Origin: an uncultured Pirellulales bacterium
GTDB taxonomy: Bacteria > Planctomycetota > Phycisphaerae > Sedimentisphaerales > Anaerobacaceae
Reading direction: 5' to 3'
Assembly: GCA_964444135.1 (NCBI GenBank)
Contig: CAYUFX010000009.1
Coordinates: 22,737-86,736, forward strand
DNA length: 64,000 bases
The number at the start of each line of letters is the position of its first letter. Positions within the stretch are counted from its first letter, which is position 1. The notes under the pieces were generated by a model. The model saw only the letters and a list, made by a program, of their open reading frames with translations, ran no database searches and was not told where the DNA came from. This document shows, piece by piece, positions 1 to 64,000 of this stretch. A program made the translations under genes and the position numbers.

Positions 1-1052
1 GGTGCAAAACGCTTCCTTTGAGTATATTTATCCGCCCCAAGGTCCAAAGTCCTTATTATCATAGGTCTGTCCTGAAGAACACTGACAGTCTCTGCATAGG
101 CCTGATAATGCTCTTCTTCTGTCGGCTCGGTTTGCCTGTTAAGATACAAATATTCGGTACGGTACAATCCTATACCCTCGCCCCCTTTTTGCAGGACCAC
201 CTCGGCCTCATCGTGAAATTCGATATTGCCCAACAATGTGACTTTCACACCATCGCGAGTTACCGCCGGCTTTTCTCTTATCGCATCGAGCTTATGCTCA
301 AGCTCTGCAAACTCCTTCGAGTATTCCCGGTACTGTTGGATTGTCTGGTCGTCCGGATTAACAATGACGATGCCGCGATTGCCGTCGACAATGACGGTAT
401 CCGTGCCGCTGACGGATTCGGTAAGGTCTTCGAGTGCCACTACCGCAGGAATACCTAAAGAGCGTGCAACAATAGCAGCATGGCTGGTTCGGCCACCGGC
501 ATCGCTGGCAATACCTTTGACAAACTTCCTGTCGAACCCGGCGGTTTGAATAGGGCTCAATTCCCGGGCAATAATCGTAACCTCTTCGGTCAGATGCTCG
601 ACATCCTCGCGTTTCCTGTCAAGAAGCTGTATGAGCAAACGCCTTTCAATATCGTAAATGTCCGCCGCCCGCTCACTGATATAGGCATCTTTTGCCTTGC
701 TGAAATGTGATGCAATTTCCCGAAGTATAGTTGATACGGCGTATTCCGCCGTTACCGATTCGAAGTGAACCAAATCGGTTATCCTCTTTCGCAGGCTTCT
801 GTCGTGCAAAAAACGCATATGCACAGCAAAAATATCTTTTATCTTACTGCCCTCGGTTTTGCCGTGTGCCGCCTCAAGTTTGGTTAATTCGACGATAGCA
901 CCTCTGAAGGCATTTCTCACACGTTGAATCTCAGTCGTCCGTTCTGAAGCTTTTATTTCGCGGCGGGGAATGCGATATTCCTCGGAATCAATAATCAGCG
1001 CCTTGGCAATAGAAATGCCCGGCGAAACAGCTACGCCCTTTTTTATTTCCAT
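1..1052 (-). CDS. ptsI: PTS enzyme I (phosphoenolpyruvate-protein phosphotransferase), N-terminal ~350 aa; C-terminus lies beyond the window edge
   Basis: Absent from the ORF track because it runs off the edge. Manual minus-strand translation from ATG at 1052-1050 gives MEIKKGVAVSPGISIAKALIIDSEEYRI... It contains GGRTSHAAIVARSLGIPAVV (phospho-His motif, encoded ~470-520) and GEGIGLYRTEYLYL. The + strand ORFs at 18-710 are antisense shadows. Confidence 0.85.
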   Translation of the reverse strand, partial: MEIKKGVAVSPGISIAKALIIDSEEYRIPRREIKASERTTEIQRVRNAFRGAIVELTKLEAAHGKTEGSKIKDIFAVHMRFLHDRSLRKRITDLVHFESVTAEYAVSTILREIASHFSKAKDAYISERAADIYDIERRLLIQLLDRKREDVEHLTEEVTIIARELSPIQTAGFDRKFVKGIASDAGGRTSHAAIVARSLGIPAVVALEDLTESVSGTDTVIVDGNRGIVIVNPDDQTIQQYREYSKEFAELEHKLDAIREKPAVTRDGVKVTLLGNIEFHDEAEVVLQKGGEGIGLYRTEYLYLNRQTEPTEEEHYQAYAETVSVLQDRPMIIRTLDLGADKYTQRKRFA

Positions 1053-1096
1053 ATTCAATAACCAAAATCAATATCGCAGAACCGCCTGCGGCTGAA

Positions 1097-1411
1097 TCAA
1101 TTTCGCGGAGGCGGCTCACCAAACAATTTCTCTTCCACGAGCTCACGCAAAGCACTGATAACTTTCTGGGCATCGGAACCTTCAGCCTTGATTTTTAGTT
1201 TGGTCCCACAAGTCGCAGCGAGCATACTCATCTGCATGATACTCTTGCCGTCCACCTCAGTTTCGTTATTGCTGACGGTAATATCACTTTTAAACTGGTT
1301 TGCAATATCAACAAACTGCATCGCGGGGCGCATATGAAGGCCATCCGCGTTTTTTATCTCAACTTCCGTTTCACAAACCACTTTTTCCAATGAATCCTGC
1401 TCTGCCTGCAT
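1097..1411 (-). CDS. ptsH: HPr-family phosphocarrier protein
   Basis: 104 aa. GLHMRPA (phospho-His region) and KSIMQMSML (regulatory Ser region) are HPr signatures. It lies directly upstream of ptsI. Confidence 0.85.
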   Translation of the reverse strand: MQAEQDSLEKVVCETEVEIKNADGLHMRPAMQFVDIANQFKSDITVSNNETEVDGKSIMQMSMLAATCGTKLKIKAEGSDAQKVISALRELVEEKLFGEPPPRN

Positions 1412-1455
1412 CTTCAGGTCCCTTCGCCTTACGTTTGTAGATATACCTGAAGTTC

Positions 1456-1615
1456 TGCAAAATTGAGGTTAGGCACATATTATTTAAGAAAATCAGGTTT
1501 TTAGATTTTCTTAAATAATTAGCCAACTTCTTATTAGACAATAATTTACTGTTTGAAAAGAAAAAATCAAAAAACAATTTTTTCTTTTCAAAGTATGCCT
1601 AACCTCGATTTTGCA
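1456..1615. mobile_element. MITE-like element, copy A (160 bp; terminal inverted repeats TGCAAAATYGAGGTTAGGCA)
   Basis: Ends TGCAAAATTGAGGTTAGGCAC ... TGCCTAACCTCGATTTTGCA are inverted repeats. The whole element is near-identical to the reverse complement of 48007-48165. It has no coding capacity. Confidence 0.7.
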
Positions 1616-1639
1616 AAAGTCTTGATCTATATCACTACA

Positions 1640-2113
1640 CTACAAAGACGAATTTTCATCGGCCTCTCTGAGAAGGTCTTCAACATGCTCGGCGCTTCGG
1701 CACTGCCTTAGAAACTTACGGAACTTCTCATGCTGCAAATGCCTGAAAATATTCTCCATCGCCTGTAAATGTTTGTCCGGCTCATCCACAGGACTGATTA
1801 AAAGTATTACCGAATAAACCGGCTGCTTGTCGAGAGCGGAAAAATCAATACCGGTACTGCTCAGTCCTATCGCGGCAATCACATCTTTAACTAATTTGTA
1901 CTTCACATGAGGCACGGCAACGCCTTTACCCATCCCCGTGCTCGCTTCCTTCTCTCTTTTTATCACCGCCCTGGCAATCTCTTTGCACATGCCCTTTCCG
2001 AGTTTTCCGGCTTTATCAAGCGACGACACTATCTCTTCTATTGCACCGTCACGGTCGCTCATCTGCAGTTCCGGAACCGTTGCCTCAAAACAGACAAAAT
2101 CTGCAAATTTCAT
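1640..2113 (-). CDS. ptsN: PTS IIA-like nitrogen regulatory protein (EIIA-Ntr)
   Basis: 157 aa. GKGVAVPH active-site His context typical of the EIIA-Ntr/fructose-IIA family. Sits in the classic hpf-ptsN neighbourhood. Confidence 0.8.
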   Translation of the reverse strand: MKFADFVCFEATVPELQMSDRDGAIEEIVSSLDKAGKLGKGMCKEIARAVIKREKEASTGMGKGVAVPHVKYKLVKDVIAAIGLSSTGIDFSALDKQPVYSVILLISPVDEPDKHLQAMENIFRHLQHEKFRKFLRQCRSAEHVEDLLREADENSSL

Positions 2114-2297
2114 CTTATCTGCCCAAAATCATACACAACGGCCTAACAGGCCAAATCAAAAACACATATCACAAAACCAACCTACTGCTCTGTCACAGAT
2201 CAATTGATTGGTTGTCATTGCTGTCCCGCATCAATGTACGGGAAGCAAAGCTGAATGGGTGCGGAATGACAACCACTCAACCACACATGACAAACCG

Positions 2298-2627
2298 CTA
2301 CGTCAGCTCTGTTAGCTCTGCGCTGCCTTTGTGTTTATCGTCTCGTTCCCTACCCTTTGTTCTTCTGAGCTGTCGTTCAAGCTTATGGACGGCCATATCA
2401 ATGCAGCGGTAAGCATCTTCACCTGTTTCGGTGCCAACGAAAACTTTGCTGTGTTCGGCCCTTGCAATTATCTCCACGCTGGTACCACCGCCCTGATTGC
2501 CGTCTATAATCACTTCAATCTGATTTATACTATTGTAGTACTTGGGAAGCTTGGAAGTTTTTTCTTCTGCGTGACTTCTGATAGCTTCCGTTATTTCAAT
2601 GTGCTTACCAGTGATTGTAAAAAGCAA
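2298..2627 (-). CDS. hpf: Ribosome hibernation promoting factor (sigma-54 modulation protein / RaiA family)
   Basis: 109 aa. MLFTITGKHIEITEAIRSHAEEKTSKLPKYY is the canonical HPF/YfiA N-terminus. Confidence 0.85.
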   Translation of the reverse strand: MLFTITGKHIEITEAIRSHAEEKTSKLPKYYNSINQIEVIIDGNQGGGTSVEIIARAEHSKVFVGTETGEDAYRCIDMAVHKLERQLRRTKGRERDDKHKGSAELTELT

Positions 2628-2668
2628 GATTATTCTCCTTAACTATTTTCGGAAAGTAAAATCCATTT

Positions 2669-3400
2669 CTATTCATGATATTCCGAATCAGGCTTCGGTA
2701 AAGCAGCCAGTCCCTTCTTCTGACCCGGCGTAATAACCCCGCCGCTGACGGTAAATCTAAATGCTTCCTCTACTGTCATATCTAAATCTATGGTTTTGTT
2801 CCTCGGAACCATTATTATAAAGCCTGTAAAAGGTGTCGGGGAAGTGGGTATAAGAATAGTAAGAAATTCCTTTTTAACATTGTTCACGACCTTCTCAAGT
2901 CCGGAGCCTGTAACAAAACCTACAGACCATATACCCTTTCGGGGATACTCGACCGCAACGACTCTTGAGAAGGGTGGTCTTCCCTGCTCTTCCTGCGCAA
3001 ACAAAAAATCAGTAACTTGTTTCACATAGGGGTAAACCTTCCTTAAAACGGGTGTGTTCATTATGAATTTTTCGACCATTCGCCATAGTGTCCTGCCCAT
3101 GACACTGGCCAATAATGCGCCCACTACGCAAACAGCAACCAGAGCTATCAAAAAGCCGGCTATGGAGCCCCATCCATCAACCCAGAACTTGTTCCAAACC
3201 TGCTTGACGAGTTCATTACTTGGGTCGTCCCACTCAAGCCCCTTAACCAACATTGTCAAGCGAACCAGACCACGATTTATATGGACACTGATGTTGTTCT
3301 GGATGAACTTGTAGCCCCAGACAAATATCCCTATTGTCAGAATAGTCGGCAATAGTACGGCTAATCCACGAAAAAAGTAACTTTTAAACCGTCCCGCCAT
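2669..3400 (-). CDS. DUF502-family membrane protein
   Basis: 243 aa. The N-terminal FFRGLAVLLPTILTIGIF pattern and TM topology are typical of DUF502. Confidence 0.65.
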   Translation of the reverse strand: MAGRFKSYFFRGLAVLLPTILTIGIFVWGYKFIQNNISVHINRGLVRLTMLVKGLEWDDPSNELVKQVWNKFWVDGWGSIAGFLIALVAVCVVGALLASVMGRTLWRMVEKFIMNTPVLRKVYPYVKQVTDFLFAQEEQGRPPFSRVVAVEYPRKGIWSVGFVTGSGLEKVVNNVKKEFLTILIPTSPTPFTGFIIMVPRNKTIDLDMTVEEAFRFTVSGGVITPGQKKGLAALPKPDSEYHE

Positions 3401-3499
3401 CGGATACTATTAAAAACAGCCCCTGATTATTATCAATTTATCGTTTTTTGTGCAACCAAAGCCGCTTACAACACGGCTTCTTACACAGAGCACCATATA

Positions 3500-4555
3500 T
3501 TAAGTTATCGGCTTATCATAGTCAACAAAAAAGTCTTTCGGCAAATGTGCACCAATCAAATGTACCGCCGCCCCCGGCAGTGAAGCGAGCATCCATACTA
3601 TCCGCTGGCACAAGGCCAGAGCTAACGCCGCCTCTGCTTCGACACCGGCATAACGGATAAAAAGGTAGGCGAGTGTACCTTCCACTACCACGGCACCGCC
3701 GACACTGACAGGCAGAGCCCCCAACACCCACGTCAGTGTGAAAAAAACATAGTAATATTTGAGGCTTGCGGTAATCCCAAGATTTTTCCCAAGAAACCAG
3801 AAACCTGTTATCGTTATAATCTGCATAAAAACAGTCAGCCCAAAGGCCGCAAGGATTGTCAGGGGTTTACTGCAGTAAATATAAACCGCATCTTTAAGCT
3901 TTTCAAACGCCCTGACGCTGTGGATTCGAATATGCAGCCAGGTCGCTCGCAGCAAAACCCTGCCCCGCCTGTGCAACAACAGTCCGCAAAAAACCGCCGC
4001 CAATACTCCAGCCACCCAAATAATACCTCCTTTGTATTCAGCGAGAAACTTAAAAGGCCCACTGCGGCCGGTAAAGGTTAGTGCATCCGCCTTGCCTCGC
4101 AGGAAAAGCACGTAGAAAAAAACCGCGATTATCAATGTGCTTAACAACCCAATAATCCGGTCAACAAATACACTCAAAACCGCTTCGAACTTTTTAGGCG
4201 TGTGTTTTGTAACGTACCAGGCACGAAGCAAATCACCCCCTACCGAACCCGGCATGAAGTTATTGTAAAAAAGACCTAAAAAAATCAGCCTTATGGCAGA
4301 AAATAAATTTATAAAGATAGATTGAGTTCTGAGAAGAAGCAACCAGCGGAAGCCTATCATAACCTGGCCAATGACAAAAATACCGAGTGCTGCAGCAAAA
4401 ATCGCCAAATTCATTCGAGCAAAAATCGCCGTTAAATTGCTCCACCTCTGCCCACGAGATACCCACACTATGGCCCAAATGACACCAACCACAACCACCA
4501 AAATACGCATAAACAGGAAAACGTATTTACTTTTCTCAGTTTTCGCCTTGGGCAT
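3500..4555 (-). CDS. Lysylphosphatidylglycerol-synthase-TM-region-like (UPF0104, flippase-like) membrane protein
   Basis: 351 aa polytopic membrane protein with the PGSVGGDLLRAWY motif typical of UPF0104. Confidence 0.6.
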   Translation of the reverse strand: MPKAKTEKSKYVFLFMRILVVVVGVIWAIVWVSRGQRWSNLTAIFARMNLAIFAAALGIFVIGQVMIGFRWLLLLRTQSIFINLFSAIRLIFLGLFYNNFMPGSVGGDLLRAWYVTKHTPKKFEAVLSVFVDRIIGLLSTLIIAVFFYVLFLRGKADALTFTGRSGPFKFLAEYKGGIIWVAGVLAAVFCGLLLHRRGRVLLRATWLHIRIHSVRAFEKLKDAVYIYCSKPLTILAAFGLTVFMQIITITGFWFLGKNLGITASLKYYYVFFTLTWVLGALPVSVGGAVVVEGTLAYLFIRYAGVEAEAALALALCQRIVWMLASLPGAAVHLIGAHLPKDFFVDYDKPIT

Positions 4556-4631
4556 TGAAGTAGCTTGCCTTGAAAAAAACTTGTTTTCGAAGATAATAAC
4601 GGGTAAAACTTATCTTGGCAAGATGATATTT

Positions 4632-4666
4632 GGTGAATAGTGAGTGGTGAGTATTTAACCATTTAA
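4632..4666 (+). repeat. Heptanucleotide array GGTGAAT AGTGAGT GGTGAGT ATTTAAC CATTTAA
   Basis: Five in-register 7-nt units read directly from the sequence. The tract is C-depleted and lies 20 nt upstream of the hisI start. Confidence 0.7.
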
Positions 4667-4686
4667 CGAGATAGGAGACCAAACAA

Positions 4687-5100
4687 GTGGGTAAAAAACA
4701 AGACATCGAAGAGGGCGTGGAGTTTATTCCGAAATTCGATGCTAACGGCCTGATATCAGCTATAGCTCAGGACAGCCAGACCGGGCAGATATTAATGGTC
4801 GCTTATATGAATCGTCAGGCACTTGAGATGACAATCCAAACCGGCTATGCCACATACTTCAGCAGGTCGCGACAAAAACTATGGAAGAAAGGCGAGCAGA
4901 GCGGCCACGTCCAAAAAGTAGAACAGATACTGGTCGATTGCGACCAGGACTGCCTGATTCTAAAAGTAGCAGTCGATGCCGGCCAATGCCACGTTGGTTA
5001 TCGGTCCTGTTTTTACCGCGCATTGATGAAGAACACAGACAAAAAGCTGAAATTTATCGCAGATAAGGTCTATAACCCCCAAAAAACCTACCGGAAGTAA
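4687..5100 (+). CDS. hisI: Phosphoribosyl-AMP cyclohydrolase
   Basis: 137 aa. GLISAIAQD...MVAYMN...WKKGEQSGHVQKV..DCDQDCLILKV...CHVGYRSCFYR matches monofunctional HisI. GTG start. Confidence 0.85.
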   Translation: MGKKQDIEEGVEFIPKFDANGLISAIAQDSQTGQILMVAYMNRQALEMTIQTGYATYFSRSRQKLWKKGEQSGHVQKVEQILVDCDQDCLILKVAVDAGQCHVGYRSCFYRALMKNTDKKLKFIADKVYNPQKTYRK

Positions 5101-5373
5101 AACTGAATTTCGGCGATGTGGTTGTGTATCTGCTTGCTACAAAGAAAGTTACTACATATGCGATTCAACAAACAAAAAAAAACGGGATAATCCGGAATTT
5201 TTCCTTGTTTTTAGAGCAATAATGTGGTATCTTATTACTTGTAAACAATAGACTTAGTGAGGAGTGTCAACATTTTTTTCTCTCATTTTTGAATCTTTAT
5301 TCCTCACAGAGCGTCTGGTGTACGGAAAAAGTGTTTCAAAATCAAAAATTCTTTTTTCAGGAGGACTTAAATT

Positions 5374-7830
5374 ATGAAAAGATTTAAACCAAAGGTATTG
5401 TTGGTTTGTGTGCTGACGTTACTGCTCGGTATGGCAAATCTCGCTGTGGGCGCTCCAGCCAATGATAACTGTGCGAACGCAACGTCGGTCGGTAACGTAA
5501 CGAACCTGGCGTTCGACACTACATCGGCGACGTTCGATGGGCCCGGCTCCTGTGAGACCGCCCCGAACATCTGGTACGTCTATACCGCCACCCAGAGCGG
5601 TGGAGTCACCGTCAGCCTGTGCGGCAGCAGCTACGACACCGCGCTTGCCGTATATGATGGGGGCGATTGCCCCCCGAAGCAGGAGGACATGATTAGATGC
5701 AACGACGATTTCTGTGGCAAGCAGTCGGAGGTCGTCTTCTATGCTAACGCCGGCAGAGAGTACCTGATCGAGGTTGGAGGGTGGGGCTCCCACATGGGTC
5801 AGGGTGTACTGAATATCAGTTACGAGATGGTGCCGGATGGACGGCCCTCCAACGATGACTGTGATAACGCAATGTCGGTCGGTAACGTAACAAACCGGAG
5901 GTTCGACACCACTTTTGCGACGTTCGATGGTCCCGGCTACTGCATGGAGAGCCCAAACATCTGGTACACCTATTCTGCTGATTACACGGGTAGCGTCACT
6001 GTCAGCCTCTGTGGCAGCGACTACGACTCTAAGCTCGCCATTTATCACAATGGGTTTGGTTGGTACCCGGATGAGGACGACTTGATCGATTGCAATGACG
6101 ACTTCTGCGGTACGGATGCCCAGATCACCTTTACAGCAATCGCCGGCAGCCATTATCTTATTGAGGTAGGGGCGTACAACGGCGAAGCCGGCCAGGGTGT
6201 GTTGAATATCAATTCCGGTTGGGGTTGGTGGCCCAGTGAGCCGCCCAACGACGACTGCTTTGATGCAACGCACGTCGGTAACGTAACGAACCTGCCGTTC
6301 GACACCACCAATGCGACGTTCGATGGTCCCGGCTACTATAATACCACCGACAACGTCTGGTACCGCTATACCGCTCCGTACACGTGTGATGTTACCGTCA
6401 GCCTGTGTGGCAGCAGCTACGACACCGTGCTCGTCGTCTATGACGGCTGGGATTGTAACCCGGCGTATGCGGACATGATCACACGCAACGACGACTTCTG
6501 TGGTCTGCAGTCTAAGGTCACCTTCGACGCAATCGCCGGCCATCACTACCTAATCGAGGTCGGGGGCGCCACCGACTCGGATCACGGTCCAGGTGTGCTG
6601 ACAATCAACTGTCAGGGATGGCCTCCAACATTATCAAACGATAATTGTAATAATGCAAAGCCCATCGGCAACGTGACTGACCTGCCCTTTAACACCACCA
6701 ACGCAACGTTCGATGGCCCCGATGACTGTGTGAAAAGCCCAAACATCTGGTACCGCTATACCGCTGTAAGCACAGGTGAGGTTACCGTCAGCTTGTGCGG
6801 CAGCAGCTACGACACAAAGCTCGCCGTCTATAGGGGAGTCAATTGCCCTCCGAGCCCAAGTGACCGAATCGAATGCAATGATGACTTCTGTGGTTGGCAG
6901 TCACAGATTACCTTTGCCGCAACCGCCGGCAGCCGGTACCTTTTCGATGTTGGCGGGTTCGGCTCCAGCACCGGTCAGGGTGTGATAAGTGTTATTTCTG
7001 AGGGAGTACCTCCAACAAAGGCATTAGACCTCGGTGATGCACCGGACAGCAGTAACAATTCCAGTAGAAACATGACCGCATATCCCAAGGGAGGCCCTTC
7101 AGGAGTGAGAGCATATTACCCCACTGTCTTCAACGATGCCAGTGGTGCCGGGCCTTATGGGCCGGTTCACTTAAATCCTCAGGCAGTGGCTTACTTAGGC
7201 AGCACTATTACTAATGAAGCCGAAGCTGACATGGGCCAGGATCAGGATGGCGTCAACAACATCGGTCCACAATCCAACTCACCGGACAGGGACCAGGGCG
7301 ACGATGGTGTCATCTTCCCGTTAAATCTGGCACATTGTCGCTGGACAACATTTGACTATTTTGCCAACATTATCAACCCAGGTATCGGCCTTTGGGTCAA
7401 TGTCTGGTGTGACTGGAACCGTGATGGCGACTGGGACGACGACAGCAGCACAGACTCAACTCTTGTCTGTCCCAAGGGTCTTGTATCAGAGTGGGCAGTG
7501 CAGAATCAGTATCTTTTCAATCTGGCAGCCGGATTACATCAGATCACCACACCGGCGTTCCTGTCCTGCCATCCGAAGAATACTCCCGAGGAGATATGGA
7601 TGAGGATTACTCTTTCTGAGCAGCCCTGGACGAGCGGCAGTAATCCCGGCACGAGAGGCAATGGCGGTTCCGGCCCAAAGACGGGATACGAGTACGGTGA
7701 AACGGAAGATTACTACTTCACTCCTAAGACAACCTACACGGCATGCGAGGATTTCAACGGCGATGGGGTAATTAACCTCGCAGACCTGGCAACTTTCACT
7801 ACCGATTGGCTTGAGAACTGTCCGCAGTAA
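5374..7830 (+). CDS. Secreted multi-repeat protein: signal peptide, 4 tandem ~131-aa Cys-containing PPC-like repeats, GEVED-like domain, C-terminal dockerin-like segment
   Basis: 818 aa with N-terminal signal (LLLGMANLAVGAPA). Four repeats share NDxCxNAxxVGNVTNxxFDTTxATFDGPG...VTVSLCGSxYDT.L.VY...CNDDFCG...YLIEVGG...GQGVLNI. GETEDYYF is the GEVED motif and DFNGDGVINLADLATF is dockerin/EF-hand-like. SD AGGAGG lies upstream. Confidence 0.8.
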   Translation: MKRFKPKVLLVCVLTLLLGMANLAVGAPANDNCANATSVGNVTNLAFDTTSATFDGPGSCETAPNIWYVYTATQSGGVTVSLCGSSYDTALAVYDGGDCPPKQEDMIRCNDDFCGKQSEVVFYANAGREYLIEVGGWGSHMGQGVLNISYEMVPDGRPSNDDCDNAMSVGNVTNRRFDTTFATFDGPGYCMESPNIWYTYSADYTGSVTVSLCGSDYDSKLAIYHNGFGWYPDEDDLIDCNDDFCGTDAQITFTAIAGSHYLIEVGAYNGEAGQGVLNINSGWGWWPSEPPNDDCFDATHVGNVTNLPFDTTNATFDGPGYYNTTDNVWYRYTAPYTCDVTVSLCGSSYDTVLVVYDGWDCNPAYADMITRNDDFCGLQSKVTFDAIAGHHYLIEVGGATDSDHGPGVLTINCQGWPPTLSNDNCNNAKPIGNVTDLPFNTTNATFDGPDDCVKSPNIWYRYTAVSTGEVTVSLCGSSYDTKLAVYRGVNCPPSPSDRIECNDDFCGWQSQITFAATAGSRYLFDVGGFGSSTGQGVISVISEGVPPTKALDLGDAPDSSNNSSRNMTAYPKGGPSGVRAYYPTVFNDASGAGPYGPVHLNPQAVAYLGSTITNEAEADMGQDQDGVNNIGPQSNSPDRDQGDDGVIFPLNLAHCRWTTFDYFANIINPGIGLWVNVWCDWNRDGDWDDDSSTDSTLVCPKGLVSEWAVQNQYLFNLAAGLHQITTPAFLSCHPKNTPEEIWMRITLSEQPWTSGSNPGTRGNGGSGPKTGYEYGETEDYYFTPKTTYTACEDFNGDGVINLADLATFTTDWLENCPQ

Positions 7831-7860
7831 TTTTGTGGAATATCTGAATTTACGCAAACC

Positions 7861-7899
7861 AAGGCTGTGAGTGAAAATCACTCACAGCCTTTCTTCTTT
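7861..7899 (+). terminator. Rho-independent terminator
   Basis: AAGGCTGTGAGTGA-AAA-TCACTCACAGCCTT is a perfect 14-bp stem followed by TCTTCTTT, 30 nt after the stop codon. Confidence 0.8.
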
Positions 7900-8033
7900 G
7901 GTGCCCAGCCCCGGCCTGTACTAATAGAACTTATGTTCAGGTTGTTTCTCGAGCTTAGCTACGGTCGTCAGAAGTCTAAATGAATCTATTCTTTCAGAAA
8001 AAATTGCGAGCTAAAGCTCATCCTACAACTGGC

Positions 8034-9011
8034 TTATCCTGATAATAATTTTGCTGCTTCTTTAGCGAAATAGGTAATAACAATATCTGCTCCTGCTCGT
8101 TTGATTGCTGTAAGGACTTCTAACATTGTTGCCTTTCCATCTAAGAGTTCTGCGGCGGCGGAACTCTTTACCATCATATATTCGCCGCTGACGTTGTAGG
8201 CGGCGAGCGGACAATCAAAACGCTGCCGTGCTCGATATATAATGTCGAGGTAGGCAAGGGCTGGCTTTACCATTACAATATCAGCACCTTCTTCTATATC
8301 GAGTGCAATCTCGGCCATCGCCTGGTCGGCACCGGCGGCAGGATCCATCTGATAGGTCCTGCGGTCGCCGAAGGCGGGGGCAGATTCGGCAGCCTCTCTG
8401 AACGGCCCATAGAAAGCAGAAGCATACTTTGCCGCGTAAGACATAATCGCCACGTTCTCAAAATCGTTTTCTTCGAGCGCTTCACGAATGTACCCGACCC
8501 GGCCATCCATCATATCCGAAGGAGCAACTATATCGGCACCGGCCTGGGCGTGTGAAAGGGCCACCTTTGCCAATAGTTCGCAGGTTTGGTCGTTATCGAT
8601 TTTGCCGTCTTTGATGATGCCGCAATGGCCGTGGTCGGTGTACTCGCAAAGGCAAACGTCGGTAATAACCAGAAGCTGCGGTGCCGCTTTTTTGATTTCT
8701 TTGATAGAGCGCTGCACAACGCCGTCTTCGGCCCAGGCCTGTGAGCCGATATCATCTTTCTTGCCCGGCAGACCGAAAAGCAGAACCGCAGGTATATCCA
8801 AAGAGGCCACTTCAGCAGCTTCGGCCGCGATTGTATCCGGTGAGAAATGGAAACAATCGGTCATTGACTTGATAGGCTGTTTGAGACCTTTGCCTTCCCG
8901 AACAAATAACGGATAAACCAAATCATCGACGCTCAAAGAGGTTTGACGCACCAGTCTTCGCATAGAATCACTGCTGCGCAGCCTTCGCATTCTGATTTTT
9001 GGAAAAGACAT
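8034..9011 (-). CDS. hemB: Porphobilinogen synthase (delta-aminolevulinic acid dehydratase)
   Basis: 325 aa. [30 protein letters not shown] and the rest are collinear with HemB. Confidence 0.9.
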
Positions 9012-9060
9012 AATTAGCTCCTTCGGAGAAACTCGAAATTCGAATTTCTATATAGTTCCT

Positions 9061-9214
9061 GTTGCGGAAACAGTATTTGTCATTCCCGCCCCGCATCGTG
9101 TGCGGGATAAACTCCAGCGGGAATCCAGCTTTTTCGCTCTGGACCCCTGCTCCTTCGACTTCGCTCAGGACAGGTTTCGCAGGGGTGACATCGTCGATTT
9201 TTGTTTTCCGCAAC
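9061..9214. repeat. GC-rich structured REP-like element bounded by a 10-bp inverted repeat (GTTGCGGAAA...TTTCCGCAAC)
   Basis: Nested hairpins ATTCCCGC[CCCGC-ATCGTGT-GCGGG]...GCGGGAAT (9082-9125) and CCCCTGC...GCAGGGG. It occupies the hemB to cobA/hemD spacer. Confidence 0.6.
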
Positions 9215-9266
9215 AGATACTAAATACGAAACAATATCTAAATTCAAATGTCCAAAACCAAGATAT

Positions 9267-10784
9267 TTATCTTCTATACGTTTGCTCTATTGCATCAAGT
9301 AAGCCATCAAGGGTGTGGTCTTCGGCTGTTACATCAATCCTTACACCGAGCGTTTTCAACCGTTCGGAAGTTACCGGGCCAATCGATGCAACTTTTACGT
9401 TACCTGAATTAACCAGGTCGCTGCGGATTTGCTCAAAAAATCCATTTACCGAAGAAGGACTTGCAAAGGTCAGCCAGTCAATCCGGCCATTGCTGATTTC
9501 TTCAATTAGCCAGGTGCATTGGCTTTTTTCTTCTACGGCTGTATAAACAGCTACATCCTGAACTTCGGCTCCGCCTTTGTCCAACAGCTCAACAAGCTCG
9601 TTTGAAGCAATCTTTGAGCGTAAAAGCAAGACCTTTTTGCTTCGCAAGTTTGTATAGGCGATTAATTGTTTGCCGAGCTCCTTACCGGTAAAAACGCTCG
9701 GGACAAAATCCGCTTTTATGCCGAAGTCGCTGAGCTTAGCTGCGGTTCCGTTACCTATTGCGGCAATCTTGGCCGAGCCGAAGACTCTGGCATCCTTGCC
9801 TAAGCCCTGTACAGTTTCAAAGAATATAGTTACGCCGTTGCCGCTTGTAAAGATTATCCAATCGTACTCGGTGATTTTTGCGAGCGTCCTTACGAACTCG
9901 TTTTTGTGCGTTAGAGGCCTGATTTCTATTGTTGGGAAATCTATCGGGTTACCGCCGCGGTCAATTATTTTAGCTGCGAAACCGGCATTGCCGGCAGTGT
10001 CCCGGGTTACAACAATATTTTTGCCAAACAATGGCTTTTTCATAAACCAGTTCAACTGTGCGTTACTGTCCGCAGCGGCACCGATAACGATAATCGCCGG
10101 CGGCTCGATCCCCTGCTGCTTACAGTTTTCGCTTATATTGCTTAGCGCAGCTTTTACAACTCTCTGAGCTGGGAAAGTAGCATCAGCAATTACAGCCGTC
10201 GGTGTATCGGCTCCCATACCATTTTCCATTAGTCGTTCAGCAATAAAGCTTAGATTGCCGATGCCCATATAGAAAACGATGGTGCCGCTGAATTTTGCAA
10301 GTAAGCTCCAGTCAATATTGCTCTTTTGCTTGCCCTGTTTCTCCTGGCCGGTTACAAAAACCACCTGCGAGCTGTATTCTCTGTCGGTCAGCATGATGCC
10401 GGCATAGGCAGCGACGGCGATACCGGCGGTTATGCCAGGTACTATTTCAAACCCGATGCCGTGTTCGATAAGAACAGCAAGCTCCTCGGCAACTCTGCCG
10501 AAGATACAGGGGTCGCCGCCCTTTAACCGTACAACCGTTCGGCTACTGGAGGCCTTTTCGAGCAGCAGCTTGTTAATTTCTTCCTGCGTAACCGAAGCGC
10601 CGCCGATGCGTTTGGGCACATGGATAATCTCGGCGTCGGCGCGGGCAAATCTCAGCAAAGCAGGATTGGCTAACTTATCGTAAATTATACAATCTGCTTT
10701 TTTTAGAACCTCAGCGCCGTGAACGGTAATCAAATCCGCCCTGCCCGGGCCGGCTCCAACAAGATATACAAAACCTTTTTCCAT
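9267..10784 (-). CDS. cobA/hemD: Fused uroporphyrinogen-III C-methyltransferase / uroporphyrinogen-III synthase
   Basis: 505 aa. The N-terminal half, VYLVGAGPGRADLITVHGAEVLKKADCIIYD, is SUMT. The C-terminal half (KNIVVTRD...FPTIEIRPL...) is HemD. Confidence 0.85.
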   Translation of the reverse strand: MEKGFVYLVGAGPGRADLITVHGAEVLKKADCIIYDKLANPALLRFARADAEIIHVPKRIGGASVTQEEINKLLLEKASSSRTVVRLKGGDPCIFGRVAEELAVLIEHGIGFEIVPGITAGIAVAAYAGIMLTDREYSSQVVFVTGQEKQGKQKSNIDWSLLAKFSGTIVFYMGIGNLSFIAERLMENGMGADTPTAVIADATFPAQRVVKAALSNISENCKQQGIEPPAIIVIGAAADSNAQLNWFMKKPLFGKNIVVTRDTAGNAGFAAKIIDRGGNPIDFPTIEIRPLTHKNEFVRTLAKITEYDWIIFTSGNGVTIFFETVQGLGKDARVFGSAKIAAIGNGTAAKLSDFGIKADFVPSVFTGKELGKQLIAYTNLRSKKVLLLRSKIASNELVELLDKGGAEVQDVAVYTAVEEKSQCTWLIEEISNGRIDWLTFASPSSVNGFFEQIRSDLVNSGNVKVASIGPVTSERLKTLGVRIDVTAEDHTLDGLLDAIEQTYRR

Positions 10785-11021
10785 AGCATCAACTAACGTA
10801 CAGCATAGGGTTTAGTGTGATGCTAAGATAACAAAAATCCGCAAAGAAAACCACTGATTTTGTTAACCAAAGTTTTCACGGATTGGTTATTTGAACTGCA
10901 AAATGTCGAATAGAGAATATCCAATTACGAAGTGGGATTCCTTCGGAATTGACTCATTCGACTACGCCGGCATGACAAAGAGGAGAGATTGCCACGCTCG
11001 GCTTCGCCTCGCTCGCAATGA

Positions 11022-11088
11022 CCCCGCACCAATTTACCCCCGCTAAAGAAATGCGAGGGCGGGCGGCAGTAGTCTAATTGGTGCGGGG
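11022..11088. repeat. GC-rich hairpin element (13-bp perfect stem CCCCGCACCAATT / AATTGGTGCGGGG)
   Basis: Inverted repeat read directly from the sequence. It sits in a 180-nt GC-rich structured spacer (about 10965-11140). Confidence 0.6.
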
Positions 11089-11165
11089 CAGGCGTACATT
11101 CCTGCTCCCCTATCAGGTCGAGGACAAGTTTCGCATGAATGAACTGCGGAGCTATATATTGTTGA

Positions 11166-11846
11166 TTATTGGCCTGTGTATACGCAGACTCCGACCCGAG
11201 GTGAGTTAACTACAGGCAGAAGCATCACCTCGCCGCACTTGTGTTCGGCAGCACACTCATTGCAAAGCCATCCCTCGCCCGACCAAATACATTCGGTACA
11301 CACATGAGCAGCCACTTTGCCGCAGGATATACAGGGGTACGAGGGAGGTTCATTTCTGGCCAAAACTGCGATGGATTCGTCCTTAATTTGTTTTTGCTCT
11401 TGCGAGACAACCCTCATCGCCAGGTGCGTAGTAGAGCCGAAGTCGTACTTATAGTTAAACTTCATCCCGGGACTAAGAATTTCATTCAACCTGGCCTCCA
11501 TGCTTTCGTCATCAAATTCTGCCATTGGTGCCACCGAGTAGGTTTTGCCCTCAATCGTAAATGCGCTCATGTGGCCACAGCACTCCAGCCAGATTCGTCT
11601 AAGAAAATCGTCCAGAACATCGAGCGTTGCATCAGCAGGAATCTCAAGATGCATCCAATAATCGGATGAGTAGCGTGCTTCAACCACAAGATGAAAGACT
11701 TCTGCTTTCCGCGGGCTTCGGACGGGAGATGACGTCTCGATATTTTCATCTTTTTGTTTGCACGATTTGAGGTGTTTGGTCATCGCTGACTTGCTGAAAG
11801 TGCCTCCGCACAAATGGCACTGCCCTTTTGACATTTGCCTTGTCAT
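11166..11846 (-). CDS. pRiA4b ORF-3-like family protein with N- and C-terminal Cys clusters
   Basis: 226 aa. The core (WLECCGHMSAFTIEGKTY...KFNYKYDFGSTTHL) resembles the pRiA4b ORF-3 / IS1096 passenger family. CxxC-type clusters occur at both ends. Assigned from memory of the family only. Confidence 0.45.
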   Translation of the reverse strand: MTRQMSKGQCHLCGGTFSKSAMTKHLKSCKQKDENIETSSPVRSPRKAEVFHLVVEARYSSDYWMHLEIPADATLDVLDDFLRRIWLECCGHMSAFTIEGKTYSVAPMAEFDDESMEARLNEILSPGMKFNYKYDFGSTTHLAMRVVSQEQKQIKDESIAVLARNEPPSYPCISCGKVAAHVCTECIWSGEGWLCNECAAEHKCGEVMLLPVVNSPRVGVCVYTGQ

Positions 11847-12082
11847 TTATCGAACCTCCATTACAATATACCATTCATCTCTTTTATGAAAAGCTGATAA
11901 CCCCCAAATGAATTTAGGGATTAAATATTTTTCGATTGTAATATATTCTAAGCACAGCATATACAAACATCAACTCCAAACTGCACCGAAATCGAATTAA
12001 GTAGCACAATGCCTTTTTGAAAATCCTTGCAAATAATATACATTTGGCCATAATCACACGTGTTGAGTTTGAACAAGACTTT

Positions 12083-12139
12083 TGCAAAATCGGAAAAGCT
12101 GATTTTCTTAAATAATATATGCCTAAACTAAATTTTGCA
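12083..12139. mobile_element. Internally deleted derivative (57 bp) of the TGCAAAAT-type MITE
   Basis: TGCAAAATCG + GATTTTCTTAAATAATATATGCCTAAACTAAATTTTGCA matches the left tip plus the right ~45 bp of copy B (48007-48165). It lies 35 nt upstream of ccsB. Confidence 0.55.
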
Positions 12140-12174
12140 AAACTTCAGTTTAAAATAGGCATAAAGGTAACCTG

Positions 12175-13200
12175 ATGAATAAGTTCAGACGAGCTGTAAT
12201 GTGGGTTGGGCTGACGCTGATTATACTATTGCTTTTCCTGTCTATCTATGGAGCATTTATCGGCGCTGAGCGGGCAAAGAGCTTCTTTAACCGCCTGCCA
12301 TTGGTGGTTTTCTGGTCAGCTTTTCTGCTGCTGCTGATTGTAGGACTTGTGGTGTTTCGTCGATTGGTCCGGGTGCCCGGCCTGTTATTAATACACTCAG
12401 GCTGTGTTTTTATTCTTGCAGGGGCTATATGGAGCTCAGAGCCCGGGCATAAACTCCAGAAAAAACTGTTCGGAATCGACAAAATTACGACTGGGCAAAT
12501 GAGAATTTATGAAGGACACTCAGACAACCGCGTTATATTAGAAGACAATAAACAGATAAAGGAGCTGCCTTTCTCGGTAGAACTCAAAGACTTCCAAATA
12601 GAATATTACAAGCCGGCGTTCCTGTATATCCAAACCAGAGACGGCCAAGGCTGGAGAATACCTGTCGAAATCGATACCGAATTTCCTTTAGGCCCTGAGT
12701 TCGGCACGGTAAAAATCCTAAGGGCGTTCGAGAATTTCAAAATCACAATCGAGGGCGAAAACAGAAAAATTATCGACGACCCACAGCACGGCTTTAATCC
12801 GGCATTAGAGGTCCAGTTTACATCCCCTGAGGGTCAGGTAACTAATAGATACGTTTTCGAGCGATTTCCCGGACATTCTCACAGTGAAGACAAATTTCTG
12901 CTGAGCTATCGCAGAGTTATTAGTGATTACGTAAGCCGGCTCCGGATAACTAAAGACAACAAGGTTGTTGCTGAAAAGGACATCGAAGTAAATCATCCTC
13001 TTAGCTTCGGCGGATACCATTTCTACCAACATTTTTACGACACCGAGGCTGGCCAATACACTGTTCTTATGGTCGTTTCCAATGCGGGCCTGGCTGTGGT
13101 CTATGCCGGCTACTGGATGCTCTGTGTCGGTGTCTTCTGGCACATGTGGCTACGACATATAGTTGAAAAGAGAACCAAAAAACACATAAATGGAAATTAA
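12175..13200 (+). CDS. ccsB: Cytochrome c biogenesis protein ResB/CcsB-like (system II)
   Basis: 341 aa. N-terminal TMs, a periplasmic domain, and VNHPLSFGGYHFYQHFYD (ResB-type motif). It overlaps the downstream ccsA by 11 nt. Confidence 0.65.
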   Translation: MNKFRRAVMWVGLTLIILLLFLSIYGAFIGAERAKSFFNRLPLVVFWSAFLLLLIVGLVVFRRLVRVPGLLLIHSGCVFILAGAIWSSEPGHKLQKKLFGIDKITTGQMRIYEGHSDNRVILEDNKQIKELPFSVELKDFQIEYYKPAFLYIQTRDGQGWRIPVEIDTEFPLGPEFGTVKILRAFENFKITIEGENRKIIDDPQHGFNPALEVQFTSPEGQVTNRYVFERFPGHSHSEDKFLLSYRRVISDYVSRLRITKDNKVVAEKDIEVNHPLSFGGYHFYQHFYDTEAGQYTVLMVVSNAGLAVVYAGYWMLCVGVFWHMWLRHIVEKRTKKHINGN

Positions 13201-14059
13201 ATACACAATTCAGGGTTTACTGATTTACATTGCCATCGCCGCATACTTGAGTGCGTTCGTAACGAGCCTGCTGCGCCGCGCAAAAACCGGACACATCTTA
13301 TACCTGTTCGGCTTTGTGGCAGCAGTTTTGGCTTTTGGCTATCGATGGTATCATGTTCGTCACGTGCCGCTGCAGAATCTCTTTGAGGTATTCCTGTGCT
13401 TGAGTATGATTATTTATCCAGCTTCTTGGTTTTGCCGGCGTATCCTGCGGGTAGGAGGCTACTGCGCCGATATGCTTATAGGTGCTATAGTTCTTTTTCC
13501 GGCCGGCTTTATCCTTAACGCACAGCCGCAGCGACTGCCGCCGGCTCTGCAAAGCTGGCTGTTTACGCCCCACGTTGCTGTCTATATGCTATCGTACATC
13601 TTTATGGCAAAAGCGACTTTCCAGGCCATTTCGCAATTAGCCGGCAGGCAGCACCAATTTTCAAGGTCGGGCGGTAGTTGCCAGCAAAAGGACGAATCAA
13701 ACCAGAGGAGCGAAAATTGGTGCAGCCCTAACCCAAACGAAAATCTCCTACCGCCTGAGCAGGCAACTTATAGTATAATCTGCATCGGTTTTCCCCTGCT
13801 GACACTCGGGCTTATCCTCGGCAGTTACTGGGGCAAAAAGGCCTGGGGCGATTACTGGGGCTGGGACCCTAAAGAACTGTGGGGGCTGGTATCCTGGCTG
13901 GTCTATGTCGGGTATTTCCATTTTCGCTATATGTTCGGAAAAAAATATCCGCGGATTAACAGTATCTGGGCGATTGCGGGAATGGTTGTTATCATTGTAA
14001 CCTTGCTCTGGGTAAACCTATCAAGACTTTTCCCCGGCTTGCATAGCTACGCAATTTGA
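13190..14059 (+). CDS. ccsA: Cytochrome c assembly protein CcsA (haem-handling WWD protein)
   Basis: 289 aa polytopic protein with WGDYWGWDPKELW, the Trp-rich haem-handling motif. Confidence 0.85.
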   Translation: MEIKYTIQGLLIYIAIAAYLSAFVTSLLRRAKTGHILYLFGFVAAVLAFGYRWYHVRHVPLQNLFEVFLCLSMIIYPASWFCRRILRVGGYCADMLIGAIVLFPAGFILNAQPQRLPPALQSWLFTPHVAVYMLSYIFMAKATFQAISQLAGRQHQFSRSGGSCQQKDESNQRSENWCSPNPNENLLPPEQATYSIICIGFPLLTLGLILGSYWGKKAWGDYWGWDPKELWGLVSWLVYVGYFHFRYMFGKKYPRINSIWAIAGMVVIIVTLLWVNLSRLFPGLHSYAI

Positions 14060-14158
14060 TGTCGGATATATCAATTTTAAGTTAATAAAATCAGTGAAGT
14101 TTATCTTATTACAAGATATATAAATCGAAAAAATGTTTCAGATCAAGGAGACCAAACG

Positions 14159-15961
14159 ATGGTACAAAAAGGTAGAATTACATTACTGTTCGTTGCCCTG
14201 TTATTTGTCGTTGGATGTGAACAAGCAGCTAAAGATAGTGTGGTAACGATTGCAGAAAATAGTGTGGCGAAAACCGTCATCGTAATTGCCGAGGACGCCG
14301 CCGAGCCCGAACATCACGCCGCCGCCGAATTGGCCGACTTTCTGGAGCAGATAACCGGCGCAGAATTTGAAGTTGTCAGCCCCCCTGCCGTCGGCAGGCC
14401 TCGTCTGCTGGTTGGTACTAAAGCTGCTAAATTGGCCGAGCCTGATTTCACCGTTGAGGGACTTGGTACCGATGGCATAATCATCCGCAGTGTTGGAAAC
14501 GACCTCATCTTAGCCGGCGGCTATCCACGCGGGACCTTGTATGCGGTTTATACCTTTCTCGAAGACGAACTTGGCTGCCGGTGGTGGTCCTCGACCGAAA
14601 GCACCATACCAAATAAGCCGACACTTAACGTGGCCAAGCTCGATGTCCGTTATGTGCCGGTTCTGGAATACCGCGAGCCGTACTGGTTTGACGCCTTTGA
14701 TGGTGACTGGGCTGTGCGCAATAAATCTAATGGGAACCGTCCCCGGCTGGATGAAAAACGCGGCGGTAAACATACCTACGAAGGATTTGTGCACACGTTT
14801 AATCGGTTAATCCCTCCGGATAAATACTTCAAAGACCATCCCGAATGGTTCAGTGATATCAAAGGTAAGCGTACCTATGAGCGCGCTCAACTGTGCCTGA
14901 CGAATGAAGAAATGCGCGAGGAGCTTGTTAAGAACCTCAAAGCCCGTCTTCGTGCAAATCCAGCCGCCACTATTGCTTCGGTCTCGCAGAACGATTGGCG
15001 CGGGAACTGCCAATGCAGCCGTTGCGCCGCTATCGAAAAAGAAGAAGGCAGCCCCGCCGGACTGATGCTGCGCTTTGTCAATGCGGTCGCGGCTGATATC
15101 GAAGAGGAATTTCCACAGGTGGCCATCAGCACGTTAGCTTATCAGTACACCCGAAAGCCGCCAAGAATTACAAAACCGAGACATAATGTAATTGTACGGC
15201 TATGCAGTATTGAGTGTTCGTTTTGTAAACCACTGGCCGACGAGCGGAACAAAGAATTCCGCGATGATATTGTCGGCTGGTCGAAGATATGCAACCGACT
15301 TTACATCTGGGACTACACTACGAATTTCAGGCATCACATAATGCCGCATCCGAACCTGCGCGTGCTGGGGCCGAATGTAAAGTTCTTCGCCGACCATAAT
15401 GTCAAAGGTATCTTTGAGCAGGGTGCTTACACCACGAACGGCGCCGAGATGGCCGAGCTCCGGGCCTGGGTGCTGGCTAAGCTGTTGTGGGACCCAACGC
15501 GGGATGGGCAAGAACTAATTGACGAATTCATCGCCGGCTATTACTGCCTTGCCGGCCCTTATATCAAGGCTTATTTGAAAGTTACGCATGATGCGGTCGA
15601 AGCCAGCGAAGACTGGCTGGGCTGCTTCGAAAAGCAGACCGCTAAATTCCTTTCCTTCGAGACGCTCAGTGAAGGCTGGGCACATCTGAAGGCTGCCGAA
15701 GCGGCAGTTAAGGATGACACCGACCTGCTGTTTCGCGTTCAGGTTGCGCAGTTACCGACGATGTACACCTTTATGATGCGCTGGGACGAGATGCGAGAAA
15801 AGGCCGAAGCCAGCGGTGCCGCTTGGCCTATGCCGGAGTCTATCCAGGATACTTTTGAGCAGTTTATGAAAATCGCCAGGAAAAAGAACGTCACCCGCCT
15901 TAACGAATGGAATCCGGGTTTCGGAGCACTTGAAGAAGCGCTCGAGCGAGCCAAGAAGTAA
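14159..15961 (+). CDS. DUF4838-like putative glycoside hydrolase lipoprotein
   Basis: 600 aa. Lipobox LFVVGC. The overall pattern resembles DUF4838/GH20-like proteins. Family call is from memory. Confidence 0.45.
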   Translation: MVQKGRITLLFVALLFVVGCEQAAKDSVVTIAENSVAKTVIVIAEDAAEPEHHAAAELADFLEQITGAEFEVVSPPAVGRPRLLVGTKAAKLAEPDFTVEGLGTDGIIIRSVGNDLILAGGYPRGTLYAVYTFLEDELGCRWWSSTESTIPNKPTLNVAKLDVRYVPVLEYREPYWFDAFDGDWAVRNKSNGNRPRLDEKRGGKHTYEGFVHTFNRLIPPDKYFKDHPEWFSDIKGKRTYERAQLCLTNEEMREELVKNLKARLRANPAATIASVSQNDWRGNCQCSRCAAIEKEEGSPAGLMLRFVNAVAADIEEEFPQVAISTLAYQYTRKPPRITKPRHNVIVRLCSIECSFCKPLADERNKEFRDDIVGWSKICNRLYIWDYTTNFRHHIMPHPNLRVLGPNVKFFADHNVKGIFEQGAYTTNGAEMAELRAWVLAKLLWDPTRDGQELIDEFIAGYYCLAGPYIKAYLKVTHDAVEASEDWLGCFEKQTAKFLSFETLSEGWAHLKAAEAAVKDDTDLLFRVQVAQLPTMYTFMMRWDEMREKAEASGAAWPMPESIQDTFEQFMKIARKKNVTRLNEWNPGFGALEEALERAKK

Positions 15962-16137
15962 TCGCCCTGTTATAACATCATTCAATAAACAAGTTTAAGA
16001 TTTGGCGCCGGTTATCCTGTGGGCAAAAGGAATAATACCTTAGGAAATCCTATTTTCTGCGCACATTTTGGGGGTGCAATTACACTATAATAATGGAAGC
16101 TGATATCAGTTAATTCTTGTGAATTGGTGGATTTGTT

Positions 16138-16683
16138 TTGAATCCGAATTCAGAAACACAATTAGTCCAAGCTGCCCAGAATGGCCATCTGGAAAGCTTC
16201 GGTGCTCTCTACGAACGTTATCACAGCTCGATGGTCGCACTGGCTTACTCGATGCTGGCCGACAGAGAACTGGCAGAGGACGCTGCACAGGAAGCATTTG
16301 CTATAGCCTGTCGTGACCTAAGGAGTTTGAAAAGTAAAGAAAGATTCGCAGCCTGGCTGGCCGGCATTTGCAGGAATGTTACAAGGCAGATGCTCAGGTC
16401 AAAAGGCAGACAAGTTGCTGTGAGTGTTCGAGGGCGTGCCGGAAATGTAAACATCGAAGAACACCGCAGGGATGCGATTCGTGAAGCTGTTTTACAATTA
16501 CGGCCTGCCGAGCGAGAGCTAATAGTTTTACGATACTACGACAACTCACCTTACGAGCAGATAGCGCAGGTTTTGGACATCTCGCCACAGGCCGTGAACG
16601 GCAGGCTGGTCAGAGCAAAACGTAAGATTGCAAAGTATTTGAAACGAAACGGTTTTACGGGAGATGATTATGAAACGTCCTGA
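16138..16683 (+). CDS. ECF-type RNA polymerase sigma-70 family factor
   Basis: 181 aa. Region 2 (LVQAAQNGHLESFGALYERYH...AEDAAQEAF) and region 4 (RELIVLRYYDNSPYEQIAQVLDISPQAVNGRLVRAKRKI). Confidence 0.85.
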   Translation: MNPNSETQLVQAAQNGHLESFGALYERYHSSMVALAYSMLADRELAEDAAQEAFAIACRDLRSLKSKERFAAWLAGICRNVTRQMLRSKGRQVAVSVRGRAGNVNIEEHRRDAIREAVLQLRPAERELIVLRYYDNSPYEQIAQVLDISPQAVNGRLVRAKRKIAKYLKRNGFTGDDYETS

Positions 16684-17368
16684 AAACGATAAATTGCTCG
16701 ATGAGGCGTTGAGCGAAACAATCGGCTCGAAAAAATCACGGACGGATTTCGAAGAGTGGAAGCAAAAGCACCCGGAAGCCGTTGAGATGTTAACCTCGCG
16801 GGCAGGCCGACAACCATCGGCTGAGATACGCCCGCTCAGTATAAGGAGAATTATTATGAAAAGTCCAATTACAAAATTAGCAGCTGCGGTGGTGATCATC
16901 GTCGGTGTAGGTTTGGGTGGCTTGTTGTTCCACTCGAGCAGCCAAATCACGTGGGCGGACGTCTTAGAGCAGATGAGGAATGTCAAGACAGTAACATACC
17001 TCCTCATAGAACAATCAGCGGACCCATCATCAGACAAGCCTGACAGCTTCCGGACAGATGATAGAAGCAGAGTATTAAAAGACCAAGCTCAAGCGATGTG
17101 GCTATGGGAAGGTTTTATGAGATTTACAGCCGATCAGGTCAAGACAGTGGGCACAGAACAGCTCGATGGGGTGGAAACCATACTGTTTGCCGCGCCGATA
17201 AATGTAGTAGTGGGCTCAGGGACATCCTTTACAGGTAGGGCCCATGTATGGGTTGATTCTCAAAGCGCAATTCCGCTTCGTTTGATCATCGAATATACAG
17301 ACGACAATGGCATACGCCATAGAGAGGTCTTGAAAGACATACAGTGGGAGATGACCGACGTGGAGTAA
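16664..17368 (+). CDS. Putative single-pass anti-sigma factor / membrane-anchored protein
   Basis: 234 aa. It overlaps the sigma gene stop and has one TM (ITKLAAAVVIIVGVGLGGLL). It is paralogous to 18254-19435 around the TM. Confidence 0.5.
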   Translation: MIMKRPENDKLLDEALSETIGSKKSRTDFEEWKQKHPEAVEMLTSRAGRQPSAEIRPLSIRRIIMKSPITKLAAAVVIIVGVGLGGLLFHSSSQITWADVLEQMRNVKTVTYLLIEQSADPSSDKPDSFRTDDRSRVLKDQAQAMWLWEGFMRFTADQVKTVGTEQLDGVETILFAAPINVVVGSGTSFTGRAHVWVDSQSAIPLRLIIEYTDDNGIRHREVLKDIQWEMTDVE

Positions 17369-17536
17369 GGAACCCTTGGAAAATACTATCCGAGCAACTG
17401 TTCTATACTCGCATGATCAGACGGATAAGGTAGGACGAGTTTGGCGTACTTAAATAGGGAAAATGTTACCATGGATAAGTTAGCTGAACTTGAAAAGATG
17501 CAATTGGAAGAGTAGATAAAGCAATATGGAAAAAAT

Positions 17537-17565
17537 GGCCGAGGCAGTTGGCTCGGCCTTTTTTG
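17537..17565 (+). terminator. Rho-independent terminator
   Basis: GGCCGAG-GCAGTTG-GCTCGGCC followed by TTTTTTG. The 3' half is identical to the terminator at 19479-19507. Confidence 0.7.
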
Positions 17566-17714
17566 TGCGCTTTTCGAAGGGAAATATGGGCTTTAGGGTT
17601 AGTACCATCGAAAAACAAAAGAAAAAATTACCTTCGTTTATGTAAAAATATGCGGCTCAATCGTTATTATATATAGACGATTCGTCAGTTTGAAAGCAAT
17701 TAGGCAGGCCTGAA

Positions 17715-18257
17715 ATGCTGGAAGACAAGCTGCTTGTTTTGAAATGCAGGCGCGGTAGCAGGGACGCGATGTGCAGGGTCTATGAAAAGTACAAAGATTA
17801 CCTGCTTACGTTGGCAAAAGGGCTTTTGGGTGAGCGGGCAGCGGCCGAGGATGTTGTGCACGACGTTTTTGTCTCCTTTGCGCGGTCGGCCGGGCAGCTT
17901 CAACTCACAGGAAGCCTGAGAGGCTACTTAGCAACATGCGTGAGTAATCGTGTACGAGACAAAATACGGGTAAAGACACGACAAGCCGAAGCTCTGGACT
18001 CAGTGAATCCAATCATCTGGGGTTCGGACAATCCGGAGCAACGCGTAATAGAAAGAGAGGAATTAATGCGACTGAGACAGGCTCTGAGCCAGATTCCTTA
18101 TGAGCAGCGGGAAGCAGTAATGCTGCATCTTAAAAGCGGGATGAAATTCAGGGAAATAGCTAAGCTGCAAGGCGTCTCAGTCAGTACGATTCACGGCCGG
18201 TATCGTTACGGATTGGATAAACTAAAGTCACTGCTGAATAGTGAGGTTGAAAAATGA
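17715..18257 (+). CDS. ECF-type RNA polymerase sigma-70 family factor
   Basis: 180 aa. Region 2 (DAMCRVYEKYKDYLLTLA...AEDVVHDVF) and region 4 (REAVMLHLKSGMKFREIAKLQGVSVSTIHGRYRYGLDKL). Confidence 0.85.
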   Translation: MLEDKLLVLKCRRGSRDAMCRVYEKYKDYLLTLAKGLLGERAAAEDVVHDVFVSFARSAGQLQLTGSLRGYLATCVSNRVRDKIRVKTRQAEALDSVNPIIWGSDNPEQRVIEREELMRLRQALSQIPYEQREAVMLHLKSGMKFREIAKLQGVSVSTIHGRYRYGLDKLKSLLNSEVEK

Positions 18258-19435
18258 GACCAGCAGATAACATAGAAAGGTTGATTAAGAATCTATCAGA
18301 TAGAACTAGTGCCCAGATGGATGAGCGAGTGCTTGGAGACGTGCTGCGTGCACTGGAAGAATCCGAAAAGACATCGGCTCTAACACAGCCAAAGATAAGG
18401 AGAACAATTATGAAAAGTCCAATTGTAAAATTAGCCGCCGCGGCGGTGATAATAGTAGCCGTCGTGCTGTCAATAAATGTTTTTGATAAATCAATCGGCA
18501 CGGCATACGCGATTGAACAGACTATTGAGGCCAATCGTGGTCTACGGTTCATTCATCTAAAATGTGAGCCGGCAGGAACGGGCGTGGAAGAGATATGGGC
18601 CCAATTCGATGATAACAGGGAACTTCTGCGTTTGCGTATGAATTTTCCAAACACGATGGATGGACCCAAAGACGTGGTTTGGCAGGAAGGAAAAGCCGAA
18701 GTCTGGTTTAAGGCAAAGAAAGAAATAGCAGTACTCAGAGAGAAGAATATACTTGCTCAATTGAAAATGTCATATAAAAGCTTTGACCCAAAGTTAATCG
18801 GTGAGCAACTTTTTCACGTTCAAGCGGATGAAAAAAAGCAGATTGAAATACAGGAATCTCGATCTAAGAACGAATCGATTACTATAACCTGGACTCGGAA
18901 CGGCTTTCGGACGGTATACAAGGTGGACCCTGAAACCAAGCTCTTGCAACAATTTGAAAAGTATGAGCTAAAGGATGGAGAATATAAGTTTTTGGGGCGT
19001 ACTAAGTACCTTGATTACAATCAACCTGTTGATCCTGAAATTTTCGTTTTGAATCCTCCAGCAGAAGTGGTGCGTGTAGATCAGACAACTCAGGAAGTCG
19101 GCATGGCAAAGGGAGAATTAAGTGAAGAGGAGATTGCTGTGGAAGTGGCCCGTCAGTTCCTTGAGGCCCTGATTGACCAGGACTATGCCAAGGCAGGCAA
19201 ACTCATCGCAAACGTACCAGCGGAATGGGTAAAACAGCAGCCTTTTGGAAAAACAAAGTATATCCGCATTATTTCCATTGGTAAGCCTGTACCATATACA
19301 AAGACTGGCAGCCTTCGCGTACCTTGCAAAGTAGAAATCGAAAAGGATGGCAAGATAACTGTCCAATCTATTGCGCCATGCATCCGACAAGTATATGGTC
19401 AACCGGAACGTAGGCAGATTATTGACGTGTTTTGA
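18254..19435 (+). CDS. Putative single-pass anti-sigma factor / membrane-anchored protein
   Basis: 393 aa. 4-nt overlap with the sigma gene. TM is IVKLAAAAVIIVAVVL, followed by a large extracytoplasmic domain. Confidence 0.5.
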   Translation: MRPADNIERLIKNLSDRTSAQMDERVLGDVLRALEESEKTSALTQPKIRRTIMKSPIVKLAAAAVIIVAVVLSINVFDKSIGTAYAIEQTIEANRGLRFIHLKCEPAGTGVEEIWAQFDDNRELLRLRMNFPNTMDGPKDVVWQEGKAEVWFKAKKEIAVLREKNILAQLKMSYKSFDPKLIGEQLFHVQADEKKQIEIQESRSKNESITITWTRNGFRTVYKVDPETKLLQQFEKYELKDGEYKFLGRTKYLDYNQPVDPEIFVLNPPAEVVRVDQTTQEVGMAKGELSEEEIAVEVARQFLEALIDQDYAKAGKLIANVPAEWVKQQPFGKTKYIRIISIGKPVPYTKTGSLRVPCKVEIEKDGKITVQSIAPCIRQVYGQPERRQIIDVF

Positions 19436-19478
19436 AAAAGGCTGTCTGATAATTATCTCAGCACTTGCATTATAAAAA

Positions 19479-19507
19479 GGCTGGGCTTTTCTGCTCGGCC
19501 TTTTTTG
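19479..19507 (+). terminator. Rho-independent terminator
   Basis: GGCTGGGC-TTTTCT-GCTCGGCC (with G-U pairs) followed by TTTTTTG. Confidence 0.65.
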
Positions 19508-19708
19508 TGCGCGTATTTATACCACTCATAGAAACCGAGCCAACAGTGCTTTTTTAAGGTCAAAAATTGATTTTTTGTAGCATTTGGCAAAAAAATCTGT
19601 CACCAGCGTTTTCTGATTGTCGTAATTCAAAGAAGATTTTATTATAGTGGAATCAAAAGACGGATACGTGTTTCAGTAAGTTCCACAGGGAAATGTCAAA
19701 TTAGACAA

Positions 19709-21025
19709 TTGGAGATGTTTGAGATGGTTGCACTACATGAAGCTGAGCAATTAAGCAGAGATATGGGGAACGAATTATTAGGCAGGATGCCCTGGGGCAC
19801 ACATATTTGCCTGTTTTATGAGACCAAAGAGGATTTGATTGAGGTCCTGGTGCCATACTTCAAGGCAGGATTAAAGAACAATGAATTTTGTATGTGGATT
19901 ACCTGCGAGACTTTCAATCAAAACCAAGCCGAAAACGCGATGAAAAAGGCTGTGCCTAATTTTGACTGGTACCTGGAAAAAGGACAAATTGAAATCCTTG
20001 CGCACCGCAACTGGTACCTTGACGAAGGCCGTTTCGATGCGCAACGAGTTTTAGACCGAGCAGTCGAGAAGCTAAATAGAGCCTTGACCAATGGCTATGC
20101 CGGGATAAGGGTGGCAGGCGATACGGCGTGGTTGCAAAAAGGGACTTGGCGAAATTTCGCTGATTATGAGCACATGGTAAATGAGAGTATCGGTAAGTAT
20201 CAGATGCTTGCTATTTGTACGTACCGACTTGATAAATGCAAAGCACCTGAAATCATTGATGTCGTGAACAACCATCAACTGGGTCTTATACGACAGGATG
20301 GGCAGTGGACACTTACTAAAAATGCCGAACACAAACGGGCTGAGGAGAAGTTTCTTGAATACCAGGCGCAGCTCAAGTCTTTGGTATCGGAACTTTCGCT
20401 GACTGATGGGCACGAAAGGCACCGCATTGCCTCAGAGCTGAATGACCGCATCAGCCAGTCTCTGGCGGCCTCGAAGCTCAAATTAGAGATGCTTCGCCAA
20501 TCCGTGACCGGAAAAGAGCTTCGCAAGGCCTTGAACGAAATCTGTGGCTCGTTAGGTGGGATGATTACGGACACAACATCACTGGCATCTGACTTGAGTT
20601 ATCCTGTACTATACGAGCTTGGTTTTGAGATAGCAGTGGCTGGGTTGCTTTCCGAGGAAATCGAGAAAAAGCACGGAATAAAAACTGAGTTTATAGATGA
20701 TGGGCAGATTAAGCCCTTAGACGATGATGTTCGGTTACTTATGTTTCACAATGTGCAGGAGCTGTTGAACAACATCGCTAAGCATTCACAGGCAACTAAG
20801 GTAATAGCGTCTATCGATCGAGCAGGCACCGGGATACGCGTCACTATCGAAGATGACGGAGTAGGTTTCGACCCTGCTGAAGCGATGTCACAAGCGGTGG
20901 CGCGGTCAAAGTTTGGACTTTTTGGTATTCGTACGAAATTAGCACATTTGGGGGGACACCTTGAGATTGAATCGGCGCCAGGCTGTGGATGCAAGGTTAC
21001 TATCATAGCCCCGCTGAAGCGATAA
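19709..21025 (+). CDS. Sensor histidine kinase with N-terminal MEDS domain (HisKA_3 + HATPase)
   Basis: 438 aa. HICLFYETKEDLIEVLVPYFKAGLKNNEFCMWI is MEDS-like. HERHRIASELNDRISQSL is an H-box of the NarL-partner type. C-terminal GVGFD...GLFGI ATPase motifs. No adjacent response regulator. Confidence 0.75.
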   Translation: MEMFEMVALHEAEQLSRDMGNELLGRMPWGTHICLFYETKEDLIEVLVPYFKAGLKNNEFCMWITCETFNQNQAENAMKKAVPNFDWYLEKGQIEILAHRNWYLDEGRFDAQRVLDRAVEKLNRALTNGYAGIRVAGDTAWLQKGTWRNFADYEHMVNESIGKYQMLAICTYRLDKCKAPEIIDVVNNHQLGLIRQDGQWTLTKNAEHKRAEEKFLEYQAQLKSLVSELSLTDGHERHRIASELNDRISQSLAASKLKLEMLRQSVTGKELRKALNEICGSLGGMITDTTSLASDLSYPVLYELGFEIAVAGLLSEEIEKKHGIKTEFIDDGQIKPLDDDVRLLMFHNVQELLNNIAKHSQATKVIASIDRAGTGIRVTIEDDGVGFDPAEAMSQAVARSKFGLFGIRTKLAHLGGHLEIESAPGCGCKVTIIAPLKR

Positions 21026-21091
21026 AAGACCGGATAAATAATAAGGTTCCCATAACATAATTCAATTGTCTGTCTAAAAAAGAGCAGAAAA

Positions 21092-22897
21092 ATGCAACGA
21101 CACAAATTGGCTTTATTGGCTGCGGTTTGTTTTATTGCTGCCGCCCCTGCCGATTTGCTTAGCAAGAGCGAAGCAGCAGGTGTCGTTTCCGGTGAGCTGA
21201 AAAAGTGGCACAAAGTTTCGCTGACATTCACAGGGCCTCAGACAGGCGAAAATGCCGAGCCAAATCCCTTTCTCGATTATCGCCTGAACGTTACGTTCTC
21301 TAAAGGAGAAAAACGATATATTGTCCCCGGATACTACGCCGCTGACGGCGATGCCGCCCAAACCGGTGCGACGGCGGGCAATAAATGGCGAGTGCATTTT
21401 GTGCCTGATGAAACAGGAAAATGGTCTTATACCGCATCTTTCCGTACCGGGGCAAATATTGCTACCAGTAATGAGCCTGGCTCAGCTATAGCCTTCGACG
21501 GTGTCAAAGGAACATTTTCCGTTGCTGCGACAGACAAAAAAGGCCGAGACCACCGAGCCAAAGGGCTGCTTAAGTACGTAGGCATTCGATATCTGCAATT
21601 TGCCGAGACAGGAGAATATTTTCTAAAAGGCGGGGCCGACAGCCCTGAAAACTTCCTTGGCTACGCCGATTTCGATAATACATACGACTCCGGCGAACTA
21701 AAACGCGAAGGCGAAGCCGCAGGTGGAAAATTTCTACATCGCTACGGCCCGCACGTAAAGGACTGGCGCTCCGGCGACCCAACCTGGAAGGACGGAAAAG
21801 GCAAGGGCATCATCGGTGCCTTAAATTACCTGGCCTCCAAAGGTATGAACAGCGTTTATTTTATACCATATAACATTGACGGCGGCGACGGCAAAGATGT
21901 ATGGCCCTGGACGGAACCCGGTGAAAAATTCCGGTTCGACTGCAGCAAGCTCGACCAGTGGGAGATTGTATTTTCGCGTATGGACAAATTGGGCCTGATG
22001 CTCCATATCATTACCCAGGAGCAGGAAAACGACCAGGGTCTTGACGGCGGTGAGCTCGGCCCACAGCGTAAGCTCTATTACCGCGAGCTTATTGCCCGCT
22101 TCGGGCATCACCTTGCCTTAGTCTGGAACCTCGGCGAGGAAAACACCAATACCTTCGCCCAGCGCAAGGCATTTTGCCGATACATAAAAGACCTCGACCC
22201 TTACGACCACCCAATCGTCTGCCATACTTTTCCGGGCAGGCATGATGAGATCTATAATCCTCTATTGGGATACGAATATTTTGACGGGCCTTCTCTGCAG
22301 ACCAACGACACCCACAACCAGACACTCACTCGGCTCGACCGTTCCGCTTCCGCGGGCCGAGAGTGGTTTGTTTGTCTGGATGAGATTGGCCCGGCCCACA
22401 CAGGTGTAAAGCCGGACAAGGACGATTACCAGCACGATGAGGTGCGCAAGAAACATTTATGGGGTAATCTGATGGCCGGGGGCGCCGGCGTCGAATGGTA
22501 TTTCGGCTATAAATTCGCCCACAACGACCTCAATTGCGAGGATTGGCGCAGCAGAGAGCATATGTGGGACATGACCCGATACGCTTTGGATTTTTTCCGC
22601 AGGAACCTGCCCTTTAGCCAAATGACCCACCACGACGAGCTAACTTCCGCCAAGGATGATTATTGCTTTGCCGAAACGGATCGAATATACACAATATATC
22701 TGCCGAACGGGGGTACAACGAATCTCGATTTGGGCAATAACTCTGCAACCTTCAGCGTACAGTGGTACAATCCGCGTACCGGCGGCAAGCTGCAAAAAGG
22801 CACCATAGCCGAGATAACCGGCCCCGGCTCAGCCGCCATCGGCCATCCACCCGATGAGACAGACAAAGACTGGGTGGCGCTTATAAAACTGAAATAA
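21092..22897 (+). CDS. DUF5060-domain putative glycoside hydrolase (secreted)
   Basis: 601 aa with a signal peptide. KWHKVSLTFTGPQ...NPFLDYRLNVTF...KWRVHFVPDETGKWSY matches the DUF5060 N-domain, followed by a TIM-barrel-like region. Family call is from memory. Confidence 0.5.
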   Translation: MQRHKLALLAAVCFIAAAPADLLSKSEAAGVVSGELKKWHKVSLTFTGPQTGENAEPNPFLDYRLNVTFSKGEKRYIVPGYYAADGDAAQTGATAGNKWRVHFVPDETGKWSYTASFRTGANIATSNEPGSAIAFDGVKGTFSVAATDKKGRDHRAKGLLKYVGIRYLQFAETGEYFLKGGADSPENFLGYADFDNTYDSGELKREGEAAGGKFLHRYGPHVKDWRSGDPTWKDGKGKGIIGALNYLASKGMNSVYFIPYNIDGGDGKDVWPWTEPGEKFRFDCSKLDQWEIVFSRMDKLGLMLHIITQEQENDQGLDGGELGPQRKLYYRELIARFGHHLALVWNLGEENTNTFAQRKAFCRYIKDLDPYDHPIVCHTFPGRHDEIYNPLLGYEYFDGPSLQTNDTHNQTLTRLDRSASAGREWFVCLDEIGPAHTGVKPDKDDYQHDEVRKKHLWGNLMAGGAGVEWYFGYKFAHNDLNCEDWRSREHMWDMTRYALDFFRRNLPFSQMTHHDELTSAKDDYCFAETDRIYTIYLPNGGTTNLDLGNNSATFSVQWYNPRTGGKLQKGTIAEITGPGSAAIGHPPDETDKDWVALIKLK

Positions 22898-22934
22898 GCC
22901 TAACGCGCCAGAGTCGCGATTTCCTCTGCGCTTA

Positions 22935-23112
22935 GAGCTTATCCGAATAACCGGGTCGTTATGAGGCCGAGCGGAAAGTTCGAGACCAAGGCGGCAGGCC
23001 AAAAAGGCTCGCCAGGCGTGGTTTGCTCCACGTTGAGAACATTTTTTCACCGACAACGCAGGCATCGGGCTTTGCAGCCGGCCGCAATAGAGCGGGTTAT
23101 TCAGATAGGCTC
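22935..23112. mobile_element. 178-bp foldback MITE, copy 1, flanked by TTA/TTA target-site duplication
   Basis: GAGCTTATCCGAATAACC...GGGTTATTCAGATAGGCTC. The two halves are imperfect reverse complements. About 93% identical to 24554-24729. TTA at 22932-22934 and 23113-23115. Confidence 0.75.
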
Positions 23113-23774
23113 TTAGTACCCGGTTGTAGATACGAACGTCATCAATCAGGCCGGACCAAAAGGTGGCTAATCCGCCGTAGCTTTAGCGAGGGCGGAAGCA
23201 TCCGGCATCGAGACACCATTCACACATTTACACATCCACTCATCTACCTTCCGCCTTCTATTCTTTTTCCTGATAACCTGCACCCTTAACCCCTGATACC
23301 CTGATTACCTGATAAGCTACCCCAACCATTCTGACCAACTACTCCCCACCTCACTATATATGGCCACTCCCCACCCCACACACTGCAACGGCTGATAATA
23401 TTTTAGAAGACGATAAAAACACCCATATTCCCCATTTTAACAAAATGTTAATTTGAAAAAAGCGCCAATTTTTACTCTTTTTTTGACCAAAAAGCACGCA
23501 TTTTGGGAATTTATGACCAATTTATGTCAATTTACGCTCATCTTTTGACGTTTTTATCTTGCTTATACTGCTATACTGCGAATCTGATTTTTAAAAAGTT
23601 GTCTATGGGCACAGAACTTTCAGCAATTTTTTCTTAAATAAAGCGTTTTATAGTTGAAATATAGGGCAAAATCTTCTTGGTTTTTTGATTATGTTAGTGT
23701 AAAATATGGATGGAAGTGCTCGTTTCAGGTTTTGCATAGGACAAAGCATATTATTTTCTGATGAGGGCCATAAG

Positions 23775-24413
23775 ATGAAAAGGTTATTTTATGGGATTTT
23801 GGGAATCTCAGCGTTGATAGCTTGTGTATGTTTGGCTGCACCTGAGCCGGCTATTGTGCCTACTCCGGGTCAATGGACAGTGGATGTGAAATTTACTCAT
23901 CCCCAGCAAATTGTCCTGCCCACGCGGGCTGATATTCAGCCGATGCGGTTCTGGTACGTGATAATAACACTTACCAACAATACAGATGACGATGTTGGTT
24001 TTTATCCTAAGTGCGACCTGATGACCGACACCTTTCAAATTACACCGGCAAGTAAAGCTGTGACGCCGGCGATTTTTGAGCAAATCAAAAAGCGTCACAA
24101 AAGCAGATACCCATTTCTTGAGCCGTTGGCAAAGGCCGGCAATAGGATACTTCAGGGCGAGGATAACACAAAAGATATCGCCGTTATATGGCCTGATTTC
24201 GATGTGAAAGCCAAGAATATAAAAATATTTATAGCAGGTCTGAGCAATGAGACGGTTGCCATTGACCATCCTGTGGAAAAAGACCAGAGCGGCTTGCCAA
24301 TTAAGGTTTTTTTGCGAAAGACCCTCGAATTAAGTTACGCCTTCAAAGGCGATCCTGCTCTAAGGTCCGGTGCCGGCTTAACTTACAAAGGAAAACGCTG
24401 GATTATGAGATAG
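23775..24413 (+). CDS. Secreted hypothetical protein
   Basis: The ORF track starts at 23706. I prefer the internal ATG at 23775, giving MKRLFYGILGISALIACVCLAAPEP (signal peptide). No family recognised. Confidence 0.55.
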   Translation: MKRLFYGILGISALIACVCLAAPEPAIVPTPGQWTVDVKFTHPQQIVLPTRADIQPMRFWYVIITLTNNTDDDVGFYPKCDLMTDTFQITPASKAVTPAIFEQIKKRHKSRYPFLEPLAKAGNRILQGEDNTKDIAVIWPDFDVKAKNIKIFIAGLSNETVAIDHPVEKDQSGLPIKVFLRKTLELSYAFKGDPALRSGAGLTYKGKRWIMR

Positions 24414-24553
24414 GCTTTCGCGCCTCGTATTTCGCAGCTCGCGTTTCCGACCTAACATATCATATCTTGCATTTCTTATTTCGTATCTCTTTAAGGAAAT
24501 CTGCGCGAGATTAAGTTAAAATAAGCAATTCATGCAAATTAAGAGGATATTAA

Positions 24554-24729
24554 GAGCTTATCCGAATAACCGGGTCGTTATGAGGCCGAGCGAAAAGTTC
24601 GAGGCCAAGGCGGCAGGCCAAAAATGCTCGGAGGCGTGGTTTGCTCCACGTTGAGAACGTTTTTGGCCGACAACGCAGGCATCGGGCTTTGCAGCCGGCC
24701 GCAATAGAGCGGGTTATTGGGATAGGCTC
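24554..24729. mobile_element. 176-bp foldback MITE, copy 2, flanked by TAA/TAA target-site duplication
   Basis: Same element and same orientation as 22935-23112. TAA at 24551-24553 and 24730-24732. Confidence 0.75.
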
Positions 24730-24905
24730 TAAGTCCAGGCCAGGAAAGCACTTGAGACTTTGCTCTCTTAAATGCCCTGATATCTCTCTGTGGATTGGCT
24801 GAAAAATGTCTTTTTAGATTTTTGCAAAAAAAGTAAAAAAATACTTGATATATTCAAACAGCCGTTTTAAACTATCGTATAAAACAAGCGTTTAGGAGTT
24901 TTGAA

Positions 24906-25580
24906 ATGGTGATGTCGCAGGACAATAAGACGGATAGCAATGCTAATAAGGGAGTTCGGGACCGATTGCTTGACGCGGCTGAAGAGCTTTTCTGCGAACA
25001 TGGCTTTGAGGGAGCAAGTATTCGTGATATTGCCGCCTCTGCCGACTGCAATATCGCATCGGTCAATTATTATTTTGGCGGGAAAGAAAAATTGTACGAG
25101 GAAGTTTGGCGCCGTCATCTGATTCCGATGCGAGATGCACGCATTGTAAGTGTCAACAAGGTGATGTCTCAAAGTGATGGCAAGCCTCAGTTGGAAGAGC
25201 TGCTCAAGGCCTTCGCAGATGCATTTATTGGGCAAATGGTTGATGACAACAAATCTCGTCAGTTAGGCATACTTATGGCCCGGGAATGGATTGACCGGCG
25301 CTTACCTGCAAATATGTTCTTCGATGACGTTATTAAGCCCACTATGAGCGCTATGCACAAGGCTTTAGTGGAAACTTGCCCAGGCCTGGATGAATCGAAG
25401 GTCCCATTAGTAGTGTTGTCTATCGCTGGGCAGCTTGTACAGGTAGCCCACATAAAAGCTATATTCGAGCAGGGTGACGAGGCGGACTTACCGATGTTCG
25501 ATTTAACTGAGGCGATTGAGCACATTGTCAAATTTTCCGCTGCTGGTATTCGGGCCTATGCAAAGGACAAATCAGAATGA
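24906..25580 (+). CDS. TetR/AcrR family transcriptional regulator
   Basis: 224 aa. RDRLLDAAEELFCEHGFEGASIRDIAASADCNIASVNYYFGGKEKLY is the TetR HTH. It lies upstream of the efflux operon. Confidence 0.85.
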   Translation: MVMSQDNKTDSNANKGVRDRLLDAAEELFCEHGFEGASIRDIAASADCNIASVNYYFGGKEKLYEEVWRRHLIPMRDARIVSVNKVMSQSDGKPQLEELLKAFADAFIGQMVDDNKSRQLGILMAREWIDRRLPANMFFDDVIKPTMSAMHKALVETCPGLDESKVPLVVLSIAGQLVQVAHIKAIFEQGDEADLPMFDLTEAIEHIVKFSAAGIRAYAKDKSE

Positions 25581-25657
25581 AAAAGCAATTATTTTCAATG
25601 ATGTTACAGGATTTATTAAAAAGAGATGGTATGTAATGTATTTAGCGAGTTGAAGAC

Positions 25658-27268
25658 ATGAAACTATTATGGCAGAAATCGGAAGTCAGAAAACGGAAAT
25701 CAGAAGTCAGAAAACGGAAATCAAAAGTCAGAAGACGGAAATCAAAAGTCGGAGTTTGTCTTCTGTTCTCTTTCCTCTGTCTTCTGTTTTTGGTTGGATG
25801 TGTCAGCAGTGAGCAATTTTATGAAGAGGTCAGCTTCTCGAGAGAGTCTGCGTATCGGCAGTGGATGACCCGCAAAGAGCGCCAAGAGCAGTCTCAACCA
25901 CGTATCAGTGGCGAATTAAGCGCCGAAGATTGCTTAAAGCTGGCGCTGGTTAACAATAAAGTTCTGCAACGTATCACTGAGGAAAAGGAGATTGCCCGCG
26001 GAGAACGGCTAAAATCCTATTCAGCAATATTGCCTACTGTGGGTCTTACGGCGGATTACCTGCGGTTTGATATGGTTTCTTCTATAACTATTCCTGCTAT
26101 TCCTGGACTGGGTCCTGGTGGAAAAATTACGATGGGTGATGTCGACAATTATACGGTAGGGCTGAGGGTTGCTCAGCCGATTTATGCCGGTGGGTCAATA
26201 TGGGCTAAGATACACGCCGCCAGATTGTTCTCTATGCTTACCGACGAGACGGTTCGAGCGGCAGTCCAGGACCTGATTTATATGGCCACTCACTCATATT
26301 ACGATGTATTGCTCAATCAACATCTACTGAAAATTAGCGCTGATGCCGTTCGTTCTTCTCAGGCGCATCTTGATAACGTAAAACAGAGACGGCAGGGTGG
26401 TGTTGCCTCTGATTTTGACGTTCTGCGGGCTGAAGTAGAACTATCGAATTTCCAGGCTGAGCTGATACGGAACAAGAATGCTATCAACGTAGCAAAAGCA
26501 CAGCTACTTAAGGTAATGGGTGTTTCACAGGACAGTGACTTTACGCTTTCGGACGAGCTTGTTTACCTTTCTTCGGAAATGACAGTGGAAGAGGCTGTTG
26601 AAGCTGCTTATCGAAATCGCCCTGATTTATTTAGTCGCGAGTTTGATATAAAATATCAAAAGGAGTTACTCAGAGTTGCAAGGAGCCGATATTGGCCGAT
26701 TATCAGCGGCTTTTATGACAATACCTGGTCGAAGCCCGACCCGCATAACAGGATGGACATTAAGTGGGGGCATCTCTGGCAGGCCGGCCTTATGGCGACA
26801 CTGCCTATATTCGACGGCTTATCTCGCGAAGGTGATGTAATTGTGCAGAAAGCACGCCTTAGACAGGCGCAGATAGGTTTAATTGATGCCGAAGAGACTG
26901 CTTTGTTTGAATTGACTACGGCGCTGCTAAGTATTGAGGATGCTAAGGAGTTTGTTGAATCTCAGTCGTTGAATCTTAACAGGGCAAAAGAGGGACTGCG
27001 GCTTGCGGAAGTAGGCTACAAGCAGGGCACAAATACGCAGGTTGAGATGATAGACGCCCAGGCTGCCTTGACGACGGCGAGGGTAAATCATTACCAAGCT
27101 ATATACTCACACATAATTGCGAAATTGGATTTACAAAAAGCAATGGGAACTCTCACGATGTTTGAAGATGCTGAAGACAAAGGTCAGGCCCAAAATCTCG
27201 AATCGCTCGCTGCAGAAGAAAAGGCTTCAATGGCACTTGATAAAACAGAACGGGGGCAGACAAGATGA
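25658..27268 (+). CDS. TolC-family outer membrane efflux protein (lipobox LVGC)
   Basis: 536 aa with two TolC/OEP repeats. The only in-frame start upstream of the hydrophobic segment is ATG 25658, so the repeat-encoded basic stretch is part of the ORF. Confidence 0.8.
   Translation: MKLLWQKSEVRKRKSEVRKRKSKVRRRKSKVGVCLLFSFLCLLFLVGCVSSEQFYEEVSFSRESAYRQWMTRKERQEQSQPRISGELSAEDCLKLALVNNKVLQRITEEKEIARGERLKSYSAILPTVGLTADYLRFDMVSSITIPAIPGLGPGGKITMGDVDNYTVGLRVAQPIYAGGSIWAKIHAARLFSMLTDETVRAAVQDLIYMATHSYYDVLLNQHLLKISADAVRSSQAHLDNVKQRRQGGVASDFDVLRAEVELSNFQAELIRNKNAINVAKAQLLKVMGVSQDSDFTLSDELVYLSSEMTVEEAVEAAYRNRPDLFSREFDIKYQKELLRVARSRYWPIISGFYDNTWSKPDPHNRMDIKWGHLWQAGLMATLPIFDGLSREGDVIVQKARLRQAQIGLIDAEETALFELTTALLSIEDAKEFVESQSLNLNRAKEGLRLAEVGYKQGTNTQVEMIDAQAALTTARVNHYQAIYSHIIAKLDLQKAMGTLTMFEDAEDKGQAQNLESLAAEEKASMALDKTERGQTR
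25673..25791 (+). repeat. 17 in-register heptamers: 12 purine-rich (CRGAARW) then 5 pyrimidine-rich (TGTYYTC)
   Basis: Read directly: CAGAAAT CGGAAGT CAGAAAA CGGAAAT CAGAAGT CAGAAAA CGGAAAT CAAAAGT CAGAAGA CGGAAAT CAAAAGT CGGAGTT | TGTCTTC TGTTCTC TTTCCTC TGTCTTC TGTTTTT. The 21-nt super-period yields SEVRKRK x3. Confidence 0.9.
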
Positions 27269-28437
27269 AAGTAATCAGAAGAATTTTATTTTGGCTAATA
27301 GCATTAGCAGTGGTGTTTGTTACGTTTTGGTTTGGATTTATACAAAAAACCGCTGAAATCTTGGAGGAGGAAAAGACAGTTCCTGTTGAGGTCGAAGTCG
27401 TAAGCGCGGGCTCTATAGAAGAGACGATAGAGATGACCGGCTGGATAAAAGCAAACCAGATTGTGGACATAGCGTCCAAGGTGGCCGGACGAGTCGAATC
27501 CTTGCGTGTTCTTTCGCATGGGAGTGATTTAGCTGCTCGCCGCGATGCCTCGCAGCGGGCGGTCGAAGAGGGTGTGTCGGTCAAAAAGGGTCAGCAGCTT
27601 GCGATTATCGACCACGATGTTTACTTAGCTCAATTGGTTGCAGCTCAGGCCAGCGTTAGAGCTAAAGAGGTTGAGCTGGCTGATGCCGAGCGTGAAAAGA
27701 AGCGTGTCATTGCCTTATACGAAGGCGGGTCAGCTACAGAGCAGAGCAGGGATAAAGCTGTAACCGCTGCCGAATTGGCGGCGGCAAGTTTGAGCTTAGC
27801 CAAGGCCAATCTGGAGCTTGCTCAAATAAATCTGCGCGAATCCATGATTGTTTCGCCTATTGACGGGATAGTAACGGCCAAACATATTGACGAGGGTAAT
27901 CTGATCAGGTCGGGGGACCAGATTGTTACTATCGCCGATATGAAAACGGTAAGAGTAATTGTTGCCGCTACCGAAAAGTACGGTGCCCAGATTACTGTTG
28001 GGATGCCTGCCAAGATCAAAGTCGATGCGTTTGCCGAAAGAACATTTGATGCGAGTGTGCATTCAATCCATCCGGCTCTCGATGCACAAACCCACACCAT
28101 ACAGGTCGAGATACGTCTTGATAATGAGGAATTGCTGCTGAAGCCGGGTATGTTTGCCAGGGTAACTTTAATTACAAAGCGAAAAGACAATGTAGTGGTT
28201 GTCCCGCGTGATGTTGTTCTTGGAGGCAAGATTGATAAGCATTATGTGTATGTGATTGAAGAGGCAAGCGCCGGCAAAATTGCTCGTAAACATTTTGTTG
28301 AGATTGGAATACAGCAAGCGGACAGGTATGAAATAACCGATGGTTTAAAAGCGGGTGAAACGCTTGTGGTTAACGGGATGAATTATTTAGCCGACGGGAT
28401 GGATGTCGAGGTTGTACGAATAGAGGATATCAAATGA
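27265..28437 (+). CDS. Efflux RND transporter periplasmic adaptor (membrane fusion protein)
   Basis: 390 aa. N-terminal TM, coiled-coil hairpin, lipoyl/beta-barrel pattern. ATGA overlap with the TolC gene. Confidence 0.85.
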   Translation: MKVIRRILFWLIALAVVFVTFWFGFIQKTAEILEEEKTVPVEVEVVSAGSIEETIEMTGWIKANQIVDIASKVAGRVESLRVLSHGSDLAARRDASQRAVEEGVSVKKGQQLAIIDHDVYLAQLVAAQASVRAKEVELADAEREKKRVIALYEGGSATEQSRDKAVTAAELAAASLSLAKANLELAQINLRESMIVSPIDGIVTAKHIDEGNLIRSGDQIVTIADMKTVRVIVAATEKYGAQITVGMPAKIKVDAFAERTFDASVHSIHPALDAQTHTIQVEIRLDNEELLLKPGMFARVTLITKRKDNVVVVPRDVVLGGKIDKHYVYVIEEASAGKIARKHFVEIGIQQADRYEITDGLKAGETLVVNGMNYLADGMDVEVVRIEDIK

Positions 28438-31400
28438 AACTTGCGCAGATTTCCGTAAACAGGCCGGTAACCACCTTGATGATATTTATCGCGATGGTAG
28501 TGTTGGGCCTGGTTTCGCTTTCAATGCTGGGACTAGACTTGATGCCGGACATCGAAATACCGGCTGTTTCAATTTTAACAGCGTATCAGGGGGCCGGGCC
28601 CGAAGAAGTGGAGACTTTGATAACCGAGCCCATGGAGGATACTCTGAGCACTATTTCCGGAGTTGACGAGGTTATTTCGGTGTCCAAAGAGGGAATGTCA
28701 GCGGTGACGTTGAGGTTTGACTGGGGTGAGAAAATAGATGAACATGTAAACGATGTCCGTGAAAAGATTGATTTAATTAGGGATCGATTACCGGAGGAGG
28801 CGGAAAATCCGCTTATTTTCAAGTTTGACCTTTCAATGATACCGATTGCAATTATTGCTTTTACGGCTGAGGACAGCTATCCGGACTTGCAGGATATAAT
28901 TGATGACGCGATAGTTGACCCGCTCAAACGCGTCGAAGGGGTGGCTTCTGTTACAGCCGGTGGCGGTTTGCTGCGACAGATCCGGGTTGATATCGACAGG
29001 GATAAGCTGGCGGCTTTGAATTTATCAGTTACAGAGATGAGCATAGCTCTCGCCGCTCAGAACATTAGTACTCCCGGCGGTAACATAAAGACCGGTTACA
29101 AGGACTATTTATTACGCACACCTGAGGAATTTTCGAGCCCTCAGGAGGTTGCTGAAGTTGTGATTGCCCGCCGTAACGGAATACCTATAAAGTTAAAAGA
29201 CGTTGCCGAGGTAAGGGATTTCTTCAAAGAGCGTACGTATGAGGTGCGCATGAACAGCAAAAAGGCGATGGCAATATTTATTCAAAAGCAGAGCGGCAAA
29301 AATACGGTGGAGGTGGCGCGGGCGGTTAGGCAAAAACTTGACGAGATAAAGAAAAATCTGCCGCCTGATGTTAAGCCCAAGATGGTGATGGATAATTCCG
29401 AGTTTATTTTGGCCTCTGTAGCCACTTTGCGTAACACGGTTTTTTGGGCTGTTTTCTTTGTTTTTATAGTGCTCCTTTTTTTCCTTCGAGACCTGCGGGC
29501 CAGTATTATTGTTGCCGTTGCAATTCCAACATCGTTGATAATTACGTTTCTGTTGATGTACCTGGCTGATTACACGATTAATACCGATTCGTTAGCCAGC
29601 TTAGCTATTGCAGTTGGTCTTGTGGTTGATAATGCCATTGTTGTTGTTGACAACATCAATCGTCATCGTCATAAAGGCCAGCGTCCGAAAGAAGGCGCTG
29701 TTTTCGGCGCAAATGAAGTAGGCGTAGCTGTAGTTGCTTCGACACTGACGACCATTTCGATTTTTGCACCGATTATGTTTGTTGGCGGAATAGCAGCGAT
29801 TATATTTGGACAGTTCGCGGCTATTATTACGATGGCTCTGGTGGCTTCGCTGTTTACCGCCCTTATGCTCGTGCCAATGTTGTGTTCAAGATTTCTAAGG
29901 GTTAATAATCAAAACCCATCGAGGTCTTTATTAGACTTATTTTACCGTTTGGGTGAAAAAGCGTTGACGAAATTAGAGGAGCTTTATGTCAGGTTCCTGA
30001 ACTGGTCGCTGAATAACCGCAAAACAGTTTTTGTTTCCTGTATTGTTTTACTTGTTTGGAGCATTGGGATTGTTGGGTTTATCGGCACTGAATTTTTCCC
30101 CGAGCAGGACCAAAATCGGGTATCGGCGTCTTATGAGCTGCCAATCGGTACTCGTTACGAGCGTACCGGGGTCGTCGCGGAACAGTTGCAGACAATAACG
30201 GAAAATAATGTTCCTGAAAGGCGGGATAGTTTTATTCGTTGGGGTGTTTATGGCCAGGCCGGCGGGGGAAGCATTGCTTCAGAAGAAGAAAGCTATACGG
30301 GTATTCTGTTTATCAGCTTAAAACCTAAAAGGCAGCGTGATGCTTCGCCAAATGACCTGATAAAAAGACTTCGCAAAATCACGGATAAGATACCGGGAGC
30401 AACTGTTCGCTACAGTGCGGAGGATCCCCTTACGGGAATCATGTTTGGCAGCAGTGGACAATTGGCGGTTGAACTTTGCGGGCATGATATGGACGAAGCG
30501 AGTACTTACGCCGAGGCCGTTAGCTCTGTGATAGCTACTGTTGAAGGTGTGGAGGATGTGCAGATCAGCCGAAAAGAGGAAAAACCGGAGGTTAAGGTTG
30601 TCATTGACCGAGAGAAGGCATCTAATTTGGGTCTTGATGTGAGAACGGTCGGTAAACAGGTAGAGACATTTTTTGCCGGCACCACCGCGACGAGATATCG
30701 CGAGGGCGGAGATGAATATGATGTAGAAGTCCGGCTTCAGCCAAAAGACCGGGACAGGATTGAAGATTTACGAGATGTGCCCATAAGTATGCCCGGTGGC
30801 GGTCAGGTTAGCCTCGCGAATATCGCTGGAATCCAGCAGGGCCTGGGCCCAACAAAGATCGAGCGAAAAGACCAGGCCCGCTATATTACGGTTTCCGCAG
30901 AAATCAGCGGCAGAGACCTCGGTTCAGTGGCAAAGGACGTGAGGAAAGCGCTTGATAAGATTCCCGCGCCGCCCGGCTTTAGTTATAAAATTGCCGGTGC
31001 CGAAGAAGAAATGCAAGAGGCATTCAGGCTATTAGTGATTGCTGTGGGTTTAGGGATGGTTTTGGTATATATGGTGATGGCTTCGCAGTTTGAGTCGTTC
31101 CGTGACCCATTTATTATATTTCTTTCAATACCCTTTGGTATTGTCGGCGTAATTATCGCTTTGGCCCTGGCCGGTCAGGCGATGAGTGTTGTCAGCTTTC
31201 TTGCGCTCATCATGCTTGTCGGCATTGTAGTTAATGACGGAATTGTTCTTATTAGTTATCTTAACATACTGCGACGACGTGGACTTGATGTCTATTCGGC
31301 AATAATCGAGGGGGGACGCAGCAGATTACGCCCCGTGGTATGTACCAGCTGTACTACAATACTGGCGCTGGCTCCCCTTGCTTTGTCAAGAGGTGAAGGT

Positions 31401-31532
31401 TCCGAAATTTGGGTGCCCTTTGCCGTAACGATAATTGGTGGGTTGTTTGTCGGGACCGTCATTACGCTGGTTTTGATGCCGACTCTTTACAGTGTGTTTG
31501 AAGGCCTTAAAACTTCAGAGGTAAGAGGATAA
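28434..31532 (+). CDS. RND efflux permease (AcrB/HAE family)
   Basis: 1032 aa. MKLAQISVNRPVTTLMIFIAMVVLG start and 12-TM architecture with two large loops. Confidence 0.9.
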   Translation: MKLAQISVNRPVTTLMIFIAMVVLGLVSLSMLGLDLMPDIEIPAVSILTAYQGAGPEEVETLITEPMEDTLSTISGVDEVISVSKEGMSAVTLRFDWGEKIDEHVNDVREKIDLIRDRLPEEAENPLIFKFDLSMIPIAIIAFTAEDSYPDLQDIIDDAIVDPLKRVEGVASVTAGGGLLRQIRVDIDRDKLAALNLSVTEMSIALAAQNISTPGGNIKTGYKDYLLRTPEEFSSPQEVAEVVIARRNGIPIKLKDVAEVRDFFKERTYEVRMNSKKAMAIFIQKQSGKNTVEVARAVRQKLDEIKKNLPPDVKPKMVMDNSEFILASVATLRNTVFWAVFFVFIVLLFFLRDLRASIIVAVAIPTSLIITFLLMYLADYTINTDSLASLAIAVGLVVDNAIVVVDNINRHRHKGQRPKEGAVFGANEVGVAVVASTLTTISIFAPIMFVGGIAAIIFGQFAAIITMALVASLFTALMLVPMLCSRFLRVNNQNPSRSLLDLFYRLGEKALTKLEELYVRFLNWSLNNRKTVFVSCIVLLVWSIGIVGFIGTEFFPEQDQNRVSASYELPIGTRYERTGVVAEQLQTITENNVPERRDSFIRWGVYGQAGGGSIASEEESYTGILFISLKPKRQRDASPNDLIKRLRKITDKIPGATVRYSAEDPLTGIMFGSSGQLAVELCGHDMDEASTYAEAVSSVIATVEGVEDVQISRKEEKPEVKVVIDREKASNLGLDVRTVGKQVETFFAGTTATRYREGGDEYDVEVRLQPKDRDRIEDLRDVPISMPGGGQVSLANIAGIQQGLGPTKIERKDQARYITVSAEISGRDLGSVAKDVRKALDKIPAPPGFSYKIAGAEEEMQEAFRLLVIAVGLGMVLVYMVMASQFESFRDPFIIFLSIPFGIVGVIIALALAGQAMSVVSFLALIMLVGIVVNDGIVLISYLNILRRRGLDVYSAIIEGGRSRLRPVVCTSCTTILALAPLALSRGEGSEIWVPFAVTIIGGLFVGTVITLVLMPTLYSVFEGLKTSEVRG

Positions 31533-31534
31533 TT

Positions 31535-31825
31535 ATGAAGGCTGTTTTGATTGTGCACAATGTGGCGATAGATGAGGAAGTGAACGAAGCTCTGGAGTCT
31601 ATCGGAATTAATTGCTATACAAAATTTCCTAATACCTTAGGTAAGGGCGAGATAAGCGAACCGCATTTGAATATCGACGTTTGGCCCGGTATAAATTGCG
31701 GCACCTTTGTTGTTATCGACCAGACCAAGGCAAAAAAAGTAATGGAGAATGTCCGCCGGTTGCGTGAGAAACTGGGCACCGAAGGCATAAAGGCCTTTAT
31801 GTGGGAGATTGATGATATTACCTGA
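31535..31825 (+). CDS. Small transporter-associated protein (PG0541-like, possibly P-II-like fold)
   Basis: 96 aa, starting 2 nt after the RND stop. Resembles the small proteins that trail RND operons in Bacteroidota/PVC. Low-certainty family call. Confidence 0.4.
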   Translation: MKAVLIVHNVAIDEEVNEALESIGINCYTKFPNTLGKGEISEPHLNIDVWPGINCGTFVVIDQTKAKKVMENVRRLREKLGTEGIKAFMWEIDDIT

Positions 31826-32148
31826 TTGTGCCGGATTGCTCTATAACTTGTTTTAGGGGTGGAAGTTAACAAAGGGTGGATTTTTTTAAAAATTTTCTGG
31901 TCAGAACATCTCTAAAAGTAGATAATAAGTATAGATTGCGTTTGTGCAATGAAGGGGGTGGGTATATGATTCAAAGTCACAGCGCGTTTTCTTGTCTGGG
32001 GCTAAGTTACCGGAGTAGGTGTGGTAGTGAATTTTACATAAATTTATGAACTATTCGTAGAGCGGATGGTAGTTACAGATAGGTTTTGCATTCCCTTTTC
32101 AATGGGAATGGAGTCCCTGCCAAAACAGGGGGCAAAGGCGGTGAAATT

Positions 32149-32904
32149 ATGGAGACTACTGCAAAATATAAACCGAATGTTGAAATTGCTTCCGACCCTG
32201 AGACTCTTGCCCAAAGAAGTGTCGAGCTTTTTGTTGCAGATGCGCAAAAAGCGATAAAAGCAAAAGGTGCCTTTTGTGTGGCCATATCGGGGGGGCATAC
32301 TCCCAAGCGCTTTTTTGAGCTGCTCGGCGAAGTGCCGCAGGCGAGCTCTCTGCACTGGGATAAGATACAGTTGTTCTGGGTCGACGAGCGATACGTTGGC
32401 GCCGATTCTCAATGGAGCAATTACAAGCTGGCTGCCGATACCTTTTTGACTAAAGTTGCCATCCCAGAGGAGAATATTCATCGAATCCCCACCGAGTATG
32501 ACGATTTCAAGGCTGCGGCCGACAGCTACGAACAAACCATTCGAGAGGTCTTCGGCCTCGATGAAAACCAGAGGCCTGAATTTGATTTGATTATACTTGG
32601 GATGGGTGCCGAGGGGCATACCGGCTCGCTGTTCCCGAATTCCTATGCAACTTTTGATACCGACGATCTGGCATGCGTCGTTTATGTTATGGATGGGAAG
32701 CTTAACAGGATAACCTTGACGCATCCGGTTTTACGTGCAGCCTCTCATTTGGCTATTTTGGTTTCCGGCCCCGAAAAGGCCGGCATTTTGAAAGAGGTTT
32801 TGACCAGCGAGCCGGATGAGGTGCGGTATCCCATTCATGCCCTTTGGCCCATTCTTGATAAGGTTACCTGGCTGGTTGACAGAGAGGCGGCAAAGTCCCT
32901 TTGA
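32149..32904 (+). CDS. pgl: 6-phosphogluconolactonase
   Basis: AFCVAISGGHTPKRFFELL, LFWVDERYV and LILGMGAEGHTGSLFP motifs. I prefer ATG 32149 (METTAKYK, SD-like AAGGCGG upstream) over the track start 32086. Confidence 0.85.
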   Translation: METTAKYKPNVEIASDPETLAQRSVELFVADAQKAIKAKGAFCVAISGGHTPKRFFELLGEVPQASSLHWDKIQLFWVDERYVGADSQWSNYKLAADTFLTKVAIPEENIHRIPTEYDDFKAAADSYEQTIREVFGLDENQRPEFDLIILGMGAEGHTGSLFPNSYATFDTDDLACVVYVMDGKLNRITLTHPVLRAASHLAILVSGPEKAGILKEVLTSEPDEVRYPIHALWPILDKVTWLVDREAAKSL

Positions 32905-33225
32905 TTTTGGTGATTCGACTTCGGTGACGGCAAGCTGAAAAGATGGTTTTTGAAAGACAACCAAAAAAATTCCTTGCGGCCTGTTATAATTGAATACTCC
33001 TGATATTTATATTCCAGGTCGGGACCAGTACAAGCCACTTGCACAATCGCTCTTTCCTGTCACCACACGCAAGCTAAGTAGGAAAAGTGAGGTTCGCCAG
33101 AATTTTCTACACAATACTCATTAGAAAGCCATTCACAGGAATCTAATGTTGATGTTTAGTACTTAAATTCGCTATTTTGTTGGAAAACGACGTAGAGTAG
33201 ATAATTTATTCCACCATGAACTTTG

Positions 33226-33987
33226 CTACAATGTCTCTTCTAAATACTTGTATATCCGTTCCTTTGCACCGAGAGAAGAAAACTGCTTGCCAACTACATC
33301 TGTAAAGCGAGCTAAAACTTTGCTGTTAATCTGTGTTAGGTCCTCAAAGATTGACAAACTGCGGAAGTCACGTCCCCATTTTTCGAACTGAAGCACGGTA
33401 ATGGTCGCATCCCGACATTTAGCATCATTATTGACACCGAAAATAAATAAAGGCTGCTTCATCCCTTTTACTTTGCAATCAACAGTATATATTCTACGGG
33501 GATCGTTATCGGGATCTGTGTAGTCAAATACACGCCGCTCATCCGGGATCCTGCTTTCGAGCAGAAGCCGAAAATCCTCGAAAAAGGTTGATTTGACACG
33601 CTCTCGAGTCAAATATGCAATATCACTAATTTTTACAAGAGCTTGAACAAATGAAAAGAGACCATCACCAAAAGCTTCGTTAGGTACCTCTAAGCAAAAT
33701 TCACCTGACTCGTTAACAACGTTAAAATTGAGAAGTGTCTGATCAATAATGCTCTTTCGAGTTCCGTGGGAAACATCGATCTCACTATAGCTCATGTGCA
33801 TAAATGTATGACCTTCATCCGTAAAAATCCAGCGATTGGCCAGCCTTTTCAGTATAATTACAAAATGATCACCATCATCAAACATAAAAGGCGTATAAAC
33901 AACAAACCGTGCCAGACCTTCTAGTTCAACATAGATCTCTTCACAAACCTTCCGTTTAAATTCTTTTTGGAGTTCAGCGGCATTCAT
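33226..33987 (-). CDS. Hypothetical protein, DUF1828/DUF1829-like
   Basis: 253 aa. YTPFMFDDGDHFVIILKR...IFTDEGHTF resembles the DUF1828 N-domain. 4-nt overlap with the upstream ORF. Local GC is about 42%. Confidence 0.45.
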   Translation of the reverse strand: MNAAELQKEFKRKVCEEIYVELEGLARFVVYTPFMFDDGDHFVIILKRLANRWIFTDEGHTFMHMSYSEIDVSHGTRKSIIDQTLLNFNVVNESGEFCLEVPNEAFGDGLFSFVQALVKISDIAYLTRERVKSTFFEDFRLLLESRIPDERRVFDYTDPDNDPRRIYTVDCKVKGMKQPLFIFGVNNDAKCRDATITVLQFEKWGRDFRSLSIFEDLTQINSKVLARFTDVVGKQFSSLGAKERIYKYLEETL

Positions 33988-34502
33988 TTTGGGTCTCCTT
34001 GAACATCAAAAAGCGATGGTTCATCACCAGATACTGAAAAGCCATTTGTTCTTACGAATGTACGCAGTGCTGTATCAAATGAAGAATATTCATTTGTAAC
34101 TTCTGCGTAACCATCTATATTCAGTCCTTCTTCCTGATATCGTTGTGTTGCCATATGAATGTGGAACGCATTACGGAAACTGCTATCAGGAAGCCCTTTA
34201 GACTTTTCCAATTTGTTCGTATGTTGTGATGGATGTTTACCATTATATCGACAGAGGTTAAACTCTGTTCCATCTTCGTCTCGAAAGATAAGGATTATCG
34301 AAAAATCTAAAGGGTTTATCATATTATGCCGTATTATAATCCGAAACATATGTCCGTTCTTACCCTCAATCTCACAATCACGCTGGGTAAACTTGAAATT
34401 TGACTTCGGATGTGGTCGAAGCCGAGTTTCCCAGTTTCGCGTCAACTGTTTCGGCTCCTGAAATAGCTCAGCAATTTCTTCGTCCGTGAGAATTCTCGTC
34501 AT
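33984..34502 (-). CDS. Hypothetical protein (no family recognised)
   Basis: 172 aa. Conserved-looking LCRYNGKHPSQHTN and FHIHMATQRYQEEG segments. Translationally coupled to 33226-33987. Confidence 0.5.
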   Translation of the reverse strand: MTRILTDEEIAELFQEPKQLTRNWETRLRPHPKSNFKFTQRDCEIEGKNGHMFRIIIRHNMINPLDFSIILIFRDEDGTEFNLCRYNGKHPSQHTNKLEKSKGLPDSSFRNAFHIHMATQRYQEEGLNIDGYAEVTNEYSSFDTALRTFVRTNGFSVSGDEPSLFDVQGDPK

Positions 34503-34745
34503 ACGCTTCTCCAGAGCCTACTAATTTCTATCAATCGGCATTACTCTATGCATCTCTTGAAATTTTACGCTCATTCGGAATATATATCTACTTGGAACAA
34601 CCCGTTAGTTCACCCTTGTACGTCGCCAGTTTCTCATACGAAATATCAAACTATTATCATAAAATTAATGTTTTAGTCAAAGTAAAATTTCACAATTGAC
34701 CTTTTGTGACACTGTCAAAACTTTTGTTTTTTTCTTTGGTTTAGT

Positions 34746-35162
34746 TTATTCCGGGATGATTATTTTTGTTCCGGGCCTGAGTTTATTCACATCTTTGATA
34801 ACATTTCGGTTGGCATCGAGTATCATTTGCCATTTGTTTGCTGAGCCGTAGTATTTGTACGAAATGTTGGAAAGAGTCTCTCCTTCGCTTATGACGTGAA
34901 ATTTTTGGGTCTTTATCTTCTCGGTTTGTTCATATATCGTTGAATCCGGCGGTTCTGATTGATTGTCTTCTGCGTTCAGTGCGGTTAAGCCGTTTGTCGA
35001 AAGATTATTCGACCTGGCGGGGCCTTCCTGTGGAGGTCGGTTACTGTGAGCGTCCGGCCCTGTTGCTTTCCGACTCAGATTTGGCCCGGTAGCCAACCAG
35101 ACCATAACGGACGTAACCAGTAACAGGCCCAGGAGCATTCCTATTTTCAAATCTTTTTGCAT
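34746..35162 (-). CDS. LysM peptidoglycan-binding domain protein
   Basis: 138 aa. N-terminal TM/signal and C-terminal HVISEGETLSNISYKYYGSANKWQMILDANRNVI...LRPGTKIIIP, which is a LysM domain. Confidence 0.8.
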   Translation of the reverse strand: MQKDLKIGMLLGLLLVTSVMVWLATGPNLSRKATGPDAHSNRPPQEGPARSNNLSTNGLTALNAEDNQSEPPDSTIYEQTEKIKTQKFHVISEGETLSNISYKYYGSANKWQMILDANRNVIKDVNKLRPGTKIIIPE

Positions 35163-35294
35163 TTAACCGATTATAAGAAGAATTAAGCTGTAAACTATCT
35201 TTTTTCAATTCCTTTTGCTTTTCTGTCTTACTTCCATATGGGTTAAAAGCGGATACCCCGATTGCGTTTAATATGTGGGATAACCACTACTAAA

Positions 35295-36329
35295 TTAGAT
35301 ATTATAAAATCCGATCAGACCGATTGGAATTAGCGAGCTTTTAGGTTGTACCGACTTTGATTTTTTCCTGAGACTTCGATCCGGCTGTCCTTGGATGAGC
35401 ATTTGTGAAATTGAGTTGCCATGCGCTTGCCACGCTTTTTTTTTGTAAAGAACAAGACGATAAGACTTGAATTTCTTGAAGTTTTCGCCGGTCTTTAAGC
35501 CGCTAAAGTACTTTTTATTAATCTTGTTTATTTTCTTCCTGTACATAAATTTCACAATCTTTGACATCACGGGGTATCTGTTATCTAAAAGCTGCTGCGT
35601 CAGGTCTGCGGTGGGCTTGATGACTTCATTAAGCATGTCATTCATAACGTCAAGTGTCGGTGCTGTTTCTTCGGTGATGTCCAGGTTCGTAACGGCTTCG
35701 AGGGAATGCTCTGAAACAATGTCGTAAAACCTTCTTAGCGGATGTCCGCCCGGTAGAGGACTTTTGTCCGGAGTGTCTTTTTTGAAAATATCACAAATCA
35801 TCAGATAGCCGCCCTGGTTTAGGAAACCAACCGTCTTTTTTATTGCTTCTTCAGGTTTGATATATTGAAAACTCTCGCTGAACAGAATTAGGTCATATCG
35901 TTTTTCTGTTTGGAGCTCTTCATAATAACACTCAAAGATATGGCTCGCTTCTCCTAATAGCTCACGGGCCTGCTTACTCAGATAGGGGCTCGGGGAAACG
36001 CAGTCCACCTCATAGCCCATGTCAACTAAAATTTTGGCTATTTGGCCGGAGCCGCATCCAACGTCCAGGATTCTTCTCATACCATCTGGAATGTGCGAGA
36101 TTATAAGCTGGACATAGTTCTCCTGCGCGATGCGTAAATTGGAAATATCCACTTCAAGACCGTCGGTCCAGTAGCCGTAATGAAGGTGTGGGGATTTGAG
36201 AAAATACCGGCTGGAGATAGAAGCAACTTCAATGCCTATATCACGAGACACCCTTCTTTTGGTGCTTTTTATTCTATTTTCACTGTACTGCCTGGCCGAA
36301 TTAGAGATTGGATTCATATTGACTTTCAT
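35295..36329 (-). CDS. Class I SAM-dependent methyltransferase
   Basis: 344 aa. ILDVGCGSGQIAKIL (motif I) and DLILFSESFQY. Confidence 0.75.
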   Translation of the reverse strand: MKVNMNPISNSARQYSENRIKSTKRRVSRDIGIEVASISSRYFLKSPHLHYGYWTDGLEVDISNLRIAQENYVQLIISHIPDGMRRILDVGCGSGQIAKILVDMGYEVDCVSPSPYLSKQARELLGEASHIFECYYEELQTEKRYDLILFSESFQYIKPEEAIKKTVGFLNQGGYLMICDIFKKDTPDKSPLPGGHPLRRFYDIVSEHSLEAVTNLDITEETAPTLDVMNDMLNEVIKPTADLTQQLLDNRYPVMSKIVKFMYRKKINKINKKYFSGLKTGENFKKFKSYRLVLYKKKAWQAHGNSISQMLIQGQPDRSLRKKSKSVQPKSSLIPIGLIGFYNI

Positions 36330-36537
36330 TGTTTTTCATCCTTGAAATTTACTACAACCGGGATTTCCTATATACTACACTTAGCGACGCATCCTCTCTT
36401 ATTTCAGCCATCAGGTTCTTGATTACAAGAACTTGATAATATCTACTCCTGCAGACCTATAATATCAAATTTCAAACTTTTCGCAATACTTGATATGAAA
36501 AATCCGTATTAAAATTACGTTTTCAGTTTTATTTAAC

Positions 36538-37611
36538 CCCGGATTTCCCAAGTAGTGGGTGACAAATGGAGTTGAATTTGATAGTATAGAGCCTATGGAG
36601 ACCATTCAAACCAGTTTTGACTATCAGATGCGGGAGAACCCAATGGGTGAAACACGCAAGGACGCTCTGAGGCTCAATTTTGACCGCAAGTTGAAGCTTG
36701 AATTTCACGGAACCAAGGTCACCAGTGACGCTGGGCTGCTGGCCTACCTTGAGCTTGATGAAGCACTCGGCCTGACCTCAGCGATTGATTCAGAACTTCG
36801 TGACAACCGAACGGGAAAGAACACTCGGCACAGCATCGCTGCTTTGCTCAGGAAGTCAATATACAGCAGATTGGCTGGTTACGACGACACCAATGATGCA
36901 GAGCGTCTATGTGTTGATCCTGCGATGCGGCACGTTGCAGGGGGCAGAGCAATAGAACGCTCCGCCGCATCAACCAGTGTAATGGGCGGGTTTGAAACAG
37001 AGATACTGACTCAGCCGGAGAACCTTGGCCTTCTGATGGACCTACCTGGCGTGTGGGTTGACAAAGTTCACCAGCGGAAGCTACTGGATGAGGCTTTCTT
37101 GTCATGATTTCGTTGATAATCAGGTCCGACTTCAGCTATTTGCTCTGGCTTACAATATCGGTAATTTTCTCAGGCGGCTGGCATTGCCCAAGTCAGTGAG
37201 GCAGCGGTCTCTGCGGACACTCAGAGACAAGCTCATCAAGATAGGAGTCAAAGTGGTCAGCCATTCCCGTTACGTGATATTTCAAATCGCGGAAGTGGCT
37301 GTGCCGCAGACGCTCTTTCGAGAAATACTCGACCGAATCCGGCGGTTGCGTTTTTTGGCAATACATGCGAGGACGGGATGATGTGTGGTACTGTTGAAAA
37401 CCAGGTTCCGGAATGGAGGGCAACGGTGGCGGTGTGCAAAAATAGTATGAAAAGGTGGCTTCTCGACATAAGTATTCAACTCTCTTGACGTTTTTTGCGA
37501 GACAACTCGCTGGGGCGGCCAGAAAATTGCTGCAATCTCGATGAGATTTTGATATTATGGGGCTTCAAGTGTGAAGGATAGTTTCTGTGAAGTGTAAATG
37601 GGAAATCCAGG
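36538..37611 (+). mobile_element. IS1380-family insertion sequence remnant with internal deletion
   Basis: Terminal inverted repeats CCCGGATTTCCCA (36538-36550) and TGGGAAATCCAGG (37599-37611), matching 12/13. At about 1.07 kb it encloses only the N- and C-terminal parts of a transposase. Confidence 0.6.
36559..37381 (+). pseudogene. IS1380-type DDE transposase, catalytic core deleted
   Basis: The 182-aa ORF (LEFHGTKVTSDAGLLAYLELDEALGL...RHSIAALLRKSIYSRLAGYDDTNDA) is an IS1380 N-region. The 107-aa ORF in another frame (RLSCHDFVDNQVRLQLFALAYNIGNFLRRL) is the IS1380 C-terminus. The DDE core between them is missing. Confidence 0.65.
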
Positions 37612-37808
37612 TTTATGTTTTTCTTATTTTTTTCTTGATTACGTGCGTTTAGAATGGATGATATCTAATTGAAAGGCCGTCCTTCGATACTTACCTTGGG
37701 TAGAATACATGATTGTTTGGGGCTTACACGGCAAATGTGCAACAGAATGGGGCTTATACGGAAACCGCATAATCAATAGTCAGGCTTCAAGAATGAGGAA
37801 TTTTCATT

Positions 37809-39424
37809 ATGAAATATAAGAATGTACTTTGTTTATATCCATATTTTAGAGAAACTTCAGCTGCATTGGGCTTCTTTCCTCCTACAGGCTTAGAGTATGT
37901 GGCTACAGCATTAGAAGGTTATGTAAATGAGATAACACTAATTGATTTAAGACAAGAGAGAGAATATCACAATATCGGTGATCTAAGAAATTTTATAAAG
38001 AAAAAAAATAGACCTAACGTGCGTGAGTGTTAACTGGAGCTACTACTTTAAGGATGTGTGTAATCTAATAAACTATTTACCTGATGACATTAAATTTATT
38101 GTTGGTGGACAACATGCTACAGACCACGTGGAAGATATCTTTCAAAAGTGTCCGAATATCGATATAATAGTCAGAGGGGAAGGAGAGGAAACAATACAGC
38201 AAATAGCTCAAGATGTTGACCTTCAAGATATACTTGGTATCTCTTATAGTTGAGTTTCGCACTTTTTATTAGAAGAATCCCTTACGAAATAAGGACTTAC
38301 AAATAATTTGGTAATTTATGCATGTTCGGTAAATCGCTCGAACATTACAAAAATAATTATATTGTCGTGAAATGGCTCATAAGCTTAAAATTACCCAATT
38401 TAACACAATTCAAAAAGTGCGAAAGTTAACTTATAAAAACAATGGCCGTATAATTCATAATCAAAACAGACCTCTTCCACCAGTAGATAATCTTCGTCAT
38501 CCCAATCGCCGGCTTAGAAGGACATCCTACTATATTAAATCAAAAGGTGTAAATTTATCCAATACAGAATTTGATTCCGTACTCACTGCAAGAGGGTGTC
38601 CATATAATTGTAAGTTTTGTACCTTCAATATTAATCCATTAGGACAGAAACGAAATTATTCTGCACGCACGCCTGAATCTGTTGTAGAAGAAATAAAGAG
38701 TTTAGATGCGGGGGTAATCTTTTTCTCAGATGATAATTTCTTTACTAACTTTAAAAGGTCCCAGAGACTATGTGATTTAATTATTGAACAGGGCATAAAT
38801 AAGAAATTCATTGCTCAGGCAAGGCTTGAGATATTTAAGTCTCCTGCTATGTTAAGAAAGGCTGAAAAGGCAGGGTTTAAAATCATGTTAATTGGTGTAG
38901 AATCTCCTCATGACAGGATACTAAAGCAATTAGATAAGGGATTTACATCAAAGGATATCCGCGAGGCCTTCAAAGTCTTGAGGAATTATGCCTTTTATTA
39001 TCACTGCTATTTTATTTATGGAAACATTGGAGAAAGCGAAGAGGAGATGTTATATATCCCCCTATTCGCGAAGGAAATAGGTGCCGACTCGATTTCTTTT
39101 ATGAGACTACAAGTACGAAAGTTCTCTCCTCTTAAGGAAATAATAGAAAAGACACCGGGTTATTACCTGAGTCCAGGTGGCTTTGTATATTCTGATAGAT
39201 ACAGTATAGATGATTTACATCGAATAAAAAAGGATATAAAACGAGCTTTTTACACCCCCTATCAGCTTTATAAGATTATCAGGAAACTGTGTAGAATAAA
39301 ATTTATTACTCTTGTCGACATCTTCGTATTTATTCCACGTTTTCCTGCGCTGCTTTACAGATTAATAGCAAGAGAAATCGAAAAAAAAAGAAGAAAAAGA
39401 AAAAAGTCAGATAATAAAAAGTAA
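37809..39424 (+). pseudogene. B12-binding-domain radical SAM enzyme, disrupted by a frameshift and a MITE insertion
   Basis: Three ORF pieces. 37809-38033 and 38023-38253 form the B12-binding domain (IVRGEGEETI). 38372-39424 carries the radical SAM core (ARGCPYNCKFCTF). The break at the A8 run 38001-38008 needs a 1-nt correction. The break at 38249-38435 is an insertion. Confidence 0.7.
38249..38429. mobile_element. 181-bp MITE inserted in the radical SAM gene, flanked by 6-bp direct repeat CTTATA
   Basis: TIRs GTTGAGTTTCGCACTTTTT / AAAAAGTGCGAAAGTTAA. CTTATA at 38243-38248 and 38430-38435. Removing 38249-38435 restores ...GISYKNNGRIIHN... in frame. Confidence 0.75.
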
Positions 39425-39495
39425 CATACAAATAATCAATATAATAGATGCTGGTTAAAGCTCTTTAAAGTAAGTTGAAGACTAAACTACGACTC

Positions 39496-39831
39496 CTACT
39501 CAATCTTTGCAAGTTTTTCTATGACATATTTAGGAAGGTCACGCTTATCGAAGATAAACTTCTGATGGCTTATTTCTATTCTATTTAGAGCTCCAGTTCT
39601 AATCATTGCAGCTATATCTTTTTGGGCAACATGTTTCCCCCAAAGTTCTGCCAGCTCTTTCTGTGACATTGGTAAGGTTCTGTACTCAGGCGGTATTTCT
39701 TTTGATCGTTCCTCAAGTTTTTTGTCAAGCTCAATTTTCTGCTCCGGCTGCGCTTCCGCTATCCGTTTAACTTCATCCAAACTTGCCTTGGCTTGACCCG
39801 CACGAAATCCCCTAATTTTTGCTTTATACAA
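39496..39831 (-). CDS. Small hypothetical protein, possible DNA-binding (HTH-like) protein
   Basis: 111 aa. The LPMSQKELAELWGKHVAQKDIAAMIRTGAL segment looks HTH-like. No family recognised. Confidence 0.35.
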   Translation of the reverse strand: MYKAKIRGFRAGQAKASLDEVKRIAEAQPEQKIELDKKLEERSKEIPPEYRTLPMSQKELAELWGKHVAQKDIAAMIRTGALNRIEISHQKFIFDKRDLPKYVIEKLAKIE

Positions 39832-39886
39832 TTCAAAAGCTTCGGGATATTCATACCAATCACTCGGCCAATTTCCATTAATGACG

Positions 39887-42800
39887 CTATTTGCTTTTTT
39901 TATTTTGAATTTTTGTGCCGAGCAGCAATATTGGTGCGGCTATTGCAATGGACGAATACGTGCCTATGATGATGCCGAAGCCGATTGCCAGGGTAAAGCC
40001 TCTTAGCCCGGAGCCGCCGAAAATGTACATTATCAGCACAACTATGAATGTTGTGAAGGATGTCAAAATAGTTCTGGAAATAGTCTGGTTAATGCTGTCG
40101 GTGATGACCTGTGGGCTGAGGGAGCGGGCCTTACCGCGGTTTTCCCGAATACGGTCGAAGACGACAATTGTATCATTAAGTGAGTACCCAATGAGTGTCA
40201 GGAAAGCGGCTATCATTGCCAGGTTGATCTTAAAATCTCCGATTAAAAGTTTTTCGCCGATTGGTGACGCTGCGATATAGGTGCAGGCGCTAACAGCGCC
40301 GAGCGTGATGCACACATCATGTACCAGTGCTGTAATGGCGGCAATGCCGTAGCGGACGTTTCCGAATCGAATCCATATATAAGTGACGATTGCAAATAAC
40401 GACAGGACAATGGCAATCAAAGCCCGTTGCTTTTGCTCTGCGCCTACTGAGGGGTCAAATTGCCTTACGCGAGGCAGTGATGCTTCGAGTCTGGCAGCAG
40501 CCAAAACTTTGACCGTTTCGTTTTCAACGAACTGTGTCCATTCATCCTCGGTTAGTTCGCGAAAACCCGCCTCCTGTTCTGCGCTTATGTAAACAAAAGA
40601 ATCTTCGGGCTGGTTTGGTTCTGCCGTAGTTAGATTTGAGCCAAGAATTATATAGGGATACCGATTGAGGTTTTGCGTATCGGGCTTGAATTGCAAGGCG
40701 TTTAATCTTTGGTTGATATCCTCTAACGTGGCAGGTCGCTCAATTTCACATTCGAGCTTGACCCCGCCCAGAAAATCAGCCAGTTCGGGGTAAGAGCCTA
40801 TCAGCTCTTCGGATATTTTTTCCTGGGAGGTGATTTTGGGTTGAAGATTTTGTTGAATTTCCAGATCATCTGTGAAAGCAGCTAATATTGCGTTATTGAC
40901 AACCTCATCAATCCGTGGTTCTGATATATTGGCCTCAGGAATCTCGGGAAAAGCTGCTGTCAGCACATCTTTGACCAGCGATTGGTTCATCTGGCTCGTT
41001 GTTATTACGAATTGCGCGGGGTTGGCAGTGTCCTGTGTTACGAGCAGATTTTGTAGCTCGCCGCCAAATTTCGCTTGGGTCTCTGTGATTATTGAGGAAA
41101 GCTCCTCAGGTGTTTGCTGGGTGGATTGTGGGAAGGTGATTGTAACCGTCATTTTGTTTGTTTCCGTGGTGTTGATTTCATATTGCTTGTCTGATTGTCC
41201 GATGCTGTAAACGTTTGCCGCTGCAAGAGCAGGATTTTTTAAATCGGTCCCGATTTTATGGATTCTGTCTTCCACCTCCTGCCGGCTCAGCGGTTGTTTT
41301 AGATTTATCTGGACGCTCGTTCCGCCGGTGAACTCGATATCGTATTTATTGTTCTTCGCATCATCTCTTGTAAAGAATACAGTCAGCCCTCCTGCAATCA
41401 GCACAATTGAGATGCAGAAGAAAATCGGTCTGGAGCGCATCCAGTTTACGTTCGGCTTGTGTATGAGGCGCAGCATTAATAAATGGTCTTTGATAATTCG
41501 CCTGGATAAGAGGAAATCGAATATTACACGCGTAACAAACAACGCGGTGAACATACTGGATGCGATACCGAGCATAAGCACAATAGCAAAGCCTCTTACT
41601 TCTTCCGATGCGCGCCAGTAAAGAATCGCAGCGGTAATGAATGTAGTCAGGTTCGCATCTAAAATTGTTCTGAATGCCCTTTGGTAGCCGTTCGTTATGG
41701 CGATTCTCAGAGACGAGCCTTTCAACTGTTCTTCGCGGATTCTTTCAAAAACCAGGACGTTGGCATCGACACTCATACCGATGGTTAGTATGATGCCCGC
41801 GATTCCGGGCAGTGTGAAAGTTGCTCGCACACCTGCCATTATTGCCAAGACGAAAAGCATATTCAGAAGCAGTGCCACGTCTGCGATTGAGCCGGCTAAG
41901 CAATAGTAAATCGCCATACATGCTACGACCGCCGCGAGACCGATGAAACCGGCTTTGATGCCCTGGTCGCGGTTGTCGGCGCCGATGGAAGGCCCTATCG
42001 TATTTACGGAGATGGGCTGCTCTATCAGACGGGCGGGCAAAGAGCCGGCGTTTAGTTTGTTGACCATATCCTCGACCTGGGTTTGAGTGAAGCTGCCGGT
42101 TATTATTCCCTGTCCGCGTATCCTCTCGCTAATACTTGGTGCCGATATTGCAATTGAGTCGAGCAGGATACAGAGTGGCCGCCCAACGTTTTGGCCCGTA
42201 ACATTAGCGAATAACTTTCCGCCTTTTCCATCTAATGTAAAGCCGATAGCTCTTCGGCCCATGTTGTCGGTTGTCGGATTGGATCTCTCCAGTTTCCAGT
42301 CCCTTTCGCCTGGGCGGTGCAGCATGGCTTCATTTGTATTGTTGCTTGCTAAAACATAATATTTGTCACCGAATTGTGCAGCAATTGAAGGCCGCTTATC
42401 TTTGTCCACTACATTCCATTCATCGATATTTTCTATTTCACACCATACATAATGGGCGTCTGAGGCGTATTTAGGCCCTTTTTCCCTGAGTCTTTCCACA
42501 TAGCCGGCCATCTGGTCCATATCTATGCTCGGATGTCCCTGTGTTGGAAGTACTCTATACTCGAGTATTCCGGCGCCTTTGAGCATTCGCTGCAGGTCCT
42601 TGGGGTCGTCGAGTCTGCCTCTGAAAGGACGATACTCGTCAAATGCCGACACGACGTTGTTAATTTCATCAACCCGGGCCGGGAAATTGGTTTTGAGCTT
42701 TTCTATTTCTTCTTCGCGTCTTGGTGCTCTGGCGGCCATTTCCAGGCAAAAGTTTAACTGGTCCGTAGTGAGGTTTAATTGGTCGATGCTCCTTATTGCC

Positions 42801-43561
42801 TCTTTGTATTTGGCGTTTTTATCCGGGTCGGTCAACTGATTCACGACTGTGGACCACTCGGTGTAGGTTTTAACATAACCGGTTAGAAGCTCGATATTAT
42901 CATTAACATCTGTGAATGCTTTTAGTGAATCGGCCAGTTGTTGTTCATTTAGTTTGGCCCAATTGGTTCTATTTTTGTTTATCTTCTCGAGCTCAAGTCC
43001 GGCCGATGACATCTTGTCTTCGGCAGTTTTGAGTTTGTTGTCGAGCTCATCCCTTTTATTTTGCAGGTCCTTGCGCTCGTCATAAACTGTGGCAAGGATT
43101 TCGAGGATTGACAGCCTGTTGGGGTCGGCCTGTGCAAAATCCTTAAAAGCCTCGGCTCGCTCTTCTACCGGCATATCGAGGGACCGCATAATCTTGGAAC
43201 GGCTTACGTTTTTGTCTAACAGCTCATCTAAAGCACTTTCGTAATTTTGCCGTTTCAAACGAGCTTCTGCACTTGCCAAGGGCATTTGTATCTCGAAGCG
43301 TGTGCTGCCCTGCGGCCGCCATACGAGGTTTTGGATGTTGGCAGGGTCTATTCGTCTTCGCAGAACGGTTATCATTCTCTGAGCTAAGTCTTTTTTCTCC
43401 GCTTCTTGTAAGCCGTGCGTATCAATTTCATAAATAAGACTTGTCCCGCCTGCAAGGTCGATGCCGGGCTTCAAGGTCTTGCTTGGCGGATATAAAGTCC
43501 AGACTGCAACCACTATTAAAACAATAATTAAAACTAATTTGGGCGTCAGATTCTTACTCAT
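39887..43561 (-). CDS. secDF: Fused protein translocase subunit SecDF with greatly expanded periplasmic domain
   Basis: 1224 aa. N-terminus LKPGIDLAGGTSLIYEID (SecD). Two 6-TM blocks. FTGGTSVQINL marks the start of the SecF part. Confidence 0.9.
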   Translation of the reverse strand: MSKNLTPKLVLIIVLIVVAVWTLYPPSKTLKPGIDLAGGTSLIYEIDTHGLQEAEKKDLAQRMITVLRRRIDPANIQNLVWRPQGSTRFEIQMPLASAEARLKRQNYESALDELLDKNVSRSKIMRSLDMPVEERAEAFKDFAQADPNRLSILEILATVYDERKDLQNKRDELDNKLKTAEDKMSSAGLELEKINKNRTNWAKLNEQQLADSLKAFTDVNDNIELLTGYVKTYTEWSTVVNQLTDPDKNAKYKEAIRSIDQLNLTTDQLNFCLEMAARAPRREEEIEKLKTNFPARVDEINNVVSAFDEYRPFRGRLDDPKDLQRMLKGAGILEYRVLPTQGHPSIDMDQMAGYVERLREKGPKYASDAHYVWCEIENIDEWNVVDKDKRPSIAAQFGDKYYVLASNNTNEAMLHRPGERDWKLERSNPTTDNMGRRAIGFTLDGKGGKLFANVTGQNVGRPLCILLDSIAISAPSISERIRGQGIITGSFTQTQVEDMVNKLNAGSLPARLIEQPISVNTIGPSIGADNRDQGIKAGFIGLAAVVACMAIYYCLAGSIADVALLLNMLFVLAIMAGVRATFTLPGIAGIILTIGMSVDANVLVFERIREEQLKGSSLRIAITNGYQRAFRTILDANLTTFITAAILYWRASEEVRGFAIVLMLGIASSMFTALFVTRVIFDFLLSRRIIKDHLLMLRLIHKPNVNWMRSRPIFFCISIVLIAGGLTVFFTRDDAKNNKYDIEFTGGTSVQINLKQPLSRQEVEDRIHKIGTDLKNPALAAANVYSIGQSDKQYEINTTETNKMTVTITFPQSTQQTPEELSSIITETQAKFGGELQNLLVTQDTANPAQFVITTSQMNQSLVKDVLTAAFPEIPEANISEPRIDEVVNNAILAAFTDDLEIQQNLQPKITSQEKISEELIGSYPELADFLGGVKLECEIERPATLEDINQRLNALQFKPDTQNLNRYPYIILGSNLTTAEPNQPEDSFVYISAEQEAGFRELTEDEWTQFVENETVKVLAAARLEASLPRVRQFDPSVGAEQKQRALIAIVLSLFAIVTYIWIRFGNVRYGIAAITALVHDVCITLGAVSACTYIAASPIGEKLLIGDFKINLAMIAAFLTLIGYSLNDTIVVFDRIRENRGKARSLSPQVITDSINQTISRTILTSFTTFIVVLIMYIFGGSGLRGFTLAIGFGIIIGTYSSIAIAAPILLLGTKIQNKKSK

Positions 43562-43602
43562 AACTTCCTCGATATTGGTTAAATGGTAATTGGTTATCAG
43601 GA

Positions 43603-43657
43603 AAGTGCCTAAAGTGAGCTAAAGTGAACTAAAGTGATTTCCAAACTTTAGGCACTT
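43603..43657. repeat. 13-bp perfect inverted repeat (AAGTGCCTAAAGT / ACTTTAGGCACTT) enclosing 3 x 10-bp tandem CTAAAGTGAN
   Basis: Read directly from the sequence. It lies in the yajC-secDF spacer inside a larger palindromic region (43585-43708, GGTAATTGGT / ACCAATTACC). Confidence 0.75.
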
Positions 43658-43714
43658 CAAACTTACCTGTGGCACGAGTTAGTTCACTTATTCCACTCAC
43701 CAATTACCTAATTC

Positions 43715-44137
43715 TTAATCTTTCGACACATTCCTGCCGATCGCTGAAGATATTACTTTGATTTTCGTATTATTCGACTCATCAACTTTCAGTGTAACTT
43801 CATCACCCTTAATATCGACAACGGTTCCGATAATACCCCCGATTGTTCTGACTTTATCGTTTTTTGCCAGGGTTTGGACCATTTGTTTGTGCTGTTGTTG
43901 TTTCTTTCGAGGCCCTCTAAAAAGAATCATGTACATCAGCAGGAACATCACGCCAAGAAAAATCAGGTTTCCATAAGAGCCCAGAGGGCTTTTTCTTGGT
44001 GGTCTGGCCCCAGGGGTGTTGGGGTCGGCTGCGACCGTTGTCGTTGTTGTTGTCTCTTCCGTAGTGACCGGTTCTGATGTAATGGTAGAAGGCGTCTCGC
44101 TGCTTTCTGCTTGTGCCAATATCCATACATTGTTCAT
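43715..44137 (-). CDS. yajC: Preprotein translocase subunit YajC (with Thr/Pro-rich N-terminal extension)
   Basis: 140 aa. KVRTIGGIIGTVVDIKGDEVTLKVDE...IKV is the YajC core. Confidence 0.85.
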   Translation of the reverse strand: MNNVWILAQAESSETPSTITSEPVTTEETTTTTTVAADPNTPGARPPRKSPLGSYGNLIFLGVMFLLMYMILFRGPRKKQQQHKQMVQTLAKNDKVRTIGGIIGTVVDIKGDEVTLKVDESNNTKIKVISSAIGRNVSKD

Positions 44138-44190
44138 TTTCGTTTTCCTTTAATGATTGATTACTTGATTATTTGCAAGATGTTAGATTA

Positions 44191-44225
44191 TCAATAATCA
44201 ATAGTCAATAATCAATAGTCAATTC
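44191..44225 (-). repeat. Heptanucleotide array (minus-strand sense: GAATTGA CTATTGA TTATTGA CTATTGA TTATTGA)
   Basis: 5 x 7 nt. It overlaps the last four codons and stop of tgt. 27 nt are identical to the reverse complement of 56204-56230. Confidence 0.85.
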
Positions 44226-45306
44226 TTTCTGCCCGGTCGGCAAATTCGTTTCTATTTATGGCCTGCCTGATTCTAACCATTAGCCTCTGATAAAATGTTA
44301 GATTGTGTAGTGATACTAAGATCGGGCCGAGCATTTCTCCCGAATTAAAGAAATGTCTTAAGGCGGCCCGGCTGAAATTCCTGCAGCAGTAACAGTCGCA
44401 ATCGGCTTCAATTGGTCTGGCGTCATTTATATGTTCATTGTTCCTCAATCGCAAGGGGCCGTTGTCCGTGAAAGCAAAGGCATTTCGTCCGTTTCTGGTT
44501 GGCAGGACACAATCGAACATATCGACTCCCGCCTTGACGGCGGCAATGATATCCGCCGGTGTGCCCACACCCATAAGGTAACGGGGTTTATCCTGCGGCA
44601 AAAGCTGCGTTGTATGGGTAACCGTTTTTATCATATTCTCGTGCCCCTCACCTACACTTAAACCGCCGATAGCGTACCCGTCGAAACCTGTTTTGACAAG
44701 TTCTGATGCGCAGTATGTTCGCAGCTCAAGGTCTATTCCACCCTGGGCAATAGCAAAGAGCAATTGGTTGGGATTAGTATGAGCCTTTTTAGCGCGCTTT
44801 GCCCAGAGGATGGTTCTATTGACAGCTTTTTGAAGCTGTGGAGTGGCGATGGGAAATGGAGTGCACTCATCGAAGCACGTTATTATATCGGCACCTAATC
44901 GATTTTGGATTTCTGTTGCGATTTCAGCGTTCAGGTATATTTTTGCTCCGTCAACATGGCTGGCAAATTCAACGCCATCATCATCGATTTTCGTCAGCGG
45001 GCTTAGAGAGAACACCTGGTATCCGCCGCTGTCTGTCAGTATCGGTCCGTCCCAGGCCATAAATTTATGCAGTCCGCCAAGTTTTTCGACCACATCAACT
45101 CCCGGCCGGAGCAATAAATGGTAGGTATTGGCTAAGACAAGTTCGGAACCGGTTTCCTGGAGCTGCTGCGGCGTGATACCTTTTACCGCCCCGGCGGTGG
45201 CAACAGGCATAAAAACGGGAGTTTCGACCTCTCCGTGCGCGGTTGTTAATAGCCCAAGCCTCGCTGCCGAGTGGGTATCTGTATGGAGAATTTGGAAGTT
45301 ACTCAT
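44212..45306 (-). CDS. tgt: tRNA-guanine transglycosylase (queuine tRNA-ribosyltransferase)
   Basis: MSNFQILHTDTHSAARLGLLTTAHGEVETPVFMPVAT...ANTYHLLLRPG. I chose ATG 45306 (1 nt after the spoIID-like stop) over the track start 45459, which would overlap the upstream gene by 150 nt. Confidence 0.9.
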   Translation of the reverse strand: MSNFQILHTDTHSAARLGLLTTAHGEVETPVFMPVATAGAVKGITPQQLQETGSELVLANTYHLLLRPGVDVVEKLGGLHKFMAWDGPILTDSGGYQVFSLSPLTKIDDDGVEFASHVDGAKIYLNAEIATEIQNRLGADIITCFDECTPFPIATPQLQKAVNRTILWAKRAKKAHTNPNQLLFAIAQGGIDLELRTYCASELVKTGFDGYAIGGLSVGEGHENMIKTVTHTTQLLPQDKPRYLMGVGTPADIIAAVKAGVDMFDCVLPTRNGRNAFAFTDNGPLRLRNNEHINDARPIEADCDCYCCRNFSRAALRHFFNSGEMLGPILVSLHNLTFYQRLMVRIRQAINRNEFADRAERIDY

Positions 45307-45307
45307 C

Positions 45308-46648
45308 TCAATAAACACTAATAATCTTGGAATCCGGATAATAATAGGAAAGTATCTGCTTTGCGTTTTTACCTTGTCTTGCCATTCCTTCAGCGCCGCA
45401 TTGGCACATTCCAACGCCGTGGCCCCAACCTCTGCCCGATAAAAACGCCCATTTTTCACCCCATTTGACGATTTGGCAGATGGTGCTTCTCAATTTTCGC
45501 CCGCTCGGGTCGATTGCCAGACGAAAATCCTCAGCTCTTAGAAAATCGCTTTTGCCGCTTGAGCCGGAGAGCTCAACTTTAGTCAGTCGAGAAAATTCTG
45601 TATAGTTACTTTGCGCGGCGGGACTGAAATTTGTGATTTCCCCGAGCTGTTTTAGATTCGGATACCTTCGTAACAGTCTGTTTATAACATAAGTATTATC
45701 GAATTGAATCATGGGCCAGAAGAAAAATTTCGGTCTGGCCACGTTCCTGCAGTAGGGGCAGGGCACGCCGATTAGCGGCTCAAAGGAATCACCGAATACG
45801 TTTTTACTATTTTCGGTATGCCCGCCGCAGGTTGAGCTATAGTAGGCCGGAAAGATGTCTTCTGTGCCGTCGGTTTGTTTACAGACAAGGACCTGGCCTT
45901 TTGTTTGATTGACGGCGTCCCAAATCTGATTGGACTCGGCGCTGACGCCGCGATAGACCTGATGTGCCGCTGTTTTTTTCATGTCCCAGGTATGGTTGCC
46001 GCCGAACTGCTTTTTGATGTAGAAGCAATAGGTCCTTGCCGCGATTGCCTGGGCCTTGAGCGCCTCAGGTTCCCAGTAGCTGGGCATCTCGGCACCTACT
46101 ACGCCGGCTAAATACGCGTCAGGTGGAACCAGATTAATAGCGTCGAAAGTGCCGCCGTCGGGATTGATTATCAGCTTTAATTTGCCGCGATAAGCGTCAC
46201 CGTTCAGCTTGAAGATGTACGGCTCATCCGGGAAAATAATTACCTCATCATTCATAAAGGGCCGACCACCGATGGTGATTTCGCCGTTAATTAACCGGAT
46301 GCTTATCGGCGCATCGATTTGGTCAAAGCGGGCCGTTGGGAGCTGTGTTTGCAGGTTGGGGTCGTCGGTAATGCTGAATGACGAGGCAATCTTCAGCGTG
46401 CAGGCTTCGGCTTTGTCGAGCAGCAGGACCTTTACCCAAAACTGTGGTTCGATATCCATCTGGGGACTGGGCGTTGTGAGCTGCCGCCTCTTACAGCCGC
46501 TCAGAATTACCAGCGATAGGAAGAGGGTTACTGCTTTGCCGTTCGAGATTCGAAAATTCCGTCCCGCCGAGACCTTCCGCGATACATTTTCAGTAGGGTT
46601 TGCTGTCAATTGAATGGTGGTGGACAATATCAATTTCCCTGATACCAA
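45308..46648 (-). CDS. SpoIID/LytB domain protein (lipobox LSGC)
   Basis: 446 aa with AQAIAARTY, YSSTCGGHTE and GHGVGMCQCGA motifs. Confidence 0.8.
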   Translation of the reverse strand: MVSGKLILSTTIQLTANPTENVSRKVSAGRNFRISNGKAVTLFLSLVILSGCKRRQLTTPSPQMDIEPQFWVKVLLLDKAEACTLKIASSFSITDDPNLQTQLPTARFDQIDAPISIRLINGEITIGGRPFMNDEVIIFPDEPYIFKLNGDAYRGKLKLIINPDGGTFDAINLVPPDAYLAGVVGAEMPSYWEPEALKAQAIAARTYCFYIKKQFGGNHTWDMKKTAAHQVYRGVSAESNQIWDAVNQTKGQVLVCKQTDGTEDIFPAYYSSTCGGHTENSKNVFGDSFEPLIGVPCPYCRNVARPKFFFWPMIQFDNTYVINRLLRRYPNLKQLGEITNFSPAAQSNYTEFSRLTKVELSGSSGKSDFLRAEDFRLAIDPSGRKLRSTICQIVKWGEKWAFLSGRGWGHGVGMCQCGAEGMARQGKNAKQILSYYYPDSKIISVY

Positions 46649-46652
46649 TCAG

Positions 46653-47969
46653 TTAATCCAGGCTTCGCAGTGATAATCCAAGGTTTGTGAGCGCTTTTTT
46701 GATTTCGTTCAGGCTTGTTACGCCGAAGTTTTTAACGCCCAGAAGCTCAGCTTCCGTTTTATGTGTCAATTCACCGATTGTGCGAAGATTGAGCTTTTGC
46801 AGGCACTTGCGGGCGCGCACCGACAATTGGAGGTCATCTACAGGTTTATTCCTGAGTCCTTCATCCTCATCTATGACGACAGCTTGGTCGGAGATTTCTA
46901 CTGAAGGCAGCAGCTCTAACTCCAGAGCCATCCCGAGAGTCAGTCCTTTCGGTTCGAGGATGGACTTGATTTCTCTAAGCGACGTTTCGCCAAAGTTTTT
47001 ATAAGATAACAGCTCCACCTCGGTGATATTCAGGAGATCGCCGAGTGTATTGATTTTCATTTTTTTCAGGCAGTTTCTGCTGCGCACCGAAAGCTCAAAA
47101 TCAGAGATTGGAGTTTCAAGTATCTGGCTTTTGCGTGTCTTTTTCTTTTCTTTTTCCTCGTCGTAGAACATTGTTTTTGAGCTTTCGATGTCTTTCTCGA
47201 ACAGGATTGCTCTTTGATGATTCGGATGAGTCTCCAGGACCGTATCGACACATTTCGCCGCCTTGTCATACTGGCTGTTGTCGTCATAGAGCACTGCTAA
47301 ATTCAGCAGGGCATTTACGTAAACCGGCGAGCTTGAAGCAATTTGCCTGTAGTAATCAATAGCCGCTTCTTCATCGCCGGACAAATCGCAGCGATAGGCC
47401 AGATGGAAAAGGGCCCTTTGATTATTCGGGGATAATTCCAGAGATGTCTTGTAATTGTCCGTTGCCTGTTCGTAAAGCCCCTGGACTTCCTGAAGGCGGC
47501 CAAGCTGATAATGGTATTCGGCGCTCACGTTTTCAAAATTTTGACAGGCCTTCAGTTCCTTCTCGGCGGCATCGAAATTTCCTGCGTCGCGATATGTGGC
47601 GGTCTTTTCCAGGGTTATGCTCAATGTGTCGGCCTCGTAATCGAGACTTTTTTGCAGGTTTTCGATTGCCTTCTCGAATTCGCGTATTCGGCGGTGAGCA
47701 AAAGCTAAGTATATGAATTTTTCTTTGCAGTCATTGGCTTTTTGCAGTTTCTCGACCGCTTCGGCGTTTCTGCCTAATATATAAAGGCCGATCCCGACTG
47801 CCAGACAGGCTTGTTGTCCGGTCTTGCTCATATTTGACTCTACTTGTTCACCGAATTTTAGCAGATTCGCCTCGCCCGAATGGACAAACGCAGACAGCCT
47901 TTTAATTTCGTCCATCGAGGGCAGTTCGTTGGCAAACAAGTCAATTCCCGGTTCCGTAATTGGTTCCAT
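46653..47969 (-). CDS. TPR-repeat protein with two C-terminal RNA polymerase alpha-subunit CTD-like (HhH) domains
   Basis: 438 aa with N-terminal TPRs. LSVRSRNCLKKMKINTLGDLLNITEVELLSYKNFGETSLREIK and LSVRARKCLQKLNLRTIGELTHKTEAELLGVKNFGVTSLNEIK both match the RpoA alpha-CTD signature. Confidence 0.7.
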   Translation of the reverse strand: MEPITEPGIDLFANELPSMDEIKRLSAFVHSGEANLLKFGEQVESNMSKTGQQACLAVGIGLYILGRNAEAVEKLQKANDCKEKFIYLAFAHRRIREFEKAIENLQKSLDYEADTLSITLEKTATYRDAGNFDAAEKELKACQNFENVSAEYHYQLGRLQEVQGLYEQATDNYKTSLELSPNNQRALFHLAYRCDLSGDEEAAIDYYRQIASSSPVYVNALLNLAVLYDDNSQYDKAAKCVDTVLETHPNHQRAILFEKDIESSKTMFYDEEKEKKKTRKSQILETPISDFELSVRSRNCLKKMKINTLGDLLNITEVELLSYKNFGETSLREIKSILEPKGLTLGMALELELLPSVEISDQAVVIDEDEGLRNKPVDDLQLSVRARKCLQKLNLRTIGELTHKTEAELLGVKNFGVTSLNEIKKALTNLGLSLRSLD

Positions 47970-48006
47970 TGAAACTTTCTCCCTTTTTCATATCGAATAA
48001 CTCTTC

Positions 48007-48165
48007 TGCAAAATCGAGGTTAGGCATACTTTGAAAAGAAAAAACTGTCTCTTAATTTTTTCTTTTCAAACAATAAATTATTGCTCGGCAAACAGCTATT
48101 TGATTTTTTAACAAAATCAAAAACCGGATTTTCTTAAATAATATATGCCTAACCTCAATTTTGCA
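48007..48165. mobile_element. MITE-like element, copy B (159 bp), inverted relative to copy A
   Basis: TGCAAAATCGAGGTTAGGCAT...ATGCCTAACCTCAATTTTGCA. Its reverse complement aligns along the whole length with 1456-1615. Confidence 0.7.
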
Positions 48166-48730
48166 TAACGCTATGTATCGCGTATATCGTATTGCGTGCT
48201 ACATCACGCACAACCAAGTGGGTATTATAATGTGACAACGAGGATTTGCAACAGTTTTTTTATCCGGCTTGGATTGGCCCCGAGGCCGGTAGCAGAGCCT
48301 GTCCCCGAATGTAGGGGCAACCCCGCGTGGTTGCCCTGATTCCCTTCTAAATTCGACATTGATCAGGTCAATGATACTGAGCCGAATAGTCCATGAAAAG
48401 GCGATGTTTGGAGCTTTAGTATGCCGCCTTGGGCGGATTTCGCCCGGAGCGAATCTTTGACTTCTATATTGATTATTACGGAGGACAGAGGAAAGAATAC
48501 GGAAGATGCAAGGAATATCGAATGCCGAACAAGTTACGAAAATAAATTAGGGGTGGTTTTTATATTTTGTGAAGTTTATTCTTGACGTGTAAAGACAAAT
48601 CGGTTTTATTAATGGGCACGGGTGGTGGAGACAAAATCTGTTGGTCTGTAACAGTCTATAAATAAAGGGTTTGTGTATTTTAAGGATGGTCGAAAGGAAA
48701 TATCTTAATTTTCTTGGAAAGGATTGAACG

Positions 48731-49507
48731 ATGCGAACTGTCAAACTTTCACTGATTTTTCTTTTGTGTGTTTTTGTTTTTCTGGCGACCGGCTGCAACT
48801 CGGAACTGCAGGACCTTCGAATCCAGAACGACACACAGCGAGAACAAATAGCAAAGCTTGAGAGCGAGCTGCAAGTCAGCGTGCTGCAACTTGAGAAGTT
48901 GAAACGACAACTTGCCTCAGCTCAGGAAAAGGGTGATATTGATATAGAGTCGCTGAAACAAGAAATAGCCGCCCTTGAGGAAGACTTAGCTAAAAAGCAA
49001 GAGCTGATTGCTTCGATGCAGGAAAAACTTCTTTTAGGCGGAGCGGCACTGCCGGTGGAACTAAGCACAATGCTGGAGGACTTTGCCAAAGGCTCCGATA
49101 TGGTAACGTACGATGCGAGCCGGGGGATAGTAAAGTTCAGGAGCGATTTACTTTTCGAAAAGGGCAGTGACACAGTGGCGTCTTCGGCGGTCGAGGCCGT
49201 TAAATCACTTTGTGGCATTTTAAATACAGAAACGGCCAAGCAATTCGACATTATAATCGCCGGGCACACCGACGATATTCCGATTCAAAAACCTGAGACG
49301 CGTGCAAAGCATCCGACCAACTGGCACCTGTCCGCGCACCGGGCGATATCCGTGCTGAACGTGATGACGAATAATAATATTAGTCCTGAGCGAGTGAGCG
49401 TCCGGGGTTTTGGTGAATATCGGCCGGTCGCGCCAAATAAGCCCAAAAAAGGAGGCAATCCGCAAAACAGACGAGTAGAAATTTATATTGTTGCTAAGGG
49501 ATTATAA
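48731..49507 (+). CDS. OmpA/MotB-family lipoprotein with N-terminal coiled coil
   Basis: 258 aa. Lipobox LATGC. IIAGHTDDIP...NWHLSAHRAISV...NRRVEIYIV is an OmpA-like peptidoglycan-binding domain. Confidence 0.8.
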   Translation: MRTVKLSLIFLLCVFVFLATGCNSELQDLRIQNDTQREQIAKLESELQVSVLQLEKLKRQLASAQEKGDIDIESLKQEIAALEEDLAKKQELIASMQEKLLLGGAALPVELSTMLEDFAKGSDMVTYDASRGIVKFRSDLLFEKGSDTVASSAVEAVKSLCGILNTETAKQFDIIIAGHTDDIPIQKPETRAKHPTNWHLSAHRAISVLNVMTNNNISPERVSVRGFGEYRPVAPNKPKKGGNPQNRRVEIYIVAKGL

Positions 49508-49529
49508 TTCCCAAGATTCGATTGCCCAT

Positions 49530-49557
49530 TGAAAATTGGAAATTGGAAATCGAAAAA
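49530..49557 (+). repeat. Heptanucleotide array TGAAAAT TGGAAAT TGGAAAT CGAAAAA
   Basis: Read directly from the sequence, between the OmpA-like gene stop and the ndk start. Confidence 0.7.
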
Positions 49558-49566
49558 TATTTTTAA

Positions 49567-50040
49567 ATGGCAGAACGCACATTAATTATCATCAAGCCGG
49601 ACGGTGTGCAGCGGCACCTGATTGGTGAGATAATCGGACGATTCGAAAAAAAAGGCCTTAAGCTTGTTGCTGCAAAATTTGTGCGGCTATCTGAAAAGCA
49701 GGTCGGTCAAGTCTATGCGGTTCATCGCGAAAAGCCATTTTATAAGCCGATGGTAAAGTTTCTGTCTTCAGCACCTGTGCTCTTAATGGTCTGGGAGGCT
49801 GAGGGCGTTATAGATATGACCCGCAAGATTATGGGGGCTACTTTCGGCTTATACGCCGAACCAGGTTCTATCAGAGGTGACTTTAGCTGTTCTGAAAGAT
49901 ACAATCTGATTCACGGCTCGGACAGCCCGGAATCCGCTCAGCAGGAAATTAAGCTGTTTTTCACGCCAAATGAAATAATCGATTACAAACTGTCAAATTC
50001 ACCCTGGCTTTACATCAAATCAGCCAGCCCCAAAAAATAA
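49567..50040 (+). CDS. ndk: Nucleoside-diphosphate kinase
   Basis: 157 aa. ERTLIIIKPDGVQRHLIGEIIGRFEKKGLKLVA and NLIHGSDS (active-site His). Confidence 0.9.
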   Translation: MAERTLIIIKPDGVQRHLIGEIIGRFEKKGLKLVAAKFVRLSEKQVGQVYAVHREKPFYKPMVKFLSSAPVLLMVWEAEGVIDMTRKIMGATFGLYAEPGSIRGDFSCSERYNLIHGSDSPESAQQEIKLFFTPNEIIDYKLSNSPWLYIKSASPKK

Positions 50041-50247
50041 CACATTTCTGTTTCGGTGGGAATTTCCGGTACGAGGTGGGAACCGGACTAAACACAATTT
50101 CCGGATAGCTTATTAAAGCTGTAAAATAAAGAGATAAAATCAAAGAATTCTTAGATAATCCTTGATTCAACCGCGCACTATCATTACAATTCTTGCTTTA
50201 TTCTCAAATATGATAAACAATAAGCCTTAACCGAAAGGAGGGCAACG

Positions 50248-52176
50248 ATGCAAAAAACCACGTCAAAAATGCCAATACTAACAGGTTCAATTATACTTTT
50301 TGTTTTATCCTCCTTTGTCTTAATGCCTCAATCGGTCAGCCAGGCCGGGCCTCTGGCGAAAATCACTGTCGAGGCAGGAGATTACACACGATTCTTTACG
50401 CCGGTGTCACTCGATTTGAGCGGCGTACCGGGGTTGGGCTTTGCGAACGATAGGTTTGAACTGGTGGAGATCCAAGGTTCGCGCCGGATCGTGACTCGAG
50501 TGCAGCTCGAACCGGGCTCGCCACCGAAATTGTGGTGGATACTCTCGGGTAAGACAGAGGCGGGAAGCAAGCGCATCTACGAGCTTGAACGCTACAATCT
50601 TCTTCGCGCTGCCGTAATGTACGGTGATGCGGCCGACATCGAGGCGATAAAGAACGATTCAGTGCTGGAGATTCGAAGGGGGGATGATGTCAAGATTCTG
50701 AACTATAACCATGCTATTGTTCCGCCGCCACCAATAGAGGATATGGGAGAAAAGTATAAACAAACCCGCGACCTGTACTACCGCAGCGGCTTTATTCATC
50801 CGTTATGGTCGCCGACGGGGTCGGTGCTGACAAATATTCATCCGAAAGACCATTACCATCATGTTGGAATCTGGATGCCCTGGACCAAGACAAAATTCGA
50901 AGGCAAGGATGTCGATTTCTGGAATCTTGGGGCAGGCCAGGGAACGGTTCGATTCAAGAGATTTCTTTCGACAACAAGCGGGCCTGTCTATGGTGGATTT
51001 CAGGCTGAGCACGAGCACGTTGCGTTGCAGACGGCCAGTGGAGAAAAGGTAGTGCTCAAGGAAGTTTGGGACGTGCGCGTCTATAATGTAGGCGGTCTGA
51101 ATGCAGACGGTCCGGGCACCGGCTACTGGCTGTGGGATATCGTCTCGTCTCAGCGATGCGTAGCCGACAGCCCACTGTTGCTCGAGAAGTATCGCTACGG
51201 CGGATTCGGCTATCGAGGTGCGGCGGAATGGGCCGGTGAGAAGGCAGCGTATTTGACCAGTCAGGGCAGGACTCGTAAGGATGGACATGCGACGCGGGCG
51301 CGTTGGTGTGATACTGCCGGCGTTTCTGATGGGCAGTGGAAGGGTGTAACCCACTTTAGCCATCCGGATAACTTCAGACATCCGGAGCCGATGAGAATAT
51401 GGCCTGAGTTTGAGCAGGAGGTGTTTTTCAACTGGGCGCCGGTACAATTGGATGACTTTGAGCTGAAGCCCGGCAAGGACCATATCTATCGCTATCGTTT
51501 GTACGTGCATGAAGGAAAAGTCGATGTTGAGAACACCGAAAGGCTCTGGAATGACTATGCCCACCCGCCGAAGGTCGAGATTGAGACTGTTGAGTCAAGC
51601 GATGCGATTATGCTGTTCGGCGGTACGGACTTTGCGCATTGGACTACCGGGACCGACAAGGAAATTGGATGGAGGCTTATTGATGGAACAATGGAGAGTG
51701 TGCCTAATAGCGGCAGTATAATGACGAAGCGGGACTTCCGCGATTTCAAGCTGCACGTTGAGTTCAAGACCCCGCAAATGCCGCCAAACGTAAAGGGCCA
51801 GGGCCGAGGAAATAGCGGCATATATCTACAGCGCCGGTATGAGGTACAAATCCTCGATTCGTACGGTCTGGAGCCGAAGAACAATGAATGCGGGTCAATA
51901 TATACATTCAAAGCGCCGGATAAGAACGTCTGCAGGATGCCGGGCAGATGGCAGAGTTACGATATTATTTTCCATGCTGCGAGGTTCGACGGAAACAGGA
52001 AAACCCAAAACGCCCGTATCACCGTATGGCATAACGGTGTTTTGATTCATAACGATATCGAGCTGCAGAATAAAACCGGCGCGGGACGACCTGAAGGACC
52101 CGAACCAGGCCCCATTCTGCTACAGGAGCACGGTAACGAGGTGTCGTTCCGCAATATCTGGATAGTCCCCATGTAG
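50248..52176 (+). CDS. Secreted fusion protein: PmoA-like DUF6807 domain + C-terminal DUF1080 (3-keto-disaccharide hydrolase family) domain
   Basis: 642 aa with a signal peptide. FIHPLWSPTG...HPKDHYHHVGIWMPWTKTKFEGKDVDFWNLG is DUF6807-like. The C-terminal DFKLHVEFKTP...GNSGIYLQRRYEVQILDSYG...NECGSIY is DUF1080 and is paralogous to 60827-61933. Confidence 0.65.
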   Translation: MQKTTSKMPILTGSIILFVLSSFVLMPQSVSQAGPLAKITVEAGDYTRFFTPVSLDLSGVPGLGFANDRFELVEIQGSRRIVTRVQLEPGSPPKLWWILSGKTEAGSKRIYELERYNLLRAAVMYGDAADIEAIKNDSVLEIRRGDDVKILNYNHAIVPPPPIEDMGEKYKQTRDLYYRSGFIHPLWSPTGSVLTNIHPKDHYHHVGIWMPWTKTKFEGKDVDFWNLGAGQGTVRFKRFLSTTSGPVYGGFQAEHEHVALQTASGEKVVLKEVWDVRVYNVGGLNADGPGTGYWLWDIVSSQRCVADSPLLLEKYRYGGFGYRGAAEWAGEKAAYLTSQGRTRKDGHATRARWCDTAGVSDGQWKGVTHFSHPDNFRHPEPMRIWPEFEQEVFFNWAPVQLDDFELKPGKDHIYRYRLYVHEGKVDVENTERLWNDYAHPPKVEIETVESSDAIMLFGGTDFAHWTTGTDKEIGWRLIDGTMESVPNSGSIMTKRDFRDFKLHVEFKTPQMPPNVKGQGRGNSGIYLQRRYEVQILDSYGLEPKNNECGSIYTFKAPDKNVCRMPGRWQSYDIIFHAARFDGNRKTQNARITVWHNGVLIHNDIELQNKTGAGRPEGPEPGPILLQEHGNEVSFRNIWIVPM

Positions 52177-52485
52177 GGCGAAAAGTAATGGACGTGATTT
52201 TGAATCTGGTAAGAACAACAGGTTCAGGTACGAAAAGCAGTAGAAAATTTGAATTGCGTATCAACTTCTGCCGGTTATAATGTAAAAACGATTTCGACTC
52301 CTCGGCAAGGGCAGATGGCCTTTGTTGAGAGTAAGTTCTTTTAATTAAAACGGTTATATTGGATTCGCAATCTAACCGGAGGAAATTGCAACATAATAAT
52401 ATAATGCGCGAAGTCATTATTTTCTGATAGTTAAGGACTCATTTTACGGAAAGCTTCTGACAATTTTTGATAAGGAGAAAGACAA

Positions 52486-53487
52486 ATGGCAAGACCTGTA
52501 ACACTTTTCACCGGCCAGTGGGCGGACTTACCACTGGAAAAATTGGCCAAGAAGGCGGCGAGCTGGGGTTATGATGGTTTGGAATTGGCTTGCTGGGGCG
52601 ACCACTTCGAGGTTGACAAGGCCCTGAGCGACCGCAGCTATTGTAAGGCCAAGCGTGCCCTTCTGAAGAAGTACGGCCTAAAAGTGTACGCGATATCGAC
52701 ACACTTAGTTGGACAGGCCGTGTGCGATAATATTGACGAGCGTCACAAGGCAATTCTGCCCCCGGACGTCTGGGGTGACGGTGAACCTGAAGGCGTCCAC
52801 AAGCGTGCGGCCCAGAAGGTAATCGATGCTGCCAAGGCCGCGAAGAGACTGGGTGTAGATGTCGTTAATGGATTTACGGGAAGCTCCATCTGGCACATGG
52901 TTTATTCGTTCCCGCCGAACCCGCCAGATGCAATCGAGGCAGGTTACAAGGACTTCGCGAAGCGCTTCCGGCGCATCCTCGACGCCTTCAAGGCAGAGGG
53001 TGTGAAGTTTGCTCTGGAAGTACACCCGACGGAGATTGCGTTCGATATTGCCTCGGCCGAGCGTGCCATTAAAGCCATAAGAGGCCACAAGTCTTTCGGC
53101 TTCAACTACGACCCAAGCCATCTCGCCTACCAGGGCGTGGATTACGTTAAGTTCATCCGTACTTTTGGCGACCGTATCTTCCACGCTCACATGAAGGACG
53201 TCTGGTGGGGTCACGGGGACGGAACGGTTGGTGTCTTCGGCGGTCATACCGAGTTTGCCGACCCCCGCCGCTACTGGGACTTCCGCTCGATTGGTCATGG
53301 GGATATCAATTTCGAGGAAATCATCGTTGCGCTGAACGATGTCGGCTACCAGGGGCCGCTTTCAGTCGAATGGGAAGACAGCCGAATGGACCGTGAACAC
53401 GGCGCAGCAGAGGCCTGCGAGTTCTTCAAGAAGGCGGACTTCAAGCCTTCGCAGGTCGCCTTCGATGCGGCGTTCGAGAAGAAATAG
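52486..53487 (+). CDS. Sugar phosphate isomerase/epimerase (xylose-isomerase-like TIM barrel), cytoplasmic
   Basis: 333 aa. [15 protein letters not shown] and [12 protein letters not shown] motifs. No signal peptide. Confidence 0.8.
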
Positions 53488-53507
53488 CAATTACAGAAAG
53501 GTTTATT

Positions 53508-54848
53508 ATGACTGACAGACCCCGCAAGGCGGGAACCCACAGAAACGGATTGAGCCGGCGTCAGTTCTTAAAGAGAGCAGCTGGCACATCTGTGGGGGCA
53601 GTGGGATTTCCATACATTGTTTCTTCGTCAGTTTTCGGTAAGGCCGACAGTATAGCGCCGAGCGAACGAATTACTATGGGTTGTATTGGTGTTGGCTGGC
53701 AGGGCGGCAGCAATATGAACTCATTTCTTCGCGAAAAAGACTGTCAAATCGTCGCCGTCTGTGACGTTGACAAAAACCACCTGCAGAGCGCGGCCAATCG
53801 TGTTAATGAGAAATACAAAAACAAAGACTGCGCTGCGTACGCGGATTATCGTGAGCTGTTAGCGCGCGATGATATCGACTCAGTATCGCTTGGTCTGCCC
53901 GACCATTGGCATGCGATTCCAGCTACAGAAGCTGCGAGGTCGGGCAAGGACATATTCGGTGAAAAGCCCCTGTCGCATAATCTAAGGGAAGGCCGAGCTA
54001 TGTGCGATGCGGTCGAGCGTTACGGCCGGATATGGCAGACCGGAAGCTGGCAGCGTTCGGAGGCCAATTTCCGCTTTGCCTGCGAACTGGTCCGTAATGG
54101 CCGCATCGGCAGAGTGCATACGGTCGAAGTAGGGCTGCCTTCGGGACATACCGACTTCGGTGAGACCAAGGGGCAGGAAGGGATTTGTCCGCCGCCCATA
54201 GAGCTCGACTATAACTTCTGGCTCGGGCCTGCGCTATACGAGCCTTACTGTCCGGCGCGTGTGCACAAGAACTGGCGGTGGGTCCTCGACCACGGAGGCG
54301 GACAGTTGATGGACTGGGTCGGTCACCACGTCGATATCGCCCACTGGGGTCTGGGCATGGATTACGGCGGCCCGTACGAGATAGAAGGCTCCGGGGAATA
54401 TCCGAAAGACGGATTATGGAACAGCCCGACAAAGTATCGGCTGACGGCGAAATACCCCGACGAGGTTACGATGACTATCGCCGGCGGGTACGACGACATT
54501 CGCGGCGGGACAAAGTGGATAGGCAAAGATGGGTGGGTCTGGGTTACTCGCGGCGATATAGATGCACAGCCCAAGAAGCTGCTCGAAGAGAAGTTCGGAC
54601 CGGATGAGATACACTTGTTTCGTTCGCCCGGACATTGGCGCAACTTCCTCGACTGTGTGAAGAGCCGTGAGACCACGCTAACGCCTTGTGAGGTTGCACA
54701 TCGCTCAGCGACGCCGGGCCACTTAGGGCAGATTGCTATGCGGCTGGGGCGCAAGATACGCTTTAACCCCAAGACCGAAGATATACTCGATGACCCGACC
54801 GCAACGAGCTTGCTCGGAGCAGCAATGCGCAGCCCGTGGCACCTGTGA
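53508..54848 (+). CDS. Gfo/Idh/MocA-family oxidoreductase with Tat signal
   Basis: 446 aa. SRRQFLKRAAG twin-arginine motif, GCIGVGWQG Rossmann start, EKPL motif, C-terminal MRSPWHL. Confidence 0.85.
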   Translation: MTDRPRKAGTHRNGLSRRQFLKRAAGTSVGAVGFPYIVSSSVFGKADSIAPSERITMGCIGVGWQGGSNMNSFLREKDCQIVAVCDVDKNHLQSAANRVNEKYKNKDCAAYADYRELLARDDIDSVSLGLPDHWHAIPATEAARSGKDIFGEKPLSHNLREGRAMCDAVERYGRIWQTGSWQRSEANFRFACELVRNGRIGRVHTVEVGLPSGHTDFGETKGQEGICPPPIELDYNFWLGPALYEPYCPARVHKNWRWVLDHGGGQLMDWVGHHVDIAHWGLGMDYGGPYEIEGSGEYPKDGLWNSPTKYRLTAKYPDEVTMTIAGGYDDIRGGTKWIGKDGWVWVTRGDIDAQPKKLLEEKFGPDEIHLFRSPGHWRNFLDCVKSRETTLTPCEVAHRSATPGHLGQIAMRLGRKIRFNPKTEDILDDPTATSLLGAAMRSPWHL

Positions 54849-54850
54849 AA

Positions 54851-54885
54851 TTGAATATTGACTATTGGAAATTGATTATCATTTG
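54851..54885 (+). repeat. Heptanucleotide array ATTGAAT ATTGACT ATTGGAA ATTGATT ATCATTT
   Basis: It starts 3 nt after the stop codon of 53508-54848. Confidence 0.85.
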
Positions 54886-54911
54886 TTAATTATGAGATAA
54901 GGATTTTTCGT

Positions 54912-56204
54912 ATGAAGGAAAGAGGGATTGACCGGCGACAATTTATCAAAAATACAATCGGTACTGCAGCGGTTATAAGTTTTCCACATATTGTTCCGGC
55001 GTCTGCTTTAGGCCAAGCCGATGATGTTTCGCCGAGTGAACGGATTACGTTGGGCTTTATCGGCGCAGGCAAGCAGAGTAAGCACCTGATGAGCTCCTTT
55101 CTAAACTCGCCCGGCACGCACGTACTGGCCGCCTGCGATGTTGATAAGCTCAAGCTGGCGCGTGGGCAGAAAATTGTCGAAGACCACTATGCCGAAAAGA
55201 GCGGCGGTACGTATAAAGGCTGCGATGTATACGGTGATTTTCGCGAGCTGCTTGCCAGAGATGATATCGATGCAGTGGTGATTTCCACGCCCGACCATTG
55301 GCACGCCATCATGGTTATCCAGTCTGCAATGGCCGGAAAGGATATTTACTGTGAGAAGCCGCTTTCGCAAACCATCAAAGAAGCCCGGTCTATGGTCGAT
55401 GCGGTCAGGCGTTACGAACGGGTCTTCCAGACCGGCAGTATGCAGCGTTCGGACTGGCACTTCCGCTTAGGGTGCGAGCTGGTCCTCAACGGTTATATAG
55501 GCCAGTTACAACATGTAACCGTTGGTGTTGGCGGTCCGCCCCAAGATAGACCCTTGCCGGCAGAGCCGGTACCGGATTATCTGGATTGGGATATGTGGCT
55601 GGGCCCGGTGTTGTGGAGGCCTTATAACTCGGAGCTGTCGCCGCATTTAAGCTGGGACGGCTTTCCTAACTGGCGCAACCACAGCAGCTTTGGCGGGGGG
55701 GGGATGACCGACTGGGGCGCACATCACTTCGATATCGCCCAGTGGGGTATGGATATGGACGAGAGCGGTCCGGTTGAAATCATCCCTCCCGACAGTGAGG
55801 ATTACAAGGTGCTTACCTATAAATATGCCAGCGGTGTTACCATGACCCGCGATAAGGCCAACGGCGTCTTGTTCACCGGCACTGAAGGCGAGGTCGAGGT
55901 CAATCGTGGACATATCCGCACCCAGCCTGAGAATTTGAAGGACCAGCAAATCGGCCCCAATGAAATACACCTTTACGAAAGCAGAAATCATTATGTTGAC
56001 TGGCTGGACGCCATCCGCAAACGCAGCAGACCGATTTGCGATATAGAGACCGGCTGCCGTTCGGTAAGTGTTTGTCATTTAGGCAATATAGCTTACAAAC
56101 TTGGCCGGCCACTCAAATGGGACCCTGAACAGGAAGTCCTTATTGGAGATGCCGGAGCCAGCAGGTTGCTTTCGCGGCCGATGCGCAGCCCATGGCACCT
56201 TTAG
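54912..56204 (+). CDS. Gfo/Idh/MocA-family oxidoreductase with Tat signal
   Basis: 430 aa. DRRQFIKNTIG, GFIGAGKQ, CEKPL, C-terminal MRSPWHL. Confidence 0.85.
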   Translation: MKERGIDRRQFIKNTIGTAAVISFPHIVPASALGQADDVSPSERITLGFIGAGKQSKHLMSSFLNSPGTHVLAACDVDKLKLARGQKIVEDHYAEKSGGTYKGCDVYGDFRELLARDDIDAVVISTPDHWHAIMVIQSAMAGKDIYCEKPLSQTIKEARSMVDAVRRYERVFQTGSMQRSDWHFRLGCELVLNGYIGQLQHVTVGVGGPPQDRPLPAEPVPDYLDWDMWLGPVLWRPYNSELSPHLSWDGFPNWRNHSSFGGGGMTDWGAHHFDIAQWGMDMDESGPVEIIPPDSEDYKVLTYKYASGVTMTRDKANGVLFTGTEGEVEVNRGHIRTQPENLKDQQIGPNEIHLYESRNHYVDWLDAIRKRSRPICDIETGCRSVSVCHLGNIAYKLGRPLKWDPEQEVLIGDAGASRLLSRPMRSPWHL

Positions 56205-56205
56205 A

Positions 56206-56240
56206 ATTGACTATTGATTATTGACTATTGGTTATTTTTT
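56206..56240 (+). repeat. Heptanucleotide array ATTGACT ATTGATT ATTGACT ATTGGTT ATTTTTT
   Basis: It starts 2 nt after the stop codon of 54912-56204. Confidence 0.85.
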
Positions 56241-56293
56241 ACGAAGAGAATTCTTAATACGAATTATGTGATGCGAATCATGGAGCTTCTGTT

Positions 56294-57607
56294 ATGAATA
56301 AGAAAAGAGAATTTAATCGGCGTAGTTTTCTGAAAAAAGCGGCCTGTGCGTCTTTAAGCACAGCCGGCTTTCCTTATTTGGTTCAACCTTCTGCTCTGGG
56401 TAAGGCAGGTTCAGTTGCGCCGAGCAATCGGATAGTGATGGGCGCCATTGGTGTAGGTTCACAGGGTTCGGGTAACATGCGTGGATTTTTAGGCAAGAAG
56501 GAAGTTCAAATGGTGGCCGTTTGTGATGTTGACAAGGCTCATCGCGACGGGGCCAAGGAAACCGTGGACAAGCGATACGAAAACAATGATTGCATGACAT
56601 ATTCGGATTTCCGCGAAGTGATTGAGCGTAAGGACATCGATGCATTGTCACTGGCGATGCCAGACCATTGGCATTCGATTCCGGTAGTAACGGCTGCCAG
56701 GGCCGGCAAAGATATGTACGGGGAGAAGCCTTTGGCCAGGACGATCCATGAGGGCCGGGTGATGGCAGATACGGTTCAGCGTTACGGAAGGGTCTGGCAA
56801 ACGGGTAGCTGGCAGCGTTCGGTTCGCGATTTTCGCCATGCCTGCGAATTAGTTCGCAATGGGCGGATTGGCAAAGTGCATAAAGTTGAGGTCGGCCTGC
56901 CGACCGGAGGCAGCACGGGAAATAAGCCGGTAGCACCGGTTCCTGAGGGTCTGGACTGGGACTTTTGGTTAGGGCCGGCCCCCTGGCGGCCTTATATGGG
57001 GTTCGGTCGTAATGGGCCGCATTGGGACTGGCGATGGATTATGGATTACTCCGGAGGGCAGCTAACTGACTGGGCAGGCCATCACATCGATATTGCCCAC
57101 TGGGGCCTTGGGTTGGACTATGCCGGCCCGGTTGAAATAGAGGGCATAGGTCTCTATCCTAAAGACGGCATCTACGATGTGCCAACCGAGTATAAGTTTA
57201 CCTGTAAGTACGCAGACGGTCTGACAATGGTTGTGGCCAATGACCGGCAGCAGCCCATGGGGATGGGAACCGTCTGGTACGGTGAAGACGGCTGGATACA
57301 CGTCAAACGCGGCAAGCTCGAGGCCAGCCCGGAAAGTATCTTAAAGGAAGTTATTGGCCCTGACGAAATCAGGCTGTACAACAGCCGAGACCATCAGCAG
57401 AACTTCTTAGATTGTGTTCGGTCTCGTGAAGAGACTATCACACCTATAGAGATAGCACACCGGTCGATTAGCGTGGGGCTTCTCGGTGAAATTGCAATGC
57501 TCGCTGAGCGAAGGCTAAGGTGGGACCCTGAGAAAGAAATCTTCCTCAACGACGATGAAGCCAACAGGATGCTTTCTCGGCCAATGCGCAGCCCATGGCA
57601 CTTATAA
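56294..57607 (+). CDS. Gfo/Idh/MocA-family oxidoreductase with Tat signal
   Basis: 437 aa. NRRSFLKKAA, GAIGVGSQG, GEKPL, C-terminal MRSPWHL. Closest paralogue is 53508-54848. Confidence 0.85.
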   Translation: MNKKREFNRRSFLKKAACASLSTAGFPYLVQPSALGKAGSVAPSNRIVMGAIGVGSQGSGNMRGFLGKKEVQMVAVCDVDKAHRDGAKETVDKRYENNDCMTYSDFREVIERKDIDALSLAMPDHWHSIPVVTAARAGKDMYGEKPLARTIHEGRVMADTVQRYGRVWQTGSWQRSVRDFRHACELVRNGRIGKVHKVEVGLPTGGSTGNKPVAPVPEGLDWDFWLGPAPWRPYMGFGRNGPHWDWRWIMDYSGGQLTDWAGHHIDIAHWGLGLDYAGPVEIEGIGLYPKDGIYDVPTEYKFTCKYADGLTMVVANDRQQPMGMGTVWYGEDGWIHVKRGKLEASPESILKEVIGPDEIRLYNSRDHQQNFLDCVRSREETITPIEIAHRSISVGLLGEIAMLAERRLRWDPEKEIFLNDDEANRMLSRPMRSPWHL

Positions 57608-57639
57608 AAGTAAAAAATAAAAATAGAAAGGAGCAAAAA

Positions 57640-59274
57640 ATGATTCGAAAGTTAAAAGATACCAAAATTTTACTGCCTGCTATCTTGTGTTCATTGCTTC
57701 TGGTGAGCACTTTGCAGGCCCAGTCGCCGGCGAAGCTGCGGGAGGTAACAGCCGAAGAAGTGCAAAAGATAGAAAAAGCAATGCCAAGAAGAGCGACCGT
57801 TAGAGTCACCAGCCCGCGGAAACTGCTGGTATTCTGGCGGTGTGAAGGATTTTTCCACACGTCGATCCCAGTGGTCAACAAAGCGCTCGAGATTATGGGC
57901 CAAAAGACCGGGGCGTTCGATGTAGTAACCACCGACGATTATTCGGTGTTCACAAGCGAGAATCTCAAGCAGTTTGACGCGGTGTGCCTGAACAATACGA
58001 CCGGCCTGAAGTTCAATCCCAAAGAGAACCCGGAGCGGTGCAAGGCCCTGATGGATTTTGTGAAAAACGGAAAAGGGATAGTAGGCGTCCACGCGGCCAC
58101 AGATAATTTTAACCAATGGCCGGAGGCACAGGAGATGATGGGCGGAAAATTCACCGGCCATCCTTGGACAAGCGGCGGGACCTGGGCGATTAAGATTGAC
58201 CAGCCCGACCATCCGCTTATGAAGGCCTTTAAAGGTAAGGGATTTAAGATAAATGATGAGATATATCGAACCGACCCGCCACTGTATTCACGAGATAAGC
58301 AGCTTGTTCTTATGAGTCTGGATATGAGCGACCCGACCACCCGTAACGTCAAAGGATTCAAACCAACTGATAATGATACCGGTACCAGTTGGGTCAAGAC
58401 CTGGGGAGAGGGCCGGATATTTTACTGCTCGCTGGGACATAACGACCACATTTTCTGGAATCCGGCGATATTACAGTATTATCTCGATGGTATTCAGTTT
58501 GCATTTGGCGACTATAAAGTTGATACAGAACCGAAACCTATCGTTAGTTCAGGAAAGGGAATAGAAATGGCAACGTTACAGGAACTACTTGAAAAGGTAA
58601 AGACGTACGATTGGGGCCAGAGCCGATTGGCGCTGACTGAAGTGAGCGAGAACATAAAAAAGGCACACAGCTCGCCCGCGGAGCTGAAAAAGATTGAGAA
58701 AAGTCTGCTGGATGTGCTCACCTCCGATTCAACGCGGGCCGGCAAGCAGTTTGTCTGCAGGGAATTGAGTATTATCGGCACCGAACAGTCCGTGCCGGAA
58801 CTGGCTAAAATGCTGACCGATGAAGAAACCTCGGATATGGCAAGGTATGCTCTGGAGCGGATACCCGGTACGGCAGTCAACGACGCATTGCGAAGGGCTT
58901 TGAGGAAGGCCCAAGGCAAACCACAGGTCGGCATAATCAACTCATTGGGCCAGCGCCGTGACGGAAGAGCGGTCCGTGCTCTGGGCAGACTTATTGACAA
59001 CTCAGACCAAACAGTAGCTGTCGCCGCTGCTGCCGCCCTTGGCCAGATAGCTGATTCCAGGGCTACCGAAGTGCTCTCAGCGGCAAAGGACAAAACAAGC
59101 GGCAAATTGCAAATGGTGGTTCTGGATTCTTATTTGAGGTGCGCCGACCAGCTTGTGGCCGAGGGCGATAAGCCCAAGGCTTTAGCTATCTACAAAGAGC
59201 TCCAGAAAGAGGGCAATCCGGCGCCGATACGTACTGCTGCACTGAAAGGCATGATAAGCGCGACGAAAAAGTAA
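57640..59274 (+). CDS. Secreted ThuA-domain protein fused to C-terminal HEAT repeats
   Basis: I prefer ATG 57640 (SD AAAGGAG 7 nt upstream; MIRKLKDTKILLPAILCSLLLVSTLQAQ signal) over the track start 57595. ThuA-like VGVHAATDNF...GGKFTGHPW, then HEAT-like repeats. Confidence 0.7.
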   Translation: MIRKLKDTKILLPAILCSLLLVSTLQAQSPAKLREVTAEEVQKIEKAMPRRATVRVTSPRKLLVFWRCEGFFHTSIPVVNKALEIMGQKTGAFDVVTTDDYSVFTSENLKQFDAVCLNNTTGLKFNPKENPERCKALMDFVKNGKGIVGVHAATDNFNQWPEAQEMMGGKFTGHPWTSGGTWAIKIDQPDHPLMKAFKGKGFKINDEIYRTDPPLYSRDKQLVLMSLDMSDPTTRNVKGFKPTDNDTGTSWVKTWGEGRIFYCSLGHNDHIFWNPAILQYYLDGIQFAFGDYKVDTEPKPIVSSGKGIEMATLQELLEKVKTYDWGQSRLALTEVSENIKKAHSSPAELKKIEKSLLDVLTSDSTRAGKQFVCRELSIIGTEQSVPELAKMLTDEETSDMARYALERIPGTAVNDALRRALRKAQGKPQVGIINSLGQRRDGRAVRALGRLIDNSDQTVAVAAAAALGQIADSRATEVLSAAKDKTSGKLQMVVLDSYLRCADQLVAEGDKPKALAIYKELQKEGNPAPIRTAALKGMISATKK

Positions 59275-59282
59275 AGATAAAA

Positions 59283-60728
59283 ATGAAAATCAAGTGCACA
59301 AGTCAGAAGACAGAAGTCAGAAGACAGAAGTCAGGAGACAGAAGCAATCGCTGCGGTAGAATTGTTGGATATGTCCTCTGTCCTCTGCTATCTGTTCTCT
59401 GTGCTGTTTGCCTCGGGGCAGCAGAACAGCAGGACGATGCCATCGGGATAGTCCTCGACATTCTTAAGAGCGGCGACCAGGAGATGCAGGCCGTGGCCAT
59501 CGCGATGGTAAAGGAAATGCCGGGGACAGAAATAACAAAAGCTTTGGCCAAAGAGCTGCCGAACCTTTCGGCTACCAGTCAGGTGCAACTGTTGTCCGCT
59601 CTGGGCGACCGCGGGGACGCCGCTGCCTTGCCGGCGGTTATCACTGCTGTGAAGGCCAAGGACGAATCCGTTCGGATTGCGGCTCTCAAGGCAATGGGGC
59701 AATTAGGTGATGCGTCTAGTGTTGGCTTATTGGCACAAACGGCGGCGGCGACCGGAGGCGCCGAACAAAAAGCCGCTCGCGAGAGTTTGTATCGTTTGCG
59801 CGGCCCGAAGGTCGATGAAGCAGTCTTAGCAGCGATTCCAAAGGCAGTGCCAAAAACGAAGGTGGAATTGATTAAGAGCACAGGTGAGCGGAATATATCA
59901 GCAGGTGTAAGCACTTTATTAAAAACCGCAACGGATTCGGACCGTAAAGTTCGAGTCGAATCGTTCAAGGTCTTAAAGGTCATTGCCGGCCAGGAGGATT
60001 TGCCGGCGCTGGTCGAGCTTTTGCTGAATTTGCGAAGCTCATCCGAGGCCAATGAGGCCCAGAAAATGGTAGCCGCTGTTGCCCATAAAATCGAGGACAA
60101 GGACCGTCAGGCCGAGGCGGTGTTGGCTGTGCTGCCTTCGGTTAAAGATGTCAAAAAACAATGCTCTCTGCTGAGCGTATTAGGCAAAATAGGCGACAGC
60201 AGCGCCCTGCCCCCGCTTGTCGAGGCGCTGAACAGCGACAATATTGAGAGCAGGGGTGCCGCCATCCGTGCGCTGGCAGAGTGGCCTACTTCCGAGCCGG
60301 CGATTGAGATGCTCAAGGCAGCGCAGAACTCTCAGGACAGAGCACACCGGATACTGGCACTGCGCGGTTCTATCCGCCTGCTTGGACTTGATACTAAGAG
60401 AACGCCCGAAGAAACGATTGAAATGTATAAGAAAGCAATGACTCTGGCGCCGGATGCGATTGAAAAAAGGAGGGTGCTTTCGGGGCTCGCCAATACCAAA
60501 TCTCTCGGCGCACTGCAAATGTCAGCAGATTATCTCCAGGACAAGACTTTATTCAGAGAAGCGGAATTTGCGGTGGTTAAAATCGCTGAGGGCATCTACG
60601 AAAACTTTCCTCAACAAACCAGGGATGTATTAGAGAAGGTTTTGCAAGCCTCGAAGAATGACCCGCTGCGTCAGCAGGCGCAGGAAGTGATAAATCGAAT
60701 TGAAGGATTGAAGTTAAAAGTGAACTAA
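59283..60728 (+). CDS. HEAT-repeat protein with repeat-encoded N-terminal signal-like segment
   Basis: 481 aa with multiple LxxLGDxxALPAL-type HEAT/PBS-lyase repeats. The N-terminus is derived from the heptamer arrays. Confidence 0.65.
   Translation: MKIKCTSQKTEVRRQKSGDRSNRCGRIVGYVLCPLLSVLCAVCLGAAEQQDDAIGIVLDILKSGDQEMQAVAIAMVKEMPGTEITKALAKELPNLSATSQVQLLSALGDRGDAAALPAVITAVKAKDESVRIAALKAMGQLGDASSVGLLAQTAAATGGAEQKAARESLYRLRGPKVDEAVLAAIPKAVPKTKVELIKSTGERNISAGVSTLLKTATDSDRKVRVESFKVLKVIAGQEDLPALVELLLNLRSSSEANEAQKMVAAVAHKIEDKDRQAEAVLAVLPSVKDVKKQCSLLSVLGKIGDSSALPPLVEALNSDNIESRGAAIRALAEWPTSEPAIEMLKAAQNSQDRAHRILALRGSIRLLGLDTKRTPEETIEMYKKAMTLAPDAIEKRRVLSGLANTKSLGALQMSADYLQDKTLFREAEFAVVKIAEGIYENFPQQTRDVLEKVLQASKNDPLRQQAQEVINRIEGLKLKVN
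59297..59415 (+). repeat. In-register heptamers: 7 purine-rich (CAGAAGW) + 28-nt spacer (4 x 7) + 6 pyrimidine-rich (TCCTCTG-type)
   Basis: CACAAGT CAGAAGA CAGAAGT CAGAAGA CAGAAGT CAGGAGA CAGAAGC | 28 nt | TCCTCTG TCCTCTG CTATCTG TTCTCTG TGCTGTT TGCCTCG. Confidence 0.9.
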
Positions 60729-60826
60729 AGTGCCTAAAGTTTTAAGTGCATAAAGTAAAAAAATAACTTTAGCTCACTTGTGGTACTTTCTAATTTTGGA
60801 GAGCGAATTAAACAGGAGAGAAAGTT

Positions 60827-61933
60827 ATGGTTATACAGGTTAGAAGTAAGACGTCAGATATCAGAGGTCGGAGGTCAGAAGTCAGAAGTCAGCTCTGTCC
60901 TCTGCTCTCTGTCCTCTGTGCTTTGTTGTCTGTGCTGCTGTCCTCTTGTGCGGGGCCATTAGCGGTTGACCCGGTTCTTGAGGCGAGTATGGCGATTGAG
61001 AGTGCCGACGCCGCTATGGGCGACTGGGAAGGAAGCTGGATATTGGATGATGAAAGCGATTCGGGACCATTGGCAGCACAGGTGATAGCTTTGGGTAAAG
61101 GTGAGTATAGAGCTAATTTTCTTGAAAAGTTTGATACTCGCGAGGAACCTATAGCAGTACTTGATGGCGAGCGCGACGGTGAAGTGGTGCGTTTTGAAGG
61201 ACAAGTCGAACTAAGCAACGGCGGCACCCTTGATGTCCAGGCAACTATTGAAGGCGGTAAGCTCAAGGGCAGTTTCAAGGGAGACGAAGCCGGCAGCGTC
61301 ACATTGAACAAGGCAACTCGGGTTTCACCCACATTGGGGGAAAAGCCCCCGGCCGGTGCGATTGTCCTTTTCAACGGCAAAAACTTCAAGCAATGGAAAC
61401 ATACAAACAAGAAACCAGACGCTGATTCTGTGAAATGGGCACTTGGGAAGGGCGGTTCGATGGAAGTCGTAAAGGGTACCGGTTCAATTGTTACCAAAAA
61501 GAAATTTACAGATTTCAAGCTGCACGTGGAATTTCGCACGCCCTTTATGCCCGATGCGCGAGGCCAGGGGCGCGGTAACAGCGGGGTGTATCTGCAGGAA
61601 CGATATGAGGTGCAGGTACTTGACAGCTACGGCCTCGAAGGTGAAGACAACGAATGCGGCGGAATCTATAAGGTCGGGGCTCCTCTCGTAAATATGTGTG
61701 CGCCGCCGACGCAGTGGCAGACTTACGATATTACTTTTTACGCCCCCGGTGCCGACAGGCCAAACGCCCAGGTGACAGTTGTCCACAACGGCGTGACGAT
61801 ACATGACAACATAAGTCTTCCAAAGCCGACCGGCGGTGCACTGGATAGTGACGTGACCAAACCCGGAGGTATATATCTGCAGGACCACGGCAATCCTGTG
61901 CAATACCGTAACATTTGGCTAATTGAATTGTAA
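60827..61933 (+). CDS. DUF1080 (3-keto-disaccharide hydrolase family) lipoprotein
   Basis: 368 aa. Strong SD AGGAGA. Lipobox LLSSC encoded by the pyrimidine array. DFKLHVEFRTP...GNSGVYLQERYEVQVLDSYG...NECGGIY. Confidence 0.8.
   Translation: MVIQVRSKTSDIRGRRSEVRSQLCPLLSVLCALLSVLLSSCAGPLAVDPVLEASMAIESADAAMGDWEGSWILDDESDSGPLAAQVIALGKGEYRANFLEKFDTREEPIAVLDGERDGEVVRFEGQVELSNGGTLDVQATIEGGKLKGSFKGDEAGSVTLNKATRVSPTLGEKPPAGAIVLFNGKNFKQWKHTNKKPDADSVKWALGKGGSMEVVKGTGSIVTKKKFTDFKLHVEFRTPFMPDARGQGRGNSGVYLQERYEVQVLDSYGLEGEDNECGGIYKVGAPLVNMCAPPTQWQTYDITFYAPGADRPNAQVTVVHNGVTIHDNISLPKPTGGALDSDVTKPGGIYLQDHGNPVQYRNIWLIEL
60834..60952 (+). repeat. In-register heptamers: 8 purine-rich (NAGARGT) directly abutting ~8 pyrimidine-rich (GTCCTCT-type)
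   Basis: TACAGGT TAGAAGT AAGACGT CAGATAT CAGAGGT CGGAGGT CAGAAGT CAGAAGT | CAGCTCT GTCCTCT GCTCTCT GTCCTCT GTGCTTT GTTGTCT GTGCTGC TGTCCTC TTGTGCG. Confidence 0.9.
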
Positions 61934-62027
61934 CCGATTGAGCTTGTTATGCGTCGGTTTTAAATATTTATTACCAGCGTGTTTTTAGACAATTTATGAT
62001 GGCGTTTATTTATTAAGGAATACTGAT

Positions 62028-63452
62028 ATGAAAGAACAGAAAAAAACTACCAAACAACAGAGCAGCAAAATATCTCGGCGTGATTTTATGGGCGGTATCG
62101 CGGCGGCAGCGGTATGCTCTATTGGTTTCCCGAGCCTCATCCGGGCCCAGGGACTCAACGAAAAACTCCAGGTGGGATTCATCGCTGCGGGCGGACAGGC
62201 CGGGTCTCATACGGGCCAATCCCACAGAGCGGGCCTTCAGTGCATCGCCTTCGCCGAGGTTGACAAAACCCGCTGGGGCGGTGTCCTCGGCAAAAAAGGC
62301 TGGGAGAATGCCGCCGGCTATCAGGACTGGCGAAAGGTATTCGAGAAGCACGGCAAGGACCTCGATGTCGTTTTCGTGGCGACCCCGGACCACAGCCATT
62401 TTGCCCCGTCGATGACCGCCGTTTCAATGGGCATTCACTGCTACACCGAGAAGCCGCTGACCTGGTCGGTTCGCGAGGCGCAGTTGCTGGCGGCAGCCTA
62501 CGCCAGGAATCCCAAGGTTGTGACCCAGATGGGCAACCAGGGCCACGGCGAGGATGGATGGCGGCGCGCGTACGAACTCGTCAAGGCGGGCGCCGTGGGC
62601 GAGATCAAGGAGTTCCATACCTGGACGAATCGTCCGATCTGGCCGCAGGGCGGAGACCGTCCGGATTACACAAGTCCGGTTCCCGATACTCTCGACTGGG
62701 ACGCCTGGATCGGCCCGGCGCCGATGCGGCCATACGCCGGTCCCAGGGATGGTAAAGGAAACGGTCCCTATCATCCCTTCAACTGGCGGGGCGTGGTCGA
62801 TTTCGGCTCCGGGGCCCTCGGCGACATGGCCTGTCACACAACCGATGGGATCTACGCGATTATGGATCCAGGCTACGCCGCCACGGCCGAGCCGTTCATC
62901 ATGACCGGGCCCGTCAAAGATCAGTGGCCCGCCGGCATGATCGTCAAGAGCACCTACCGCGCCAAGGGCGGACGGCCCGGCTTCAAGACCTTCTGGTACG
63001 AGGGCAACGATGGAGTCGGAAAGCCGCTCATGCCGGATACGCCGGAGGAACTCGAGGTCGATGGACGCGAACTGCCGCGTACCGGAAATCTGATCATCGG
63101 CACCAAGGGCAAGATGCTGGTCATCGGTGACTACTGGAACAGCCCCATGCTGATCCCGGAAGCGAGGCGCAAAGAGTTCGGCAAAGCCAAACAACTGCTC
63201 GAACGCTCTCCCGGACACCACCAGGAGTTCTTTATGGCCTGTAGGGGCGAGAAGCCGCGACAGTTCAGTCAGTCCAACTTCAGCTACTCCGGTCCCATGG
63301 CCGCAAACATCCAGCTCGGCAACCTCTGCGCCCGCGCGGGAAAGAAGCTCGAGCTCAACGAAGCTGGGAAGATCACCAGCGACCCGAAGATCAACGATTT
63401 GGCCTGGCGCGAGCCCCGCAATGGTTGGGGACCGCTGGAGATGAAGGTCTAA
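62028..63452 (+). CDS. Gfo/Idh/MocA-family oxidoreductase with Tat signal (GC-rich paralogue)
   Basis: 474 aa. SRRDFMGGIAAAA, GFIAAGGQ, TEKPL. Visibly higher GC than the upstream genes. Confidence 0.8.
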   Translation: MKEQKKTTKQQSSKISRRDFMGGIAAAAVCSIGFPSLIRAQGLNEKLQVGFIAAGGQAGSHTGQSHRAGLQCIAFAEVDKTRWGGVLGKKGWENAAGYQDWRKVFEKHGKDLDVVFVATPDHSHFAPSMTAVSMGIHCYTEKPLTWSVREAQLLAAAYARNPKVVTQMGNQGHGEDGWRRAYELVKAGAVGEIKEFHTWTNRPIWPQGGDRPDYTSPVPDTLDWDAWIGPAPMRPYAGPRDGKGNGPYHPFNWRGVVDFGSGALGDMACHTTDGIYAIMDPGYAATAEPFIMTGPVKDQWPAGMIVKSTYRAKGGRPGFKTFWYEGNDGVGKPLMPDTPEELEVDGRELPRTGNLIIGTKGKMLVIGDYWNSPMLIPEARRKEFGKAKQLLERSPGHHQEFFMACRGEKPRQFSQSNFSYSGPMAANIQLGNLCARAGKKLELNEAGKITSDPKINDLAWREPRNGWGPLEMKV

Positions 63453-63754
63453 GTGAATCGCGAAACATAGAGCCTTCTCCTATTTATTGGGCTGTTTTAG
63501 GCGAATCCCGGCAATTTCGACCCGGGGTGACCGGCGCCGGCTATACCTTCCCTTGTAGTGGTTTCGGGAACTCATTGCTCGAAAGTATGATGGAGTGCAA
63601 ATGAAACATGTGGCTTCAAACGCTTACCAAATGCGAGGAAGTGGAAAGACTTCCGCAAGATGCTCGATAAGCAGAACGGGCCCTTGAATTTGCTGAGAGT
63701 TTGCCAAACACGCTGTGAAAATAGAAATGGGCTTAATCCAGGAAGAACGCTGTT

Positions 63755-64000
63755 ATGAAAGGCCATAAAGTAACTGCTAAAGGGCGGCAGACGCAATCTG
63801 CGCAAAGGTACCGGGCGACCGACAGAGAGACCGGGCTGTCCCGCCGTGATTTTATCGGCGGCGCAGCGGCAGCGGCGGGGTTCACGATTGTGCCCCGTTC
63901 TGTTCTGGGAGGGGCCCGTTATATTCCGCCGAGCGAGAAGCTCAATATAGCCGGTATCGGCATAGGCGGCCGAGGGGCCGGCGACCTCGACGCCCTTGGC
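63755..64000 (+). CDS. Gfo/Idh/MocA-family oxidoreductase with Tat signal, N-terminal fragment (continues beyond the window)
   Basis: Manual translation from ATG 63755: MKGHKVTAKGRQ...LSRRDFIGGAAAAAGFTIVPRSVLG...LNIAGIGIGGRGAGDL. Not in the ORF track because no stop falls inside the window. Confidence 0.6.
   Translation, partial: MKGHKVTAKGRQTQSAQRYRATDRETGLSRRDFIGGAAAAAGFTIVPRSVLGGARYIPPSEKLNIAGIGIGGRGAGDLDALG

Follow-up and report, generated by a model that had tools for sequence, protein, structure and literature searches.

What does a gene for an exported protein do with simple-sequence DNA directly behind its start codon? The 64,000-nucleotide stretch of an uncultured Pirellulales genome analyzed here (the window) contains a TolC-family gene whose 5' end consists of tandem heptamers. 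From the letters alone, a sequence-only reading had taken these repeats for the whole signal peptide of the protein and for a dedicated, previously undescribed export cassette that works in any reading frame. We examined this proposal against the repeat sequence, orthologous genes, related arrays in other genomes, and the literature.

Heptamer arrays head three genes in the window

Direct splitting of the window sequence bears out seventeen heptamers in a single register at the 5' end of the TolC gene, twelve in a purine arm and five in a pyrimidine arm (Table 1). The purine units read CAGAAAT, CGGAAGT, CAGAAAA, CGGAAAT, CAGAAGT, CAGAAAA, CGGAAAT, CAAAAGT, CAGAAGA, CGGAAAT, CAAAAGT, and CGGAGTT; the pyrimidine units read TGTCTTC, TGTTCTC, TTTCCTC, TGTCTTC, and TGTTTTT and contain no A. 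The proposed consensus fits less strictly than the counts: CRGAARW is matched by 9 of the 12 purine units and TGTYYTC by 3 of the 5 pyrimidine units, with the remainder off by one or two positions. TRF reports a period of 21 nt for the TolC purine array (3.6 copies, 94% identity; period 14 at 71%), a period of 7 for the TolC pyrimidine array, and 79% at period 7 for the DUF1080 array.

Two-unit patterns allowing at most 3 mismatches match the window 27 times for the purine arm (4.5 expected; 0 of 100 shuffles reach 27) and 19 times for the pyrimidine arm (3.5 expected). These array matches fall at three loci only, all on the + strand. Besides the TolC gene, they comprise the ORFs at 59283 and 60827, confirming that two further exported-protein genes share the architecture, and in all three genes the arrays begin 14 to 15 nt past the ATG. 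Like heptanucleotide LSSRs, the arrays are tandem runs of three or more 7-nt units above chance.

A two-unit, non-coding stretch at 48475 to 48506 is within chance expectation and was rejected as a fourth element. Intergenic heptamer arrays are also present in the window. The recorded call of the TetR gene in Table 1 begins one codon downstream.

Table 1. Coordinates of the repeat arms, their host genes, and the neighboring efflux genes in the window
Feature	Position	Strand	Basis or encoded product
TetR-family regulator gene, first of the efflux cluster	24906..25580	+	ORF; Pfam TetR_N/CecR_C on identical gene in L001
OEP/TolC-family outer-membrane lipoprotein gene	25658..27268	+	PF02321 OEP, E 1.6e-57
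TolC purine arm, 12 units in 21-nt higher-order units	25673..25756	+	encodes basic n-region QKSEVRKRKSEVRKRKSKVRRRKSKVGV
TolC pyrimidine arm, 5 units, A-free	25757..25791	+	encodes h-region CLLFSFLCLLF
TolC lipobox LVGC, ancestral	25790..25801	+	aligns with L[AV]GC of conventional orthologues
Membrane-fusion protein (MFP) and RND transporter genes, same efflux cluster	27265..31532	+	ORFs; Pfam on identical L001 genes
HEAT-repeat protein gene, repeat-encoded N terminus MKIKCTSQKTEVRRQKSGDRS...YVLCPLLSVLCAVCLGAAEQ	59283..60728	+	orthologue comparison
HEAT purine arm, alternating CAGAAGA/CAGAAGT	59297..59345	+	14-nt period, 3.2 copies, 96%
HEAT pyrimidine arm, after 24-nt spacer (59346-59369)	59370..59410	+	pattern and TRF matches
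3-Keto-disaccharide hydrolase (DUF1080) lipoprotein gene, repeat-encoded signal peptide	60827..61933	+	PF06439, E 2.8e-44
DUF1080 purine arm, encodes RSKTSDIRGRRSEVRSQ	60841..60892	+	pattern and TRF matches
DUF1080 pyrimidine arm, encodes LCPLLSVLCALLSVLLSS, runs into ancestral lipobox LSSC (60938-60949)	60893..60946	+	

Orthologues carry an ordinary signal peptide in place of the arrays

We identified 120 TolC orthologues, those with names belonging to the Sedimentisphaerales. At about 70 to 75% identity they have an ordinary lipoprotein signal peptide, MKLLWQK followed by an h-region and LAGC, of the type MKLLWQKCIGIIVAGMVTLQLAGC followed by VS. Closer orthologues read MKLLWQK-(SEVRRRK)n-VCLLFSVLCPLF-LAGC with the lipobox cysteine aligned, and the start codon and MKLLWQK are common to orthologues with and without arrays. 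The ordinary signal peptide thus occupies the site of the arrays rather than a site behind them. At the DNA level, the TolC gene and its orthologues differ by blocks of 21 or 42 nt, and the sequence on either side of the array is homologous to that of the conventional orthologue. The first "unit", CAGAAAT, represents ancestral W-Q-K codons that array-free orthologues also carry. The arrays supply the n-region and the h-region and have replaced most of the signal peptide; the first unit and the lipobox are ancestral.

The same replacement is seen at the N termini of the other two proteins. DUF1080 orthologues with and without arrays share an unchanged AGGAG ribosome-binding motif and ATG, LSSC aligns with LLSSC of conventional orthologues, and a conventional orthologue already has TTGTCTGTCCTG...TCTTGT at the position of the pyrimidine arm. 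The conserved end CAVCL[AG]AAEQQDD is retained in two HEAT orthologues, L254, which is array-free, and L255, which has a purine array alone. With the shared MKLLWQK start and the aligned lipobox cysteine, the orthologue comparison settles, as far as alignment can, that the arrays lie inside the ORF and are translated, as the sequence-only reading had argued.

Array length varies among orthologues in blocks of 21, 42, or 63 nt, and copy number is polymorphic between close relatives, as in LSSRs. Among representatives of array-type TolC clusters, the cysteine falls at residue 34, 41, 48, or 55 in 22 of 24. The cluster tally places it at 41, 48, or 62 in DUF1080 array forms, and by eye it falls at 27 and 34 in the short-array forms P0202 and P0134/P0155, which the tally counts as conventional. 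In the P0025 lineage, the original TolC start has been lost by deletion and the pyrimidine-encoded h-region is still used.

On mature-domain NJ trees, which are poorly resolved, the array state is patchy, with at least 9 and 16 changes. The model of one ancient insertion in each gene was therefore discarded as an oversimplification; recombination or repeated gain, instead of simple slippage, could produce this pattern. Comparison of orthologue DNA reveals microhomology at the junctions of both array ends. In addition, the reverse complement of a 21-nt insert in TolC orthologues, TCCACAGGATGYCTTACGGCA (SPQDALRQ), appears compatible with a stretch of the DUF1080 pyrimidine arm (LPQGILW), with two substitutions.

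The arrays have signal-peptide properties, and the TolC array is tuned to one frame

The TolC ORF translates as MKLLWQKSEVRKRKSEVRKRKSKVRRRKSKVGVCLLFSFLCLLFLVGC, with the lipobox LVGC at residues 45 to 48. No in-frame ATG, GTG, or TTG occurs across 25661 to 25756, in agreement with the claim that no alternative start precedes the hydrophobic segment. Judged by rules of thumb and orthologue alignment, the arrays and the ancestral lipobox together form a putative Sec/SPase II signal peptide, and the protein is predicted to be exported and lipidated. This peptide sits at the extreme N terminus after a supported start (ATG 25658 with MKLLWQK; AGGAG and ATG in the DUF1080 gene). In the used frame, the predicted n-region carries a net charge of +13 in TolC, +3 in the HEAT protein, and +4 in DUF1080. 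The h-regions VCLLFSFLCLLFLV (mean KD 2.87) and LCPLLSVLCALLSVLL (mean KD 2.27) are uninterrupted and of the usual length of about 7 to 22 residues. Both LVGC of TolC and LSSC of DUF1080 (residues 38 to 41) fit the lipobox pattern [LVI][ASTVI][GAS]C. The HEAT protein lacks a lipobox and, from its sequence, probably has an SPase I-type site between CLGA and AEQ.

The TolC n-region is atypical at about 26 residues. The positional rule of PROSITE PS51257 expects the lipobox cysteine about 15 to 35 residues from the N terminus; because the n-regions are long, it falls outside this range, at 48 in TolC and 41 in DUF1080 (conventional orthologues, about 24 and 37).

Perfect heptamer arrays are neutral to frame simply because 7 and 3 share no factor, which is mere arithmetic. 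The real TolC array does not support the frame-agnostic claim: its charge is +13 in the used frame versus +1 and +3 in the other two, and its mean hydrophobicity (KD) is 2.87 versus 2.11 and 1.53. Point substitutions have fitted it to its reading frame. Orientation is a similar case. An ideal (CAGAAGT)n array does have TGA in every reverse frame and can be read through only with the purine arm first, but in the real TolC arm one of the reverse frames is free of stops.

The two arms pair beyond composition

The arms are 71 to 81% complementary in TolC, 73 to 81% in the HEAT gene, and 71 to 81% across the three genes, with spacers of 0 to 24 nt. The predicted hairpins have energies of -38 to -46 kcal/mol (z = -1.7 to -2.7). 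When bases are shuffled within arms, z is -1.9 for TolC, -2.5 for HEAT, and -3.7 for DUF1080 on the + strand, and -3.8 for HEAT on the - strand, showing that the arms pair beyond what composition provides. In some purine units T has changed to A (GAAGACA), matching the unit TGTCTTC of the A-free arm, and non-coding relatives are clear hairpins with 78 to 95% complementarity. The kept complementarity might reflect a structural or regulatory role instead of a leftover. The TolC element pairs least yet is the most frame-tuned, which fits a hairpin that is eroding under selection on the protein. Searched at gathering thresholds, Rfam has zero matches in the window.

Related arrays elsewhere are mostly non-coding

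Arrays of the (CAGAAGT)n and (CTCTGTC)n kind occur in more than 120 genome stretches from at least 10 phyla and on 43 viral contigs, and of the 510 tandem repeats in the genome loci retrieved, 301 have period 7. Most arrays lie outside long ORFs, 90 of 126 for (CAGAAGT)n in GTDB genomes and 67 of 130 for (CTCTGTC)n in metagenomes, and only about 3 to 4% of arrays resemble signal peptides. A sporadic, cross-phylum, largely non-coding spread in period-7-rich genomes is characteristic of LSSRs. The arrays thus belong to the general heptanucleotide simple-repeat class and do not form a new system, and the predominance of non-coding copies, which the sequence-only reading had itself named as evidence that would count against it, speaks against a dedicated one.

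Some arrays elsewhere do encode N termini, namely, those of ApbE (twice), BamA/Omp85, a periplasmic binding protein, and Alph_Pro_TM. Versions with both arms head exported proteins in other phyla (L104, from Nitrospinota, L168, L213, and L236), and the purine arm stands alone in L031, L043, and L088. Arrays also lie in frame inside cytoplasmic enzymes (L066, L081, and L038) and, in L158, upstream of a normal signal peptide. Within the DNA examined, 64 kb of the source genome and about 93 kb of the lineage, every copy sits at the N terminus of an exported gene in sense orientation; non-coding copies may exist elsewhere in the lineage.

The best match anywhere to the HEAT pyrimidine arm is the adjacent DUF1080 arm at 60893 (28/31), and an unrelated locus reaches 27/31. 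The 28/31 match is the only hint of copying. The unit signature of each gene's array is preserved among its orthologues, which gives no indication that arrays are still being exchanged. A HMMER search with the DUF1080 cassette (60827 to 60961), a weak query of 45 low-complexity residues, against 1.84 billion representatives gave 2 matches, both orthologues. A word-indexed search with an idealized cassette peptide returned 11 short spurious ORFs (Moorena and similar) of no use for family counts.

Comparison with known repeat systems

No published account of signal peptides encoded by heptamers turned up in the literature search; string searches with the repeat or the encoded peptide returned no papers, and a 2025 tree-of-life STR survey leaves heptamers unmentioned. 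The claim of novelty is correct in this narrow sense, but close precedents exist. The leader-peptide region of Neisseria opa genes contains coding repeats of the pentamer CTCTT (PMC3960869). There, as here, a pyrimidine-rich non-triplet repeat of variable copy number is translated as the hydrophobic part of a signal peptide. The opa tract, however, is near-perfect, and slippage by a single unit switches the gene at about 1e-3 per generation, whereas the arrays described here are degenerate, have an extra purine arm that encodes the n-region, and vary in frame only, in 21-nt steps.

Cyanobacteria have heptamer repeats called STRR. More broadly, heptanucleotide LSSRs are described in prokaryotes (Mrazek et al. 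2007, as summarized in PMC4679880), and that summary reports TAACTGA repeats from Beggiatoaceae, Cyanobacteria, and Bacteroidetes; where LSSR heptamers do occur inside ORFs, it places them at protein termini. The arrays share with LSSRs the 7-nt tandem unit, the sporadic cross-phylum occurrence, and the mostly intergenic location, often near start codons. They differ in the unit family (CAGAAGT/TGTCCTC), in the inverted, paired arms, and in encoding a complete n-region and h-region; the known families have no described signal-peptide role. Rickettsia palindromic elements (RPE), said to have been described by Ogata et al. in 2000, are reportedly in-frame insertions in protein-coding genes. The resemblance lies in an inverted-repeat element that is in frame within genes, translated (here, judging from orthologues), and tolerated at permissive sites. 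RPEs have a defined consensus of roughly 100 to 150 bp, while here only the unit has a consensus and arm length, spacer (0 to 24 nt), and unit variants differ between genes and orthologues. The elements are not RPE members and are similar only in their way of working.

In eukaryotes, the CNDP1 poly-Leu tract is a length-polymorphic signal-peptide repeat. PMC4201729 mentions an insertion/deletion polymorphism in the APOB signal peptide. These cases also show in-frame length polymorphism of the hydrophobic core, but in multiples of three bases that change few residues and do not supply a whole n-region and h-region. Signal peptides reportedly tolerate near-random sequence, as Kaiser et al. are said to have found with yeast invertase in 1987, and a repeat-encoded basic-then-hydrophobic peptide can therefore work as an export signal. 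That work was experimental, using inserts of random sequence, and did not concern a natural repeat element.

Weighing the explanations

The reading we consider likely is that heptanucleotide simple-repeat purine/pyrimidine hairpin arrays have been co-opted as signal-peptide coding sequence. Several alternatives draw on the same observations. With a predicted stem that starts about 11 to 15 nt past the AUG, and with arms that pair better than their shuffles, carry matching T-to-A changes, and have non-coding hairpin relatives, the arrays could be an mRNA or DNA hairpin that tunes translation initiation, mRNA stability, or targeting coupling, the peptide being merely export-compatible. Yet single arms are found in putative working signal peptides (the pyrimidine arm in P0025; the purine arm in L255, L031, L043, and L088), complementarity is lowest in TolC, where coding tuning is highest, and no Rfam family matches. 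We hold such a regulatory function rather unlikely, and it would be compatible with co-option. The arrays could also be a dedicated portable cassette that moves between the 5' ends of exported genes and supplies an export signal in any frame. The location and orientation of all three window copies and of the other lineage copies, the two-armed versions in other phyla, the junction microhomology, and a HEAT pyrimidine arm that is missing from HEAT orthologues and best matches its DUF1080 neighbor all fit this idea. It is nonetheless quite improbable: unbiased samples are mostly non-coding, cytoplasmic enzymes contain arrays in frame, unit signatures are conserved gene by gene, an unrelated locus nearly equals the HEAT match, no associated mobility gene was seen, and the arrays replaced existing signal peptides instead of creating export. 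An unlikely elaboration is a self-propagating hairpin module that would spread from the 5' end of one exported gene to that of another through gene conversion or through template switching at microhomologies, bringing a ready-made n- and h-region together with a stable mRNA stem, some 15 nt past the AUG, that tunes expression, and be used repeatedly across phyla; if this held, the module would amount to a portable cassette of natural origin that combines signal peptide and regulator.

A unit of 7, not a multiple of 3, in a leader-peptide coding region recalls opa (PMC3960869) and suggests a phase-variable locus in which slippage by a heptamer or 14-mer shifts the frame and switches exported proteins on or off. 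Close relatives differ in copy number, the HEAT array is a nearly perfect 14-nt repeat, and some orthologues have runs of four or more perfect units (L133). What makes this very unlikely is that every length variant observed is in frame, mostly in 21-nt steps; none of the orthologues or population contigs carries a frameshifted (off) allele, although assemblies and protein databases under-represent such alleles and detection is biased against them. The TolC array is 94% periodic at 21 nt versus 71% at 7 or 14 nt, and therefore its slippage register is in frame. Nine contigs from several samples are identical in the TolC 5' region, and in a neighbor comparison anchored on the MFP gene (10 contigs carrying the same MFP protein) the listed TolC calls are all 536 aa. 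Finally, the composition of the two arms leaves every sense frame free of stops, so that whatever gene lay downstream would seem to extend through them, and L158 provides a precedent for arrays upstream of a normal signal peptide. A miscalled start, with the arrays as 5' UTR, can nevertheless hardly be correct and was rejected on orthologue evidence: array-free orthologues share the start codon, the upstream region, and the first seven codons, all length variants keep the frame, the used frame is specifically tuned, and neither a signal-peptide-like segment nor an in-frame start lies between the arrays and the lipobox cysteine.

In detail, this reading of co-option runs as follows. A degenerate heptamer pair of the widespread, mostly non-coding class, in which a partly complementary, A-free pyrimidine arm comes after a purine-rich one, lies in this Sedimentisphaerales lineage between the conserved start (MKLLWQK) and the lipobox (L[AV]GC) of the TolC gene, and it has taken the place of the ancestral hydrophobic core. 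A hairpin-type origin, possibly seeded at the junction microhomology, may account for the paired arms. The purine arm, stop-free in the sense direction, encodes a basic n-region rich in Lys, Arg, Ser, and Glu, and the pyrimidine arm, in which stop codons are impossible, an h-region of Leu, Phe, Cys, Ser, and Val; with the ancestral lipobox, the two would form a working Sec/SPase II signal peptide. Array length rises and falls, presumably through replication slippage, with only multiples of 21 nt surviving as 7-residue steps, and substitutions have tuned the TolC array to the used frame. A kind of simple repeat that is common in bacteria, and mostly non-coding, is put to unusual use here; it does not constitute a dedicated new system.

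Implications

Stop-free arrays mislead gene callers both ways, yielding spurious ORFs on non-coding arrays and leading real starts to be dismissed as low complexity, and array-encoded N termini break the positional rules of lipoprotein predictors. With an n-region of about 26 residues, a charge of +13, and the lipobox cysteine at 48, the predicted TolC peptide would stretch the limits of Sec/lipoprotein signal peptides, and the length variants are a natural allelic series, in 7-residue steps, for the effects of n-region length and charge on export. The same heptamer family is abundant across phyla, often as hairpins, and its use recurs on unrelated exported proteins in several phyla (TolC/OEP, DUF1080, HEAT, ApbE, BamA, and a periplasmic binding protein). 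The locus appears to be a natural case in which simple-sequence DNA supplies functional coding sequence, a complete n-region and h-region, and ousts an older signal peptide.

Heptamer arrays at the 5' ends of three genes

The 5' end of the TolC gene consists of 12 + 5 heptamers in one register, as a sequence-only reading had described and as the unit-by-unit sequence bears out, down to the A-free pyrimidine arm. The same layout heads two further genes for exported proteins, HEAT and DUF1080. The units proposed for TolC describe the array overall, but the strict consensus fits just 9 of 12 purine units (CRGAARW) and 3 of 5 pyrimidine units (TGTYYTC), and the opening "unit", CAGAAAT, comes from ancestral sequence coding for W-Q-K. 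TRF finds a higher-order period of 21 nt over the TolC purine arm (3.6 copies, 94%). Two-unit pattern matches in the window number 27 and 19 versus 4.5 and 3.5 expected (≤3 mismatches), and array matches are confined to three sites, all on the + strand. The TolC gene lies in a TetR-OEP-MFP-RND cluster, and the named relatives are Sedimentisphaerales (Planctomycetota, class Phycisphaerae).

Array-bearing genes and other repeats in the window and in orthologue loci
Feature	Position	Strand	Remarks
OEP/TolC gene	ATG 25658	+	PF02321; array 14-15 nt after ATG
Purine arm of TolC gene	25673-25756	+	12 purine-rich heptamers, single register
Pyrimidine arm of TolC gene	25757-25791	+	5 heptamers, zero A
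HEAT-repeat gene	ATG 59283	+	array 14-15 nt after ATG
3-keto-disaccharide hydrolase/DUF1080 gene	ATG 60827	+	array 14-15 nt after ATG
(ATTGAYT/ATTGRAA)n arrays	49528-49556, 54846-54879, 56206-56236, 44157-44223		always sense direction
CTAAAGTGA(A/G) arrays	43609-43637, 60717-60740		second: between HEAT stop and DUF1080 start
SPQDALRQ insert	L129 179-199, 221-241		TolC orthologue P0011
REP-like palindrome	L254 ~530-590; L255 ~1800-1870		HEAT orthologues

A 47-aa ORF in another frame (25669-25812, + strand; MAEIGSQKTEIRSQK...SLSSVLFPLSSVFGWMCQQ) spans both TolC arms and is probably a by-product of the stop-free arms, not a gene. Elsewhere in the window, short intergenic spacers between same-strand genes hold another heptamer family, (ATTGAYT/ATTGRAA)n, unrelated to the first. 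Its arrays end a few to ~60 nt ahead of the next start codon, resembling the TAACTGA repeats placed upstream of start codons (MacGregor 2015). Arrays of 9-10-nt CTAAAGTGA(A/G) units (2.6-2.9 copies) also lie in intergenic spacers.

Arrays in the position of conventional signal peptides

Since a stop codon is impossible in the sense direction of either arm, an ORF through the arrays is by itself no proof of translation. Among 120 TolC orthologues, distant ones (~70-75% identity) carry an ordinary lipoprotein signal peptide, e.g., MKLLWQKCIGIIVAGMVTLQLAGC followed by VS. The closest retain MKLLWQK and, with an aligned cysteine, the L[AV]GC lipobox; between the two lies (SEVRRRK)n-VCLLFSVLCPLF. 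Of 24 array-type representatives, 22 have the cysteine at residue 34, 41, 48, or 55; the DNA differs by 21- or 42-nt blocks, with flanks on either side homologous to the conventional gene. Similarly, DUF1080 has conventional forms, MVQEVTKKNKEYRFLVNGCKIIICVLAFVL-SVLLSSC, and array forms, MVIQVRSK...(SEVRSQK)n...LCPLFSVLCCLL-SVLLSSC; in the latter, the cysteine is residue 27, 34, 41, 48, or 62 (those with 27 and 34 were assigned by eye; automated classification puts both under conventional). The DUF1080 ATG and ribosome-binding motif are invariant among orthologues. The HEAT gene exists in three states, without an array in one lineage, with the purine arm only in another, and with both arms in the window; all three keep CAVCL[AG]AAEQQDD, the h-region end and cleavage region. 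No alternative in-frame start or second hydrophobic segment was found on the sequence. From these alignments and the lack of another start, we infer that the arrays of all three genes hold the signal-peptide position, have supplanted an older conventional signal peptide, and must be read in frame, the last as had been argued for TolC. Their signal-peptide function is predicted from sequence.

In the TolC orthologue P0025 (locus L130, ~1440-1580), both the purine arm and the original start codon were lost in a deletion of ~90 nt. The new start overlaps the TetR stop and is joined to formerly intergenic sequence and the pyrimidine-encoded h-region (MKKQLLSILLEVRICLLFSVLCPLFLAGC).

The element had also been called frame-agnostic. 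This property is mere arithmetic of perfect arrays, whereas the actual TolC array is tuned to its own frame: the purine arm has a net charge of +13 in the used frame versus +1 and +3 in the others, and mean KD of the pyrimidine arm is highest in the used frame (2.87 versus 2.11 and 1.53). HEAT and DUF1080 show the same tendency more weakly.

The same heptamers in other genomes

Searching GTDB, with a single genome for each species, for exact (CAGAAGT)3 gave at least 120 genome stretches. The matches listed include Acidobacteriota, Cyanobacteria (Okeania, Moorena, Dapis, Crocosphaera), Nitrospirota, Verrucomicrobiota, Planctomycetota, Bacteroidota, Desulfobacterota, Kiritimatiellia, and others. 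Among these listed matches, 90 of 126 (CAGAAGT)n arrays lie outside long ORFs, and 34 of 126 are followed within 150 nt by a complementary (ACTTCTG)n-type array, giving a heptamer hairpin with 78-95% arm complementarity; signal-peptide n-regions number 3-4 (L031, L043, L104; L088 by eye). A separate metagenome scan for the A-free arm, (CTCTGTC)n, returned 130 arrays, 67 of them outside ORFs and only ~4-5 in credible signal peptides (L168, L213, L236, L210). The proportions outside ORFs speak against a dedicated signal-peptide cassette. Proteins behind repeat-encoded N termini elsewhere are ApbE (two independent cases), BamA/Omp85, a periplasmic binding protein, and Alph_Pro_TM, all from families that must be exported.

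(CAGAAGT)n also occurs in frame within long ordinary ORFs (L086, two sites; L066; L081; L038; L093), hosted by a BioD-like enzyme, an aminotransferase, an acyltransferase linker, and a >1300-aa ORF. These are translated insertions outside signal peptides; those in L086 are whole purine/complement hairpins. In Moorena spp. (L044 651-850, L101, L106, L122, L027), arrays reach 18 units and have ...TATAG on their 5' side and a conserved stretch of ~65 nt (CAAACTCTTGCGCTTAYTTAGGTTTGAGACTTTTGTCATGTCC...CCTGGCGACTGCTATA) on their 3' side; the arrangement resembles a repeated element of its own, or a small RNA, that bears the array.

Across 850 kb of GTDB genome loci (L007-L126), TRF assigns 301 of 510 tandem repeats to period 7 and another 57 to period 14. 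Because the period-7 units are so varied, 179 of the 301 arrays having units other than the searched heptamer, these genomes are strongly biased to heptamer repeats in general. This agrees with the finding that, among long simple repeats of prokaryotes, those with heptanucleotide units are the commonest (Mrazek 2007, as cited in PMC4679880); the citing paper also places heptamer repeats within ORFs at protein termini.

Origin, hairpin potential, and phase variation

The ancestral sequence at both junctions is already unit-like (TolC, CAGAAAT 5' and CTCTG 3'; DUF1080, CAGGAAGT and TCTGTCCTG), which suggests array insertion or nucleation guided by microhomology. Array state is patchy on low-resolution mature-domain trees (at least 9 and at least 16 changes, conventional root), so arrays seem to be often gained, lost, or recombined. 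Unit signatures, constant for each gene across its orthologues, argue against ongoing exchange between genes. The sole hint of copying is the HEAT pyrimidine arm, missing in HEAT orthologues, whose best match is the adjacent DUF1080 arm (28/31, versus 27/31 for an unrelated locus).

Other inserts occur in the same regions. In some TolC orthologues, purine blocks of 21 nt alternate with an insert of equal length, TCCACAGGATGYCTTACGGCA, which encodes SPQDALRQ. An LPQGILW insert sits in the pyrimidine arm of DUF1080 orthologues P0126, P0128, P0145, and P0157; allowing for two substitutions, it is compatible at the peptide level with the reverse complement of the SPQDALRQ insert. HEAT orthologues carry a REP-like palindrome, GGTGGGCTAAAGCCCACC(CTAC), translated as part of the N-terminal region (...LPHQLRLGGLKPTL...), where the window gene has a spacer and the pyrimidine arm. 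The 5' end of the HEAT gene seems to collect differing hairpin elements.

The window arms are 71-81% complementary across 16-34 nt, with predicted folding of -38 to -46 kcal/mol; against within-arm base shuffles of the + strand, z is -1.9 (TolC), -2.5 (HEAT), and -3.7 (DUF1080). TGA was said to occur in every reverse frame, which holds for the perfect complement, (ACTTCTG)n, but one reverse frame of the actual TolC purine arm is stop-free. Coding versions have TGTCYTC instead, with matching GAAGACA in some purine units. TolC combines the highest frame tuning with the lowest complementarity of the three, a pattern that fits a hairpin-type repeat recruited into coding sequence and drifting under protein-level selection. 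The stem may itself have a regulatory role, although single arms also work (P0025; L255, a HEAT orthologue locus; L031; L043). Phase variation like that of opa, whose CTCTT repeats in the leader peptide are the nearest known analogue (PMC3960869), is improbable: every length variant found stays in frame, slippage in TolC has a 21-nt register, the TolC 5' region is identical on nine contigs from several samples, and the TolC gene calls listed among contigs with the same MFP are all 536 aa. We retain a small probability because assemblies under-sample off alleles; the strongest candidate is the 14-nt repeat of the HEAT gene.

No earlier account of entire signal peptides built from heptamer arrays was found in the literature. 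With ~93 kb of lineage DNA covered, the observation is confirmed and its interpretation partly supported: the arrays are best read as translated, repeat-encoded signal peptides, not as a dedicated or frame-neutral cassette. The element belongs, as a variant, with heptanucleotide simple repeats and leader-peptide coding repeats. Exact (CAGAAGT)3 also occurs on 43 viral contigs (IMG/VR, L259-L301), and these copies could bear on the spread of one heptamer family over many phyla.

Follow-up and report, generated by a model that had tools for sequence, protein, structure and literature searches.

A heptamer-repeat cassette at the start of a planctomycete HEAT-repeat gene: probably an in-frame insertion in a signal peptide, not a frameshift switch

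Introduction

What is a tandem repeat of non-triplet unit length doing immediately behind a start codon? In a 64-kb stretch of planctomycete DNA, called the window throughout, the gene for a predicted secreted HEAT-repeat protein opens with arrays of heptanucleotides. An initial annotation, made from the letters of the sequence, saw in them a candidate phase switch, in which gain or loss of one 7- or 14-nt unit would shift the frame of the mature protein while leaving the character of the array-encoded peptide the same. Whether the arrays act in this way, or have some other relationship to the signal peptide that they appear to encode, is a question on which orthologous loci, population assemblies and two further cassettes in the same window can all be brought to bear.

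Results

Structure of the repeat cassette

The cassette has a purine arm, a spacer and a pyrimidine arm (Table 1). Inside ORF 59283-60728, the purine arm contains from 59302 to 59343 an (GTCAGAAGACAGAA)x3 array, whose three 14-nt super-units, GTCAGAAGACAGAA, GTCAGAAGACAGAA and GTCAGGAGACAGAA, comprise two perfect 14-mers and one imperfect one. TRF places the arm at 59300-59344 with a period of 14 (3.2 copies, 96% matches) and also with a period of 7 (6.4 copies, 81%); read as heptamers the tract is impure, with three variants among its six units and a lag-7 identity of 0.80. The pyrimidine units, starting from 59372, are TGTCCTC, TGTCCTC, TGCTATC, TGTTCTC and TGTGCTG, and TRF reports them at 59372-59402 with a period of 7 (4.4 copies, 79%). 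From the start of one array to the start of the other is 70 nt (10 x 7), which leaves the second array in the same 7-nt register as the first, and the annotated layout of three super-units followed by a 28-nt spacer in register stands. The spacer contains TAG in one of its reading frames; compared by eye, and not by alignment, with alleles L007, L006, L004 and L013, it resembles a core, CATCGCTCCGGCAGTCTTGTAGG, found where array and REP-like palindrome join in other alleles. The arms themselves form an imperfect inverted repeat, with arms of 30 nt that are 73% complementary, and pyrimidine arms, when read from the opposite strand, score as purine arrays.

Allowing up to three mismatches, AGAAGTCAGAAGTC has 25 matches in the window, compared to 4.6 +/- 2.0 in shuffled sequence, and none of 100 shuffles reached 25. 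Three intervals, 25674-25750, 59298-59339 and 60842-60890, hold 18 of the 25 matches. The heptamer array at 59298-59343 is more than chance. Weak matches of three to four units at 27263-27283 and 48480-48507 were read individually and dismissed as chance.

Table 1. Coordinates in the window of the HEAT-gene cassette, its parts and the two sister cassettes
Feature	Position	Strand	Basis
Sister cassette 1: 11 purine heptamers (period 21, 94% matches), then directly pyrimidine heptamers	25673..25787	+	
Secreted HEAT-repeat protein gene, 481 aa (predicted)	59283..60728	+	ORF list, translation, Pfam HEAT_2 at 2e-24
Purine arm: six heptamers ACAAGTC AGAAGAC AGAAGTC AGAAGAC AGAAGTC AGGAGAC + AGAA	59298..59343	+	TRF, inverted repeat, pattern scan
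28-nt spacer GCAATCGCTGCGGTAGAATTGTTGGATA	59344..59371	+	Sequence reading; frame translations
Pyrimidine arm, TGTCCTC x4.4	59372..59402	+	TRF, inverted repeat, hydropathy
Rest of h-region and c-region, AVCLGAAEQ, common to cassette-less orthologues	59403..59429	+	Translation, orthologue comparison
Sister cassette 3: seven purine heptamers, then directly about 7.6 pyrimidine heptamers	60842..60946	+	

Start codon and signal-peptide coding

The ATG at 59283 lies 8 nt past the TAA (59272-59274) that ends the ThuA-HEAT gene at 57595-59274. Both this spacing and the translation of the 5' end of the HEAT gene had been given in the initial annotation; the TAA was read directly, and re-translation matched exactly. 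The same annotation had named, as a finding that would tell against it, a cytoplasmic protein beginning downstream, for example at MQAVAIAM. About 120 orthologues conserve both the MKIK start, which is in frame, and the EQQDDAIGIVLDIL segment that lies ahead of MQAVAIAM. This lends no support to a cytoplasmic start farther downstream, and ATG 59283 appears, from this conservation, to be the real start of the gene. A promoter and terminator scan of 58800-61200 returned hits at shuffle level only.

Read from this ATG, the purine arm codes for an extended basic n-region, SQKTEVRRQKSGDR, and the pyrimidine arm for part of the hydrophobic h-region (VLCPLLSVLC). Net charge in the n-region is +7, residues 27-41 form a hydrophobic stretch with a mean Kyte-Doolittle value above 2, and LGAA follows. 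The basic-then-hydrophobic leader with a cleavage context that had been annotated is thus what we find; judged by composition, it looks like a Sec-type signal peptide, and signal-peptidase cleavage would be expected, by inspection, near LGA/AE.

The peptide type encoded depends little on the reading frame. RGARGWC-type units translate to heptads drawn from K/R/S/Q/E/T, and GTCCTCT/GTCTTCT-type units to heptads drawn from L/C/P/S/V/F; because both arms have a 7-nt period, each arm gives a like peptide type in every frame. The exact complement of AGAAGTC, GACTTCT, brings TGA in all frames, and GTCCTCT and GTCTTCT are without TGA, which would explain why coding pyrimidine arms are only imperfect complements of the purine units.

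Sister cassettes in the window

Three cassettes of one design and one unit family open three unrelated secreted genes within the window. Cassette 1 makes up the n-region and h-region of the leader of a TolC-like outer-membrane protein (25658-27268, lipobox LVGC), and cassette 3 the same regions in a DUF1080 / 3-keto-disaccharide hydrolase protein (60827-61933, lipobox LSSC). Judged again by composition only, both leaders resemble lipoprotein signal peptides, and frame translations of both cassettes are basic-then-hydrophobic in every frame. In each of these two genes the cassette replaces the ancestral n-region and h-region.

Presence and absence among orthologues

In most of the approximately 120 HEAT orthologues (Planctomycetota, Sedimentisphaerales) the signal peptide is plain, as in MKIKCTICNSSALLLLCCCAVCFGASEQ, with 102 nt, ATG included, ahead of a conserved IVLDIL. 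In the closest relatives, MKIKCT is followed by inserts of +42 to +207 nt, consisting of purine heptamer arrays, of a REP-like double palindrome (GTAGGGTGGGGCTTGCCCCACC...GGTGGGCTAAAGCCCACCCTAC) that adjoins the array, or of both. Plain, array+REP and window-type alleles coexist even inside clusters of 90% identity. Absence of the cassette from most orthologues, together with inserts in a subset, points to a recent insertion in the HEAT gene. Because plain n-regions already hold short purine motifs (plain DUF1080 alleles begin ATGGTTCAGGAAGTAAC), the cassette may still have arisen by growth in situ or by microhomology-driven copying.

A cassette that recurs in this way might be an adaptive, portable signal-peptide module, its long basic n-region and standardised h-region improving targeting. 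The cassette supplies the sole hydrophobic core in the TolC-like and DUF1080 proteins; among DUF1080 alleles the h-arm is constant at 19 aa while n-arms measure 15, 22, 29 or 43 aa; and the layout recurs in a lipoprotein of a Pirellulales MAG (L200). Many TolC orthologues, down to about 68% identity, keep the cassette, their SEVRRRK-type heptads differing in number and the RVCLLFSVLCPLFLAGC that follows being nearly constant, and such long retention in this lineage suggests that the cassette may be beneficial there, beyond mere tolerance. However, the cassette is not a requirement, given that close orthologues look intact with an ordinary signal peptide, and the spread of n-arm lengths has no visible optimum. 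We consider an adaptive module an unlikely explanation of the cassette as a whole.

Unit number, frame and stability

Slipped-strand phase variation, the reading proposed initially, would have gain or loss of 7- or 14-nt units toggle the HEAT gene reversibly on and off, as in the opa genes of Neisseria. The frameshift logic is mechanically valid: simulated gains or losses of 7 or 14 nt meet stop codons that truncate the protein after 20-60 codons, while deletions of 21 and 42 nt stay in frame. Comparison of related genomes, one of the checks proposed along with the idea, did reveal unit numbers that differ among close relatives. One MAG allele (L087, encoding protein P0162) has one extra heptamer, eight units vs. 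seven in its in-frame relatives, and its ATG is out of frame; frame loss, therefore, does occur. The L087 allele lies on contig JAUWCE010000327.1 of MAG GCA_030609485.1. There is also precedent: in opa genes the coding repeats are CTCTT pentamers that lie in the leader-peptide region, and the switching rate per cell per generation is about 1e-3 (PMC3960869); the CT repeats of Helicobacter pylori oipA are a similar case (PMC10564699). The cassette is like opa in having a non-triplet tandem repeat between the ATG and the mature protein, the position characteristic of contingency loci, within signal-peptide coding sequence, where the repeat gives signal-peptide-compatible residues in all frames and a change of one unit shifts the frame.

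The distribution of alleles, however, argues against switching. The ATG is in frame at 41 of 42 HEAT loci, across at least 13 insert lengths, each divisible by 3, and in-frame array+REP alleles have only 4, 7, 10 or 22 units, that is, three-unit differences. In DUF1080 alleles, the stretch that begins with the ATG and closes with the lipobox motif measures 111, 132, 153 or 195 nt, so that differences are multiples of 21 nt; the variation is confined to the purine (n-region) arm, with 4 to 17 units, and the pyrimidine arm does not vary. Six other metagenome assemblies, at 99.2-99.9% identity and with SNPs elsewhere, match the array of the window base for base in their consensus sequences, and array structure is kept even in L013, with only 83.6% DNA identity to the window. 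The six assemblies come from JGI samples 3300031698, 3300031624, 3300031554, 3300031650, 3300031365 and 3300031356. Four proteins with odd N-termini (P0162, P0147, P0137 and P0013) were considered as OFF alleles, and only P0162 is truly out of frame; in the other three the frame is intact, and the oddity reflects the start chosen by the gene caller or an ATG changed to TTG.

At true contingency loci, isolates show many OFF alleles. Known contingency loci have homogeneous tracts. In the opa genes, many copies are OFF in isolates, tracts are homogeneous and longer, and the products are variable host-interaction antigens. In contrast, the HEAT tract is a short, impure, six-unit mosaic, invariant in the sampled population, and a single out-of-frame allele, L087, appears among these consensus assemblies where a switch would show frequent ones. 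Nor is the cassette specific to the HEAT gene, as it opens two other secreted proteins in the window. Cassette genes belong to sugar-metabolism and efflux operons, and the sister cassettes lie in housekeeping-type genes (TolC efflux duct, DUF1080), not in a variable surface-antigen family. An on/off switch is, on this evidence, distinctly improbable, although the mechanical half of the original proposal survives.

RNA folding

It is very improbable that the cassette is chiefly an RNA- or DNA-level element, in which the arms form a long hairpin after the start codon to modulate translation initiation, early elongation or mRNA stability and the peptide is incidental: the complementarity of the arms, the fold of cassette 3 (-50 kcal/mol, z = -3.2) and the recurrence of paired inverted arrays in other phyla favor it, but the sense-strand fold of the HEAT cassette has z = -0.84 with 40 of 200 shuffles as good, the arms of DUF1080 alleles do not co-vary in length, the mismatches between arms are those needed to avoid TGA in a coding pyrimidine arm, and Rfam at gathering threshold gave no match anywhere in the window. 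When all three cassettes were folded on both strands, z lay between -0.8 and -3.2 and neither strand was consistently favored, so that a conserved RNA structure seems improbable.

Discussion

The explanation that we favor, and consider probable, is that of an in-frame, translated repeat cassette residing inside a signal peptide that is cleaved off, where it is tolerated or has been co-opted, and not serving as an active frameshift switch. In its layout, the spacer separates purine heptamers from pyrimidine heptamers that approximate their reverse complement; the first arm would translate into a long, strongly basic n-region and the second into h-region. Extra residues would leave with the signal peptide on export; the mature protein would therefore be unchanged, and the insertion tolerated. 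Slippage or unequal recombination would let the unit number drift, with selection retaining only frame-preserving changes, in multiples of three units and nearly all in the n-region arm.

Rickettsia palindromic elements (RPE) and other intragenic MITEs provide known examples of in-frame insertion in protein-coding genes (PMC10969869). The cassette is likewise a short, dispersed, palindrome-type repeat, putatively translated within ORFs, present or absent among orthologues with the frame kept, and apparently tolerated by the host protein, a likeness drawn from dispersed copies, polymorphism and inverted-repeat architecture. RPEs differ in being unique sequences of about 150 bp, with no heptamer arrays and no 21-nt length steps, and they are not reported in signal peptides. 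The double palindrome beside the array in orthologous HEAT alleles recalls REP/BIME elements; those are extragenic, whereas the orthologues' palindrome would be translated within the signal peptide (…SLVGWGLPHQLRLGGLKPTL…), and a search of the window for it gave 0 matches. As dispersed tandem arrays of 7-nt units, the cassettes also bring to mind the STRR arrays of cyanobacteria, which are mostly intergenic, are known only from certain (heterocystous) cyanobacteria and are not known to have paired purine and pyrimidine arms. The heptanucleotide units of STRR arrays are reportedly CCCCAGT, TTGGTCA and CAACAGT, as described by Mazel et al. in 1990; the cassette units, RGARGWC and found in a planctomycete, are not of this kind.

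At least 120 genome stretches, from many phyla, contain (AGARGWC)x4 or a longer array. Among the matches listed, a complement-type array occurs within 300 nt for 36 of 126 arrays, vs. 20 of 590 control windows. A search with an idealised 48-aa cassette peptide found only 16 short ORFs (50-83 aa, no Pfam domains) in Moorena and other taxa; these are most likely spurious calls across arrays and amount to no census of signal peptides with a cassette. No description of the arrays was found in literature searches on unit strings, on heptanucleotide repeats in signal peptides and on Sedimentisphaerales repeats. A tentative and somewhat doubtful proposal is that these paired purine/pyrimidine heptamer arrays, occurring in many phyla and apparently undescribed, are frame-independent, portable signal-peptide cores that were co-opted in Sedimentisphaerales and some other Planctomycetota, extending, replacing or possibly creating export signals and tuning the length of the n-region by seven codons at a time. 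Within this proposal, AGARGAC-type units may also give a frame-independent peptide type in either orientation.

For annotation, the cassettes affect start-codon choice in Planctomycetota MAGs, where callers began several orthologues, P0137, P0147 and P0013 among them, downstream of a conserved in-frame MKI[KN]. They also counsel caution, in that a non-triplet repeat near a start codon need not be a phase switch. If the favored explanation of an in-frame cassette, tolerated or co-opted in a cleaved-off leader, is true, these genes would be a clear example from nature of a repeat element that resides in signal peptides. The signal peptide is the sole discarded part of a secreted protein, and its purine-rich-then-pyrimidine-rich coding matches the layout of the cassette. 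Selection would then be filtering tandem-repeat mutation to three-unit steps, and the widespread heptamer-array family would be a possible source of new export signals.

Results

Heptamer cassettes open three genes

The heptamer array at 59302-59402 was confirmed, since it is present as described and since matches to its unit family, 25 in the window against 4.6 expected, far exceed chance; 18 of the 25 are concentrated at three places. The whole array segment lies inside the HEAT gene. TRF assigned the purine array a period of 14 (96% matches; 81% at period 7) and the pyrimidine array a period of 7 (79% matches), and each is an imperfect reverse complement of the other (30-nt arms, 73% complementarity). 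The pyrimidine units keep the 7-nt register across the spacer, just as the initial annotation had read it.

The same purine-then-pyrimidine layout opens two further genes of the window, encoding a TolC-like outer-membrane protein and a DUF1080 protein; in both, the purine arm supplies the n-region of the signal peptide and the pyrimidine arm the h-region. The best period of the TolC-like cassette is 21 nt (93-94% identity) rather than 7 (66-71%). Pyrimidine arms score as purine arrays when the opposite strand is read, and a scan of the 64-kb window for the RGARGWC-type unit family found no further convincing arrays besides these three cassettes. Tandem repeats of another, 9-10-nt type occur twice, one overlapping the HEAT-gene 3' end.

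Features of the window, and of two orthologous loci (L007, L079) with a duplicated module
Feature	Position	Sequence or strand	Remark
14-nt super-units x3	59302-59343	GTCAGAAGACAGAA, GTCAGAAGACAGAA, GTCAGGAGACAGAA
28-nt spacer	directly after 59343		then TGTCCTC-type heptamers from 59372
HEAT gene (host ORF)	59283-60728	reads MKIKCTSQKTEVRRQKSGDRSNRCGRIVGYVLCPLLSVLCAVCLGAAEQQDD...	HEAT_2 repeats
TolC-like outer-membrane protein	25658-27268	begins MKLLWQKSEVRKRKSEVRKRKSKVRRRKSKVGVCLLFSFLCLLFLVGC	lipobox present
DUF1080 / 3-keto-disaccharide hydrolase protein	60827-61933	begins MVIQVRSKTSDIRGRRSEVRSQLCPLLSVLCALLSVLLSSCAG	lipobox present
Short tandem repeats	43609-43637, 60717-60740	CTAAAGTGA-type
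AT-rich heptamers	54848-54879, 56206-56236, 49528-49556	+
AT-rich heptamers	44190-44223	- strand reading
Duplicated module	L007 ~110-290; L079 ~2130-2295

Insertion in the HEAT gene

Close homologues of the HEAT protein number in the hundreds; those few with a source name are labelled Planctomycetota, Phycisphaerae or Sedimentisphaerales. In most, the signal peptide is an ordinary one, MKIKCTICNSSALLLLCCCAVCFGASEQQDE. Some of the closest homologues carry an insert after the start MKIKCT, made up of QKSEDRR/QKSEVRS heptads, of the peptide SLVGWGLPHQLRLGGLKPTL or of the two together; the DNA encoding this peptide forms a REP-like double palindrome, GTAGGGTGGGGCTTGCCCCACC...GGTGGGCTAAAGCCCACCCTAC. 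Single 90%-identity clusters hold alleles with 0, 1, 2, 3 and 8 heptads, and the window's own cluster contains a plain, insert-free allele (P0122), an array-plus-palindrome allele (P0121) and the window type. By comparison with these orthologues, the cassette in the HEAT gene is an insertion. By eye, the window's spacer resembles the core CATCGCTCCGGCAGTCTTGTAGG that joins array to palindrome in other alleles; if so, the window allele would be a derived form, with the palindrome lost and a pyrimidine arm present.

The palindrome itself, GTAGGGTGGGGCTTGCCCCACCAACTTCGTCTCGGTGGGCTAAAGCCCACCCTAC, is absent from the window. It lies in frame about 100 nt past the HEAT ATG in orthologous loci L014, L071, L017, L009, L090 and others, where it is translated as SLVGWGLPHQLRLGGLKPTL within the signal-peptide coding region, and a form 9 nt shorter occurs in L002, L003, L005, L010 and L011. 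In L007 and L079, a module comprising the upstream-gene end, ATG, short array and REP palindrome is tandemly duplicated just 5' of the functional start; of the two copies, the distal one is out of frame and stops early.

Reading frame and length variation

Loci fetched comprised 80 orthologous metagenome, six identical-protein, five odd-N-terminus and one genome-scan locus (L186); frame was counted in the 42 whose anchor segment was at least 85% identical. The conserved start is in frame with the mature HEAT protein in 41 of these, over at least 13 insert lengths (among them 144, 153, 162, 165, 168, 183, 189, 192, 204, 210, 225 and 309 nt, measured from the ATG to just before the conserved anchor IVLDIL; plain alleles measure 102 nt). 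Unit counts in the array-plus-palindrome class are 4, 7, 10 and 22, the first ACAAGTC included. The sole out-of-frame locus, L087 (MAG GCA_030609485.1), has 8 units, exactly +7 nt. In this allele (L087 992-1100) the gene caller placed the start at an in-frame TTG within the palindrome. The resulting N-terminus, MPHQLRLGGLKPTLLLLLVCFCSVCF, still resembles a signal peptide, so export might continue from this internal start. Three other proteins suspected to be OFF alleles were rejected, reflecting gene-caller start choice or an ATG-to-TTG change with the frame intact.

DUF1080 alleles, all in frame, measure 111, 132, 153 or 195 nt from ATG to lipobox-motif end, that is, 21-nt steps, with an n-arm of 15, 22, 29 or 43 aa and a constant h-arm of 19 aa. 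TolC orthologues vary in the number of SEVRRRK-type heptads ahead of a near-constant RVCLLFSVLCPLFLAGC; plain orthologues read MKLLWQKCIGIIVAGMVTLQLAGC. Cassette length variation is therefore real, and is restricted to in-frame steps and to the length-tolerant n-region arm. Two nested elements also keep frame: SPQDALRQRRK units between the heptads of TolC leaders (P0172, P0174, P0175, P0178, P0180, P0183), and a 21-nt insertion mid-cassette in DUF1080 loci L069 and L009, translated within FLPQGILW.

Twelve contigs encode the identical HEAT protein. Six loci, one set drawn from six JGI samples, match the window at 99.2-99.9% over 5-7 kb, with SNPs and indels elsewhere, and all six are identical base for base at 59283-59420 and 60827-60960. 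Locus L013, at 83.6% DNA identity over 2.4 kb, keeps the alternating GTC/GAC unit order, unit number and 28-nt spacer. The downstream GFO/IDH/MocA gene shows strain-level indels at ~62744-62763 and 63182-63191 (versus L082, L081, L085): L082 carries an insertion of ~24 nt, or 8 aa, and three assemblies have small indels near 63182-63191 that compensate for one another. In these assemblies neither of the two arrays varies.

Coding properties and translation start

In simulations on the window's HEAT gene, changes of +/-7 or +/-14 nt ran into a stop after 20-60 codons; the frame stayed open at -21 and -42 nt. The HEAT leader has a net charge of +7 (residues 1-26) and a hydrophobic core (residues 27-41); the TolC-like and DUF1080 cassettes encode a basic-then-hydrophobic peptide in every frame. 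As had been read earlier, the HEAT start lies 8 nt past the ThuA-HEAT stop. It lacks a Shine-Dalgarno sequence, and the short gap recurs in orthologues (e.g. K*R*QMKIK); translational coupling to the ThuA-HEAT gene is plausible. AGGAGAG precedes the DUF1080 start.

Wider distribution

A scan for (AGARGWC)x4, using one genome per species, returned at least 120 matches, with about one expected by chance by our own estimate. Those listed come from Bacteroidota, Acidobacteriota, Verrucomicrobiota, Planctomycetota, Desulfobacterota, Nitrospirota, Cyanobacteria, Omnitrophota, Atribacteria, Actinomycetota and Proteobacteria, mostly as MAGs, with few isolates (Pedobacter montanisoli, Okeania hirsuta, Galbibacter). 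Among the matches listed (L092-L211), purine arrays of AGAAGTC, AGAGGAC, AGAAGAC and AGAGGTC run to 4-35 units, and many fall within short open reading frames only and so look intergenic. A complement-type array lies within 300 nt downstream of 36 of the 126 listed arrays (~29%), versus 20 of 590 control windows. A Pirellulales locus (L200) has the signal-peptide layout and a lipobox. No description of these purine heptamer arrays was found in searchable literature.

Another heptamer family in the window is AT-rich (ATTGACT / ATTGATT / ATTGAAA, 4-5 units) and sits at, or up to about 20 nt past, the stop codons of four genes. Three arrays occupy short intergenic spacers, two of these within the oxidoreductase gene cluster, and the fourth runs into the 3' end of minus-strand gene 44212-45459.

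Discussion

Two known systems stand closest to the cassette by analogy. The opa genes carry CTCTT repeats in the leader-peptide region, with position and frame logic in common with the HEAT cassette but different behaviour (PMC3960869). In-frame Rickettsia palindromic elements resemble it in the tolerance of intragenic repeats, but differ in architecture (PMC10969869).

An adaptive role of the cassette in targeting seems unlikely. Phase variation by unit gain and loss, the slipped-strand switch proposed initially, is more doubtful still: its frame logic is mechanically right, and L087 is out of frame with precisely one unit more, but unit counts otherwise vary across relatives only by in-frame lengths, the window's array is invariant in six assemblies, and the arrays mix unit variants, with an identity of ~0.8 at lag 7, unlike a tract under continual slippage. 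A hairpin role in RNA or DNA is very improbable, despite the complementary arms, as RNA folding gave no consistent signal among the cassettes (z = -0.84 for the HEAT cassette) and Rfam no match. An exact complement to AGAAGTC or AGAGGTC has TGA in every frame, whereas the complements of AGAAGAC and AGAGGAC (VFCLLSS, VLCPLSS) are stop-free, and it is these stop-free types that make up the coding pyrimidine arms; stop avoidance would explain why the hairpin is imperfect, and argues that constraint acts on the peptide rather than on pairing.

The best-supported reading is that this is probably a translated, in-frame repeat cassette in a disposable signal-peptide region. In the HEAT gene the cassette would be tolerated; in the TolC-like and DUF1080 genes it may have been co-opted to serve as the working n-region and h-region. 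Unit number would drift, with selection filtering the changes to multiples of three.
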